DNA of 64,000 nt from Trichoplax adhaerens (lineage: Eukaryota > Animalia > Placozoa). The notes beneath the pieces were generated by a model. That model was given only the letters and a program-made list of their open reading frames with translations, did not search any database and was not told where the DNA came from. The stretch is from the NCBI RefSeq assembly GCF_000150275.1, contig NW_002060943.1, forward strand, positions 574,531 through 638,530. Reading direction: 5' to 3'. Below are positions 1 to 64,000 of this stretch, one piece after another (the first letter of the stretch is position 1; every line of letters starts with the position of its first letter). The translations under genes and the position numbers were made by a program.

Positions 1-3000
1 CATCCACAGCAAATACTACAACAACGATAGTATCTCCAACTTCAGCAACGGCATCGGCAATAGCCAGTGCAACACAAGCAAGTAATCGAGCATCAGAACA
101 TCGTCGAAGGACTGAAGATATAACTAGGAGATTTAACGAGATTAAGAATGCTAATCGAGATAGCAAGTTAATGACAAAGGCCGCTAGCAATAATGCAAAT
201 CCTAATTTAAATACGAGTAATGAAGTAGTTAAAGCCACAAATGAACAAGCAGATAGCGATAGCAAAGTCAATTCTACTCATAAACATTCTAGAGTAGTTC
301 GTCAGGCTTCCTATCAGAATGGTCAGGAAGTTAAAAAATTACCGTTAACAAGAACCGATGGCTACTCATCCATAACCGTGCTAACTCAATCTGTTGATAG
401 TTCAAGTCAACGGCAGGAAATTGTAACTTCTGGTGCAACGAAAGTAGATAGTTCTGCCAATACTAATAACAACGCCAAACATGCTACCAGCCACAAGGAT
501 AGCCTTGCTAATGAACTTATCCACTCAAATGGTAACGGAAATCATGTTAATGACAAGATGAACAATATTATTGGTGATCATCTTCAATCTGCAAAATCAG
601 CTAATTCTCATAATAGCAATCATGCTACTGCTGATAGCAGTAATATCAATGTTAGTAATGATAAACCAAATTCGACTACAATTAAAATTGCATATAGCGA
701 TCAGTCTAGCTTTCATCATACGGATAATGCTATACCGGCAGTTAATGATAGCAAGGCCAACCAGAATACTCCCAATAATTTAAGTCATAGTCACCAGAAT
801 GAAGATCAGTCCAGCAGTAATGATAATCAAAATAATCAGAAACTTGGCTCGGTATCTAATAACACTAATTCAAATAGTACTATTAATAATAATAATTCTA
901 CCCTTACTAATAACAAGACTACATCAATACCTAAAATTGGTCGAAGTAGAAAATTACCCAGTATTGATTTAGCTGTTAAGAATGTATCTCCATCAAGACC
1001 GACATCATCGACAACTTCCATCTCTTCTGTTGCTTCCGATGGTATGGCTTTACCAACATCACCAATCGAATCTCCAGTTTCTCCTGTGTTTGTAACGCCA
1101 CCATCGACACCATTTGAAATAAAAGAGTCTTCCAATTTTACTTCTCCTTTAGCAATGATGGACAATTTTGAGATATCGGAAGTGGCTGCAGAGTCACGAA
1201 TTCAGAGTCCTCCATCCATAATGATCGAGTCTCATACTGGAGCATCCTCAGTATTTACTACTGCTCCATCATCGCCTGTTCAATCGCCTGGAGAAACATC
1301 AGCTCCAAGTCCACCAAATGTCCTAATAGAGCAAAATAAATTATCAGAAAGCGAGTCACTAGGAAATAATGAATATCCTAAATTACCAGCGCCACCACCA
1401 CCTACACCAGCTCAAGAATTATCATCAGCTCCAGTTTCCGATCAAGAGATCCAGAAACCAACATCGCCTGTTACTGATCAGGAGAGTCAGAAACCAACAT
1501 CTCCTGTTACTGATCTAGAAGAAGCGAAAACAACGGGTAAAATATCCAAATATGAAGTAGCTGATTTCTTTAGTCAATTTACATCGCAATCCAGTTTCCA
1601 GCTACGTTCCAAAAGGGCAAATAGTCTATCGTTAGCGACAGGAAGGGAAGAATCACCGAATGATGATGTGAAAGCACCAGAAAATCAACGAAGACGAATG
1701 ACCACAAGTGATCCTCGTTATATTGAAAGATTCAGAAATTTAAATAGGGATTCTTCAATAGAAAATAACCAAGAACGGATTGATGCAAAATCCACATCCA
1801 GTGATGATCATGAGGAAAAAGGTAGTGAACCGAAACAAACTTTACCTCGAATAATAATTACAGCACCAGATAGTGGCGATCGGAAGAAACGCCATAATAG
1901 AGCCATGAATCCGTATCATCGACGAAATCAAAAAGCTAAAAGTAAACGATCCAAAGAGCGACGGGAGAGAATAAGGCAAAATCGTGAAGACAAGCAAAGT
2001 AGTTTATCACCTACTAGTTCAGAAGATGAAAATAATCCGGCTAAGCAAAAAGACGTAACTAATTCCGTGTCAGCGGTAAATGCTCACTTTTTAAGTGTGG
2101 ATGATAGCGATTGGGTATCAGGCTGTTTAGGTAAAGATAGTGAATCGAGCTGTGATGAACATGATGAGAAAAAGAAAAAGAAAAAGGGTAGAAAGCATAA
2201 AAAAAGTAAATCCAATAAGGAATCCAAGAAGAAAACGAAAAAATCCAATCATAAGCATGAAGATTCTATTCCGCCTATGGATAAGGTTATTATATATTGT
2301 AAAATGTCATCAAACTACTTTGATAACTATAAAGACTTTATGAGTGTAAAAATTTCTAGAATAATTATTAACGGGTAGGATAGACGTTGGAGGATAGTAG
2401 AGAAATTAGTGCTGGTAATTCATTTCTTCTAAAGAAAATAAAGAGTAATTATTAATACGATCGTCGCATACGAAATAATTTAGAAATATTGTAATACGAG
2501 TATACGATTACTTTTAACCAATTCTTTTAGGCGCTATATTCTATATAATTATGTATAGTAATTCGAGCCACAATGTCCTAAAACTCTTTAGAGAACAAAA
2601 ATATAGTTTTTAATCAAGTGCATTATACATTTAATTCATATTCATTTTCATACTTTTTGAAAATGGTAAAATATTATAAAATAGTTTAGCTAATTCTTAA
2701 TGCTATATTTGTATGCTATATAATTTAGCAAAATTAATGCGACCACTTTTAGACAATTTTTGCTAGATATTACATTAAATGCAATATTTAGCAATTTAAC
2801 TACGGTATCCTACAATTTTCACAGACGCAGAAGTTTAACATACGCGTATAATGGATTGCATTAAATATTTATTTCTAAATCCTTATTTTGATGTCTTTAA
2901 ATATTCTATTAACATCAGAATGAAGAGGATGATATTATCATACAGGAAGAATTAGTGAAAATTGAAAATAATTCAGTGGCACCAGCTGAACACCCTGATG

Positions 3001-4253
3001 TATTCTTTGATTTTCAACTTAGTAGCTCAGTAATAAAATTATTAAAGCTACTGGTCAAAGAAGAAGACATAACTGGTAACACTAAAGTCTTTAATTTAAT
3101 TGAGACGAACTTGGCTGATGAGGAAGGCTTTTATCCTTTATTGGTAACTTTACAAAATCAGGTAATTGATTCTTAACATCGTGGGTATCATTGTTTATTT
3201 TTACATTTATCAGATCAAAAATATGGATTTAATATAGTAGAATATTAGTATTGGTAATATTAGCCATTTACTGTATATAGGCAAAATGTTTATCGATAAT
3301 CATTGTCCTCTTCCTGTGTAAATCTACCTTCGTTGGCTAGTATTGAATTATATAGGAAAGGAAAGCCGATATTAGTTTAATTGCTATTAGATAAGTTGCG
3401 ATAAATTAGCGTTAGTGCTTTTTAACCAGTCTCTTCATGATGACCTTACTAAATCTACTATAGACTAAAATTCTTGATCAATATTCTTGAATTGTTAATT
3501 GATATTCGATTTTTTTATACAGTATCAAGAAATTATCCAAGATCAAAATCATAACTTATCATTAGATAAGTATGACACAATCAAGGAACAGCTAGATTTA
3601 ATTAGCAATATTCGAGAGGCTACAGATAATTACATCGCCACGGATGGTATTAGCAACGAAATTGTCCAATTTCAAAAAGCAAAGAAAATTCAAGCTGAAC
3701 TGCAAGAGGTAATTATGATTGCCGGCGTTTAATAGAAGCCATTTATGCCTAGAAAATTGTACTTTACTTTAACTAAGACGTTCTAGTAGTGTAATTGACT
3801 ATATATCTACTTCATAAAGACATCGAATCTATCTATCAGCTTTTACAACACTAAAGTAATATATCAGTCACAGTCTACTTAATATCTTTTGCTAAACTAA
3901 CGTTACATATTAATTTATCGTATATAAATTTCAAGTTCTATTGATAGGCTACCAATTATGTGTCTTTGTTTATGTATAATATTCGACATTTTATTTATCT
4001 AGACTACTGGCTATTGCCATTTAAATAGTTTATCTATCTTGTTTATGACAAGTAGCAGCTTTATCTTTTACGAAGTGATTGGTTGATATAATTTATATAG
4101 TTTTATTTATTGTATGCTTTTCTCATAGTTTCTCTGTTTTATTCTTAGCTGTTAAACAGTTGTAGATATTATTTCCATGATAAGTGTCAAAATATTATTA
4201 CCGAAGTGATTGGCCATAGTCAGCTTCCAGCAGAATATTGTACACTATTATAA
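1..4253 (+). CDS. Large low-complexity protein with conserved C-terminal helical domain and CaaX (CTLL); paralogue A, 5' end outside window
   Basis: Frame is open from window start through ORF 171-2378. Hand-spliced exons: <1-2285 (AAG|gttatt), 2919-3161, 3523-3708, 4149-4253, all GT-AG and phase 0, ending ...HSQLPAEYCTLL*. The last three exons align with the neighbouring gene's exons 16791-17021, 17135-17320 and 17487-17582. Confidence 0.8.
1431..1520 (+). repeat. Coding 36-bp (12-aa) tandem repeat, PV(S/T)DQE(I/S)QKPTS x~2.5
   Basis: PVSDQEIQKPTS-PVTDQESQKPTS-PVTDLEE is visible in both protein and DNA. Confidence 0.75.
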
Positions 4254-7200
4254 CCAACCATGGCTCTTGCAAAGTAAGATATGGCTGCATTTATCCTACA
4301 AGATATTATTATTAGTAATAATCATGGTACCCACCCAACTCTAACATGTTAAGACACTACGGTAGTTGATAATTGGACATTGTTATCCCTCAATTGCATA
4401 TATCACTGATGAACTTCCTTCTCATCCTGTATATCACCTAGGACTAAGATAAACTAAATTAAATACTCGGACAATCTTATTTATTGCTATTATATAATTA
4501 TTACAAGGTTTTTAGGTGCATTTCTATTATCAAATGTTGCAGAACTGCAAAACATGAGGCTATCTGAAGCTTTCCATGGTGATTCATTTATAACAAGAAA
4601 TGAATTAACGGTAGTTCTAAGAAATCTAGATAGCAATATTATCTGAAATACCCATATGATTAATAGCGGTTGAAAGATGTAGACGATAATATTATCTGGC
4701 ATATCTACATTATTTTAAGTATGATCCTTGTACAAATATTCTAAATAGAGTAAGACGATCCTTGCCAGGCGTTACATTTTATGATTTCAACTATTAATCC
4801 ACTATAGTTAATCAATACTACACTTTACGTGCATCGCTGTTATTGATCACTTTCGCTATAATAGAATAAACGTGATATTTCAAAAAGCTATCAATCATCC
4901 ATTTAACTTGATCACATTACCCCATTAAAATCATTGTTAGTTTTACTTCATTAAGATATGATCAATAGCTGCATTTCTATCTGCTATACATGTAATAATG
5001 ATCTAGAAAAAAGCAGAATTTTTCAACCATGGATTGGTTTACTTAATAATGGAATAAACTTGTGGTACAAATATCTACCACAAACATCTACGTATTTGAT
5101 ACGTTCAAAGTGAAATTTCATGGTTGTATTTCATCTCATACTAGGCGCTATTTAGGCTTTAAGTTAATTATTTTCTCATTATTTACTTTTAAATGATTAA
5201 GCTAATATCACTGTTATACCTATGAGTACCATTTTGTATAATATTTGTAGAAAAGCAAATTTTGACAGTCGCTACGTAAAATATTCATTAGTAACAGAAG
5301 AGTTATTTCTGGGCCTATGTATATACCAATTGCAGGTCATTATTCTTGAATTAATTTATCTGAAACTAGCGATAATTTCCTACTACTATGTATTATTTTC
5401 GTTATAATACGTCAACAATTTTTAGCAACCTGCTTTTGCTTCTGTAATTGTGTGCGTTAAGCACATAATATTGTCCTGTAAAAAACTTTGGTAATATGTA
5501 TATGGTTTATAGGTACTGTTGATTACTAAATAGGCTTATGTTGATATTTTTAATTCGATTTGATATGTGGTAATAAATTCATCTTACGAGTTTATGCCAG
5601 AATAAAAAGATATTGCTTGGGTTTTGCTCTATTCAGTCTATATGCACGAACATATTGTAATTTTCATTCTTGTACTAACAGATACGGTACCTTGCTGAAG
5701 CAAGATCTAAAGTTTTATGCCGCTATCGTTCAATTTACTGTATGTAGAGATATTCAGAAAAGAGTAGCTTTAATATAGTGTAGAATTATTAGGAGAGTTA
5801 AGGCTACCTCTATATTATAATAAGATCGTAAGATTTTAAATTGTTCCATGATTATTTTATTCTCGTTCTGATATTGAAATAAAGTTTATTATTTTATGTC
5901 ATTATCGCTCAATTTATATTAGGAAGTAGAGAAATGAATAATTTTAATTTGCTGCAGCACAGGATCAAAAGAAGATCGTAAGGCTACCTAATTAATTATT
6001 TTAATCTCGCCCTGCCAGATACCGAAGCGTAGCGGTAGACTATAGTTTTACGTTATTCTCCTTCAATCAGGTATATGAAAAAATTCAGAAATAATTAATT
6101 TTAATCTATTACTATGTGGGATAATAAGAGAAATTGGGACTACCTACATATTATAAGATACGTATATAGGATGTTAATGGAATCCCTTATCTTACAAAGA
6201 TGATCATCCAATATTCTTCCGTGATCAGTGGCAATTACTGTAAATTGCATCATAAATTAAAGCATTTAAGAGCTTTGCTTTGGGCACTATACGTAAATTA
6301 CGGTGATATTGGGCGATGCTACGTGTGATTTATAATTAAGGCATTCATATCGAAAATTACACGACAAGGTATAGATTGAGATAAATTAAGAATATCTGCA
6401 CATATCCCAGAATTAAATTCAGAATTTTATCACGCTATTTACTTCATAATGTTACATGAATCCCGAAGATAAATCATTGCGGTATTAAGAAATAAGTATG
6501 GATAGTCTACTTCCAAAAATGAAAATGCAGAATTTAATTTTACCGCTATCGTTAAGTATGTAGTAATGAATCGTGACAATCTCCGGATTTTCATAAAACT
6601 AACACATTATCTATCGCTGACATGCCTATTGATAGCTGTCAGTAAATGACTAAAAATGTAGATATGCTATAAATTACGAATGAAAAAGGATTAAGTCAAG
6701 TTAACTTAGAACAGTGTTTCGTAAACATCGCATATAATTCTTTATCACGTTTAACGAATTGAGATGTAAGCGAAGCGTAATCTATCGCATTTACAAAATC
6801 TGCTTATAATCATTATCTATTAATCTATCCAACTCTTTTGATTTGCTTCAATTTTAATTTGGAAACCCGATAGGTATATCGATAATCTGCAAATAATTGA
6901 CTAGCGACTAATTTGTTCACATCTTTTCAATTGCTTAGATTTTGATATAGACTGAGAAAGCGAACAAACCATTAAATCCGCTTATAATTATTTAATCTGT
7001 CCAATTCTCTTTTACTGATCTAAATTTTAAAATGCGATAAAATGAACATATGTGCCTATGTTAACCTTGATATACTACCTGCACTCTCTAGTTATCGTTC
7101 CGTGATTAATTAACTGGAACGTATATCTAGCAGACGAATAGTCGTAAGTTAGATGTACAATAGGTATTGATACTACGCGATTTTATCCTATATCTCTTAT

Positions 7201-8366
7201 ATTTAACTAGGACGGCTAAGTTAGACGTGTAGAATATTGTAGCTTAGGTATAACAAAACAGTTGGTACAAAAATTACTAGTATAACCAATTACTTTAATA
7301 TAACAGTTGTTGCTATGTTTTCATCGGCTCTATAACATTTCTGGATGGTATTTTTTTGACAAATTATAACATTTCATTTAGGAAGAGCATATTAATTCAT
7401 GATTCGGTAATATCTCCGAGAATTATCTTGGGGAAATTTCATGACTTTATGAAGCAAATTTTAAGTTGAATATAGGATCCGTAATAGAGAAGAAAAATCT
7501 AGTATAATGAAAATACATAATACTGCGCCATTATAAATTATTTTTCAACGTATAATTTGTTTGTCTACTGTATATGTACAAATCAGTATTAAGATAGGAC
7601 AATCACGATCATAATTACTACCAGTATGATTCTCCTTATATCTACATTTTGCTGCGGTAATTGAAATTCAATAAATGGTGATATTTAGTCTTTCCTTTTT
7701 GTAAAATTACCTACATGAAGTACCACACGATTATCGTAAGATTTACTATAGTGTCAATGAATACTTTACTTCCCTACTGATTTTCATCTATGAACATACC
7801 AGTGGTTAGAATAGTTCAGTTATTTACTAATAGTGTTATATTATTTACTAGCAATTGTATTATTGAATTTCATGATCAGTCTCTTAGCAGTCCAGTTCTT
7901 TCCAACAGCAGGGCACTAACGCCTATTGTTCCCTTAAGCTATAATGGCGGACTGCCGCTGTGACTTGGTAGTTCCAATCCGATTATTATGAATTCTTCTT
8001 ATTTACTCACTACTCTAGCATTCATACTAAAACACCATCAAAACAAGATATTAAAGGCACTACAATCAAAATGATTTATTCATTTGACGTTATAATAATC
8101 AAGTTATTTTATGAAAACTGACAGTGGTATATACGACCGAGATTCAGGCATGTTGGAAACCCAAAAGGAAAAGATTTCGTCTTTGCTTCCAACGTATTTG
8201 CTATATAAGTAGACAAGTAGACTGAATAGTTTATTTGATGACTATTCCCATATTTTCCTATCAGAATTAACTTGAATCATTTTTCTTAAAGTATTTATTC
8301 TATGAAAGACTTGATTTATTTCTTTATTTAAATCTTTCATGATCATCTATTTGAAAAAGTTTATCC

Positions 8367-8517
8367 ATGTCAGATTATGATAAGATTCATTTTCGTGCCC
8401 CTACTCAATTGCGGAAATTACTAGTTGATTTCAGTTTACATTGCCTATATTATCAACCAAGCGATTTATACCAATTTGCTGCTTCTTATTTTCAACGGCA
8501 AGTCGAACACCAACAAG
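8367..8517 (+). CDS. Exon encoding RIIa D/D-like domain
   Basis: PTQLRKLLVDFSLHCLYYQPSDLYQFAASYFQR matches the RIIa/SPA17/CABYR/ROPN1 pattern P.gL..LL..F...vL..QP.Dl..FAa.YF. Donor CAAG|gtagga. Confidence 0.8.
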
Positions 8518-11500
8518 GTAGGACAGCAATAGTAGATGCTATTATACCTATATCGAAGAGAAGCGAATACTTATTGATTTGGTTAGGCTTAGAAAGGATA
8601 GTTTGGATTGAATTTGATATCTTGCTCGCCTTTTGGCACTAGAATAGTTACTGTATGAAAGGATGGATTATTTTAATTTTGGACTAATAATCTTAATTTT
8701 TATGATGATTGAATATACGCTAGGATTTATTATGATTGAATATTGATGACTGTGATAATATACTAGAATGATTTTGGTCACTTGTTGTCCTTCAATAACA
8801 AGATTGTTACATACGTGATTTTGGTTGTCTTTAGTTCATCTTGTTAGACCAACGGTATTTAAACGCATTCATTTTATTCATTATAAATTAGGAAATTGAA
8901 TAAGTAGCGTACAGTAGTTTAGGTAAAGAAATGTTAAAGAGTAATGGCGCTAAATTAGATTTCTATTTAGTCCTAGTTGTGATTGCACTGACAAGTTTAC
9001 GCTATATCAGTTTTCGTCCGCTTTGTTCGTAGACAATCATAGTGCTATTTTTTCTATTGCGGGTTTATTTAAGAGACGGTAGCAATTTTATATTGTTAGC
9101 CAACAATTACTGTCTATTTTTTATTCTATTCCTTTTTCATCTACACCCCAGTATAGCAACAGCGTGTTAAAAGTATGATGATGGGCTACAGTAACCCTAT
9201 TGGATTAATGGCTGTTCGTATTGCTTAGACTAATAGTGATGTTCAATACTTTTCGGCAAAGTTGTGAAACTGCGCGATCATATCTAATAGTCTACGCGAA
9301 GTTTCAATACTATGCTGGATATCAATTTAAACGGAGGATTGGATAGAAAGTAGTATTTAAAAAAATGTATCTACTAATTATATTACTGTACGTGAGTGGT
9401 GATTTACGCGTAGAAGAAAGAGTTAATAGTTGATATAAATAGTTGATATCAATATAAGTGATAGATTTTGATAGAAGATTGTCTGAAACTTATCATCATG
9501 TTGACTTGATATTTGCATAAGATACTGGATATCAATTTAGAATCATGTTGATTTAATAGAATAGTATCTACAACTTGCTGGTCATATCAACTGGATATTT
9601 GGATACTGTACGACATTTGATGTTGATTTAGATTAAAAAAAAATGTGAAATTAATGGAACATAAATTGGTTAAAACCACTTTGAACCTTTTCCAATTCTA
9701 CAAGAATATTCCATATAACTTAATTAAAATACAATTTAATACTCCTCTACCATACTCAGAATTTAAGAAACATATTAGTCTGTTATATAAAAACAGAACT
9801 TTACATAGCTGTCTGCTACTGCCTTTTACAAACAGAGTAGGAATCGGACAAGCACACTATTGCATTATGCTGGCCATCTTGATCCAAAATTACTTTATTA
9901 AGCATAAAAGACTATTCTACATCTCATCATCTTTACTCCATTCTACTGTTGCACTTTCAATACTTATTATTGCCATCATACCCCAAATTTACTATCTCTA
10001 ACGAAGAATTGGAAATATTACCGCCATTATGTAGAGACATGGAGTGCTTTTAAATTTTTGATCACGTACCATCTGAACAGAATATGATTTCGACGAGCGA
10101 TAGAGTAAACCTAATATTCTTTAGCCAAATGGAATCATTTTTCTTTCAATCATATTCTAGAATTGATAATATGGATAGACACGAATGATAGCCAACATAG
10201 TCTACCGTACTTTCTCCTATTTGAATAGTATAAATTGATTTGGCTGAGATACAGTAAGACAGAAACGATATTTTGATCGCTATTTTTCCATGGCATTTAT
10301 TTGGCAGTATCACTTAATATTGCCATTATTAACTAGTTTAAAGGCTGAAGGAATTCTATTAATGAACTGCTACCTATCGTATTTTATACTAACTTTTAGA
10401 GAAAAGTTCCATTGCCGACGGCAAAATATCGAAGCAAAATGGAACACTTTTCCCTGGGCAAAAGTGGAGAAAGGAACACAACATGTGGGCATTTCATTGC
10501 TACGTTCATAAGGATGCCAGACAAACCTTCTATGATGCCATGTATGAAAGTATTTTCAATCAGGAACTACTTATGCCTCACAGTATGGATGGATTTTACT
10601 CGTCGAAAATGACAGATATACCATTTAAAAGATATACTAGGGCAGTTTATCATGGTTATTCCCCTTTACCAGCAAATAGAGATTCATTAACACCAGTAGA
10701 AAGTAATGATATGGACGGGAACCGCTGCTATGTAAGTAGAGCTCCTATGTTCACAAAGCAAGATCATGATGGAACTATTCATGAAGGCAGTAATCAATAT
10801 CTTAAGGAAGTTTTCATAGAGAAAATTCAACAGAATATCAGTAAAGATGACGAAGAAGATCCTAATAGAAATGATCCCGTATTTCAAACTATCAGCCATC
10901 AAAACGGTGAAAGACATAATCAATATTTCTTGCTAACAGCAAGCAATACAGAGAAAAATGAGAATCAGCCATCTATTCAGAATAGACCAAAATCTCTTGA
11001 TTCGCATAAGGATATTGATCAGCAGAATGATATCCAAAGTTATGTCGACACAGATTTAAAAAGTAAATATCAAGCAGAAGCAGACCCTAAACAAAATAAA
11101 ATTCAAGATCTTACCGATACTGGAGAAGAATGTCAGTCTCTTATTGCGGCAAAGCCTACAACTAGAAGAGATGGAATTGAAATTGATAATGTTAAAATGA
11201 CGAATGAAATCGATCATTCCGATTGTAGTGATATTTCGGCAGTTAAAACCCCTGAAAAAACCACGAAGAAAATTCAAGAATCCTTTCAAATGGAGGAAAA
11301 TGAAGGAAAAGATCCTTTATCGAATAATACAAACAAGGAAATCAACGCTAAAGATTCGGCCAAGAATAAAACGAATACCAATACTGCAAAGAGAGTAGCA
11401 GCGAATGGACGGAAAACGCCATTTAAGGGCAGCCAAGGACATCGAAAAGTCAGCAACGAAGAGCCAATCTTGAAGAATCCAAAGCATCAAGGAAATCAAG

Positions 11501-14500
11501 ATGTCAAATTGCAGAGAAAGAAAGAGTATACGTCTAAGACGGTTGTTCCAGTTCAGAATGCTACCAGTAAATACAAAATCCCCAATAAATTGATCGATAG
11601 CAAGAGCAAGAAAGGAAGGCAAGATAGCGTTCAGTCCACCGATACTCTAACAACTCCATTGAATAAGAGAACTACCGGTGAAAAGGCTGAAGGAAAGAAA
11701 GAAAATCTTAAGGTAAAATGGCATAAAATCTATGAAAAAATTATTCAAATAGAAGAAGAAAAGACTTTACAAGACAAACCGAGAGAAAATACAGTTCATA
11801 AATTACCGCTGAAAAGACAAAACGGCACCGGGAAAACTCAAGGTGAGAATAAGCCAAGAAATTTATCTCTAAATGCAGGCAAGAAAGTGAATATCAAGGC
11901 ATTTGATCGAGAAATACAGCGAAAACAAGAACACTTGTCTAACAGGGAGAAAAAGCGAACGTTTAATAAAAACTATAAAAGTTTAAATCTTGAGAAAAGT
12001 CAAGATAATAACGCAAAGCAGTCTACCCCTGCAGTAGGTATAAGTAAGAATAATAATGAGAAAAAAACACTAGCTAGTAAAATAGCATTAACTAGTTCTC
12101 AGAAGCATCTTCAATCTAAATTAGAGAATAGTGATCGTCAGGCTGTATACCCTGTAAATGATCTTGAAAATACTGATAATGGCACAGAACATGATAGAGA
12201 AGAAGGAAATCTTTTAGAAAAGCCAAGTCATGTCTTGGAGGGAAGTGAAAGGGAGAACTATCGGAAAGAAGTTGTTCATGCTCACCCGTCTTCAAGTTCG
12301 TTGCTCTTGGAAGAAATAACGCAAAATGATGATATTCTATTACAAAATGAGGACAGAGAAGAAAGTGTGCGAGACTGTCCAGAAGTGGAGTCGGAGGAAA
12401 GTGAAAGGGAGAGCTATCGGAAAGATACTGTTCATGCTCACGCGTCTTCAAGTTCGTTGCTCTTGGAAGAAATAACGCAAAATGATGATACTCAATTACA
12501 AAATGGGGACAGAGAAGAAATTGTGCAAGGCTATCTAGAAGTGGAGTCGGAGGAAAATGAAAGGGAGAACTATCGGAAAGATGTTGTTCAAGCTCACGAG
12601 TCTTCAAGTTCGTTGCTCTTGGAAGAAATAACGCAAAATGACGATACGAGTATTCTATTGCAAAATGAGGACAGAAAAGAATCTGTGCGAGACTCTCTAG
12701 AAGTGGATACCCACAATTATGGAAGTAAGAATATCAATACCAATGATTCTAGCCAAGGCAGTGCATTGGAGAACACTTTCGAAAGCAGCCTTAAAGTGAA
12801 CGAAATACAAAATTTAGAGATGAAAGATAAGGGAAAAGAAGTTCTTCTTAACGTGCAAGATGACATCAAGTCAGAGCAACAACATCAATCGAATTCGTTC
12901 ATTCAGCCAGCGAAAGAGATCAATTTATTAGAGGCTAATGTAAACCATGATATCAAGCTTACTCCGCACGAAAATGAAACTTGTGTTTTGCCAAAATCTC
13001 AAGAAATTTCAAAGGTAGATGCTAAGCAGTATTTGACCATTTTAAATTCACTGAAACAAATCAACAAGACCGAACAAATCGATGAGAATAAGCCTAAATC
13101 GAAAGGAATGAAAAAGTTATCCTCTGTCTCAGGTAGTTCTATACTTCAAGAAGAAGAAGAAGACAGCATGACTCAGAAATCAAAAATGGTTAAAAAATTA
13201 CCTCATGTTCCAGTCAATTTAGAATCTAAAATGATGATGGAAAGACACAAGAAAGGTACCGGTATTGATAGGAGCCAAAATCGATTAAGTAACAAGAATG
13301 AGAATAAGTTGAAAAGTAAGGCAAATGTTGAGAATACTGCCAATGGAGGTCGTTTAGCCAAGCAGGCTAATGAGATTCTCAAAGCAAGAATTCGCACTTA
13401 TTCTGATGCTTCTCATTACAAGAAAAAGTCTACATCAGCTGGTAATGTTATGCCATCTAAAGTAGTTCAAAATAAAGATCACCCACCGAGTCATAATGAG
13501 ATGCTGCTATATATTAAGAATAAACTAATCAAGAAAGGAGAATCAATCGGTAGTAATAATCTACTGGATAAAAAGAATCCAAGTATCCATGATAACAAGA
13601 ACAGAAGCATAAATGGTGTCCAAAGTGCTAATGCGGATCAAAACTATTCCAATGGAGTAGAAAAATCGATCGGTAATCATTTCAAGAAGTCCGCAGTTAA
13701 CGATGAAACTGGAATACCAATCCGTGAAAAAGAGATAGTTAATTGTGCTCATGAAGTGATGGATGGCGAGAATTTTAATTCTAATAGTCCTAGCAATCCA
13801 AATGAACTAGCCACAATCTCCGTAATTGCAGAAACATCTAATTTAAAGAACTTAAATTCTACTTTAGCTGCAAGCGAAGATCAGCCAGGGATTATGAATA
13901 CTTTAAGCAACAATGATGGTCAAGATCAAGACAACTTACATCGCAATTTCGCAAAGGAGGACAGTACGAAGGTAGTAAACAATTTAGTTCAAACTATGGA
14001 TAAATCAGAGCAATTGATAGCGTTGATAAACAGCGATATTAGTACATTAGAGGATACCAGAAATCGGCCAGTAAAACATAATTCCTGTGTAGCAGATGTG
14101 AGAGATGCCGATAGCAATATTGCAATATCGCCAGTTGATCGCAATATCCCTATAATCCCCCTGGATAGTAAGAGTAATAAACTTGAAAGTACTCCAAAAG
14201 CAGATTTATTGCCAAAGTTTCTAGATTCGATCAAATTGACTACAGAACAGCTACCAAGTTATCAAGGCATTCACCATGGAGAATATCGCCTTGAACAGGA
14301 AAATCAGAAGCAAGTTCCAATGACGAGCTTCCATAAAAAGGATCTTTCAGAGAAATCGAGCTGCGATAGCTACAGCAATGGAACAGAACTATCCAAGGAA
14401 TTAATTCAATCTGCACCGGCAGATCCAGCATCAGCTGAGACAAAAAGCCACATGCCTTCTACGAACAATTGGATCGAGAATCTGCGAAATGCAAACATCG

Positions 14501-17500
14501 CTGATCTTCCTACCTTAAGAAGCGAAAATTTAGAAAAATGTGTCCCTTCAGCTTCTAAACATACCTGTACCGAGCTAAACTATGATAGAAATCTTGCAAG
14601 TCCTACTATAATTTCCAATGATGCAGCTGAAATAATGAATGGATCCGAGCCTAATAAGGACGTTAATCAAGTAAGATGGGAACAGAAATCTTTAACCGAT
14701 CATGATGAGGGCAAAGAAGAGCAATTCTTAGGCCAAGATAAAGAACGTTCGGATGGAGTAGAATTAGTTCGGCATCAAATTGATAGAGATCTACAGTCTA
14801 AACAAGAATTTACCCTTTCAGCTTCACCTGCAAATTCTACTAAATTTATTAGAAATATTCCCTCTACCATCCCTAATACTAGTGCAAATAGAATAGCATA
14901 TCAGACTATGATCTCAGGAGAAGGTATTAATGTAGATGATTTTAAAGACGATTATCAACCCTGCCCACTCGGTTCCTGCATAGATAATTCTTCGATCGAG
15001 AATACTTCAGTTCATGATGATGTAGTTTATGAAGTTCAAGGTAATCAAACTAGTCAAGAATAGCTAAAGTATCTTGCTGCTATAAAGAATAGTGATGCTA
15101 ATATTGATTGAATATCTTTACGTTCTGTTCAACAGGAATAAATGAGTCTGCCAAGTCCGTTGTACAAATCAGCAGAGAAATTTCAAGTAATGCCAATATT
15201 ACTCATTCGTCCTTGGAATCAGACATACTTCAACATAGTGAAGCTTCTAATGATATAGACAGGAATCAATATCTACAGCCAATTCATATGGTGGACAAGA
15301 TCGATGACGAGATTAGAAATAAGGCGTTAGGAAAATCCCAATCTCAAACTTCCGAAGGAAGCAACACTGTCGGAATAAATGATAGACAAGAAGACACAAA
15401 CTATGGGCAAAAAGGCGTTAATACAAATAACTTTATAAAAATCTCTCAAATTCAAAATGAAAATTCAAATCAGGAAGTAGGTGATACCAGGGTACAAGAA
15501 GAGAAAGAATCGAATATCAAGGCAGAAATACGGATTGAGAATACTATTAAGGTACAGATTGATGATAGGAGGGATGGCTCAATTGGAAATGAAATCAATC
15601 CTAACATTAACCTACGAGACCAGAAGCCAAGCAATCAAAAATTTCAAAAGGCAAAAGAGGCTGAGAATAATAAGCCATTGCATATTAGTTCTAATCTTGC
15701 AGTTGATGATGCATCCAAGAATAACCCAGTTTCGAATGTTGCTGAGGATAGTGAGAATAATGACATCGAAAATGTAGACATTAATGTAGAATTAATGAAT
15801 GAAGCATCTAATAAAGTTGGGGAACAGAAATTACCAACTAATATTGGTCCTAATGCAAAGACTATGAAGAAAGAAGGAAACTTAGATTTTGGGATGGATT
15901 TGAAGTTAGAATCTTATGTTCAAGACATGAAGATCAAGAAAGAAAGTGCCATCGCTTCAGCAAAAAAAGCTGTCAAGAGTTCCTACATCGATCAAAAACA
16001 AAACCAATTGGAAAGAGAGAAGATAGAGAATGTGCATGCTAACCCACATCAGGTACATAAAGAAACAGAAACAATCTTCCCTTCCACGGCGGATATACGG
16101 GTATCATCGCTTATGAAGGGGGAAAAGCAGAATGGTAACGATGAGATGGTTTCTACTGCTGCCTTGCTATTGCCTCAATGCAATAATCAAGATAGTTGTA
16201 CTGAACAGCCGAAAGAAAGCAACCATGATTCTGAGATTAAGCTGATTGAGCGAGAAAAGTACAGTAAGGAAGTGAATGATGATAATATGCTAATAAAGCA
16301 TTCATCGTACAAAGACACCATAAATACTGATATGTTAAAAGAAGATTTTTCAAGCGTGGACATTACTCAAAATAAGCAGGATCGTTGTCAAAATGATACA
16401 AGTACTAATGCTAACGATTTGGAATCAGAATCAATTGGCCAAGGTTTTCGTGATGAAGAAGAAGAGGAAGTAAGCACATCAGTAGAGAATACAAAGAAGA
16501 AACATCGTAGCCATCGTCATGGCCATAGTAAACGAAAAGATGGTAAGAAACACCGCAAAAAACATCGAAAAGAGAAAACTTCTAATTCTCATCACCATAA
16601 GGTCAGCTTAAAATAATTAGAAGTAAATCTTGTATTTCTTACAAGCTAGTCGACTTTTCTAATGGTGTATAGAAACTATGGTTTACATATTTATTATAGC
16701 TCCTGTCTGCAATATTGTTAATACAATTACAGCGTTTCTATTCTAAATTAATGATAGAAATAATTTTGAAATGCTGTACCGGTAATATAGGGAAGTCTGC
16801 TAGAATCGATCATAGAAGAAGATGAAGATGTAGCAATAGAGCCAGAAACAAGGAAATCAACTGATTTTTATGTAGAGCCTGATCATGAAGTAGCAAAACT
16901 TATAGGAAAATTAATCTGCAATGAAGAAATCGATGAAGACAGCGATGTTGAGCAAGATATTGAATCTATTATTTACGATGATGAAATATTTTACCCACTA
17001 ATTAATGCCTTAGTCTCAAAGGTAGGATATCATTGTTAAAAAAATTAATAAGTAAACAGTTAAAATTGTAAAATCATAAAACATTCGAACGCATTGATTT
17101 TAATATAGCATGCTCTTATGTTTTGTATTATTAGTATGAAAGCATCGTTGAGAATAAATTAAGCGATTTTTCCAGCAATGATCAAGAACTTATTGAAGGA
17201 CAGTTTCAATCATTTCAGGAAATATTAGCTACAGCAGATAAATGTTGGTCAGCATACCATGCTGGTAATGATTTTGAGGTTTTAGAGAATATCAGGAGAC
17301 TTAAAAGCACATTAATTGAGGTAAGTTGACGACCAAAAAACTAATCAATTCGACTAGCTATTGAACCATTTACGTACTTTATTAGTAATGTTAGAAAGTG
17401 AAAACGATTTAACATGGTCTAGTTGTAAGAAAATTTTCTTAACCTTGATCTTACTGAAGTTGCGAATGGCTCTATTCCATTTGTAGTTGATAGATGAAAA

Positions 17501-17582
17501 TTATATCCATCAAGATGGCCTTAGTATAATTAGTAATACTATTGGAAAATCTCGTGTGCCGAAGAATTGTATAATTTTATAA
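8367..17582 (+). CDS. ~2256-aa protein: N-terminal RIIa (PKA-RII dimerisation/docking)-like domain, long disordered body, conserved C-terminal domain, CaaX (CIIL); paralogue B
   Basis: Exons 8367-8517, 10400-15040, 15136-16601, 16791-17021, 17135-17320, 17487-17582. All GT-AG with matching phases (1,1,0,0,0); total 6771 nt = 2257 codons with no internal stop. A TACTAAC branch-like motif precedes the 10400 acceptor. Confidence 0.8.
12238..12707 (+). repeat. Coding tandem repeat, 3 x 156 bp (52 aa)
   Basis: Three copies of E.SERE.YRK..V.AH.SSSSLLLEEITQNDD..LQN.DREE.V....EVES at 156-bp spacing, highly similar at DNA level. Confidence 0.9.
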
Positions 17583-18378
17583 AGTGAATAAGTATACTCT
17601 ATTAACAAACAACTGCACGGAGGCTTGCAAACGTTTCCCAATAAATATAAAAATGCTGTACCTATGATTAATGTAAACTATTATATGATGAATAAAATGC
17701 ATTCTTCAGCAATGGTGATTATCTCGTGATATACTGTAGTACGGTAAACGTAATTTAGGGTTAATTACGTAGCAAACTATAATTATATGCAATTAACCAA
17801 AAAGAAATTGTTTTCGTTAAAAATTTCGTTAGTCACCAAGTGCTTGCATGTCTGCATTTGTAAGACGTGCAGAGCTTACGATTTTAGACATTTCAGGATG
17901 ATAGCATGCTACGTTATGAAGAACCAATGGATTTAAGAGAGATAGTCCATCCAGTCACACATTTTCAGCTTAGTTGCTTTTTATTAATTTTTTGAATAGC
18001 TCTCTAGTAGCAAATAGCGCAGCAAGTCTAATCAGACAGCACCAATAATATAATTAAAGGTCAACAAAGTAAAACAGTGTATTTTGCAATCATCCAGCCA
18101 AACAATATTAGGGCATCTAGACATCAAATTAAATTATGGCATGTTCAATTATATATTAGAAATCTGTTTCAAACACTCTTAGATTAAATTTCAAATTTTA
18201 TTGGCCAAGAAATTGATCAACACAGTATGTGTATCTTCATTTAAACGATTCTATTTTAGGATCAAGTTGTTTCAATTAAATTAAAAGCGAACAATTGAGG
18301 CGAAATAATTTACTGCAGTGAATCAACACTGTAAAAAAATTCTCTAAAGGCAGGGTGTAGTGAAGGAGGATATTATAT

Positions 18379-25343
<6,965 letters not shown>

Positions 25344-26059
25344 TTCTTAGCAGAATTGAGCTATAGTCATGCAAAAGATAGAAAATTGCAAAATGATATT
25401 ACCATGATTGATGGAAGCAAATCCATCCAACAGTATTGCAATGGATGGAGAAACAATCTCCTTTTCCATCCATACGCATTTTCCGACGATCAATACCGAC
25501 GCATCGAAAGGTAAGAATCGATACTGCAGATCGACATCCACTGCTCAAGTATCATCTATGCATTAATATAGCAATAACATCATTCAATCTCTTTAGCCAT
25601 GATACAATCATGGCCAAAGAGTAGGAGACAATTTCCAATTTTGCCCTTACAAAATGTCGACGAGCAAGAGCTTCTTCTAGCAGAGTTGGCACGTTAGTTG
25701 ACTGGTTGGTCCGTACCGGGATATTCAAGGGTCTCGCTATTTTATAGTGTTCAGTATAGTAGGCAAGGCCATCCCCTGGCATACCAGGTCGGCTAGAAGA
25801 TGGACAATGGTGGTACCCTAGTCGCTGGTTGCACCATATGCCATAGTATGCGACTTGACCAATCAGCGTTTGCACGCTGATTGTTTATACAGTCTCCACC
25901 TTTTCCTTACCTCTAGGGACAATAGAGTCCAGTCCAGTTCGGTCCAGTCCGGTCCGGACCGGTTTACAGCTGTTTACGCGATGGTTTGTTTGTTTGTTGA
26001 TGAACAACATGGCGTCATGATAAACAAGGAAGGATTGGACATGGACCACCAGAAATAGA

Positions 26060-28610
26060 ATGGTACTTTCTGCTGGTTTATGGCAGAGTCATGCAAAATG
26101 GCTCATTATCTACCAAATAGGCAACATTTTCAGCTTTAACTCCAGAGTGGCCCAAAATACTTTTGCAGTTTAGGGTCGAGAGGAGTTGCAGGCAAATATT
26201 GCTTATCGGATTGGGGCCTTGATCAAGCTGTCAATAAGGTCGTTTTCCAGTTCTCTGGTCTCATACAATTTCCATCTTTTACTAGTTCCATTGTAAGAAG
26301 TGTAATCTTCCATTCGAAGAAATATCAGTATTTTCAGCTATTTTGATAAGTGTACCCACAGATAATGACAGTACAGTACAGTATTACTTTGGATGGATAA
26401 CCCTTGGAAGCAATATGACGCATACTGCTAGTTTCTTCATGGCAGAGTCCTGGATCAGGTCCCTAAACTCAATTCAACTCGATAGTGCCGGAAAAACTTT
26501 TGAGTTTAGGCTTGAGTTTGAGGCAAATATTGCTTATCGGATTGGGGCTTGATCAAGCTGTCAATAAGGTCGTTTTCCAGCTTTCTGGTCTCTTACAATT
26601 TCTATCTTTTACTCATTCCATTCTGAGAAGTGTAATCTTCCATTCGGAGAAATATCAGTATTTTCAGCTATTTTGATAAGTGTACCCACAGATAATGACA
26701 GTACTGTATTACTTTGGATGGATAACCCATGGAAGCAATATGACGCATACTGCTGCTTTCTTCTTGGCAGAGTCCTGGATTAGGTCCCCAAACTCAATTC
26801 AACTGGATAGTGCCCGTAAAATTTTTGAATTGAGGGTTGAGTAGAGTTGGAGGCAAATATTACCTTTCGGCTTCAGGCTTTATCTATCAATGGGGTCGTT
26901 TTCCAGCTCTTTTTCTGGTCTCATGCAATTTCTATCTTTTACTGATTGCGTTCGCTGAAATATCACTATTTCAGCTATTTTGACAACTGTACCCGCAGAT
27001 AATGACAGTACTATATTATTTTGAATGGATAACCCTTGGAAGCAATATGACGCATACTGCTGGTTCCTTCTTGGCAGAGTCCTGGATTAGGTCCCCAAAC
27101 TCAATTCAACTCGATAGTGCCGGAAAAACTTTTGAGTTTAGGCTTGAGTTTGAGGCAAATATTGCTTATCGGATTCGGCCTTGATCAAAGCTGTCAATAA
27201 GGTCGTTTTCCAGCTCTCTGGTCTCATACAATTTCCATCTTTTACTGATTGCGTTCGCTGAAATATCACTATTTCAGCTATTTTGACAACTGTACCCGCA
27301 GATAATGACAGTACTATATTATTTTGAATGGATAACCCTTGGAAGCAATATGACGCATACTGCTAGTTTCTTCATGGCAGAGTCCTGGACTAGGTCCCCA
27401 AACTCAATTCAACCCAATTCAACTGGATAGTGCTGGAAAAATTTTTGAGTTTAGGCTTGAGTTTGAGGCAAATATTGCTTATCGGATTGGGGCTTGATCA
27501 AGCTGTCAATAAGGTCGTTTTCCAGCTTTCTGGTCTCTTACAATTTCTATCTTTTACTCATTCCATTCTGAGAAGTGTAATCTTCCATTCGGAGAAATAT
27601 CAGTATTTTCAGCTATTTTGATAAGTGTACCCACAGATAATGACAGTACTGTATTACTTTGGATGGATAACCCATGGAAGCAATATGACGCATACTGCTA
27701 GTTTCTTCATGGCAGAGTCTTGGATTTGATCCCCAAACTCAATTCAACCCAATTCAACTCGATAGCGCTGGAAAATTTTTGAATTTAGGGTTGAGTGGAG
27801 TTTGAGGCAAATATTACCTTTCGGCTTCAGACTTTATCGAGCTGTCAATAGGGTCATTTTCTAGCCCTCTTTCTGGTCTCATGCAATTTCTATCTTTTAC
27901 TGATTGCGTTCGCTGAAATATCTGTATTTTCAGCTATTTTGATAAGTGTACCTGCAGACTATGACAGCACTGTATTACTTTAGGTCGATAACCAATCGTA
28001 GTAATAAGAACGCTGACAGCTGGTTTCTTCTTGGCAAAGTGCTTGATTGGGTCCCCAAACTCAATTCAACCCAATTTAACTCGACAGTGCCGAAATACTT
28101 TTGCAGTTTAGGGTTGAGTTGAGTTTCAGGGAAACATTGCTTTTCGAATTCAGGCTTTATCAAGCAGTCAATCTCATTGTTGTGTAGCTTTCTGGTCTAT
28201 TCTACTGTACGGTTTCCTAGAATTGTACAATTTTTATCTTTTACTGATTGCATTCTGAGAACTCGAATCCTCTGCACTTGGATATGACAGTATTTTATCC
28301 ATTTTAAAGAATGTTCTCTCCTGGCTATATGCATTCCAGTCGTTCCGCAGTATTGCTTTTAATTGATGAATCTCAACCCGAGAGTGGCCGAAAAACTTTT
28401 TGGCCTAGGGCTGAGTTGAGTTTCAGGGAAATATTGCCTTTCGGATTCCGGCTTTATCAAGCCGTCAATCTCGTCGTTGTGTAGCTTTCTGGTCGATAAT
28501 CTTTTAAAATTTTTATCTTTTTTACTGATTGCATTCTAAGAACTCCAATCCTCTGCATATCTCGTATCGGTATGCATTCCAGTCGTTCCGCAGTACATGT
28601 ATTGCTTTAT
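26060..28610. repeat. ~300-340-bp satellite-like tandem array, ~8 copies
   Basis: Anchor (gatc)aagctgtcaataaggtcgttttccag recurs at about 26221, 26551, 26885, 27183, 27497, 27840, 28160 and 28458. Duplicated short ORFs (26485/27430; 26343/27002) reflect the repeat. Confidence 0.9.
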
Positions 28611-28869
28611 TTCTCGATCACGAAGAGAAGCAATAAAGCGGATACTGCAGGCTAATTGAAACGTTGTTCCAAGTCACTGAGCTTTAATATAAATACTCGA
28701 TACAAGTATTGTATGTTGCACATCATGTCATTAGCATTAGAATACTGGAAAAAATGGATAAGAACAGATCTAATATTCCTTGCTGGAATATTTAAAAAAT
28801 AAACTTTAAGTATTCAAAAATAAATAAAACTGAGTGCCATTATTACTATACAGTAGAACGACTTGTTCA

Positions 28870-29820
28870 TATCAATAATCTCTTGAAAGATTGAGTAATC
28901 CATGGGACAGCGAGATACTGTTGCCTATTCTTAGATAGGCAATTGCCTCCATGTCGTTGTTAAAATAACTAATGCCGTGGCGCACAATAGCAGTGATTTA
29001 CATTGTGGACAAAATGCAATCAATATTATTCCAACCTAAAGTATCAATTTTGTTCAGTAATGAACTGCTCAAGAATCTCTGAAAAGATTGAGTAGTCCAT
29101 GAAACTACTACAGAGTCGTTGATAGGCTATTGCCTCCATGTAATTATGAAAATGTCTAATGTCCAATACGGCTCTATGTCATGACGCAGAATAGCAGTGA
29201 TTTATATTATGGACAAAATGCAATCACTTGTATTCCAACGCAAAGTATCGATTTTGTACAGTAATGGACTACTCAAGGATCTCTGAAAAGATTGAGTAGT
29301 CCATGGTGTAGCATGGCACTACTGTTATAATCTTTGAAAAGATTTAGTAGTTCAGGTGTAACATGGTGTTACTGCATATTGGTAGGTTTGCTATTGCCTC
29401 CATGCCATCGTGAAAATGATTGATGTCGTGGCGCTCAATAGCTGGGATTTGTATTATGGACAAAATCCAATCGTCTTCCAATTTCCAACACAAAATATCG
29501 ATTTCATGCAGTCATGGACTACTCCATAATCCCTGGAAAGATGGTACAGCATGGTACTATTTCAAATTGGTAGGTATGCTATTGCCTTCATGTCATGGTG
29601 AAATGAATCATGTCAAATACAGTTCTATGTATATCGTAGCACATAAATAGCAGAGATTTGCATTGTGGATAAAATGCAATCAAGAGCGTTGCAAACCAAA
29701 GTATCGCGACTTTGTACAGGCACGATAGATTACTTCAGAATTCCTCGAGAGATGGAGTAGTCCATGGTACAGCATGTATACTACATATCAGTATTCGTAG
29801 ATAGTCTATGACCTCCATGT
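28870..29820. repeat. Degenerate ~180-260-bp tandem repeat array
   Basis: Recurring ctattgcctccatg, aatagcagtgattt..attatggacaaaatgcaatca, aaagtatcgattt and gattgagtagtccatg blocks (4-5 copies). Confidence 0.75.
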
Positions 29821-30898
29821 TAAGCTATACTCTGCGGTTGAGCTGTGACCTATAAGTTATAACTTATCTTCTTTCATTCTCGACATTTTAATAAACTTAT
29901 TCCATTTTCCACCAAATTATTTTAGCCTCCTTCATTGTGGAGAGCAACAATTCTACATATATGGTACGGGTATATACAGCACATGGTATGATTTATCAGT
30001 AATTGCTCGGAGCTTGGGAGAATACTTACTTGTATTTTGTGCGTATAATAAGGTAGGATTCGCATTAGATCTACATTTACTGTTCATGACATTTCCCTAG
30101 CTAATGTGAACGTGTCAGCACGAAACAGTCTAGGCAATATAAGGTCTGATAAGTGTTTTCTTGCTATGGAGAGTTTAGGCTCGGATAACTAGGCTGCAAG
30201 CCAATGGCGACAATATTGTAATATGATTTGTATTTAGGCAACAATGAGGAATGCTAGTAACTGCTAGAGGAGAAGGAATAGGTTGAATTGGATCGAGAAG
30301 AAGACAACAGTAGGTAGCGAGTTTCACACATTTAGCAGAGTATGCTAGAGCTGATAAAGGAACAGAATGCTATATCGATGTTGTTCTATCTCTATTTATT
30401 CATAGGTTAGCTAATATATGATATTCAATATTACTAGCCTTATAACCTGTCGCATTGCTAATAAACTATGACTCATAACCTTATTGCTCTTACAAATCCA
30501 TGTATGCAAGAGTTATTTAATTGTTGATATCAAAGCATGATACTTACTTCACTGTTATACTACCATTTTTGGGGGGATCCAAGATGCAAGACATACCGTA
30601 GTTGAATGGGCAGACGGGATCGAAAAATCACGCTAAAATCATTTTACCTTCCGTATAGCAAAGCTAATTTCTTAAGTGAGATCTTAAACGCTTACAAATA
30701 GTAACGTATACAGCATCCTTAGCCTATTCCATAGCTAAAGTAAATACAATCTCCTTTCGAGAATTAACGCTATAAAATGTTGTAAAATTTGATCAGACTA
30801 TGAAAACTACAAAACAAAACTCCGAAATATGGCCTTTAATATGCAGCAGACTACAGGGAGTGCTGTACACTGTTTGAAACTGACTCTTGCACATTATC
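29344..30898 (+). repeat. 1.55-kb segment duplicated at 62442-64000
   Basis: Near-identical at an offset of 33098. The same 76-aa ORF appears at 29420 and 62518. Confidence 0.95.
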
Positions 30899-32615
30899 AA
30901 GTGCTTATATACTGCATACAATAAAGTTGGTTTTTACGAGTAGTATAAACCTTCACTCCTGTGAAAGATAGGTAAATCTCGAATAAGAGTCAAAATTCAA
31001 ATTGCTTGCACATCTATGATCGCAGGTATTTATTCTTTAACCACGAGTTCAGCTCTATCGAGCTTGTGTTGATAATGAAGTTGAGTTGATGATTACGAAT
31101 AGACTACGCCAGTAATCAGAAATTCTGTATTATTTTTGCATTCTTTATTACACTTAACACCAGCAAATCCATAAAACACCTGTACTTTCACAGTGACAAA
31201 TAAATCTTAATTTGAAACATTATAATAAGAATATTCATGTGAATAATATCTGCTAATTTAAGTAATTAGTATTTGATAAAATTCATTTGAAATGGTCATG
31301 TAACTTTTAATAGATAAGTACATATATATATATTTATACTTCATAATTCGCAGCTTCATAGTTTCCATCCTTATAGCTAGACATGAAATTGCTAACGCAA
31401 TTGTTATACCCAGGGAAACAAACATTAATCTGAGGGATAAGATAATTCAAGTCTCTTAATGAGATGAAATATAATACCATGACAGGATAATATTATTACT
31501 AACAACGACATAAACTATTTTAATTATGTATAGTAGAATATCTTAAATGGACCATAAAACCGGAGCTGCATATTGAGCAGACCGTCAGTCACCATCATAC
31601 ATGCAATTATTACTACGATATTTACTACAGCGCACTATATGCGGCAAAGAGAGTAGTTGCGTAAACTATATAAAGAATCCTGCTAACTTATTTGTTAATA
31701 TACTACTTAATTAACCATAAGAATGAATCATATAGCATAGCAATATTGAATTAGTGGTGTAAAAGTTTCAATAAAATATACGACAAAAAACGAATGAAAT
31801 AATCTTTGAAGTAATAATGATGAACTTACTGTACTTCTATAAGCCATTATCACTATTAGTGACAATTTTACCTCGAAATCGAAATGATAAATCTGAAATA
31901 CAAGTCTGTTCTCTAAAAATTGCCATTAGTCAGCTATTTGGCTACACTTCATTATGCTTCAGGCTGACATCGGAAAATAAATTCATAATTTTTAACGTGT
32001 AAGAACTATACCTCACAGTTACAAAGCCTAATTTCCCCACGTATTGACTCAAAACTACATAGAATTAAATATCGCTTAATACCAGTAATATACCACATGG
32101 ATAATAAATATCAAGTTTGAACAATGCTTCCAGCATTGTCTTATAAATAAAGATGTACACAACATATATATTTATATCTAAATAGATATATATATATAAA
32201 TACTAGCATACTTGCCAAAGTTGTCTTTATAATATAGCCGTATGTAACTAAATTGTATATCACAAGTTATTACAAGAGATTTACAATCAATACGTGCGTA
32301 TTACATTGTTATAGCCAGTCTGCTAATATTCTTAATTGGTTAAGATTGAGAATGATATTGAAAGCAATAGAAATTGAAATATTAGCTTAAACTAATCTAA
32401 ATTACTATTCCAAGAGTAGATTACAGTTTATGCCTTTAGTTATTTTCTAAACACCGTATGTATATTGCAAGTACCACTTTAATTTTTGTATCGTCAGGCT
32501 ATCCAAAGGATGCATCAGTTCTCTTTCATTATGGCTGTATGCAGTAGATACAAGTTGCATGCGTCAAGTTTTTTGTTGTTTCCAGACTTGAAAGGTGATT
32601 TATTTCATGCTGGTG

Positions 32616-35600
32616 TTACATGATTCTATCTCCACTCGGTATTGATTCAAAATGTGATATTAAAGGTAGATGTCTGATTTCGCCAGTTCTGGAAATAACT
32701 AAGCCAACGTAGTTGTGGACATCTTCCGGCTTATAACCGATAATTCGTGATAGATCACAGACAAATTTATAAACATATCTTTCACCAGCCACCTAAACAA
32801 GAGTGCAGTAAAAATTTAAGTCAATGATTGGGTAACACAGATCGTCTCATCTCTAAATCAAAAGCGTTGTAAGATTTAATATCTATCAATTTTATAAGCG
32901 CTATTGTCGTTTTACAATCTATTTAATAAAGACCTTCTTAATAATATGCTTGTCGTAATAATATCGAAGTCCTCGACTTAATTTTTCATAATTCATATTT
33001 GGCTTATTTTTACGACGACCCCAAAGTTCGGCTACTCGATCTGGATCTAGTAACTTGAACTCCCAGTCATCGCCAGTCCACGCGATGCAAGGTGAACCCA
33101 TTTGTAATTTATCCGTTAACAAATCTAGTAGAAATTGCCATAGTTGAATAGGACCATTGCCTATTAATGATAACGGTAATAAGAATAAGATTGATTTAAC
33201 TAACGCTAACGTTAGCTTTCGAAAATCCGATTAGGACCATCTTAATCATATCATGAGTGAGTAACATTCTGCATCTATTGTACTACCTGGTTATTTTAAT
33301 AAAATTTTATGATAATAAACAATGAAATAGTCAAAAGACTGTTCTTCCAGGATACGTATACTTAACTCTATACTTTATATCCCAGTATTTTTACACAACT
33401 AATATTTTAAAGTAATTTCTGCTCTTTCTCTAACGTTTTAATGTAAAGTTATTCATAACGCTAATATTTCTAGATCTGTAAGTGTCGCTAAATTTAATTC
33501 AAAAAACCATAAATAAGCATCTAACATTTTCGAATGAACTCTATTTCATGCTGATCATAAGTTAAAAAAATTGTTTAATGCTTTATTAAAGGAGAATTAA
33601 ATATCTTTACCTGTAAATGATGCCAATACATTAGCGTGGACGTCGTGTTTATATTTAGAATTTATATGAGATAAAGGCATACCGGGAAGAGAAAAATTTT
33701 GGCTTGCTCTGCTGGCTGTTAAATTACCTTTTAATACGTGTAAAATGGGTATTGATTGTTATTTCAAACGTAATAATTTTGTTTTATTTTCCATAAGTTA
33801 GAAATTACGATAAAGGATAAGAATAAACAAGTCATTAGAGTTTTTTTCTAATCCAATATACTGTAAATTGTAAATATTTCATCAGTGGAAGTACTACTTT
33901 AACTGTTACAAATATAACAATTAAAATCCGGCGTTAAAAGTAAATATTACAGAGTTATTTCTATACAATAACTGAATTTGACTACTAAAAATATAACCGC
34001 AAATAATAATTCTAAGTTATAGCGTATCCTTATTGATTTATCGTTAGGAATGTTGAGAAATTTTTAAAATACTCGTATACATTACGCCGCTACAAAAACT
34101 TTATATTTAATGACCTTGCAATCGTAGACTAATTAGAAGAAATTACTTAAAGCGATGCATCGAACAATTTTAATCGTAAAGTCACAATAATTAAAATTTT
34201 TTGTAACTTGTTCAAAGTAAATAAGGAAAGCCAAAACCTACAGAAACTGGAACGTAAGATAAAATTGTGACTAAATTCAATTCGTCTCTAGCAATGTTTA
34301 GTTAATGATTAAGGTACTGTTTATAGATAAAACTAGTATCTGCTTACTTATGGAGTTAAAATACTATATTTCAGTTTTGGAGGTTTTTTAGAACGGTAAT
34401 CTAGGCAATGTATTACCAATCTGGATACTAGCAAATAGATTAAGATGATAACCACGAAAAGCTCTCGATGGAGTTCTATAACTAAGAATGATTGTAATAT
34501 TTCAAGAGATACGGATATAAACAATATTTAAAAGGGATAATTTACACTTTTATCCTAAGTAGTAAAATTGGCTAATACTCAAATTTAAAACTGAAATATT
34601 ATCCACTCGGATGATAAAAATACTGTTAAATATTGAGATAAAAAAAATTTTTGAACTCATGTATTCAGGTCGTAAAAAAGTAGAAATAATAAAATGGATC
34701 ATCTAAAGAAGCGTTCTTATTTATCTTAAACTATAACTTGGCAATTTTTAACTTGTAGTAACTTACAGTTTGTATAATAACCATAGTAATAGCAGCATTA
34801 TGTTTTTTTAATCGCTTCATGACAATCCAAAAATATTATTTACCTATAGAATCCGCTTCCCAGGCTACAATACGGCCTCCATAATGTTGATTGACATCGA
34901 TGGACTTGAGACAACCTTGATTGCCTTGCCTTACTGTAAAATAAATCACTAATTAATACAGTATTAACCTATCGCTTTGAATATCCAGGCATTTTATATT
35001 ATGTTAGTTTAAAACGTTTAAGATTAGCTATAATCCAGTAGAGAATGATTGATAAAATATAGTAGCTTATCAGTGTTGTTTTTAGGCTAAATTATTTATC
35101 AATAAATTATCGATTAGGACAGGTAAGGCAAAGATTAGATTGAAAATATTTTATTTTTGTATTTAATTCCTAATCATGCATTAGATGATAAGTAATCATA
35201 TCGTGTGATATTTTATGAGGATCATCGAAAGTAAATTAATCTAATCTTTGATAATTTAAATACTGAGAATAATTATTATTAGCGCATTTCATAGTGTTAA
35301 TAGCTAATCGTGCAAATTTCTGGTACCATTCATGTTAGTTGCTTTGATAGTAAAGCAAACAACACTTGAAAATATCGTTAAAATCCTTGATGGATGAATT
35401 ACATTATTAATGGGTACTACATTTAGCAAATTTGATAAATTACAGCATTATTTTTAGTTAGTTGGTGTGGATGATGGATTGTATTATTGGTAATTTTGCT
35501 ATCCCGTATAACTAGGCTATTTGGAAAATTGCATTGTGGTTTGTCTCTATATTGAGTACAGGATAAATTTATAAAAGTTCATTACCGCCATTGTTAATTT

Positions 35601-37908
35601 TCGACATGAATGATTGAACATTACAAATAATGATAACTTTATGACTATAACGAATGCATTCCATGACCAGGAAGGACATTATCTACATTCTGGCCGTCAC
35701 TATAAAAATTTGCCATGGCAAACTATTGCAGCTTACACATTACATTTATTACCATAAATGACAGATAATGGAAAGGATATTATAAATATATATTGTTGAC
35801 TTTTATATGGATTTTAAAACATAAGCAGGAATTTTCTTAGCGCTTTAATTTAACCATTTTCCGTTGTAGCTAATGAGATTTTTTTGGGGGCACGAAGAGA
35901 AAATTGTTACTGTTTTGCCTTAATTGATCCTATTAACTCTTATAATGTTATCTATTTATGAATATATCATAAACGTGCGGTTGCTATTTGATTAGAATAA
36001 AGTTTGAGAGAGTAAATTTGCTATCAAGATTAGAATAAACGTGGCCAACATGGAATTCTATCTAGATAGTCTTCTATTGATTTAGAGAACTATAACAGTA
36101 CAATACCGGTTTATAGTGGAGAAGTAAAAACAGAAATAAAGGAATTAATAAATTAACAGGGTTAATTTATGGATGTAGATGAAGAAAATCAATGAATTAC
36201 TTGTTGTGTGGGTAATATAATTTCCGAACAGCTATCAACAGGAAGGTATCTTAACAATATAATGGTGTAAAAATATAGAATATTAAATCTAACTAATGAC
36301 TTTGCACGTTTGGATATTACCGGAGTCGGACTGTTGCAAATAAGATACATTGAATAGATTGAATATATAGAGCACAAAGAGCAATCAATACAGTAATATA
36401 ATATCAAGCATGATACTTGGCACAATAAGTACTTTAATACAGGGGCTATCAAGCAGGAATAAATACTGTGCTATTTCGTTTTGGCGATTCATGAAATACA
36501 TGCAAAATTATTAACTGATTGTATTCAAACCAATTTATAACAGGTTAATTATTTGATTAAGACGAAAGACTTTGTGCCGTGGATTAGCTTATGCATGGAA
36601 ACAAATCATTTTTTTTGTATAACTTCCAACGGTGTATTTTAGTCTGGAAACTATCAATAATTCCATCTATTATATAGATAAGGTACTGAAATGGCTGAAA
36701 GTAGAACTTAAAGTAAAATGTAGGGAAAGAATCGACGCTTGCCAACAATTAATTAGTACTAAGGAAAACATCGACAAACCAACTCAACATATTTGTTAAT
36801 TATGATCATGTAAGTATTATCGTTGAATGCCGATTTTAACTGTAAATGTTAATAATTAGATATAGAGTATATCCTCTTAATCATCCTCCTCTAAATAAAA
36901 TAGAATAATCAGGAACTGTTAAAAACATCCTCTACTGCTATTTATACGTACTAACCTGAATTAAGATGAGGTGCCGATTTCTCTAATATTTCTCGATTGC
37001 TGTCCTCAATCAATAGTTGCAAATGCTTGTACAAGATATCTCCCGCAAATGGCGTGGGTAGCGATAGAGCCATTAAATCACATCTTCTTAATTGACATAA
37101 TTGTTTGCCGTTCATTTCGAAATTATTAGTTGATAAATCGTTAAAATTAAATTCATCAATCGACCACAATAACCATTGCTTTACGTGAGCCTGTGTCCAA
37201 TTTCGTGGATCTAATATATGAATGGGAGATTGAATTAATAACTATTCCAAAAAAATAAATTAAATTCATGAATAACTGTAATCAATAAAAGTAAGAGTTA
37301 AATTTTATCAAAGAAATATGTAACACTTTATAACTTTAATGAAGTTGTAGCGACTATCGTAAACGAATAGCAATAATAAACATATTTGATGGATATTTTA
37401 TTTACATTGGATGAATTGAAAGGCTAAGGTTTATTTATAGTAAAACTTTAATGATAAACTCGCATAACTATTACGATATTTTAATTAAAGATAATTGAAT
37501 ATTATAGCAAGGTCAGCAAAATAATGTAGAAATGGTAAATCAAATGTAATGTTAGTCTATCAATTTCAGCCCCCAAGAACTAGATGCTGTAAGTAGTATT
37601 CCTTGAAATAGTTCTTTGTTTATGAAATAAATATTATCTAAACTTTTAATTATTTTTTCGATCTGTTAGCAGCGCTTATTACAATTAGCACACTTTTTGC
37701 TTCAATATCACTAGACACTTTATCAGTTAGCATAAACCATAAATATGCATATCATTAAAGTGATGATTATTGAGATTAGTATCTTCTGCATCGAAAGGAT
37801 CTTACCGTTAGGAATTTCGTAAGCAAATTTGACAGTATCGAAACTGGATAATCTTTGCATAATAGGATCGCAGTTATACATTTGCATTGGAAGTAGGCTC
37901 ATATCCAT
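32616..37908 (-). CDS. ETS1: ETS1/ETS2/pointed-class transcription factor (PNT/SAM + ETS domain)
   Basis: Exons 37806-37908 (acceptor at 37910/11 implies a further upstream exon), 36956-37210 (PNT: [19 protein letters not shown]...MNGKQLC...GDILYKHL), 34844-34933 (less certain), 33611-33727, 32934-33160, 32616-32792. ETS domain [17 protein letters not shown]...[44 protein letters not shown]...GY.PE carries the ETS1/2 subfamily signature. The symbol denotes ETS1/2-like. Confidence 0.9.
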
Positions 37909-40900
37909 ATCTAATCGAAACGCAAGAGAAATAAATTGATCGTTAATACTAGCGTGCTAAGTTGAAATGAATGAAAAATTGATGATATCCTCTTTTATAA
38001 TACAAGAATAAAGGCTTGTTGTTATAGTACAAGCTATACCGGATTATTTAAAAGGCACATTTACTAGTCTATTAGAGCAAAAAAGTAGTTATCCTCTAAT
38101 TACAGAAACTTGTGTCATTTATATTAGATCTGGACTTAAAATTGACAAAAATGATAGAAAGGACATCCCTTAGTCTTCTGAGAAGTTTCGAGAAATAAAA
38201 GTAAGAGAAAAATTTTATTGACTATTGCATCCATGAATATCTGTATACAAATTATCAACTAATTTTTTATTGATTATACTTACATGAATAGAAAGGATAT
38301 AATAACCTTCTATATATATCGTATTATAACGATCAGATTTATGTTAATGGTCGATTAGACTAGCTAAATTGATAGCACGCGAATGCTATTTATGTGCAAT
38401 GATCAATATCAGATCATCAGCAAGGAAAAGTAGAAGTTAAAATGATGTAATTATTATCACTCTATATGTATTTTACTGAACCATTAATAATAAGCATAGC
38501 GATGGAGAAATATTATTTTAGTAGGAAGTTTGAATCAGTATTACCGTCAGGAGTCAGAAAATAAAACAATTTTGAAGTTTTGATGAAATCTCTTAGATCC
38601 CTTTTTTCTTTCGTTTAATCCTTGGCTTGCTAGTGACCAGAATGAGCGTAAACACTCTAACCCAGGAGTTTTACTTAATCAAAGGTGCAATCTTGATGAT
38701 CAACACAACACTCTATTGTTTTAGGAAAGATTTGATATTAATAGTCTGTTTACTATTAACATATTAAACTGTGTAGATATACATCAAGCACCACCCAACT
38801 GTTATCCAACCATCAATCATACTACTTTATTTCTGCTGACGTAACAATCAATAAAGCCTCAAATCTATCTTTTCAATTTGTTCTCAATCGACCGAATACA
38901 CGGTAGCGAAACTTTTGATTATAAATACTATATGATATTTACATTGTTTATTATGAGATAAATGTTTAAAAATATATTAATAATTTGATGGGATACATGT
39001 ATATGTTATATATATATATATACATTCATAAATACTTAAATGAAGGTCGTAGATATACAAATAGAAATTTTTTTAAGAGGAGTTCTTGCTATTGTGTAGG
39101 TCTTTCCAAATAATCATTTTCGAATGATAAGTAACATCTTCAGAGTTTATTACGTAAAGTTTTGATTAATGAAATAGAGACTTTAAAATTAAATCAATAT
39201 TCTATCAGCCGTATCATCATTTGTAGTTAACGATGTTTTAAGTGAACGACTTTGTAACATGCATTGATATTATACACTCTTTGTTCTCAAAGGCGTAATA
39301 TTTACTTGGGAAATTTTCGTATTTCCCTAATAATCAATAATAGAAAAGCTACGATTTAAAAAATAAGTGTGAGAAGAATTATTTATAAAACTAGGAATGA
39401 TTATTTTATAATACGTTAAAATATAGTTCGAGGTGGTTAATAATTCAACATTCGATGAAATGAGAAAGAAAATGCATACAAGGAGATCAATTTTATCAAA
39501 AATTGAGAGAATATTAATGGCCTATCATGAAACAAAAATTTCTAAAGACAATTTATTAGTCTTAAATTGTAAAACTATTATATGATGATTCTTTACGCCT
39601 CAATTGAAGCATACCGTATGTTGGATAATATAGGATTTAATTCAGTCGTTACAAGCAGTTGTATTGATTGTCCTTTTGATAAAGGTATGAAAAGTATTCA
39701 ATATGACAAGCATTGGAATTTAAAAGCTGTTCCATTTTAACATCTTGGTTATAATGATTAGTATAGAAGGAATAAGTTATCAATACAGTCAGTGAATTGT
39801 TGATGGTAAATGGAAATGTTATTAATTTTCGCCTGCCAATATAACAGGCATTCAATGGAGCTATTATCTATTAATAGATACTGTTGTGTTCTTATTTCTA
39901 TAGATTGTTTTGTAGAAGTAAAACTTCTTCTATTGATTATTGTCCTTAGATAAGTAGAAGCAAGGAAGTATAATGGTTATGGATGGTTAATCAAAGATAA
40001 ACGTACCTACTTATAGCACAGTTAGCAGATGTGCTGGAATAATTAGGAAAGTTACCAAAAGCGGTCTTATAGATTTTATCTTCTTATTCAGAAAAAGTAC
40101 CTATTATAATAAACGCGACTATCTTTATAGCTCTATCGCAAGCTATACCATCGCTTTGAAGTCATATGAAACTGCAAATGTATTCTTTTTCTTGGTTAAA
40201 CACTAGCTTTTGCAGCTAAATAGTAAAAGTATCTATACTATTAATTATATATATATATATATAGGTATTTAGAATCGATCGAAACCGGGAATCGTTTAAG
40301 TAGTTACAATACTTTAATACCGCAACGTTAAAGCTTATAATCTTGTATTTTATGAGTGTATACTGCTTTTACTGCTTCTTACTTTTGCGAAAGTTATATG
40401 ATATATGTGCCTATGTTGATAATTTGTAAAGATTTTAAAAGTAGACGCTTATATTACTTTAATGAGTCACCAAGGTCAAAATATTAGCATAAATGCAGTC
40501 CGTACTATTGAATGGTGTGGTAGCTTTCCATTAGATAAAGAAACAAAGTAATCTATTCGTCTCTAGCTTAAACATCTAATCAATGATTTATGGATAGTAA
40601 TTACCATTAGTATATCATTTTAATAAATACTTTTTATCAATGATTTCTAGTACTAATGGTTAAGCCACTAAAAATGATGTTATATGGGTTCTTAATTAAC
40701 TATTCAGAACAGATGCTTGCCCTTTATAGTTATGATTATCGAAATTCGTTTGTTTTTATATTAGGGCAACTCGCACACCACCCAATCGTTCTATACTGAT
40801 ATCTACTTAAGAATTTATAAATAAAATATCGACACAATGGCGATTGTGAAAGCTGTTGGTCATACACACAAAGCCAAGTTACCTACATGCTTACATTAAT

Positions 40901-43900
40901 TTTCTAGCTAAATATATCGAAAAATTTGCGTTAATTTATGATAATTAAAAACGTTGAAAGTCACATGGCAGAAATCAAAATGATTATCTGAAAACTGGTA
41001 TATTTTTCATCCGCTTCTTATCAACACTGATTTAGTATAATTATTGCCCTCAATGTTTGAAGTAGTCAACAAGAATAATTATATAACAATAATTTTAAAT
41101 AAAATTGAAACAAATTGTTTAATATGGAGTTTGCATAAATTATAATGCAATGAAATAATTCTTTACAACAGATATACTTATAGATATTCCTATATATCTT
41201 TAAGCAGTAAGTGTTGATTGGTTGATGATGAAAGCTAAAATATAGTACTCATGTTAGCCCTTAAGATATCTGAAACTGCGATTTATCGAACGATGTATAA
41301 AATATTTATCTCTAGTTTTCATTCATAGACAGCAGTATATCAATTTAACGTGGCTGGATACGAATAAAAATGCTTTATGTAGAATCTAAGAGAGTAAGTA
41401 AGAAACAGTTTTGATATTTAATCCTGTATGGAAATATAGTTGTAAATAGTATTGACCGTGATATGGATGAATGATTAGGTAGAATTAAGCCTTCTCCTGA
41501 TGTATAAAGAAAGGAGCTGGAATATAGGCGCTATATAAATGTATTGGATATGATAGTTTATATCACGCTTGATCGATAGAACCAGTGTTAATAATATATA
41601 AAAATCAAGTGAAATCAGAAATAGAAAGACTTGCAAGTCAAAAAACGATAGGCAATAAAGTAAATAAAATGGTTACTGTACCAAGATTTAAAAATCGAGA
41701 AAATCCGAAAACCACATTATTTTCTTAGATAGATTTTGAAAGGTTAAAAAAATGTGTGCGTGAGAGCTATATAGGAAAGATGACGAGATCATAATTATTT
41801 AACGGAGTAACTTGATTACTTAAATTTTACTATGAATTAATGATAAATTATGAAACAGTATTCATCAGTTGTATTTAAAACTATTAGTTACAATAAAACT
41901 TTTTAATTCGTACGAAAAGCCAATGATTATTAAAGCAACCATAACAGATAGAGAATTCACATTCAAACAAAAAAATCATCATGATTCTTGCAACATACTT
42001 TCACTTTGATAGCTTAGATTTTTATTGAACCGAAATTTGTATTCACTTAATTTATAATACTCTTATAAAGCACTTAGTAAAAGCTGTTATCGACTACATT
42101 TGGATTCTTATACTAATAGCTCCAATGTTCAATCATTGTATTAGCTATTTCTCAAGAAAAAGCATTTATAAATTAACATTAATGTTGAGTTAGCTAAAAT
42201 TTAAAAGTCGTGATTTGTTTACTTATTACAGGAATGAGGGATACAATGATAATAAATCAAAGAGAGCAAATATGTAAGTAAACTATGCTGTCTTAATTTT
42301 TGAAACTTCTTTTATTAATTTAAATCGCAATGGAGCGAAAATTTCAAATGAAATAATAATAGCGGAAACCATTTGTGTCTTAATTGGTGATTAGGGCGGT
42401 TTCATCTCCAATCGATTAATTTATAATACGGTTACTGGTTAACCCATTAAACTACGGGGAAAAGAAAGATATTGTGAAAGTAGAACAGATATTAAGAGAC
42501 GAAATTAATTGAAATGAACAAATATGAGAAATCTTTTATCGCTATTTGTAATACACTGCGGTATTTTTCAAGTGTGATATTATAATCTCAAAACTTGTCA
42601 TGATTAAAGTTTTATTTTTGTGCCGTTAATTCTATGCATCTCCACAGGAAGTATTGTAGAAGATACGTATACTATATAGATTTGATTTGTTTTTCTAGTC
42701 TATTGGCATACTACGATTACTTATAGCTTGTATCAGTTTTTTAACTGTTGGCAGATATCAGGACAAAATTTAAAGGACAAATTAGGCATAAGTAATCTTT
42801 AATTTCATCATTTCCACTTAAAAGAATTCTTTTAAATCTGTTTTGATATTCGCTTTAAGGATTGTAAAATCACACCAGTTGTCCCTTATACTGCTATCTT
42901 CATTTTACCACTCTTATTATAATTTAGAGTAGATATGCAATTAATTAATTAAAAATGCCTACAATCTATTGTTATCTAAATAAATTCACAGCTATTATTT
43001 TAGCACTGGTTTTATCGGCAGCTGGCAGAGAGTGTCGACAAATCCAATAATATAATCAAGATAATTGATATTATTTTTAATAATCGTTATTTTGACAGAT
43101 CCTTCGTGGGTAGATCTCAGATCGAGGCGGTGGGATTAAAATGTGACCAAAAACTAATTTTTTAATCCACTCTCTATTTGCTTGACTTTACAAGTGTGGC
43201 ACTTCAGAATGCCTAATCTTATCAGTATTGAGTAGAGGAGTGTTGGCATTGGAGCTATTAGTACTAATATTTTTAGACTAATTTTTGCTTATTGCCTTCA
43301 AGAAAGAAACCAAAGTAATGCAAGTATTGACAGAGAACCTATAAGAGTTGATCGTTTACTTTTGTCATCGTTAGTGGATGAAGCTTGATTTTATTTCTCA
43401 TATTTGTCATCAGGGAAATAATTAGCTGAGTGTCGAAAACTGAATTATCATATAACCATGTCTAGACTAATTTTAGCACCAGCATTGTCAATTGTTTTCT
43501 GAAGCTGAGTTCAAACAATAATTAATGCAGAATGCGTCTGATAAAAGTGTCTAATTCAGCAGGGAACAAAGCTGTCCCTAAAAGTAATCGAAATCGAATT
43601 ACCATAGAATGATCATTTAAAACAGTTTTTGCGATCAATACCAAATAAATTACTGGCTGACTTTGAATTGAATAATAGCTGATGCAGAGAAAGTGCCTGA
43701 TTAATTAGAGAAAATAAGATTATGTATCAAGGCAATTATAGAAAGATCCCGTGACTGTTACAATTTAATAAGGAATTTCTTAGAATTTGGAAATTATTAA
43801 ACGTGGAGTGTCGCTATCTCTCATTTAAGTTATCTTTGAGGGCAATCAGAAAGAATTTATTTTTTCTATAAAATTTAAAATTTATGCTACAATTAGCAAA

Positions 43901-46368
43901 CATTTATCCTTTCCTAGCTAGGTTTACTAAGATATACCAAAAAATCGTTTAAAAAATCATGTAGAACTTTCATAATAAGAATTTTCAACTCATCAAAGTC
44001 TAGCCGCTTTCCTGTAACTCGTATAGTTCTGTTAGTACTAAAGCCTTCCTTCTTATGCAATTTTGATTGAGTTACCTTCTTTATTATATTCAAGACATAA
44101 CAGTTTCTGACAAATTGTGGCTCACAATCATCCAATTACGTGAATAAACTATTATGAATTGCACTATTTTATGATTTTCGACTTATAGCTATTTACTTGT
44201 TATTTAGAGCGGGTTTCCTGTGATACAATTATGTGATCATCTGGCGTAAAATTGCAGTATTGTTAAATCGAGACCTCGATGTACAGTAAATGCTTGCGGC
44301 AGATGATTATAAATATTTCAATGATTATCAATCAGCATAAAATTTTGGGTCATGATCATGAATTTCAAGGGTTGATTAGTGTCCTTAATGATATTTAAAA
44401 TTTATTGTGTCAATTTCAGCTAAACTGCATCACGTATGTTGAAACTCCACCTAATTTCTATAAAAATGCTTTTTTAAATAATTCTATCAGCAAGCTTATT
44501 CTCCTGTTTACTTCTTATTAATTAGCAAATTCGTTATTAATTAAAATTTGTATATATTGAATTTAGACGTAATATCTAAATTTATTTATCTATGCTGAAG
44601 TGATATCAAAGGATCATACTTTATAAAATTTTTCTATCAACAGTAATGGCTGATCCCAATTATAAACTTTAGCAAATGAACTTTTTATGTAGCCCTTTCT
44701 CATCGATAACTTATAGTACACATTCAAGTATACTACAGTTGCGTTACCATTACCAAATTTTTAGTTGTTGGTCTTATTACTGGTTAAATTTATCTCTTTA
44801 AGTTTAGCCGATGCGGAAGTTAGAACGATTGAAAGATAAAAGTATTTTTTACAGCATCGAAATTGTGATAAAGAAACGGAACATAATTATATTTCTAGCC
44901 ATGCATATAAGGCTGATATATTATAGGAGATATCACGGGACATTGCGACGTGATCTTTATTCAGCAATGAAGTTAGATGGGAATGTTCATGATACATGAG
45001 CATGTTATGAATAGATCACCAAGTACTGTAGGGTAGTTTGATTATTGCCTATGAAAGCTGCAAGCGCCTGGTCGTACCAATACAATTTACTATGAAGTAT
45101 CAAGGCGATTAAAGAGAATGCTCATCTATAAAGCAGAAAGTCTATTTCAAAATTTTATAGGCTTACGATACGCAACTGAGTAGATAAAGGATATTTGAAA
45201 ACGTAAATATATAGTTTATACTTATAGTTTGGATCATAGAATAATTTCCTCTTCCTCGAAAACGATTTTATATATCCATTACAGGATTAATGCATATAAT
45301 AATTATCCACCTTTATTATTACAATAAAATGACAACGGAATTATTTTTGATTTAAATATTATAGAGTGAGATAGTGGCAATTAGGTTGCACCAATGATTT
45401 CTCAAGTACCCTATGTATCTGAATTAACCCTTGAAAGATACATTTAATGGAAGCTACGTCTAATGCTGGTATGATTTGAAAATGCCACCACAAGATATGG
45501 ATGAGCAATTAGTCAAGAATATTTTGTCCGACTATCTAACAATTAGATGATTGCATATAGATTTAAAAGGATTGAAATGAGATTGACATCAATCAAGTTT
45601 GGGTAAGCGAGATTTTGACTGTTTAGTCGTTGCGCGTTAGAAGTCAAATGTAACTTACGAAGCCGATGATAAAAGTATAAACACTAGCTTGCCCTTTTTA
45701 CAACGTTTAGCAGCAATAGGTTCGTCTTATCAAATAACCATTTTCAGTTTTTTAGAGATTTATACAATTTTGTAGGCTATATTCTTCTCAGCAAAATAGA
45801 GTAACCAGGTTTATTAATTGTTTAAGAAATTTTCGTTCACATATGATGGATCGGGATGGAGCTCTATAGTATATTAAGCGGAGGCTGCTTCGTGACTAAC
45901 AATTTTAATGCGGGTTGATCACTATTTGCACTACTATTTTAATAGTTTTGAAATCTTAATAGGACAAATATTTTGTTATATTGCAATACTTTAAGTAACT
46001 GGGTCAAAACTGTGAAATGCAAATATATTAAGTAACACGTAACTGCCATACATAACATGTGTTATTTCTACCAAATATCAGTAGATTAAATATATCACAC
46101 CTACTCGCACATTGATATTATTCCTGGCGGTTAGATAATAAAGAATTAGGATATAATGATTAGCTGCAATATAGAATACCTTAAATGTAATTATTGGCTT
46201 CTAATAGAATGTCATTTTTGGCTAAGTGCTTTCTTAGCTATTTACAATATTATATCATAAGTATTACGACATGCAAAAGAGTATTTAAGAGAGTATTGAT
46301 GTACTTCAATGGCTAAATAAATTAATTTATATTCAATCTGAGCTGGCTTTTAGTAAAAGAATCTTTAA

Positions 46369-46935
46369 TAAAGCAATGTTAAGGTAGTAAAGTTTGCGTC
46401 TTTAATTTTTGAAATATATACGACAAACTGCTATGTTTCAAGTTAAGATCGGTTAGTTCATACTAAGTTTGATTCGAGTTGGTATTTAATCTTATTGATA
46501 GGTAATCTAATCGACTTATTGAAAGCTATTTTTGCATCTGTTGACTTTTGCCATTAGCAAGGCAAGCATTTAAACGGTAAAATCTAAGTGTTTAATTGTC
46601 TGAAATATATACGGCCAACTGCTGCGGTTAAAATTGATATCGGTTAGTTTATACAAAGTTCGATTCAAAGTTGATATTTTTGTCTTATTAGCAGGCAATC
46701 TAATCGATTCTTTTAAAAGTCAGTTTTGATCTATTGACTCAAGCTATTATCAAAGCAATGTTAAAGTGGTCAAATCTACGTGTTTGATTTTCTGAATTAT
46801 ATACGATAAGCTGCTATGATTGAAATTGAGATCGATTGGTTTATACTAAGCTCGATTTAAGTTGGTATTTTCATCTTATTCACAGGCAATCTAATTGATG
46901 CTTTAAAAGCCATTTTGGGTCTATTGACTTAAGCT
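46369..46935. repeat. Diverged ~190-bp tandem repeat x3
   Basis: aaagcaatgttaa...gaaatatatacg...ctgct...gatcggttagtt.atactaag...aggcaatctaatcga...gatctattgact recurs at about 46370, 46560 and 46752. Confidence 0.8.
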
Positions 46936-49900
46936 ACTTATTGATATTACATCCATTAGTGCTATATTGCCTGAAGGAGACTACTATGTTCGAACAAGAA
47001 AAGCTCCATTTTTTTAAAACTAAGGCTGATAACAATACATATTTATAAATTACAGGAATTATTGGAAATACACCTTGAATACTTAGGTGTCTTACAAGTA
47101 ATTAAAGATTAAATTAAACCAAATCATGTCAGCGATTAAGAAAACACACAGGTAAGAGAAAAAAATCGACGTTGTTCTTCAAAAATCAATCTATTTAAAG
47201 TAGCTCATGATATGTTTCTAGGTAATATATGGTGACTAATTATTTGACCCCGTTAATCCACTCTCAATTCATTTATGGATCTTAAGGTGACCCTTGATAT
47301 CCATTCAAAAGTCTTTAATTGTAATAAGATTAAAGGTAGATAAAATACCAAATCCATTGATAATATTATGTTTAGCCATATCAAAGGTCAGTTATCTATT
47401 CTTTATCTTGCTTAGACTATGTCTTCTACAACAACTTCCAAGCAAGAGGTCATCAACAATGTCAATCAATTGATGGTGATTACTGATGCATTAGAGTGTG
47501 AATAATTTAAGTCAAAAGAATAGATTGACTAGAAAGTAATTTTTAGTTGTAATTCAATGGAGCATGGAATATCAGAATAAGTGCTATACATGTATAAATA
47601 ATGTCTATAAATAAAAATAATACTAAAGATCGAATAGAGCCAACTAGGATGTTATATTGATGTAGTCATGTCGTACGGTATCGATTACTCTTACTGCAAT
47701 CGAGTAAAGTGATCTCATGAAAGATTAATTCATTATCAAATCGATAAATAGTTTAATTTATAGTTATGGTATAGAGCCGATTTCATTTTCTACCAGCAAT
47801 TATCACAAATTAATTTTATAGATAGCTGTTGGCTTAAATTAACAAATGTTCATTCACGCTTTGTTTTAGAAATAGGATGAGAGATGGTCTTTACATCTTA
47901 CTTATGATAAGACATCAATATGTAAAGTGATACGTTATCATCTAATCTATTATAGGCTAGTAATCAAAATAAATTTGATAGTTTTACAACCTATTTTTCT
48001 AGTATAGACACGTACGGTAGCTGGGTCAATGATGGACTTATAGAAGAGGGAAATGTTTATTAATTCGAAAGCTAAAGTCAGCCTTACCACGATCAATTCA
48101 CCATTTTGAAAGGTAATGACTGAATAAAATTTTTACTACTTTTTCTTATAGCAATAAAAAATACTGCTGTAGTCCTGTACTCGATAGTTTAATCGATACC
48201 GCTGATGGTAGTAGATAAAAAGTGAGATTAACATTGAGAACTCTTGGAATTGAAAACGTCTTCAATTAATAGTTGAGATCATTTAATCAACAATGGTGTT
48301 TAAAGGCACTCGATTTCTTTAATTCTCCATACTCTAATTTTAATAAGCAAGCTTAAATCTACGTGCTTGTAACTGTTATTTTTTCTTAAAATGATTTGAG
48401 TCAATCACAAGGAATCTTTTCTTCTCTGATAATAATGTTGATTAGGCGGTCTTTGAGTTTTTTTGATAAAAAAGTTACAAGTGTTGAAGCTAAAAGTTGG
48501 AGAGGTAGAGGAAATCCAAGCTCTTTACAAATGGACTTTGTTTATTTTAACTGAGAAAAGAAAACTTAATAGTATTTTAATACGACATTGACAGAATAGC
48601 GATTCTATACATGCTTTCAGAATGGACGATCACTCATATTCTTCAGTCCTATACGAATTAGGCAAACTATTTTATATTCAATTTCCATTTACTACCGTAG
48701 TCCTGATAATTGTTTTATGAAAGCTACAGTATAATGAATATCCATAGACTGTAATTGTTAAGTGTAGATGCATCTAAATAACTTGCAAGTCTCATTCGAT
48801 AGAAATTGAATACTGTAGTAGGATTAACTATTGATGTACTGGATTATGTCTTAAAATTTGGATGCCGATTAACTTTAGATATACACCTGATAGATGGTGA
48901 ATACCTTTCAAAGATGTGTAAATTTCAATTTACAAAATGATGACCGACATGCATTTGCTATAGATGAGCAAGGTTAACTGTGTTCATATGCTGCAAAATA
49001 GATGATTAATTCCACGATAGAGTAGGACTTATAGTTACTGACTTGATAAAATTAATCTGTGACAAAAATAAGAATAATTTCTTGCATCAACTTGTAAATA
49101 TATTGAACCAAGATTAAAACCCTAGTAAATCAAGACGCTGATATTAGGTTCGATAATCATCAACATTAAAATTACCGACAGATTAAGCAGAGCCACTATG
49201 CAACTAATAATATAATGTGATACCCTTCCGATATACGAGTTGAATAGCGAATGGCTTTGTCTATCGCATATTCATTTGTCAACGTGACTATGTCCCTTAA
49301 GCAATGAATATTATAGAGACTATCTTACTTTTCTCAATGCAATATTAATTTATGTTATCCATCGATGAAAATCGATAAAACATGGTAAATTTAAGAATCA
49401 ATTAACAACGATTATAAGATGGATTATAAGATCTAGTTTCCGATTACTTTCAAAGTCATTGTACTTCCTTTTTCCTACGAGTTCATTTATGTTATGATAA
49501 TACCAATACCTTAAGTAGGTAAGTTATACTACGATATATCGGATAAACATAGTAATTTTTGTCTACTAGCTATGTAAGCCATCGATTTGAATTAATGTTA
49601 AAATGAATAAATTGAATCGTCACTGCTATGCAGGCATGAGCTGTCAAATATAATTTTACGCTACAAAAAATAGATATGAAATCTTTTCGAAAAAAGTTTA
49701 CGACTCCTTTTTCCAAACTGTAGAAGGCAATGACGCTGCCCTAAGTAAGGTAATTTCATCGTTCAATTTTGTTTTACTAGCCGAGCTGGCTATTGAAATA
49801 TTGGATGCCAAATAGCCTGGAAGCGATACCAGGATAGGGTATAATATTGGGACTAACCTGTATGGCTGCTTGATGTAGCTAAAGGAGTCGATGGATCGGT

Positions 49901-52900
49901 TTCCATGGTGGTAGTAATTGGAGTAGATTGTAGCAATTCTGCTTGGTGAAACGCAATCATGTAAGCTTTTGATGACGATGATGTTTGTAACTAGTTTAAT
50001 CAATCGTTGGAGGTTTATCAACTCTTTGCTGAACAATAAAGTTGTATTTATAGCAGAGTTGAGGACAAAAGATTGGAGAAAAAATGTATTTTTATTCAAT
50101 GTATTGTTGATGCAGCTACCTCCTCCGCCTCTTTAAACCCATTTAATTATTTGTTTTTTTCAAGCCTAGTTGCTATTGCTATTTAAATTCAATTGGAATT
50201 GCCTTACCTTCTGATTGATGAGTTGTATTATTGATCAGTTATTGTAATTCAAGACGATCATCGTTGACGTGTGGGGGAATCTTCAAAGGTTATTCAACCA
50301 ACTGATATTGCGTACAATTATTTCGAGATTTTGTTAAGACTATGAATAAGATTTGAATTTGATAATATAAAAAAAAACGGCGGTGGTTAAAATTATCCTT
50401 TTATTGTCTGCTAGGGCTAACTACTGTCGGTTTTGCTATCTATTTATCATAAATCAGCTACTTTATAAAGTATCAACAATAGCTAAGCTATTGATGTCAT
50501 CAAAACAGAATGGTTTTAAATGTTAGTCCATTTTTGTATAGAAGATGAGATCGATCTATCTTTAATTTCTGTTTATGGTCACCAAAAAAAATTTTTTAAT
50601 AATTGAAAATATTGATGGATAATGAATTCCAAACTTGGAACTAAAGTATGCTTTCATTATTGGCAACATTGCAACGGTCTGATAAAGGGATTTAATTTTT
50701 ATTTTATAAGATAGCTAAATTTCATCTTAAATAAACAAGACAAGAATAAGTCAATAAAAATGATTTTAATTTATCCTATTGAATACGGTATAGATTGATC
50801 TTGATTTTACTTGACATGAATATTATTAATTGAATGGCAATAGAGTGCAAACAGAATTAAATAATAATACTTTAAGGGTAGAAAAAGGAGGGGGAAGAGA
50901 AAAGATAGATAAATTAACGTTTTGTAACTATTTCGTATTGCCACAACTGTAGAATCATTAAAGATATATGTTTATACCCGTATATCGAATATCACTCAAT
51001 TGCCTTATGGATGATTTAATACACAGCTTAAATAGTTAATAAAATAAATTCAACATTAATTACAATTGTTGATTGAGATCAAATCATATCCAATGGATTG
51101 GTCACGGTTTCTAAATATATATTTCTAAAATCTAAAATTAGTTTGCTAATTTCCACGAATATTGATCAACGTTATCTCTACCTAAGCTTATTCTGAAAGT
51201 TGTTCACACTACTAAGGTGATGGTTATCAAACAATCAGCATTAACTTCTATATAAGCTATTTCTCATTTTCCGTTTCTTTCTGTTGACTAATACCATGTT
51301 TGTTTTCATCTATTCTAATGTAGCACCCATGACAACCAACCATTGAACTCAATTTGTATAATAGATAAGACATCCATTATTGACGCAAATCTGCATCTAA
51401 ATGATTGAAACAATCAGATCTTGATTATCATCATTTATTGACAATCGCATTTTTGTAATCTAGCGTGATATCAACTTGTTATGATCTTGCCTATTCGATC
51501 ATCGTCAATATGTTGACGATGATCCAATATTTTATCCGATTTTAAATAGATATCAACATAAATATAGTCTTCCTTCCTTCTTTATATCCAAATTTATCTC
51601 TGTGATTATCTATTATGTAGGTAACTTTAAATAAAAAATTGGATAAAAATAGTTCCATTTACGATATCTGCAATTTATCATCATTTTCAATTCTTTCATA
51701 TTTAAAATCACCATAAAACGATTGTGGTGGTTGAATTAGAATTTCATAGAATCCGGTCAATCTATCTCACTTAGCTCTGTAGTGAGCGTTGTCAATAACA
51801 GATTGTACTAAATCCTCCATGCTGTATATTTAAAAAAACAACGAATAGATTGCAACTTTGTTTATCGGTAGAGTGCTTAGATCAAGAAATCACTGCAAGA
51901 ATCAAAACTGATTCATGAAACGTATAATTTCGTTTTAAATAATTTGACATAATGATCATTCTCCACAATAAATTAGAGTTACTACATTAGAAAATATGAT
52001 TCAAGTCATTAATTGAGACGATTAATCTTAATAAAGATAAGAAAGGATAGGAATGATTTATATTATTAGAAGCCCATTCAACCAAGCACTAATGTAAAAT
52101 CGTCATTCTCTTCTCGCATCAGGGAAACCTTGCAAGCGAAAATAAGAGAAATTTAGTGATAAAGATGCTTCGCTTGAAAAATCATAACTAAGGTCTAAAG
52201 TTAATAATCAATATCAATGATATATCTCGTTACTACTTTAATTTAATCATTTATTAGAGATCTACTGGTGAGTGAATTTATATCTATAACAGTACTAGAT
52301 TTACCGTAGTTGCGCACTTCGTAAATTTAAAGAAGAACTGTGTAATAGAATCATAACATGATCATTATTCATCCTCGAAACTGAGAATTTATTAAATCAA
52401 CTTATTTAGTCCTATAAAATGCCATAATTCATGGAGAATATAATGTAAAATAAATAGTCCATGATATTAAATTATAATAATTGTGATATACATATTCTTT
52501 TTTGATATTTCTTGTGATTGAATTATAATTAGTACCAAATTCACTAATTTACAGCAACTACCGTTAATTCATATGAAAAAATAATTACAGCACAATCTTT
52601 GCTTTGTTGCGATCCCATTATTTGAGGTAGCTCTCTTAAGTGTACTTACTATTTACGAATTCGGTTCTCAATTATGGCAATACTTTATTTTCAACATCAA
52701 ACGTAACTACGCCTTAGTAGTAAATAACCGGTAGCTGTTGAATTATTTATTAGCAACTGCAGTATTTCAGTTTTCAGTGGATAGTAAATAGAGGATTGAC
52801 TGTTACTAATGTAGCATTAAAAAGCGAAATTAAAATCAAACAAACAATATGAATTATAGAAGTATATGAATTGCAGAATTTTACCATAAATTGAATTGAC

Positions 52901-55900
52901 GTCAATTATACTAATAGATATCTCATCTATAATTCTGGATGCACATTCGAGTAAATAGGAAATTGAAAATATGATTCAATTGGTATGTTTCATATAAATA
53001 GTAAATAGTAAATAGCATTGAATCTGCTAAAGAATTTTTGTTGTATGATTCAGTAAGGGGAAGAAAGAATCTACTATATAATTTAATTAGGAATATTCCT
53101 AAATTATTTATACTATGCTGAAGAATGACGATCAAATTTCTTTTGGATCATCGTATAGCCTTTTATTTACCTGACAAATACTTTCTAGCAATGAATAAAA
53201 TTGTTAACTTAAGATCTCTTCAGAAAGCTAGAATCATCGAAGGGGCAAAATATCTTAATACTCGGTTAAGAAATTATCACATAATTTATAAATCAAGTCT
53301 GCGATAACCTTGGCGTTGTACGCATAAGTTGTAAGGCATGGGAAGCCACCAATAAACCAAACGGTATTAATATTCTTCATTGGCAATGTTTTAAGGATAT
53401 GGAAACAGCTTATATATTCATTAATTGTTTTGATATCTCTAGAAATTTTAAGTCGAAGGAGATATTTATTTAATAATAGAACATAACTTAAAAAACTTGA
53501 GTAGATAAAAAGGTATCAAGCGATATTGAAGCAGTAATATAATATAAAAAATTTTTATATTTAGTGATAATACGACATAATTATCATGGTTAGGGCTTTA
53601 ATTTCAAGCTTTATTTTAGATTATTTTGAAATTTTTTTCATATTGACTGCATTTAGATTAAATGTCTTTATAAAAAGAGTTCTACTTACATATCTATATG
53701 TCTTAAACATCGGCTAACAAGCGTAAGTGATTATTTAATATTCATGACATATTCATATGACGCTAAAAAAGGGATCATCCGTGTCAGAGATTAAAAATTT
53801 TAGAGACGAAAGTCACAAAGATCAATAATTCCATTAAATCTTTTACAATAGAAATCTCAGTTTTTGTCATAAATTAATCAAGATGGGCAATATCATGGTG
53901 AGAAAAAGTGTAAGCAATGGCTTAATGTAGGCGTGATAATCACAATAGTTGATGTAATAGTTATGTGAAATGTTTATCGTAGTTGGGTGTTATTCCTTTT
54001 CTGAAATATCTATTAATTCGAAAATTCGTTTCTTAAAGTTGTAGAAATTATCGTTAATGTGGTTTGTGTTTACTTAGTCTATAGTTTGACTACTGAAGAT
54101 CTCAAAGAATGATTAATGTAAGAAAGTTCTAATTTTATTTCTATCCCTACATATATTAAAATGTCAATTTAAACTATAATAATCTTTATTTGTAATGATC
54201 ATAAATAGTTATTAACGATCATCGTAATTATTGTAATTAAATAAAAATTTTTCCCTTCAATTTTCATCTTCATATTTATAACATTTACATTACTGTCTTT
54301 AAAACCACATATACGAATTGCTGACAAAATAATTTTGAAAACAAAATTTAGTATCCTAATTATTTATTTTAATTGCATAAAACCAGTTTTGAAGTACTGA
54401 AATTTAGAGTTCATTCATCTATCCATCAAGATAGTAAATACCAAAGCTTTCCTATAATTTTAATATTATAAGATTTTCAATGTGAGCATTCTTTCAAGAG
54501 TTTAACTTGAGATCTTACAATTTCTCTAAGACTATAGAGACTAATGGAGGAATTTTCTATTACCACTAGGGCTAAAACTCATATCTTTTATGCAAAGAAA
54601 TATACAATTTCAAATAATAATATTTTACTCAGAGTAGACTGGGCAATAAGAAAGAACTGATTCCTCTACGTCGTTTGCTTGTAGGTGGCAATCCAAGGTA
54701 TGGAAGCCCACTACGCTTATGCACGATATCAGCAATCAACATTATACTTTAAATGATAGCCTCTCAATGTTTCACTGAAGATATAATTCCAAATCTAGCT
54801 CTGTACGACTATTTTTACTGTAATACAATCTTCTTGGATGTCATAACTTGATGCATACCGTAGATACTTCTAATATATAATTGTCGTATATCTAAATTTC
54901 TAAACAATAGGTTACTGTCAGCTAAGCTTCATTTCTGTAAAAATCGAAGCTATGCCGGCTATTACTTTATCGAAATGGAGAACTTTCCACGAATTGCTTA
55001 TATCTAGAGTGATCATTTAAAATATTTTACAGATGAAATTTGTCGAGATTTGATTGATTTGATATTTAATCAATACTTGCATGCATATTTTAGGTGATAT
55101 CACGGACATTCGTAGCTAACATTATATAAAGTGAGAATAAGTGTGCAATGATGGTGTTTTATCTAGTTCAAATCTGATGCAGTTTTAAGCACTTTGTAAT
55201 TGTAGAGAAAGTAGATATTAAATTAAAATACTATAAATGATGCTACATGGTACTCCTTTGTAGACTAATAGAAAAATACAATGGAATACCATATCGAACC
55301 ACTTTATGCCGTAGTAGGAGGTATTTAGATTATTCTCTTGCCCGCCTCGTCGAATATTATGCCGAATCTAGACATGATGCCGAAGACAATCGATTTGATG
55401 CTATCAGTCCATCGCTTGATCATATTGATCCAACTAAATATTTATTCTTGTCTGATATAGGCATTATCCCATTACTTTCAATTCCTCTCCGTATCAAATC
55501 TTTGTTTAATTTTATGTTTTGCCTAGTAACATATTAACCTTTGCATTGAGTTCAATTTTATGATTGCTATCACTACAATGAAGTAATCAACCTATTCTAA
55601 GTATTGTTAATGAATGAATCATATTGGTAATATCTAATTTTACACTATGAATTTAATACATTCAGTCGCATTTTATATTAGTATAGATAAATATTTTTTG
55701 GGTTATAAAAAATATTTTTATTAATGATATTTCTTCTTCCTATGCCTTGATACGCTTATCTAATGATTTGCTAGGAATATTACAGTGCTTATGTGGTATT
55801 TCCTCTTCAACATTGTTGTTATATTATCTTGTAGTTGTTATAATTACTGTAATCTATAAAAGTTTGCTCTATCTCGAATTTCTTAGAGAAATTATCGTCT

Positions 55901-58649
55901 ATTAGACATGCTTCGATGGTGCCTAACGTGATGTCTGACATCTATAATAAATTTGATTTTATACTTGAAACGGATCAATTGCTTTATTGTTTGAAGAGAT
56001 TTTACAGTGAGACTGGATGGCGAACACTACAATAAGGAGTGATAAGCTTGGCAATATTAAGCTAATCTAAATTTGGCTGGAGGTAATGGCTGTACTAGAT
56101 GTCGCATATTATAATGTCTACGGCTTTATTCTCAAATGAATATCTTTATGATGATTACAATCAAACTAAAGAAATATCATGGCTCCTAACCGGCGCCAGT
56201 GAATCTATTTGTCTAAATTGTGCCCTAATTATCGGCCCACAACTAGTCTAATTGACAGTCTTAAACAGATATCCATGCAGTCAACGCCTTTAGTTAATAC
56301 AATAGTAGATTAAACTGTTATGGTAGTTGATATTAAAAGCTAATTTGAAGTAGGAAACGAACCCAATTTCGTTATGTGCAGTATTTTAATTAAATTTATT
56401 AATAGGTATTAATTTTATAAAATTTTGGATTGTAATTTGGTCTAGCCTTTTGAACATGATTGATTAATCATTTTCTATTATTTATGGCTATCTGTAAATT
56501 TTCAATTATCATATCTAATTTTTACTTTATGACCTATAGGCTTTAGTTAAATATATTATAGAACTAAACTATAAAGAATTATACCAAAAGAAATGCAAAG
56601 TGAATAAAAATATCAAATGCTGCCCACTGTATGTCTATTTTCAATATCGACATCATGAATGATACACGTAGACTGTATCATTGGAATTAGCTTAAATCAC
56701 CTTACAGGCCATTGTTAAATCCATTATAACATCATAGTCACTACTGTAGGTGCTCTTGTCATGTCCTAGCAAGGTCTAACTTTCCATGTAATCGTAGAGT
56801 TCAAATAAATAGTATTTTAATGTTTGATACATAATTGCCGATGAAATTTGATATTGTCATTGTTGTCTACAATATTCTATCAGGTACAACATCCTATTTC
56901 CTGATCATCGAATATTTATTGTCCATGAGCTACTTTTAATTGTTAAAAGACGATTTAAGCCACTTAATTCTGCTAGTAGGGGAATCGTCGACGAGGGGAT
57001 GATGTCTAGTCCTCAATGAAAGAGGATGAATCATCCATTTCTTTCAGTTCATTTGATTTGTTAAATAGATGTAAAACTTAATTATAGCAGTCGTTATTTA
57101 ATTTTGCTGGAATTGATCACGATTTCTTTTTTATCATGTATCATGTATTTATGTTTTGAAGTTGGTTAATGTTATTGCCAGTTGTCATAGAGCAAGTCCT
57201 GAAATGGATGAAATCAATCAACATTGGTGCATTTTTGACGAATTACTTGCGCTTCTAATAGCGTCGTATCACGTCATCCTTCTACTCTATTTCGAATCTT
57301 TTCTTTTTCTTGTTATGTCTATACTTTATTATTATTATGACATTGTACGTTCCCAATTCTTACACATTAATATAGTATACACTATTTTATTCAACAGTTT
57401 TCAATGAGAACTATAACGTCTATTTAACAACAGTCGAAATGAACTTGTCAAGACCATGTCCTGAAGAAATAGATTTAAATGTCTACGACTTTTGGCGATA
57501 CGTCTACGTCATTATGATAATTATTTTTTTATGACGTATATATAAGAATTATAATGAATACACCAGTTTTCTATAATGCCCTGTAGTCAAAAGCCGCGAG
57601 CCAAAAGGAAATTATTCATATGTTTATAGTAGTTGATATTGCATATTAAGATGATATCAAGCCGATGATAATCATAAAACACCTTTAAAATATGTACAAG
57701 GGAACATCAAGATTGACACCAAAGCAACAATTGTTAACAAGAATAAGAGTTCAACGGTGATGGTCTAATAAATAATAAATTTAAAAGAACGATAGGACAA
57801 AACCTAATTTTAAGACACTAATTATTTTTGTAAACTATCAAAAGATTTGCCGAAAGCAAATATTTTAAGATATATGCTCGTATGCACAAAATTATTAAAA
57901 TGCTGTTTTAGTTAACAGTGCTGATACTCCTGGAAAGAGTTTTACCAACAAAATAAAGGGGTATTTCATTAAATTGAAGCACCGAATATTACAAATATCA
58001 GTGACTAAAGCTTAACAACAATTACAGATATAAATGCATTCTATAATCTATTTCTATGTGTCCATCATTAGGTCTGCTTAGCGAGTCATGTACTTCCTTT
58101 ATAGGCAACGAATGCGACATGCATCATGTATATCAGTATAGGACATAAATCGTGAACAAGCAATGTTTATGATTCTATACTAAGATCATACTATAGACTG
58201 ACTAGGCTAGCTATGGCACTAAGATATTTCGTTAGAACTACAACTGAATTTGTATTATTGTGTTGCATAGACCAATTACACCCAAATAAGAACTTTACCT
58301 GTACATGCACATATTTATACGGGCAAAACTATAGTATGCATCTCCGACATTGACGAACAATAAGGTATACTAATTATGGATACAGTACCATTACACATAA
58401 ATGGTTTAACGATTCAGCAACCAATACAAGAAATCTTTTTTAATAATTACACTTTAAGATATATGAAAAGTTGTTAATAATCTTACCGGTAATTAGAGGT
58501 AGTGATACCATTCTTTCATTCGAAATTGTATCGTGCTATTGCACGGTCGACTTTAACAATTAGTACAGTAATAGGTCATTATAAATTTAGACTGTATACC
58601 ATGAAATACACCATAATTAATAAATGGTTCGGTACAGATTTTTAATTAA

Positions 58650-61043
58650 CTAAGAAGTGTCAAGTTCTATCATCAATTGATCATTATCAGATTCATCGGA
58701 ACTTTGGTCTACTTGTTTCGTAGTATTATTCAAGGGGCTAGAGGTAGCTTGCTGTAGTTCACTATTTTCGACATTGGATTCATTGTGACTCGGTTCACCT
58801 GCTACAGTCTGTTGATCTTCAACCTTAACAGGCTTTTCATTATTTTCTCTCTGATCTTCTTTACTGGGAATGGGCAATTTCTTCTTAACTTCAAAACGTA
58901 TCCAGTTATATCTCGTACACTTTTTAGCTCCAGGACAGTTCTGAATCAGATTCTGTATTACCGGTATCGAAATTCCAAAAAATTCGGGACCGGATAACGG
59001 AATGAAACTAATTTCTTTATCTCTGTAAAATAGATTTCGACAAGACCTTTACTAACATGTAAAATATAAGGTATATCTATAGAACCAGGTTTAGTGCTAA
59101 TAACTTATAATTAATCAAATTGTATACGAGTGTATTAATTCCTTCTAAAGAGATCATTTTAAATTACAGCTCAGGTAAGTATTAATAATATCGTATGCAA
59201 CGTCTGCATTAGCAGATGAATACAATAGGGATATGTTTTGCAGGATTTTACGTAATTTGATATGCATCTAACATTACTTACGGAAACTTCTGAATTTCTT
59301 CAAGAATAACCTTATTCAGTTTTGCTACACACTTGTCAGGAGAAGATGCCTGAAATATAACATCGGCAGCATCTGCCAGGGATATTTCAAACTGATGGAT
59401 AATAAAACATGATATATGTGGTAAGTTTCTCTGCTAACGTTTCAACTCTTGAAATGCAACGCTAACTTACAACAATGAAAATACTTACTTTTGGTTCGGT
59501 ATTGCCCTCGCTAATAGTAGACATATAATTTATATTTTCGGCTGGCGCAGTGGTTGATGGGTAACTTCTAGAGCTACAGTAACCGACAGGATAAATAAAA
59601 CTTTCTGAATGATAGCTATCTTTGTCGTGGACTATTTTACCCAAGCTGTGAACTCTTAGTTCGTTTATAACTATCGGTATGACAGGTTTTCCAGAAGCAT
59701 CAAGCTCTATTGGATCTATAGGAACTTTAACAGTTGATTTCGATTTCTTTGCTTTGGTCTTTGCACCTTTCATTAAAACGTTGTTGATATCTTCCAAAGT
59801 CAGTTTTTTAATTTTTCTCTTGCCTTTCGACTTAGCTGGAGGTATTGGTAAAGTTGATTTACTAATTTCAGTGCCAAGAAATACTCTAGCCATATATGGA
59901 GTGACAAAATCATCGGGTAAATGAGTTGTGGTATTAACGTTAAATGGTAAATTAGCTGCAGACATGCTATCACTCTGATCTAGGCGAGATACAATTAACT
60001 GAAACAATCGTTTAAGTAAATATTTTCTTTCAACCCGCCCTGCAATCAATTTTTCCCGCAAACGATCAATTTCGTCGGCCATGGCAGCATTTTCCTGTCA
60101 CGATAGTGTAATTTTAGTCGTGAGTAAACGTTTATTATTACTAGTATTACATTTTGTTTCTTACAGCCACATTATCAACTAATTTTAACGATACTGAAGC
60201 TATACAGCCATAATGGCGTAGTTAATTTGCTGTTGCTGTACAAAAATTGAATTATTAGTGTCCCATTTCGCCCATTGTCACTGTAACATAAAGTAAGATT
60301 AGCATCTAGGATTGTAGACAAGTCTCGATCACTATAGTCAGTCGATGTTAATTATTTAGTAAACTACTATGGCTTCATTAGATACTAAGATCAGCCGTTA
60401 TAGGGGTTAAGATAAATAGATCTACAGAAGGCCACGATTTTGCTTCAGTAGCCACTTACAGTATACATAAAGAGTGGTGCGATTAAGAATATCTTTGAAG
60501 CTAAAATATCCTCAGATTATTTACTCGGGGTAATTTTTGCAATAAATGTATTTGACTATGACTAAATTGTTGCATAAATGTAATTGATGCAATAGGTTAC
60601 GGTTTTTAAGTAATAGCATGTAGGCAAATCGAGCTAACAAGACTTTGTATTCCAACTGAGTAGAAGAGCATAATATTGTAATAGACACGTTCTCTATAGT
60701 ATCTATAGAAGATTGCATATTACTACCTCCTAGTAATTAATAATATTGGTTTACAGAGTTGGTATTTTTAGTTGTCTACACCTGAACCAAGCTATAGCAA
60801 CAATAATATGAGCTCATACAGTGGTATCACAGCACGTCTTGTCAATGAAAAAAATTCAGTTAATCAAATAGTACACGCGATAATCATAAATATTGAATTA
60901 TTACTGTATTTTTGTTAGGATATGTTTTTTATTCTTACATGTAAAATCTCTTTGATTCGTCTAGAAAATCCACGAAATTTTCTGTTATAAAATTCATCTC
61001 CTCTACTGGCGGATGATTTTTTCTTCTTTTTTTGCTTGCGATT
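58650..61043 (-). CDS. TBRG1: TGF-beta regulator 1 / NIAM-like protein (FYRN + FYRC); 5' exon(s) unresolved
   Basis: Exons 60939-61043, 59489-60094, 59282-59391, 58650-59022 with consistent phases. N-terminal coiled coil ...ILHENAAMADEIDRLREKL...ERKYLLKRL; FYRN LRVHSLGKIVHDKDSYHSESFIYPVGYCSSRSY; FYRC LSGPEFFGISIPVIQNLIQNCPGAKKCTRYNW. Confidence 0.9.
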
Positions 61044-62391
61044 CTGTTAAATAGTAATGTCAATAAGTTTGAAGTTTGAATAAGCAATAGTTATGGGGAT
61101 TTTTGATGTCAGCGTTTTAGTTGTCTACAGACACTAAATATTTTAATTTCTTTCAATTGTATGCGTTTTAGTTCTACAGCAGAGCAAGTTATTTATAAAA
61201 GATCGAGATATAATATTATACAAAAAAATTAAAGATGGCCTGATTATAGCATTGATGTGTATCCGGGTCTAATTTTGAGTAGTATAGTGTCAACTATGCT
61301 ACTGACACAAAATTAATTTGGTTCGCTGCAATTTTCAACAAATTACGGTAAGGATAGACAGCAGTTAAATCATTCAGTAGATAGTTGAAATAGCTAAGGA
61401 AATGTATGTTCGTAGATTGCCACTTTGCCAGCAACTAACTACAGAATAACTCTTGCGTCCACTTGTAAAATAGAATGAAGTTCTGCAGAAATGCAGATTA
61501 TATAATGGAGTTTGTAGGTGATTGAATACGGGCTTCTACTTTTATTCTTGAGTAGAGCAACGTAGCTTTATTGCGTAGGGTAAGTGATGAACTTGCGTCA
61601 GTGCAATTTGTACTTGCATGATTGGATTTTATCTTCAATGTGGATAACTGTAATATTGTGCTGGATAACAAATTCATCATTACGGTTTGTTGTGGTCAAT
61701 GATGTTACGTGGAAGTCCTATACAATAGTGTAGGTAAGCATCTATATAAGTGCAATTTTTACTTGTATGATAGGGATTTACGTTCAGTGTGGATAAACTA
61801 TAGCATCGTGATGTCCATCCGATTCGTTAGTATGATTTACTGTAATCGATGCTGCGGTATCGTAGTTATTTGCAGTAGTACAAGTTATGGGTTGTGTCAA
61901 CTAATATTTGCATGATGATGGTGAATAAGTATGACTTTATAATGTATCTATCCAATTAGTTTTTATGGTTTATTGTAGTCTATGCTGCTATGTCAGCAGA
62001 TCCCCTGAAGAGGTGATTGAGCGTAGAAAACTGTGTAAAGGAGAATTTCATCATTTCATGAACGTCCATCGATCGACGTAATCTGCTGGAGGCTGAAGAG
62101 TTTCAACGATTAGCCCATGTAGTCATCAATAATTTTGATACCTTACTCATGATTTGATTTGAATAAAACAATAATGTGAAGTAGGAATGAAGGTTGAGGA
62201 TTTACTAGAAGATCAATATTAAAATATTGCAGTCTTGCAACGTGTATTCTATTCAAGTAGCCAATATCAAAACCATCGCCATTGGGCCCCGGTTCTATCA
62301 GTTCATCAACACCATGATCTCTTTGATAATACTAGCATAAAAGTTGAGCACCATGACATTAAGAATATAACATGCATTTCTTACCTTTTTT

Positions 62392-62441
62392 NNNNNNNNN
62401 NNNNNNNNNNNNNNNNNNNNNNNNNNNNNNNNNNNNNNNNN
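62392..62441. other. Assembly gap (50 N)
   Basis: Run of 50 n characters. Confidence 1.
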
Positions 62442-64000
62442 TTAGTAGTTCAGGTGTAACATGGTGTTACTGCATATTGGTAGGTTTGCTATTGCCTCCA
62501 TGCCATCGTGAAAATGATTGATGTCGTGGCGCTCAATAGCTGGGATTTGTATTATGGACAAAATCCAATCGTCTTCCAATTTCCAACACAAAATATCGAT
62601 TTCATGCAGTCATGGACTACTCCATAATCCCTGGAAAGATGGTACAGCATGGTACTATTTCAAATTGGTAGGTATGCTATTGCCTTCATGTCATGGTGAA
62701 ATGAATCATGTCAAATACAGTTCTATGTATATCGTAGCACATAAATAGCAGAGATTTGCATTGTGGATAAAATGCAATCAAGAGCGTTGCAAACCAAAGT
62801 ATCGCGACTTTGTACAGGCACGATAGATTACTTCAGAATTCCTCGAGAGATGGAGTAGTCCATGGTACAGCATGTATACTACATATAAGTATTCGTAGAT
62901 AGTCTATGACCTCCATGTTAAGCTATACTCTGCGGTTGAGCTGTGACCTATAAGTTATAACTTATCTTCTTTCATTCTCGACATTTTAATAAACTTATTC
63001 CATTTTCCACCAAATTATTTTAGCCTCCTTCATTGTGGAGAGCAACAATTCTACATATATGGTACGGGTATATACAGCACATGGTATGATTTATCAGTAA
63101 TTGCTCGGAGCTTGGGAGAATACTTACTTGTATTTTGTGCGTATAATAAGGTAGGATTCGCATTAGATCTACATTTACTGTTCATGACATTTCCCTAGCT
63201 AATGTGAACGTGTCAGCACGAAACAGTCTAGGCAATATAAGGTCTGATAAGTGTTTTCTTGCTATGGAGAGTTTAGGCTCGGATAACTAGGCTGCAAGCC
63301 AATGGCGACAATATTGTAATATGATTTGTATTTAGGCAACAATGAGGAATGCTAGTAACTGCTAGAGGAGAAGGAATAGGTTGAATTGGATCGAGAAGAA
63401 GACAACAGCAGGTAGCGAGTTTTACACATTTAGCAGAGTATGCTAGAGCTGATAAAGGAACAGAATGCTATATCGATATTGTTCTATCTCTATTTATTCA
63501 TAGGTTAGCTAATATATGATATTCAATATTACTAGCCTTATAACCTGTCGCATTGCTAATAAACTATGACTCATAACCTTATTAATATTGCTCCTACAAA
63601 TCCATGTATGCAAGAGTTATTTAATTGTTGATATCAAAGCATGATACTTACTTCACTGTTATACTACCATTTTTGGGGGATCCAAGATGCAAGACATACC
63701 GTAGTTGAATGGGCAGACGGGATCGAAAAATCACGCTAAAATCATTTCACCTTCCGTATAGCAAAGCTAATTTCTTAAGTGAGATCTTAAACGCTTACAA
63801 ATAGTAACGTATACAGCATCCTTAGCCTATTCCATAGCTAAAGTAAATACAATCTCCTTTCAAGAATTAACGCTATAAAATGTTGTAAAATTTGATCAGA
63901 CTATGAAAACTACAAAACAAAACTCCGAAATATGGCCTTTAATATGCAGCAGACTCACAGGGAGTGCTGTACACTGTTAAAACCGACTCTTGCACATATC
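62442..64000 (+). repeat. Second copy of 29344-30898 segment, starting right after the gap and running off the window
   Basis: About a dozen substitutions or small indels seen across ~1.55 kb. Confidence 0.95.

What the first reader, a model, noticed from the sequence alone, without database searches (positions are those of the whole stretch)
1..17582. Tandem pair of a possibly undescribed family: giant disordered, prenylated proteins with a shared C-terminal domain
Seen: once spliced, the two genes share the same order of parts. Each has a long low-complexity exon, an acidic then Lys/His-rich patch, a phase-0 intron, three small phase-0 exons (81/77 aa, 62/62 aa with both exons exactly 186 nt, 34/31 aa) and a Cys-aliphatic-aliphatic-Leu stop. 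The small exons align: V(I/A)KL(L/I)..L(V/I).(E/N)E(D/E)I...IE....D(E/D)E.FYPL(L/I)..L | Y..I(I/V).......QL/QF...I....D...(I/L)...L.E | L...Y.H.....II...IG.S.(L/V)P...C..L. I see no similarity between the large disordered bodies. Inference: an old tandem duplication of a membrane-anchored scaffold family with a conserved C-terminal module and a fast-evolving body. I do not recognise it as any named family.
Basis: partly seen in the sequence, partly recalled or inferred. Interest (0 to 1): 0.85.

Follow-up and report, generated by a model that had tools for sequence, protein, structure and literature searches.

The report
Placozoan lipid-tailed disordered protein pair
Two neighbouring Trichoplax genes encode very long, mostly unstructured proteins that share only a conserved helical end-piece with a lipid-attachment signal; the pair is real, expressed and so far seen only in placozoans, but its function is untested.

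Summary
The window is Trichoplax adhaerens DNA. Gene A (public model, 1526 aa) and gene B (public models, 2178 and 2256 aa) lie in tandem on the + strand. Each ends with an acidic then Lys/His-rich patch, a phase-0 intron and three phase-0 exons (81/77, 62/62, 34/31 aa), closing in CTLL or CIIL.

The two annotated proteins align only over their last 171 residues (25% identity, E 3e-12). Each exon pair beats shuffled controls.

A divergent placozoan keeps both gene types with the same exon structure and a CVIL end. There the module is 54-87% identical, against 28-50% for the disordered bodies.

Pfam, PDB sequences, the ESM Atlas and a full HMMER pass over 1.84 billion representatives (exon s1 profile) give no relative outside placozoans. 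Gene B starts with an R2D2-type RIIa docking/dimerisation exon; gene A has none.

Best reading: a placozoan-restricted pair of geranylgeranyl-anchored disordered scaffolds, one carrying a D/D dimeriser. Lipid attachment, location and partners are inferred only. Both genes are already deposited as "hypothetical protein", so the novelty is moderate. The scan had noted the same stretch twice more; nothing on other DNA.

The parts
1..2285 (+). Gene A, 3' part of the long disordered exon. The exon begins upstream of the window at G000:C1414:573327 (= L006:3327) and is 1163 codons in all.
   Evidence: Open frame. Matches public model P0004. RNA contigs cover 1900-2285.
2094..2258 (+). Gene A acidic patch (2094-2165) followed by Lys/His-rich patch (2166-2258).
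   Evidence: Conserved in the divergent placozoan contig L009.
2919..3161 (+). Gene A exon s1 (81 aa, phase 0): acidic linker plus the first three helices of the shared module, with the FYPL motif.
   Evidence: RNA joints on both sides. AF2 helices at 36-46, 55-65 and 71-80, low confidence.
3030..3065 (+). Gene A conserved amphipathic helix VIKLLKLLVKEE. It is the only match in the protein to the published AKAP RII-binding pattern.
   Evidence: A lead only; binding not shown (one search gave no verdict).
3523..3708 (+). Gene A exon s2 (186 nt, 62 aa, phase 0).
   Evidence: RNA joints 3161>3523 and 3708>4149. 87% identical in L009 with dN/dS 0.02. AF2 predicts a long helix, pLDDT 82.
4149..4253 (+). 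Gene A exon s3 (34 aa plus TAA). The CaaX box CTLL is at 4239-4250.
   Evidence: RNA joint.
4274..4507 (+). Optional GT..AG intron in gene A's 3' UTR, starting 20 nt after the stop codon.
   Evidence: Loose ends at 4275 in four runs match 4510-4539. Other contigs run straight through.
8367..8517 (+). Gene B exon 1: RIIa docking/dimerisation domain of R2D2 type. The donor is in phase 1.
   Evidence: Pfam RIIa 25.3 bits against a cut-off of 22.4. Joined to exon 2 in public model P0002. PxxL loop and YF motif match the criteria in PMC8339350.
10400..15040 (+). Gene B exon 2, long disordered exon. Contains a 156-nt x 3 tandem repeat at 12237-12707.
15136..16601 (+). Gene B exon 3, the second disordered exon, after a 95-nt phase-1 intron. 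It ends with an acidic patch (16443-16493) and a Lys/His patch (16494-16601).
16791..17021 (+). Gene B exon s1 (77 aa). The conserved helix VAKLIGKLICNE is at 16890-16925.
   Evidence: 65-73% identical in L007.
17135..17320 (+). Gene B exon s2 (186 nt, 62 aa).
   Evidence: 71% identical in L007.
17487..17582 (+). Gene B exon s3 (31 aa plus TAA). The CaaX box CIIL is at 17568-17579.
   Evidence: The orthologue in L007 ends in CVIL.

Best explanation
These are two tandem paralogous genes of Trichoplax adhaerens, and the family has so far been detected only in placozoans.

Each gene encodes a long, polar, low-complexity and probably disordered body of about 1150-2000 residues. The body runs into a conserved acidic then Lys/His-rich patch. 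It ends in an all-helical module of about 145 residues plus an acidic linker, spread over three phase-0 exons and closing in Cys-aliphatic-aliphatic-Leu.

Most likely mechanism (inferred, not shown):
- The CaaL box is geranylgeranylated by GGTase-I, trimmed and methylated, which pins the C-terminus to a membrane.
- The nearby helical module is the conserved working or binding part.
- The polybasic patch adds electrostatic membrane affinity, or else nuclear targeting.
- The disordered body acts as a long flexible tether or scaffold.

Gene B also begins with an R2D2-type RIIa docking/dimerisation domain. It should therefore dimerise and offer a groove for an amphipathic helix of a partner. Gene A lacks this head.

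Shown here: gene structure, splicing of gene A, paralogy, purifying selection on the module, lineage restriction at HMMER sensitivity, and presence of the RIIa domain and of the prenylation enzymes in the genome.

Inferred: lipidation, location, dimerisation and the scaffold role.
For: - Gene structure and public models.
- RNA joints for gene A in four studies.
- Paralogy: s1 E 7e-7; shuffle z 8.2, 3.3-4.3 and 5.8-6.3; whole proteins E 3e-12 over 171 aa only.
- Two copies only in the genome.
- Orthologues of both types in a divergent placozoan, with the same exon sizes (s2 = 186 nt) and a CVIL end.
- Small-exon dN/dS is 0.02-0.26, and their dN is 2.5-6 times lower than the body's.
- In the three s3 sequences in hand, Cys at -4 and Leu at the end are invariant (CTLL, CIIL, CVIL). 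From established knowledge these are canonical GGTase-I substrates (compare RhoA CLVL, Cdc42 CVLL).
- Three prenyltransferase beta-subunit loci and ICMT are present in the genome.
- RIIa is above Pfam's cut-off, with the PxxL and YF hallmarks of the R2D2 class.
- Helical predictions for s1 and s2.
- The module is 39-40% hydrophobic, the bodies 24-27% hydrophobic and 31-39% S/T/N/Q.
Against: - No experiment or computation here shows lipidation, membrane binding or dimerisation.
- The polybasic patch sits about 170 residues from the CaaX box, not next to it as in K-Ras-type anchors. It may instead be a nuclear localisation signal.
- The whole module could not be folded, so its fold and any remote homology are unknown.
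- Only exon s1 went through the exhaustive HMMER search. More distant relatives of the module may exist in other animals.
- Gene B's splice joints were not checked with reads.
- The RIIa hit of the Trichoplax sp. H2 protein is below Pfam's cut-off when the whole protein is scored (18.9 bits).
Confidence: 0.6

Rival explanations
1. Nuclear-envelope proteins. The Lys-rich patch is a nuclear localisation signal. Together with the CaaX lipid it targets the proteins to the inner nuclear membrane, as in lamins or Drosophila Kugelkern. There the disordered body would contact chromatin or shape the envelope.
For: - A dense conserved K/R/H run about 170 residues upstream of the CaaX box.
- That spacing resembles the NLS-to-CaaX layout of lamins more than a K-Ras-type polybasic anchor (my own knowledge).
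- The bodies are polar and charged.
Against: - Known nuclear CaaX proteins are farnesylated (X is not Leu). Here X is Leu in all three sequences.
- There is no lamin rod or Ig fold, and no Pfam hit.
- RIIa domains are known from cytoplasmic and ciliary complexes (PMC8339350).
Confidence: 0.2
2. Self-contained anchoring pair. The conserved amphipathic helix in exon s1 of both paralogues is an AKAP-type docking helix. It binds the RIIa dimer of gene B, or PKA-RII or another R2D2 protein. A and B would then assemble head-to-tail into a membrane-bound network.
For: Each protein has exactly one match to the AKAP RII-binding pattern. In both it is the homologous, conserved s1 helix (VIKLLKLLVKEE and VAKLIGKLICNE). 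The helix is kept in the divergent orthologues. AF2 predicts it as a helix.
Against: - The pattern is loose: about one match per shuffled protein is expected.
- The helix may be buried inside the module.
- No binding evidence of any kind was obtained.
Confidence: 0.12
3. The C-terminal CaaL is not used as a lipid signal. The module would be a soluble protein-binding domain, and the terminal Cys..Leu would be conserved for structural reasons.
For: Prenylation was not tested. Residues upstream of the box can block prenyltransferases (general knowledge; compare PMC10590752, listed).
Against: The Cys at -4 and the terminal Leu survive about 75% sequence divergence between the paralogues and are kept in the orthologue. 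The a2 position is always Leu or Ile. The stop codon follows at once in all three.
Confidence: 0.08

Closest known systems
Non-PKA R2D2 docking/dimerisation proteins (SPA17, ROPN1/ROPN1L, CABYR, RIIAD1, CATIP)
   Same: Gene B has an N-terminal RIIa domain of type II, with the Pxx[LIV] loop and YF motif, followed by non-kinase sequence. CABYR likewise carries a long low-complexity tail.
   Different: None of the 18 superfamily members listed in PMC8339350 has a CaaX box, a 2000-residue body or this C-terminal module. Gene A has no RIIa at all.
Lipid-anchored disordered AKAP scaffolds (AKAP12/gravin, Drosophila Akap200, AKAP18alpha)
   Same: A long, charged, largely disordered scaffold with polybasic patches and a covalent lipid anchor. 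A conserved amphipathic helix fits the RII-binding pattern.
   Different: In those proteins the anchor is N-terminal myristate or palmitate, not C-terminal geranylgeranyl. They carry the docking helix, not the RIIa domain. No sequence similarity was found.
Disordered or rod-like CaaX proteins (lamins, Drosophila Kugelkern, paralemmins, RPGR constitutive isoform ending CTIL)
   Same: A large non-globular body, a basic patch and a C-terminal CaaX box. RPGR and these proteins share a CaaL-type, geranylgeranyl-specifying end.
   Different: No Pfam or sequence match to any of them. Lamins and Kugelkern are farnesylated. None has an RIIa head or the FYPL-containing helical module.

Membership tests
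RIIa / R2D2 docking-dimerisation domain superfamily (gene B only) | Match to Pfam RIIa (PF02197) above the gathering score | tested here: met
   Exon 8367-8540 scores 25.3 bits against a cut-off of 22.4. Genome-wide six-frame scan gives 25 bits, over the cut-off. The H2 orthologue scored as a whole protein gives only 18.9 bits.
RIIa / R2D2 docking-dimerisation domain superfamily (gene B only) | Type II hallmarks: Pxx[L,I,V] loop between the helices and a YF motif in helix II (PMC8339350) | tested here: met
   The sequence reads ...YYQPSDLYQFAASYFQRQ....
RIIa / R2D2 docking-dimerisation domain superfamily (gene B only) | Forms a dimer that binds an amphipathic helix | tested here: inconclusive
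   The complex prediction gave no verdict. This needs biochemistry.
RIIa / R2D2 docking-dimerisation domain superfamily (gene A) | Presence of an RIIa domain | tested here: not met
   No RIIa hit in P0004. None on the contig upstream of gene A at E up to 10.
CaaX substrates of geranylgeranyltransferase I | Cys at -4, aliphatic a2, Leu (or Phe) as the last residue, directly followed by the stop codon | tested here: met
   CTLL (4239-4253), CIIL (17568-17582), and CVIL in L007.
CaaX substrates of geranylgeranyltransferase I | Processing enzymes encoded in the genome | tested here: met
   Three prenyltransferase beta-subunit loci and ICMT. Which locus is GGTase-I was not resolved.
CaaX substrates of geranylgeranyltransferase I | Lipid actually attached | not testable with these tools
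   Needs metabolic labelling or mass spectrometry.
A-kinase anchoring proteins | Amphipathic helix fitting the RII-binding pattern | tested here: met
   One match per protein, at the homologous s1 helix. About one match per protein is also expected by chance.
A-kinase anchoring proteins | Binds the D/D dimer of PKA-R or an R2D2 protein | tested here: inconclusive
   One search gave no verdict. The proteins are not filed as AKAPs.
Lamin / Kugelkern-type nuclear CaaX proteins | Farnesyl-type CaaX (X not Leu), plus a lamin rod and tail domain for lamins | tested here: not met
   X is Leu in all three sequences. No intermediate-filament or lamin-tail Pfam hit.

The most novel reading that the evidence does not exclude
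A PKA-independent anchoring system built from the two paralogues. Gene B would be a geranylgeranyl-anchored R2D2 protein. Its D/D dimer, held on a tether of about 2000 disordered residues, would capture the conserved AKAP-like helix in the C-terminal module of gene A and of other B molecules. The result would be a membrane-bound meshwork unique to placozoans. It would be the first protein known to unite an RIIa head and a CaaX tail.
Probability: 0.1. Interest if true: 0.7.

Novelty: new variant of a known kind. Interest (0 to 1): 0.42.

Why it matters
If the reading holds, placozoans have a lineage-restricted family of lipid-anchored disordered scaffolds with an unnamed helical end-module. One member joins two parts I found together in no paper I could search: an RIIa docking/dimerisation head and a geranylgeranyl tail.

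That would add an architecture to the D/D-domain superfamily, which is otherwise tied to PKA and cilia. It would also give a concrete, small and testable module for asking how an animal without neurons or muscles organises signalling at membranes.

The work also corrects two public gene models. The JGI model of gene B lacks its RIIa exon. The Trichoplax sp. H2 model of gene A skips a strongly conserved, expressed exon.

The genes themselves are already deposited, and no function is shown.

Tried and rejected
- Complex prediction of two copies of gene B's RIIa domain (residues 1-55) with gene B's module (residues 2110-2256). No verdict (score 0.02), so it counts neither for nor against binding.
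- ESM Atlas on the gene A module: no usable hit.
- Pfam on all exons and on both whole proteins: only RIIa.
- PDB sequence search with four-sequence profiles of s1 and s2: nothing below E 0.2.
- Word-indexed protein search restricted to P0001's C-terminal 170 residues (candidates of 0.55-1.75 times its length): only itself.
- HMMER hit to Hydra protocadherin Fat1 (E 4.8e-4, no matched stretch passing on its own): taken as spurious.
- RFX X-box search near gene B's promoter as a test of a ciliary role: matches at chance level, none convincing.
- Cell-type expression look-up in the supplements of PMC10580291: the gene number was not found in the stored, truncated files.
- Gene identifiers in the paper library: no paper.
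- Exact-sequence contig look-up for P0001: not on record.
- Three tandem RIIa exons on another contig, checked as possible further giant relatives: they are ordinary small genes without long exons.
- Left out: folding and Foldseek of the joined module of about 170 residues, and profile searches with the joined module. The joined sequence exists only inside database proteins longer than the 1200-residue limit, so no reference could be given. I searched exon by exon by reference, and used the database proteins by id where the tools allowed.
- The low-confidence s1 model and the single-helix s2 model were not sent to fold search because matches would be meaningless.
Full report
**What the window is.** The long exon of gene B retrieves, at 100% identity, the NCBI/UniProt entry 'uncharacterized protein TRIADDRAFT_51309 [Trichoplax adhaerens]' (P0001, 2178 aa). 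The window is G000:C1414:574531-638530 of a 105.6-Mb assembly. This is an animal genome with spliced genes, and the ORF tools are only guides.

**Checking gene A.**
- Its long open frame runs off the window's left edge. It starts at an acceptor at L006:3327 (genome 573327) and ends at 2285 in phase 0, 1163 codons in all.
- Three phase-0 exons follow: 2919-3161 (81 aa), 3523-3708 (186 nt, 62 aa) and 4149-4250 plus stop (34 aa...CTLL).

**Checking gene B.**
- The long coding region is 10400-15040 plus 15136-16601, split by a 95-nt phase-1 intron, and ends at 16601 in phase 0.
- It is followed by 16791-17021 (77 aa), 17135-17320 (186 nt, 62 aa) and 17487-17579 plus stop (31 aa...CIIL).
- Both long exons end with an acidic run and then a dense Lys/His run.

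**Public gene models.**
- The JGI model of gene B (P0001) and the Trichoplax sp. H2 model (P0002, TrispH2_006741, 2256 aa) use exactly these joints.
- The JGI-type model of gene A (P0004, 1526 aa) also uses exactly these joints.
- The H2 model of gene A (P0003, 1505 aa) skips exon s2.

**RNA evidence.** I laid contigs of four runs from four studies on 1900-4500.
- All four show GT..AG joints 2285>2919 and 3161>3523.
- Three show 3708>4149. The fourth has loose ends whose letters are the start of s3 and the end of s2.
- No contig joins s1 directly to s3, so in these data s2 is part of the message and the H2 model is short by one exon.
- The same contigs reveal an optional 234-nt intron in the 3' UTR (4274-4507), 20 nt after the stop.

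**Is the similarity real?**
- Exon by exon, s1 aligns at E 7e-7.
- s2 and s3 are too short and diverged for BLASTP alone.
- All three cognate pairs beat 5000 shuffles: z 8.2, 3.3-4.3 and 5.8-6.3. They also score above every non-cognate exon pair.
- The two database proteins, compared whole, give one significant alignment. It is colinear over the last 171 residues: 25% identity, 50% positives, E 3e-12. Nothing else falls below E 1.
- The bodies are indeed unrelated in sequence, though alike in composition: 31-39% S/T/N/Q and 24-27% hydrophobic, against 39-40% hydrophobic in the module.

**How far the family reaches.**
- A six-frame profile search of the whole genome finds only these two copies of s1.
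- An exhaustive HMMER search with the s1 profile over 1.84 billion representative proteins returns the two Trichoplax proteins and two short ORF calls, P0005 and P0006.
- It also returns one hit to Hydra Fat1 with no matched stretch, which I discount.
- P0005 and P0006 lie on 2.8-3.9-kb contigs from a sequencing run and from metagenomes (L007-L010).
- L007 carries a gene-B-type 3' end. It has a Lys/His patch, s1 (75 aa), s2 (again 186 nt) and s3 ending CVIL, with good splice sites.
- L009 carries a gene-A-type end with s1 (80 aa) and s2 (186 nt). The contig stops before s3.
- These are orthologues from a clearly diverged placozoan, with synonymous distance at or near saturation (dS 0.9-3.5).
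- There the small exons are 54-87% identical, with dN 0.07-0.35 and dN/dS 0.02-0.26. The bodies are 28-50% identical, with dN 0.45-0.85.
- So the duplication predates that split. The module is under clear purifying selection, and the body evolves several times faster.
- No relative outside placozoans appeared in Pfam, PDB sequences, the ESM Atlas or the length-restricted word search.

**What the parts look like.**
- AF2 on s1 with four sequences has low confidence (pLDDT 55). It leaves the first 31 acidic residues unstructured and predicts three short helices. The first is the conserved V(I/A)KL(L/I)..L(V/I) helix, and the last starts at the invariant FYPL.
- s2 alone is predicted as one long helix (pLDDT 82). 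A conserved Gly/Asn position in the middle may make it a hairpin in context.
- The invariant columns of s3 are Y, H, I, IG, S, P, the Cys at -4 and the last Leu.

I did not fold the joined module. That step is left out.

**The RIIa head.**
- Gene B's first exon (8367-8517) matches Pfam RIIa above the cut-off.
- It is joined in phase 1 to an acceptor at 10400 in the H2 model. The JGI model misses it.
- It has the Pxx[LIV] loop (PSDL) and the YF motif that PMC8339350 gives as hallmarks of the type II (R2D2) class.
- It resembles other Trichoplax R2D2-type exons.
- Gene A has no RIIa, either in its models or anywhere upstream on the contig at E up to 10.

**Mechanism.** From established knowledge, a C-terminal Cys-a-a-Leu with an aliphatic a2 is the signature of geranylgeranyltransferase I substrates.
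- The box has survived about 75% divergence between the paralogues and is kept in the orthologue.
- The genome encodes three prenyltransferase beta subunits and ICMT.
- I therefore think it most likely (about 0.65) that both proteins are lipid-anchored by the C-terminus. The helical module would sit at the membrane and the disordered body would reach into the cytoplasm.
- Gene B would in addition dimerise through its D/D domain and dock on an amphipathic helix of a partner.
- None of this was tested.
- The basic patch lies about 170 residues from the lipid site, which fits a nuclear localisation signal at least as well as a membrane patch. A lamin- or Kugelkern-like inner-nuclear-membrane role is therefore the main rival (0.2), although those proteins are farnesylated.

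**A lead, not a finding.** Each protein contains exactly one match to the published AKAP RII-binding pattern. In both it is the conserved s1 helix. The pattern is loose, with about one match expected per shuffled protein. A complex prediction of the RIIa dimer with the module gave no verdict.

**Comparison and verdict.**
- Gene B passes the tests I could run for the R2D2 D/D superfamily. It matches none of that superfamily's 18 named members in architecture.
- Both proteins pass the sequence tests for GGTase-I substrates.
- They resemble lipid-anchored disordered AKAP scaffolds, and disordered CaaX proteins such as Kugelkern, paralemmin or RPGR, in design only.
- I found no paper naming these genes and none describing an RIIa-plus-CaaX protein.
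- The finding is real and tidy: an unnamed, placozoan-restricted module with an unusual domain combination.
- It is nonetheless a pair of already deposited hypothetical proteins with no functional data.

**Earlier notes of this scan.** The same stretch was noted twice more (RIIa plus CaaX; hidden terminal exon). I found no note of this family on other DNA.

Noticed in passing
window 3523-3708 (gene A exon s2): The public Trichoplax sp. H2 model of gene A (P0003) skips this exon. RNA contigs of four studies include it, and it is the best-conserved exon (87% identical in a divergent placozoan). The H2 model appears to be one exon short.
   Followed up: yes
window 8367-8517: The JGI model TRIADDRAFT_51309 starts at the ATG at 10483 and lacks the RIIa first exon and 27 codons of exon 2, both of which the H2 model includes.
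   Followed up: partly
window 4274-4507: An optional GT..AG intron in gene A's 3' UTR, starting 20 nt after the stop codon. Spliced and unspliced contigs coexist. One contig carries about 1.1 kb more sequence beyond the gene A part laid here, so the 3' UTR may be long.
   Followed up: partly
window 12237-12707: Three tandem copies of a 156-nt (52-aa) unit inside gene B's disordered body, 88% alike. Gene A has a smaller 36-nt x 2.2 repeat at 1440-1519.
   Followed up: no
G000:C1411:1741750, 1751479 and 1760155 (L011, L012): Three RIIa-type first exons in tandem at about 9-10-kb spacing on one strand. They belong to ordinary small-exon genes and have no long disordered exons.
   Followed up: partly
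window 18505-19058, minus strand: Short ORFs just after gene B read like exons of a glycerol-kinase-type (FGGY) sugar kinase on the opposite strand. This is judged from memory of the family's motifs only.
   Followed up: no
L006:2590-2754 (gene A upstream exon): A 55-aa phase-0 exon in the N-terminal part of gene A (...DDMEVAQIVTRGLSDHLDFD...) looks like a short acidic amphipathic helix. It has no Pfam match.
   Followed up: no

What the first reader, a model, noticed from the sequence alone, without database searches (positions are those of the whole stretch)
8367..17582. RIIa dimerisation/docking domain combined with a C-terminal CaaX lipid anchor in one ~2250-aa protein
Seen: the RIIa-like exon (8367-8517, phase 1) splices in frame to 10400 (G|AG AAA AGT...), and the chain ends in CIIL. 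Established: RIIa D/D domains dimerise and bind AKAP amphipathic helices; non-PKA carriers such as SPA17, CABYR and ROPN1/ROPN1L are mostly small ciliary or flagellar proteins. Inference: this could be a dimeric, flexible tether linking AKAP-bearing structures (for example axoneme or ciliary base) to a membrane, or a competitor of PKA anchoring. I know of no RIIa+CaaX protein.
Basis: partly seen in the sequence, partly recalled or inferred. Interest (0 to 1): 0.8.

Follow-up and report, generated by a model that had tools for sequence, protein, structure and literature searches.

The report
Lipid-anchored giant protein with RIIa head
In the placozoan Trichoplax, one gene most likely encodes a 2256-residue, largely disordered protein with a PKA-RII-type dimerisation/docking domain at its start and a geranylgeranylation signal (CIIL) at its end, a combination not described before but so far found only in Trichoplax and never tested at the bench.

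Summary
The window is Trichoplax adhaerens, not human. Exon 8367-8517 encodes an RIIa docking/dimerisation domain: Pfam 25.8 bits against a cut-off of 22.4, best solved-structure match PKA RIIalpha D/D, confident helix-loop-helix model. Its donor joins in frame to the acceptor at 10400, and the chain ends CIIL at 17568-17579.

The same 2256-aa model already exists in GenBank as an unnamed hypothetical protein of Trichoplax sp. H2 (TrispH2_006741), made by an evidence-based pipeline. The T. adhaerens model (TRIADDRAFT_51309) starts at an internal Met and lacks the RIIa exon. In the full-length protein RIIa falls below Pfam's cut-off (18.9 bits), which may be why it carries no annotation.

Apart from RIIa the protein is an orphan. 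Three word searches and a full HMMER scan of 1.84 billion representatives found only itself. A tandem paralogue upstream shares the polybasic stretch, the C-terminal module with the same intron phases, and a CaaL box (CTLL), but shows no RIIa.

The likeliest reading is a dimeric, geranylgeranyl-anchored long tether with an R2D2-type docking head. Splicing, prenylation, dimerisation, partner and location are all inferred. I found no direct transcript. The scan had already noted the tandem pair on this same stretch. It is a new variant of a known kind, of moderate interest.

The parts
8367..8517 (+). Exon 1: start codon plus an R2D2-type RIIa dimerisation/docking domain (residues about 7-47); it ends in phase 1
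   Evidence: Pfam PF02197 at 25.8 bits, above the 22.4 cut-off. The best solved-structure match is PKA RIIalpha D/D, E 2.8e-4, without gaps from residue 7. The AF2 model has pLDDT 87.5 with helices 13-29 and 34-49. Top Foldseek hits are RIIalpha D/D chains, TM 0.73 and rmsd 1.2 A. It is 31-37% identical to four other Trichoplax RIIa exons.
8518..10399 (+). Intron 1 (1882 nt), much longer than introns 2 to 5 (95-189 nt)
   Evidence: Donor AAG|GTAGGA and acceptor with TACTAAC followed by TTTTAG. Composition is non-coding: GC about 0.25-0.37 and no A-rich sense skew. There is no protein-like alternative acceptor, no Rfam hit and no notable repeat.
10400..15040 (+). Exon 2 (4641 nt, phase 1 to 1): the ~190-aa region after RIIa with no known relative, then a long hydrophilic region that is probably disordered
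   Evidence: Open for 1546 codons with no Pfam family. It is 100% identical to TRIADDRAFT_51309. A HMMER scan of its first 186 aa against 1.84e9 representatives found only itself. The AF2 single-sequence model has pLDDT 38.
12237..12707 (+). Three tandem copies of a 156-nt (52-aa) acidic, serine-rich repeat inside exon 2
   Evidence: Tandem Repeats Finder: period 156, 3.0 copies, 88% matches. The repeat is visible in the translation.
15136..16601 (+). Exon 3: more hydrophilic, low-complexity sequence
   Evidence: Translation; part of the public models.
16494..16577 (+). Polybasic K/R/H stretch of 28 aa just before the C-terminal module; possible nuclear localisation signal or membrane-binding patch
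   Evidence: Coordinates. The paralogue has an equivalent stretch at window 2169-2258, also just before its C-terminal module.
16791..17021 (+). Exon 4: first part of the C-terminal module. It holds the conserved amphipathic helix VAKLIGKLICNE (16890-16925) and the FYPL motif
   Evidence: 32% identical to paralogue exon 2919-3161. Only these two copies exist in the genome. It holds the only match to the loose AKAP-helix pattern in the protein.
17135..17320 (+). Exon 5: second part of the C-terminal module, 62 codons
   Evidence: Same length and same phase-0 boundaries as paralogue exon 3523-3708, 16% identity.
17487..17582 (+). Exon 6: end of the C-terminal module, CaaX box CIIL (17568-17579) and stop (17580-17582)
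   Evidence: Translation. It is 32% identical to the paralogue's last exon 4149-4253, which ends CTLL; the Cys and the final Leu are invariant.
1..4253 (+). 3' part of the upstream tandem paralogue. Its large exon starts about 1.2 kb before the window and ends at 2285; then come exons 2919-3161, 3523-3708 and 4149-4253. Same polybasic stretch, C-terminal module and CaaL plan, but no RIIa
   Evidence: The H2 model of 1505 aa ends at the CTLL stop. There is no other RIIa match on this contig at E<=10.

Best explanation
One Trichoplax gene of six exons (8367-17582) encodes a 2256-residue protein with four parts. (1) An N-terminal RII-type (R2D2-class) docking/dimerisation domain. (2) About 2000 residues of hydrophilic S/K/E/N/D-rich sequence, probably disordered, that includes a threefold 52-aa repeat. 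(3) A polybasic stretch followed by a C-terminal module of about 170 residues, shared only with the neighbouring paralogue. (4) A CaaL box (CIIL).

Proposed mechanism. GGTase-I geranylgeranylates the Cys, the -IIL tripeptide is cleaved and the new end is methylated, so the C-terminus sits in a membrane. The N-terminal domains of two chains pair into the X-type four-helix bundle. The groove of that bundle docks an amphipathic helix of an AKAP-like partner, or the head pairs with another R2D2 protein. The result is a dimeric, lipid-anchored, very long flexible tether or scaffold.

Shown here: homology and fold of the RIIa domain, the CaaL motif and its conservation in the paralogue, splice-site and frame compatibility, the identical public H2 model, and the presence of prenylation enzymes in the genome. 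Inferred only: the actual splicing in RNA, dimerisation, helix docking, prenylation, and which membrane.
For: Gene model: donor, acceptor, phase, and the open frame starting 7 nt before the acceptor. No alternative coding continuation lies in the intron. The H2 model P0002 carries the same junction and the same CIIL end. That model came from Maker with Trinity and Cufflinks transcripts, and the shorter T. adhaerens UniProt entries were among its protein evidence, so the 5' extension did not come from that entry. No gene is annotated between the paralogue and exon 1 in H2.

RIIa: Pfam above its cut-off; gapless alignment to RIIalpha residues 2-42; confident helix-loop-helix model that superposes on RIIalpha D/D at rmsd 1.0-1.2 A. 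The loop reads P-S-D-L, which fits Pxx[L,I,V], and helix II has the YF motif; these are the R2D2 signatures of PMC8339350. The domain sits at the extreme N-terminus, as in RII.

CaaX: CIIL here and CTLL in the paralogue, within a last exon that is otherwise 32% identical, and identical in H2. The genome has three prenyltransferase beta-subunit loci and an ICMT gene.

Real coding gene under constraint: 0.44% substitutions in exons against 0.72% in flanks and introns between H1 and H2, with 14 of 30 exon changes non-synonymous. No transmembrane-like segment was found.
Against: I saw no transcript or peptide spanning the 8517/10400 junction. The H2 model may owe exon 1 to an ab initio predictor that uses the same signals I inspected. 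The JGI model of this very genome starts at Met 10483. Intron 1 is ten to twenty times longer than the gene's other introns. The paralogue has no RIIa exon, so RIIa is not an ancestral part of this gene pair.

In the full-length H2 protein RIIa scores 18.9 bits, under Pfam's cut-off. The residues matching the AKAP-anchoring Ile3 and Ile5 of RIIalpha are Phe and Ala (Val in H2), and the Gly that starts helix I is Gln, so AKAP-type docking may be weak or altered. No relative outside Trichoplax H1 and H2 was found, so there is no evolutionary test of the architecture.
Confidence: 0.6

Rival explanations
1. Exon 1 is not part of the main product. It is either a separate short RIIa gene (an RIIAD1-like small protein, for instance the 91-codon read-through frame 8367-8642) or a rarely used alternative 5' exon, and the main protein starts at Met 10483 as in the JGI model. 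On this reading there is no RIIa+CaaX protein, or only a minor isoform.
For: The public T. adhaerens model starts at 10483. Intron 1 is 1882 nt against 95-189 nt for the others. The paralogue lacks RIIa. A 91-aa open frame exists without splicing. No transcript was seen here.
Against: The read-through tail after the donor is hydrophobic, Trp-rich junk in non-coding composition. The frame upstream of Met 10483 opens exactly at a strong acceptor. Phase and frame match. H2's evidence-based model makes the join even though the shorter T. adhaerens UniProt entries were in its evidence set. H2 annotates no separate gene there.
Confidence: 0.2
2. The architecture is right but the target membrane is the nuclear envelope. 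The conserved polybasic stretch acts as a nuclear localisation signal, and together with the prenylated end it places the protein on the inner nuclear membrane. This is how lamins and Drosophila Kugelkern are placed (my own knowledge, not tested here). The RIIa head would then organise something at the nuclear periphery rather than in cilia.
For: A 28-aa K/R/H cluster lies directly before the C-terminal module in both paralogues. Its distance from the CaaX box, about 170 residues, is similar to that in lamins (my own knowledge).
Against: The box ends in Leu (geranylgeranyl type), whereas lamin-type boxes end in Met or Ser (farnesyl type; established knowledge). Long polybasic runs also bind acidic lipids. 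No location data exist.
Confidence: 0.25
3. The RIIa head serves only to pair chains, as a homodimer or a heterodimer with other Trichoplax R2D2 proteins such as the SPA17-like one, and does not dock AKAP-type helices. The protein would then be a lipid-anchored dimer without a PKA-anchoring connection.
For: The positions of the AKAP-anchoring Ile3 and Ile5 are Phe and Ala/Val. SPA17 alone binds AKAP18 weakly and needs to heterodimerise with ROPN1L (PMC8339350). Trichoplax has at least five other RIIa exons.
Against: The hydrophobic core and groove positions align without gaps to RIIalpha at 36-40% identity. Phe and Val are still hydrophobic.
Confidence: 0.3
4. The C-terminal CIIL is a chance tetrapeptide and the protein is soluble.
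For: No biochemical evidence. Only two paralogues are available for comparison.
Against: Cys at -4 and Leu at the last position are invariant between paralogues whose last exons are only 32% identical, and both stops fall exactly four codons after the Cys. The enzymes are present in the genome.
Confidence: 0.1

Closest known systems
R2D2 proteins: non-kinase carriers of an RII-type D/D domain (SPA17, ROPN1, ROPN1L, CABYR, RIIAD1, CATIP; PMC8339350)
   Same: N-terminal RIIa domain with the Pxx[L,I,V] loop and the YF motif. No cyclic-nucleotide-binding domains. Found in an animal that moves by cilia.
   Different: Those proteins are small (roughly 90-500 aa) and soluble or axoneme-bound, and the survey describes none with a lipid anchor. 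This one has 2256 aa, is probably mostly disordered, ends in CaaL, and shares no similarity with any of them outside the D/D domain.
PKA regulatory subunit RIIalpha, D/D domain (PDB 2izy, 4zp3, 2hwn, 1r2a)
   Same: Best match in both sequence and model: 36-40% identity, rmsd 1.0-1.2 A over about 40 residues, same position at the chain start.
   Different: No inhibitor site and no cNMP-binding domains. Ile3 and Ile5 are replaced by Phe and Ala/Val.
Lipid-anchored AKAPs such as AKAP7/AKAP18alpha (myristoyl and palmitoyl) and AKAP12 (own knowledge)
   Same: They couple the D/D-helix docking system to a membrane through a lipid.
   Different: There the lipid is on the helix-bearing anchor protein and the D/D is on the soluble partner. 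Here the polarity is reversed: the D/D bearer itself carries the predicted lipid.
CaaL-box substrates of GGTase-I (Rho/Rac/Rap GTPases, FBXL2; own knowledge)
   Same: A C-terminal Cys-aliphatic-aliphatic-Leu with some basic residues just upstream.
   Different: No GTPase or F-box domain. The box follows an orphan ~170-aa module at the end of a giant disordered chain.
Disordered, lineage-restricted proteins of the nuclear envelope with a nuclear localisation signal and a CaaX box (lamin tails, Drosophila Kugelkern; own knowledge)
   Same: A polybasic cluster followed, some 150-200 residues later, by a prenylation box.
   Different: No sequence similarity was found (Pfam). The box is of the geranylgeranyl type. 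An RIIa head is present.

Membership tests
RIIa / PKA-R-like D/D domain (Pfam PF02197) | Score above the Pfam gathering cut-off | tested here: met
   The exon alone scores 25.8 bits against 22.4, and 25.0 bits in the six-frame genome scan. Caveat: 18.9 bits, below the cut-off, when the whole 2256-aa H2 protein is scanned.
RIIa / PKA-R-like D/D domain (Pfam PF02197) | Helix-loop-helix of about 40 residues that superposes on solved D/D domains | tested here: met
   AF2 pLDDT 87.5 with two helices. The top 10 Foldseek hits are all RIIalpha D/D chains, TM 0.69-0.73, rmsd 1.0-1.9 A, prob 0.99-1.0; E-values are weak (0.065-0.16) because the domain is so short. The model's alignment consisted of RIIa exons, so this is not fully independent of the sequence match.
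R2D2 (type II) class of D/D domains, as defined in PMC8339350 | Pxx[L,I,V] loop between the helices instead of PxxP; YF motif in helix II; N-terminal strand rather than a helix | tested here: met
   The loop reads P-S-D-L and helix II contains S-Y-F (alignments). Residues 1-12 are non-helical in the model. The Gly at the start of helix I is replaced by Gln.
R2D2 (type II) class of D/D domains, as defined in PMC8339350 | Dimerises and binds an AKAP amphipathic helix; in RII this needs Ile3 and Ile5 | not testable with these tools
   The equivalent residues are Phe9 and Ala11 (Val11 in H2). No chain-pair modelling or binding assay was available.
Orthologue of a named R2D2 protein (SPA17, ROPN1L, CABYR, RIIAD1, CATIP) | Similarity beyond the D/D domain (IQ motif, ropporin C-terminal region and so on) | tested here: not met
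   No Pfam family in exons 2 to 6. The 186 aa after RIIa match nothing among 1.84e9 representatives or in the PDB.
CaaX-box prenylated proteins (GGTase-I substrates) | Cys at -4, two mostly aliphatic residues, Leu as the last residue | tested here: met
   CIIL followed by the stop at 17568-17582.
CaaX-box prenylated proteins (GGTase-I substrates) | The box is conserved in relatives | tested here: met
   The paralogue ends CTLL and the H2 orthologue ends CIIL. Only these relatives exist for comparison.
CaaX-box prenylated proteins (GGTase-I substrates) | The organism has the modifying enzymes | tested here: met
   Three prenyltransferase beta-subunit loci (PF00432) and one ICMT locus (PF04140) in the same genome. 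I did not assign which locus is GGTase-I, and Rce1 was not searched.
CaaX-box prenylated proteins (GGTase-I substrates) | The lipid is actually attached | not testable with these tools
   Needs metabolic labelling or mass spectrometry.
AKAP (A-kinase anchoring protein) | A 14-18-residue amphipathic helix that fits the RII-binding pattern | tested here: inconclusive
   There is one pattern match in the protein (VAKLIGKLICNE, exon 4) and one at the homologous place in the paralogue, but one match is what shuffled sequence gives (mean 1.17).

The most novel reading that the evidence does not exclude
The two tandem genes form a self-contained, membrane-anchored docking system. On this reading the conserved amphipathic helix in the C-terminal module of both paralogues (VAKLIGKLICNE and VIKLLKLLVKEE) is an AKAP-type helix. 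The RIIa head of the long protein would then dock back onto the membrane-proximal module of its own kind or of the RIIa-less paralogue, closing 2000-residue loops or building a network on a membrane. That would be a prenylated protein acting as both AKAP and D/D bearer, evolved de novo in placozoans.
Probability: 0.07. Interest if true: 0.75.

Novelty: new variant of a known kind. Interest (0 to 1): 0.45.

Why it matters
RII-type docking domains outside PKA are known as parts of small ciliary and flagellar proteins. The membrane link in the AKAP system is normally supplied by the anchoring protein, not by the bearer of the docking domain.

A giant, disordered, geranylgeranylated bearer would reverse that polarity. 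It would show the D/D module being recruited by exon gain into a young, lineage-specific gene in one of the simplest animals. That bears on how compartmentalised signalling scaffolds diversified early in animal evolution.

In practice it also corrects the T. adhaerens gene model TRIADDRAFT_51309, which lacks 78 N-terminal residues. It puts a domain name on two 'hypothetical' entries that automatic Pfam annotation leaves blank.

Tried and rejected
- **Relatives of exon 2.** The word search found only the protein's own cluster.
- **Relatives of residues 1-180 and 2060-2256 of the public H2 protein.** Both word searches found only itself. The second did not even recover the known paralogue, so that tool is too insensitive here.
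- **Full HMMER scan.** The 186 aa after RIIa against 1.84 billion representatives gave only itself.
- **ESM Atlas.** The post-RIIa region gave START-domain clusters at 0.94, but with recognition 2084 (below 2300) and 157-166 shared features (below 170), and without Pfam support. I treat this as noise. Exon 4 gave no usable hit.
- **Solved-structure searches.** Profiles of exons 4 and 5 and the post-RIIa region gave nothing below E 0.19.
- **Single-sequence AF2 of the post-RIIa region.** pLDDT 38, so uninformative.
- **Literature.** Searches for the gene and protein identifiers and for RIIa with CaaX found nothing relevant. The supplements of the H2 genome paper do not mention the gene. The Trichoplax proteome paper is not held.
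- **Other features near the gene.** An Rfam scan and a repeat scan of the intergenic region and the intron were empty.
- **H1 against H2 divergence as a test of exon 1.** One substitution in 151 nt gives no power.
- I did not build, search or fold the joined spliced protein of this window. Exons were used one by one by reference, and the public proteins P0001 and P0002 stood in for the whole chain. For that reason, and because both public proteins exceed the 1200-residue limit, the three-exon C-terminal module was not folded.
Full report
**Identity of the window.** Exon 2 is 100% identical to TRIADDRAFT_51309 of Trichoplax adhaerens. The window is contig C1414:574531-638530 of that genome. It is not human sequence, so the operators' restriction on human contigs does not apply.

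**The observation.**
- Exon 1 begins at the first ATG of its frame (8367), four codons after a stop, and encodes 50 residues plus one base.
- Its donor is AAG|GTAGGA, identical to the donor of intron 4.
- The acceptor at 10399|10400 is preceded by TACTAAC and a T-rich run, and lies 7 nt after the last in-frame stop.
- Phase 1 on both sides gives the codon GAG and runs on into a 1546-codon open exon.
- None of the 99 other AG sites in the intron opens more than 87 codons, and those read as junk. The intron has non-coding composition.
- Exons 2 to 6 are those of the public JGI model, which ends CIIL.
- The six exons sum to 2256 codons.

Each was handled by reference.

**Independent support for the join.** The 90% cluster of TRIADDRAFT_51309 has a second member, TrispH2_006741 (RDD40912.1) of Trichoplax sp. 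H2. It is 2256 aa long, 78 residues more than the JGI model. The H2 gene spans 9217 nt, and no gene is annotated between it and the upstream paralogue.

The H2 annotation used Maker with Augustus and GeneMark, Trinity and Cufflinks transcripts, and a protein set that included the UniProt entries of T. adhaerens. The shorter JGI protein would have been in that evidence set, so the 5' extension must have come from transcripts or from an ab initio predictor. I cannot tell which. No transcript was seen here, and this is the main remaining weakness.

**The RIIa domain.**
- The exon alone scores 25.8 bits against PF02197 (cut-off 22.4).
- Within the whole H2 protein it scores 18.9 bits, below the cut-off. 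That may be why both public entries carry no Pfam domain.
- Against solved structures the best matches are all PKA RIIalpha D/D domains (E 2.8e-4). They align without gaps from residue 7 of the exon to residue 2 of RIIalpha. SPA17, CATIP, ROPN1L and RSP7 follow.
- An AF2 model built on an alignment with five other Trichoplax RIIa exons has pLDDT 87.5 and two helices. It superposes on RIIalpha D/D at rmsd 1.0-1.2 A and TM 0.73.
- By the criteria of Dahlin et al. (PMC8339350) the loop P-S-D-L and the YF motif place it in the R2D2 (type II) class.
- The positions of the AKAP-anchoring Ile3 and Ile5 are Phe and Ala (Val in H2), so docking strength is uncertain.

**The rest of the protein.**
- Exons 2 and 3 are hydrophilic and rich in S, K, E, N and D. 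They have no transmembrane-like segment, and exons 2 to 6 have no Pfam family. Exon 2 carries a threefold 156-nt repeat.
- The first 186 residues after RIIa look less biased, but they have no relative in 1.84 billion representatives or in the PDB, and they fold with pLDDT 38.
- Between H1 and H2, exons differ at 0.44% of sites and non-coding sequence at 0.72%. Fourteen of 30 exon changes are non-synonymous, which points to moderate purifying selection.

**The C-terminal end and the paralogue.** The gene immediately upstream has a large exon that starts 1.2 kb before the window, and its H2 model is 1505 aa. It has the same plan at its 3' end:
- a polybasic stretch at the end of the large exon;
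- three short exons with the same phase-0 boundaries;
- a middle exon of exactly 62 codons;
- 32%, 16% and 32% identity across the three exons;
- the end CTLL.

Only these two copies of the module exist in the genome. The Cys and the final Leu of the box are invariant, which argues that the box is used. A final Leu predicts geranylgeranylation (established knowledge). Three prenyltransferase beta-subunit loci and an ICMT gene are present. The paralogue shows no RIIa match, and its apparent first exon is unrelated. RIIa was therefore gained by this copy or lost by the other.

**Interpretation.** The best-supported reading is a dimeric, geranylgeranyl-anchored, very long flexible protein whose free end is an R2D2-type docking head. 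Four things remain open:
- **Which membrane.** The conserved polybasic stretch could be a nuclear localisation signal, which gives a lamin- or Kugelkern-like nuclear-envelope rival.
- **Whether the head docks AKAP helices** or only pairs chains, possibly with other R2D2 proteins, as SPA17 does with ROPN1L.
- **Whether exon 1 is constitutive.**
- **A weak lead on self-docking.** The only match to the loose AKAP-helix pattern in each paralogue falls on the homologous conserved helix of the C-terminal module, but one match is what chance gives.

**Novelty.** The sequence is public but unnamed. I found no paper that mentions it, no description of an RIIa domain combined with a prenylation box, and no relative outside Trichoplax. 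It is a new domain architecture for a known module in a lineage-restricted gene: a new variant of a known kind, of moderate interest, pending a transcript and any biochemistry.

The scan had already noted the tandem pair and the hidden CTLL exon on this same stretch. I re-derived both here.

Noticed in passing
G000:C1411:1741750-1741860, 1751479-1751574, 1760155-1760265 (L002, L005, L004): Three RIIa exons lie in tandem about 9 kb apart on another contig, each at the start of an open frame followed by acidic, serine-rich sequence. No cNMP-binding match at E<=1e-5 is listed on that contig, so they look like a local expansion of non-kinase R2D2-type genes. They are the closest in-genome relatives of exon 1 at 31-34% identity, similar to the SPA17-like exon at 37%.
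   Followed up: partly
G000:C1411:696258-696359 (L001) and G000:C1413:9198890-9198991 (L003): L001 reads like the SPA17 orthologue; that assignment rests on my recollection of the SPA17 sequence, not on a search. L003 reads like a PKA RI-type D/D, with a cNMP-binding exon 3.6 kb downstream. I did not identify a clear PKA RII gene with both RIIa and cNMP domains.
   Followed up: partly
window 10400-15040: Exon 2 is symmetric: phase 1 at both ends and 4641 nt, which is 3 x 1547. Skipping it would keep the RIIa head, the C-terminal module and the CaaX box in frame, giving an isoform of about 709 aa.
   Followed up: no
window 8398: The only H1/H2 difference in exon 1 (C to T, Ala11 to Val) falls on the residue that aligns with Ile5 of RIIalpha, one of the two AKAP-anchoring isoleucines.
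   Followed up: partly
window 10402-10959: ESM Atlas places the region after RIIa nearest to START-domain clusters (0.94), but with low recognition and too few shared features. Pfam and the PDB give nothing.
   Followed up: partly
L009:20015-27378 (H2), i.e. just downstream of window 17582 on the minus strand: The next gene downstream is an ordinary FGGY-family carbohydrate kinase (PF00370 and PF02782) on the opposite strand.
   Followed up: no
G000:C1414:about 562200-563100 (L010): There is a run of N (an assembly gap or a withheld stretch) about 12 kb upstream of the window.
   Followed up: no
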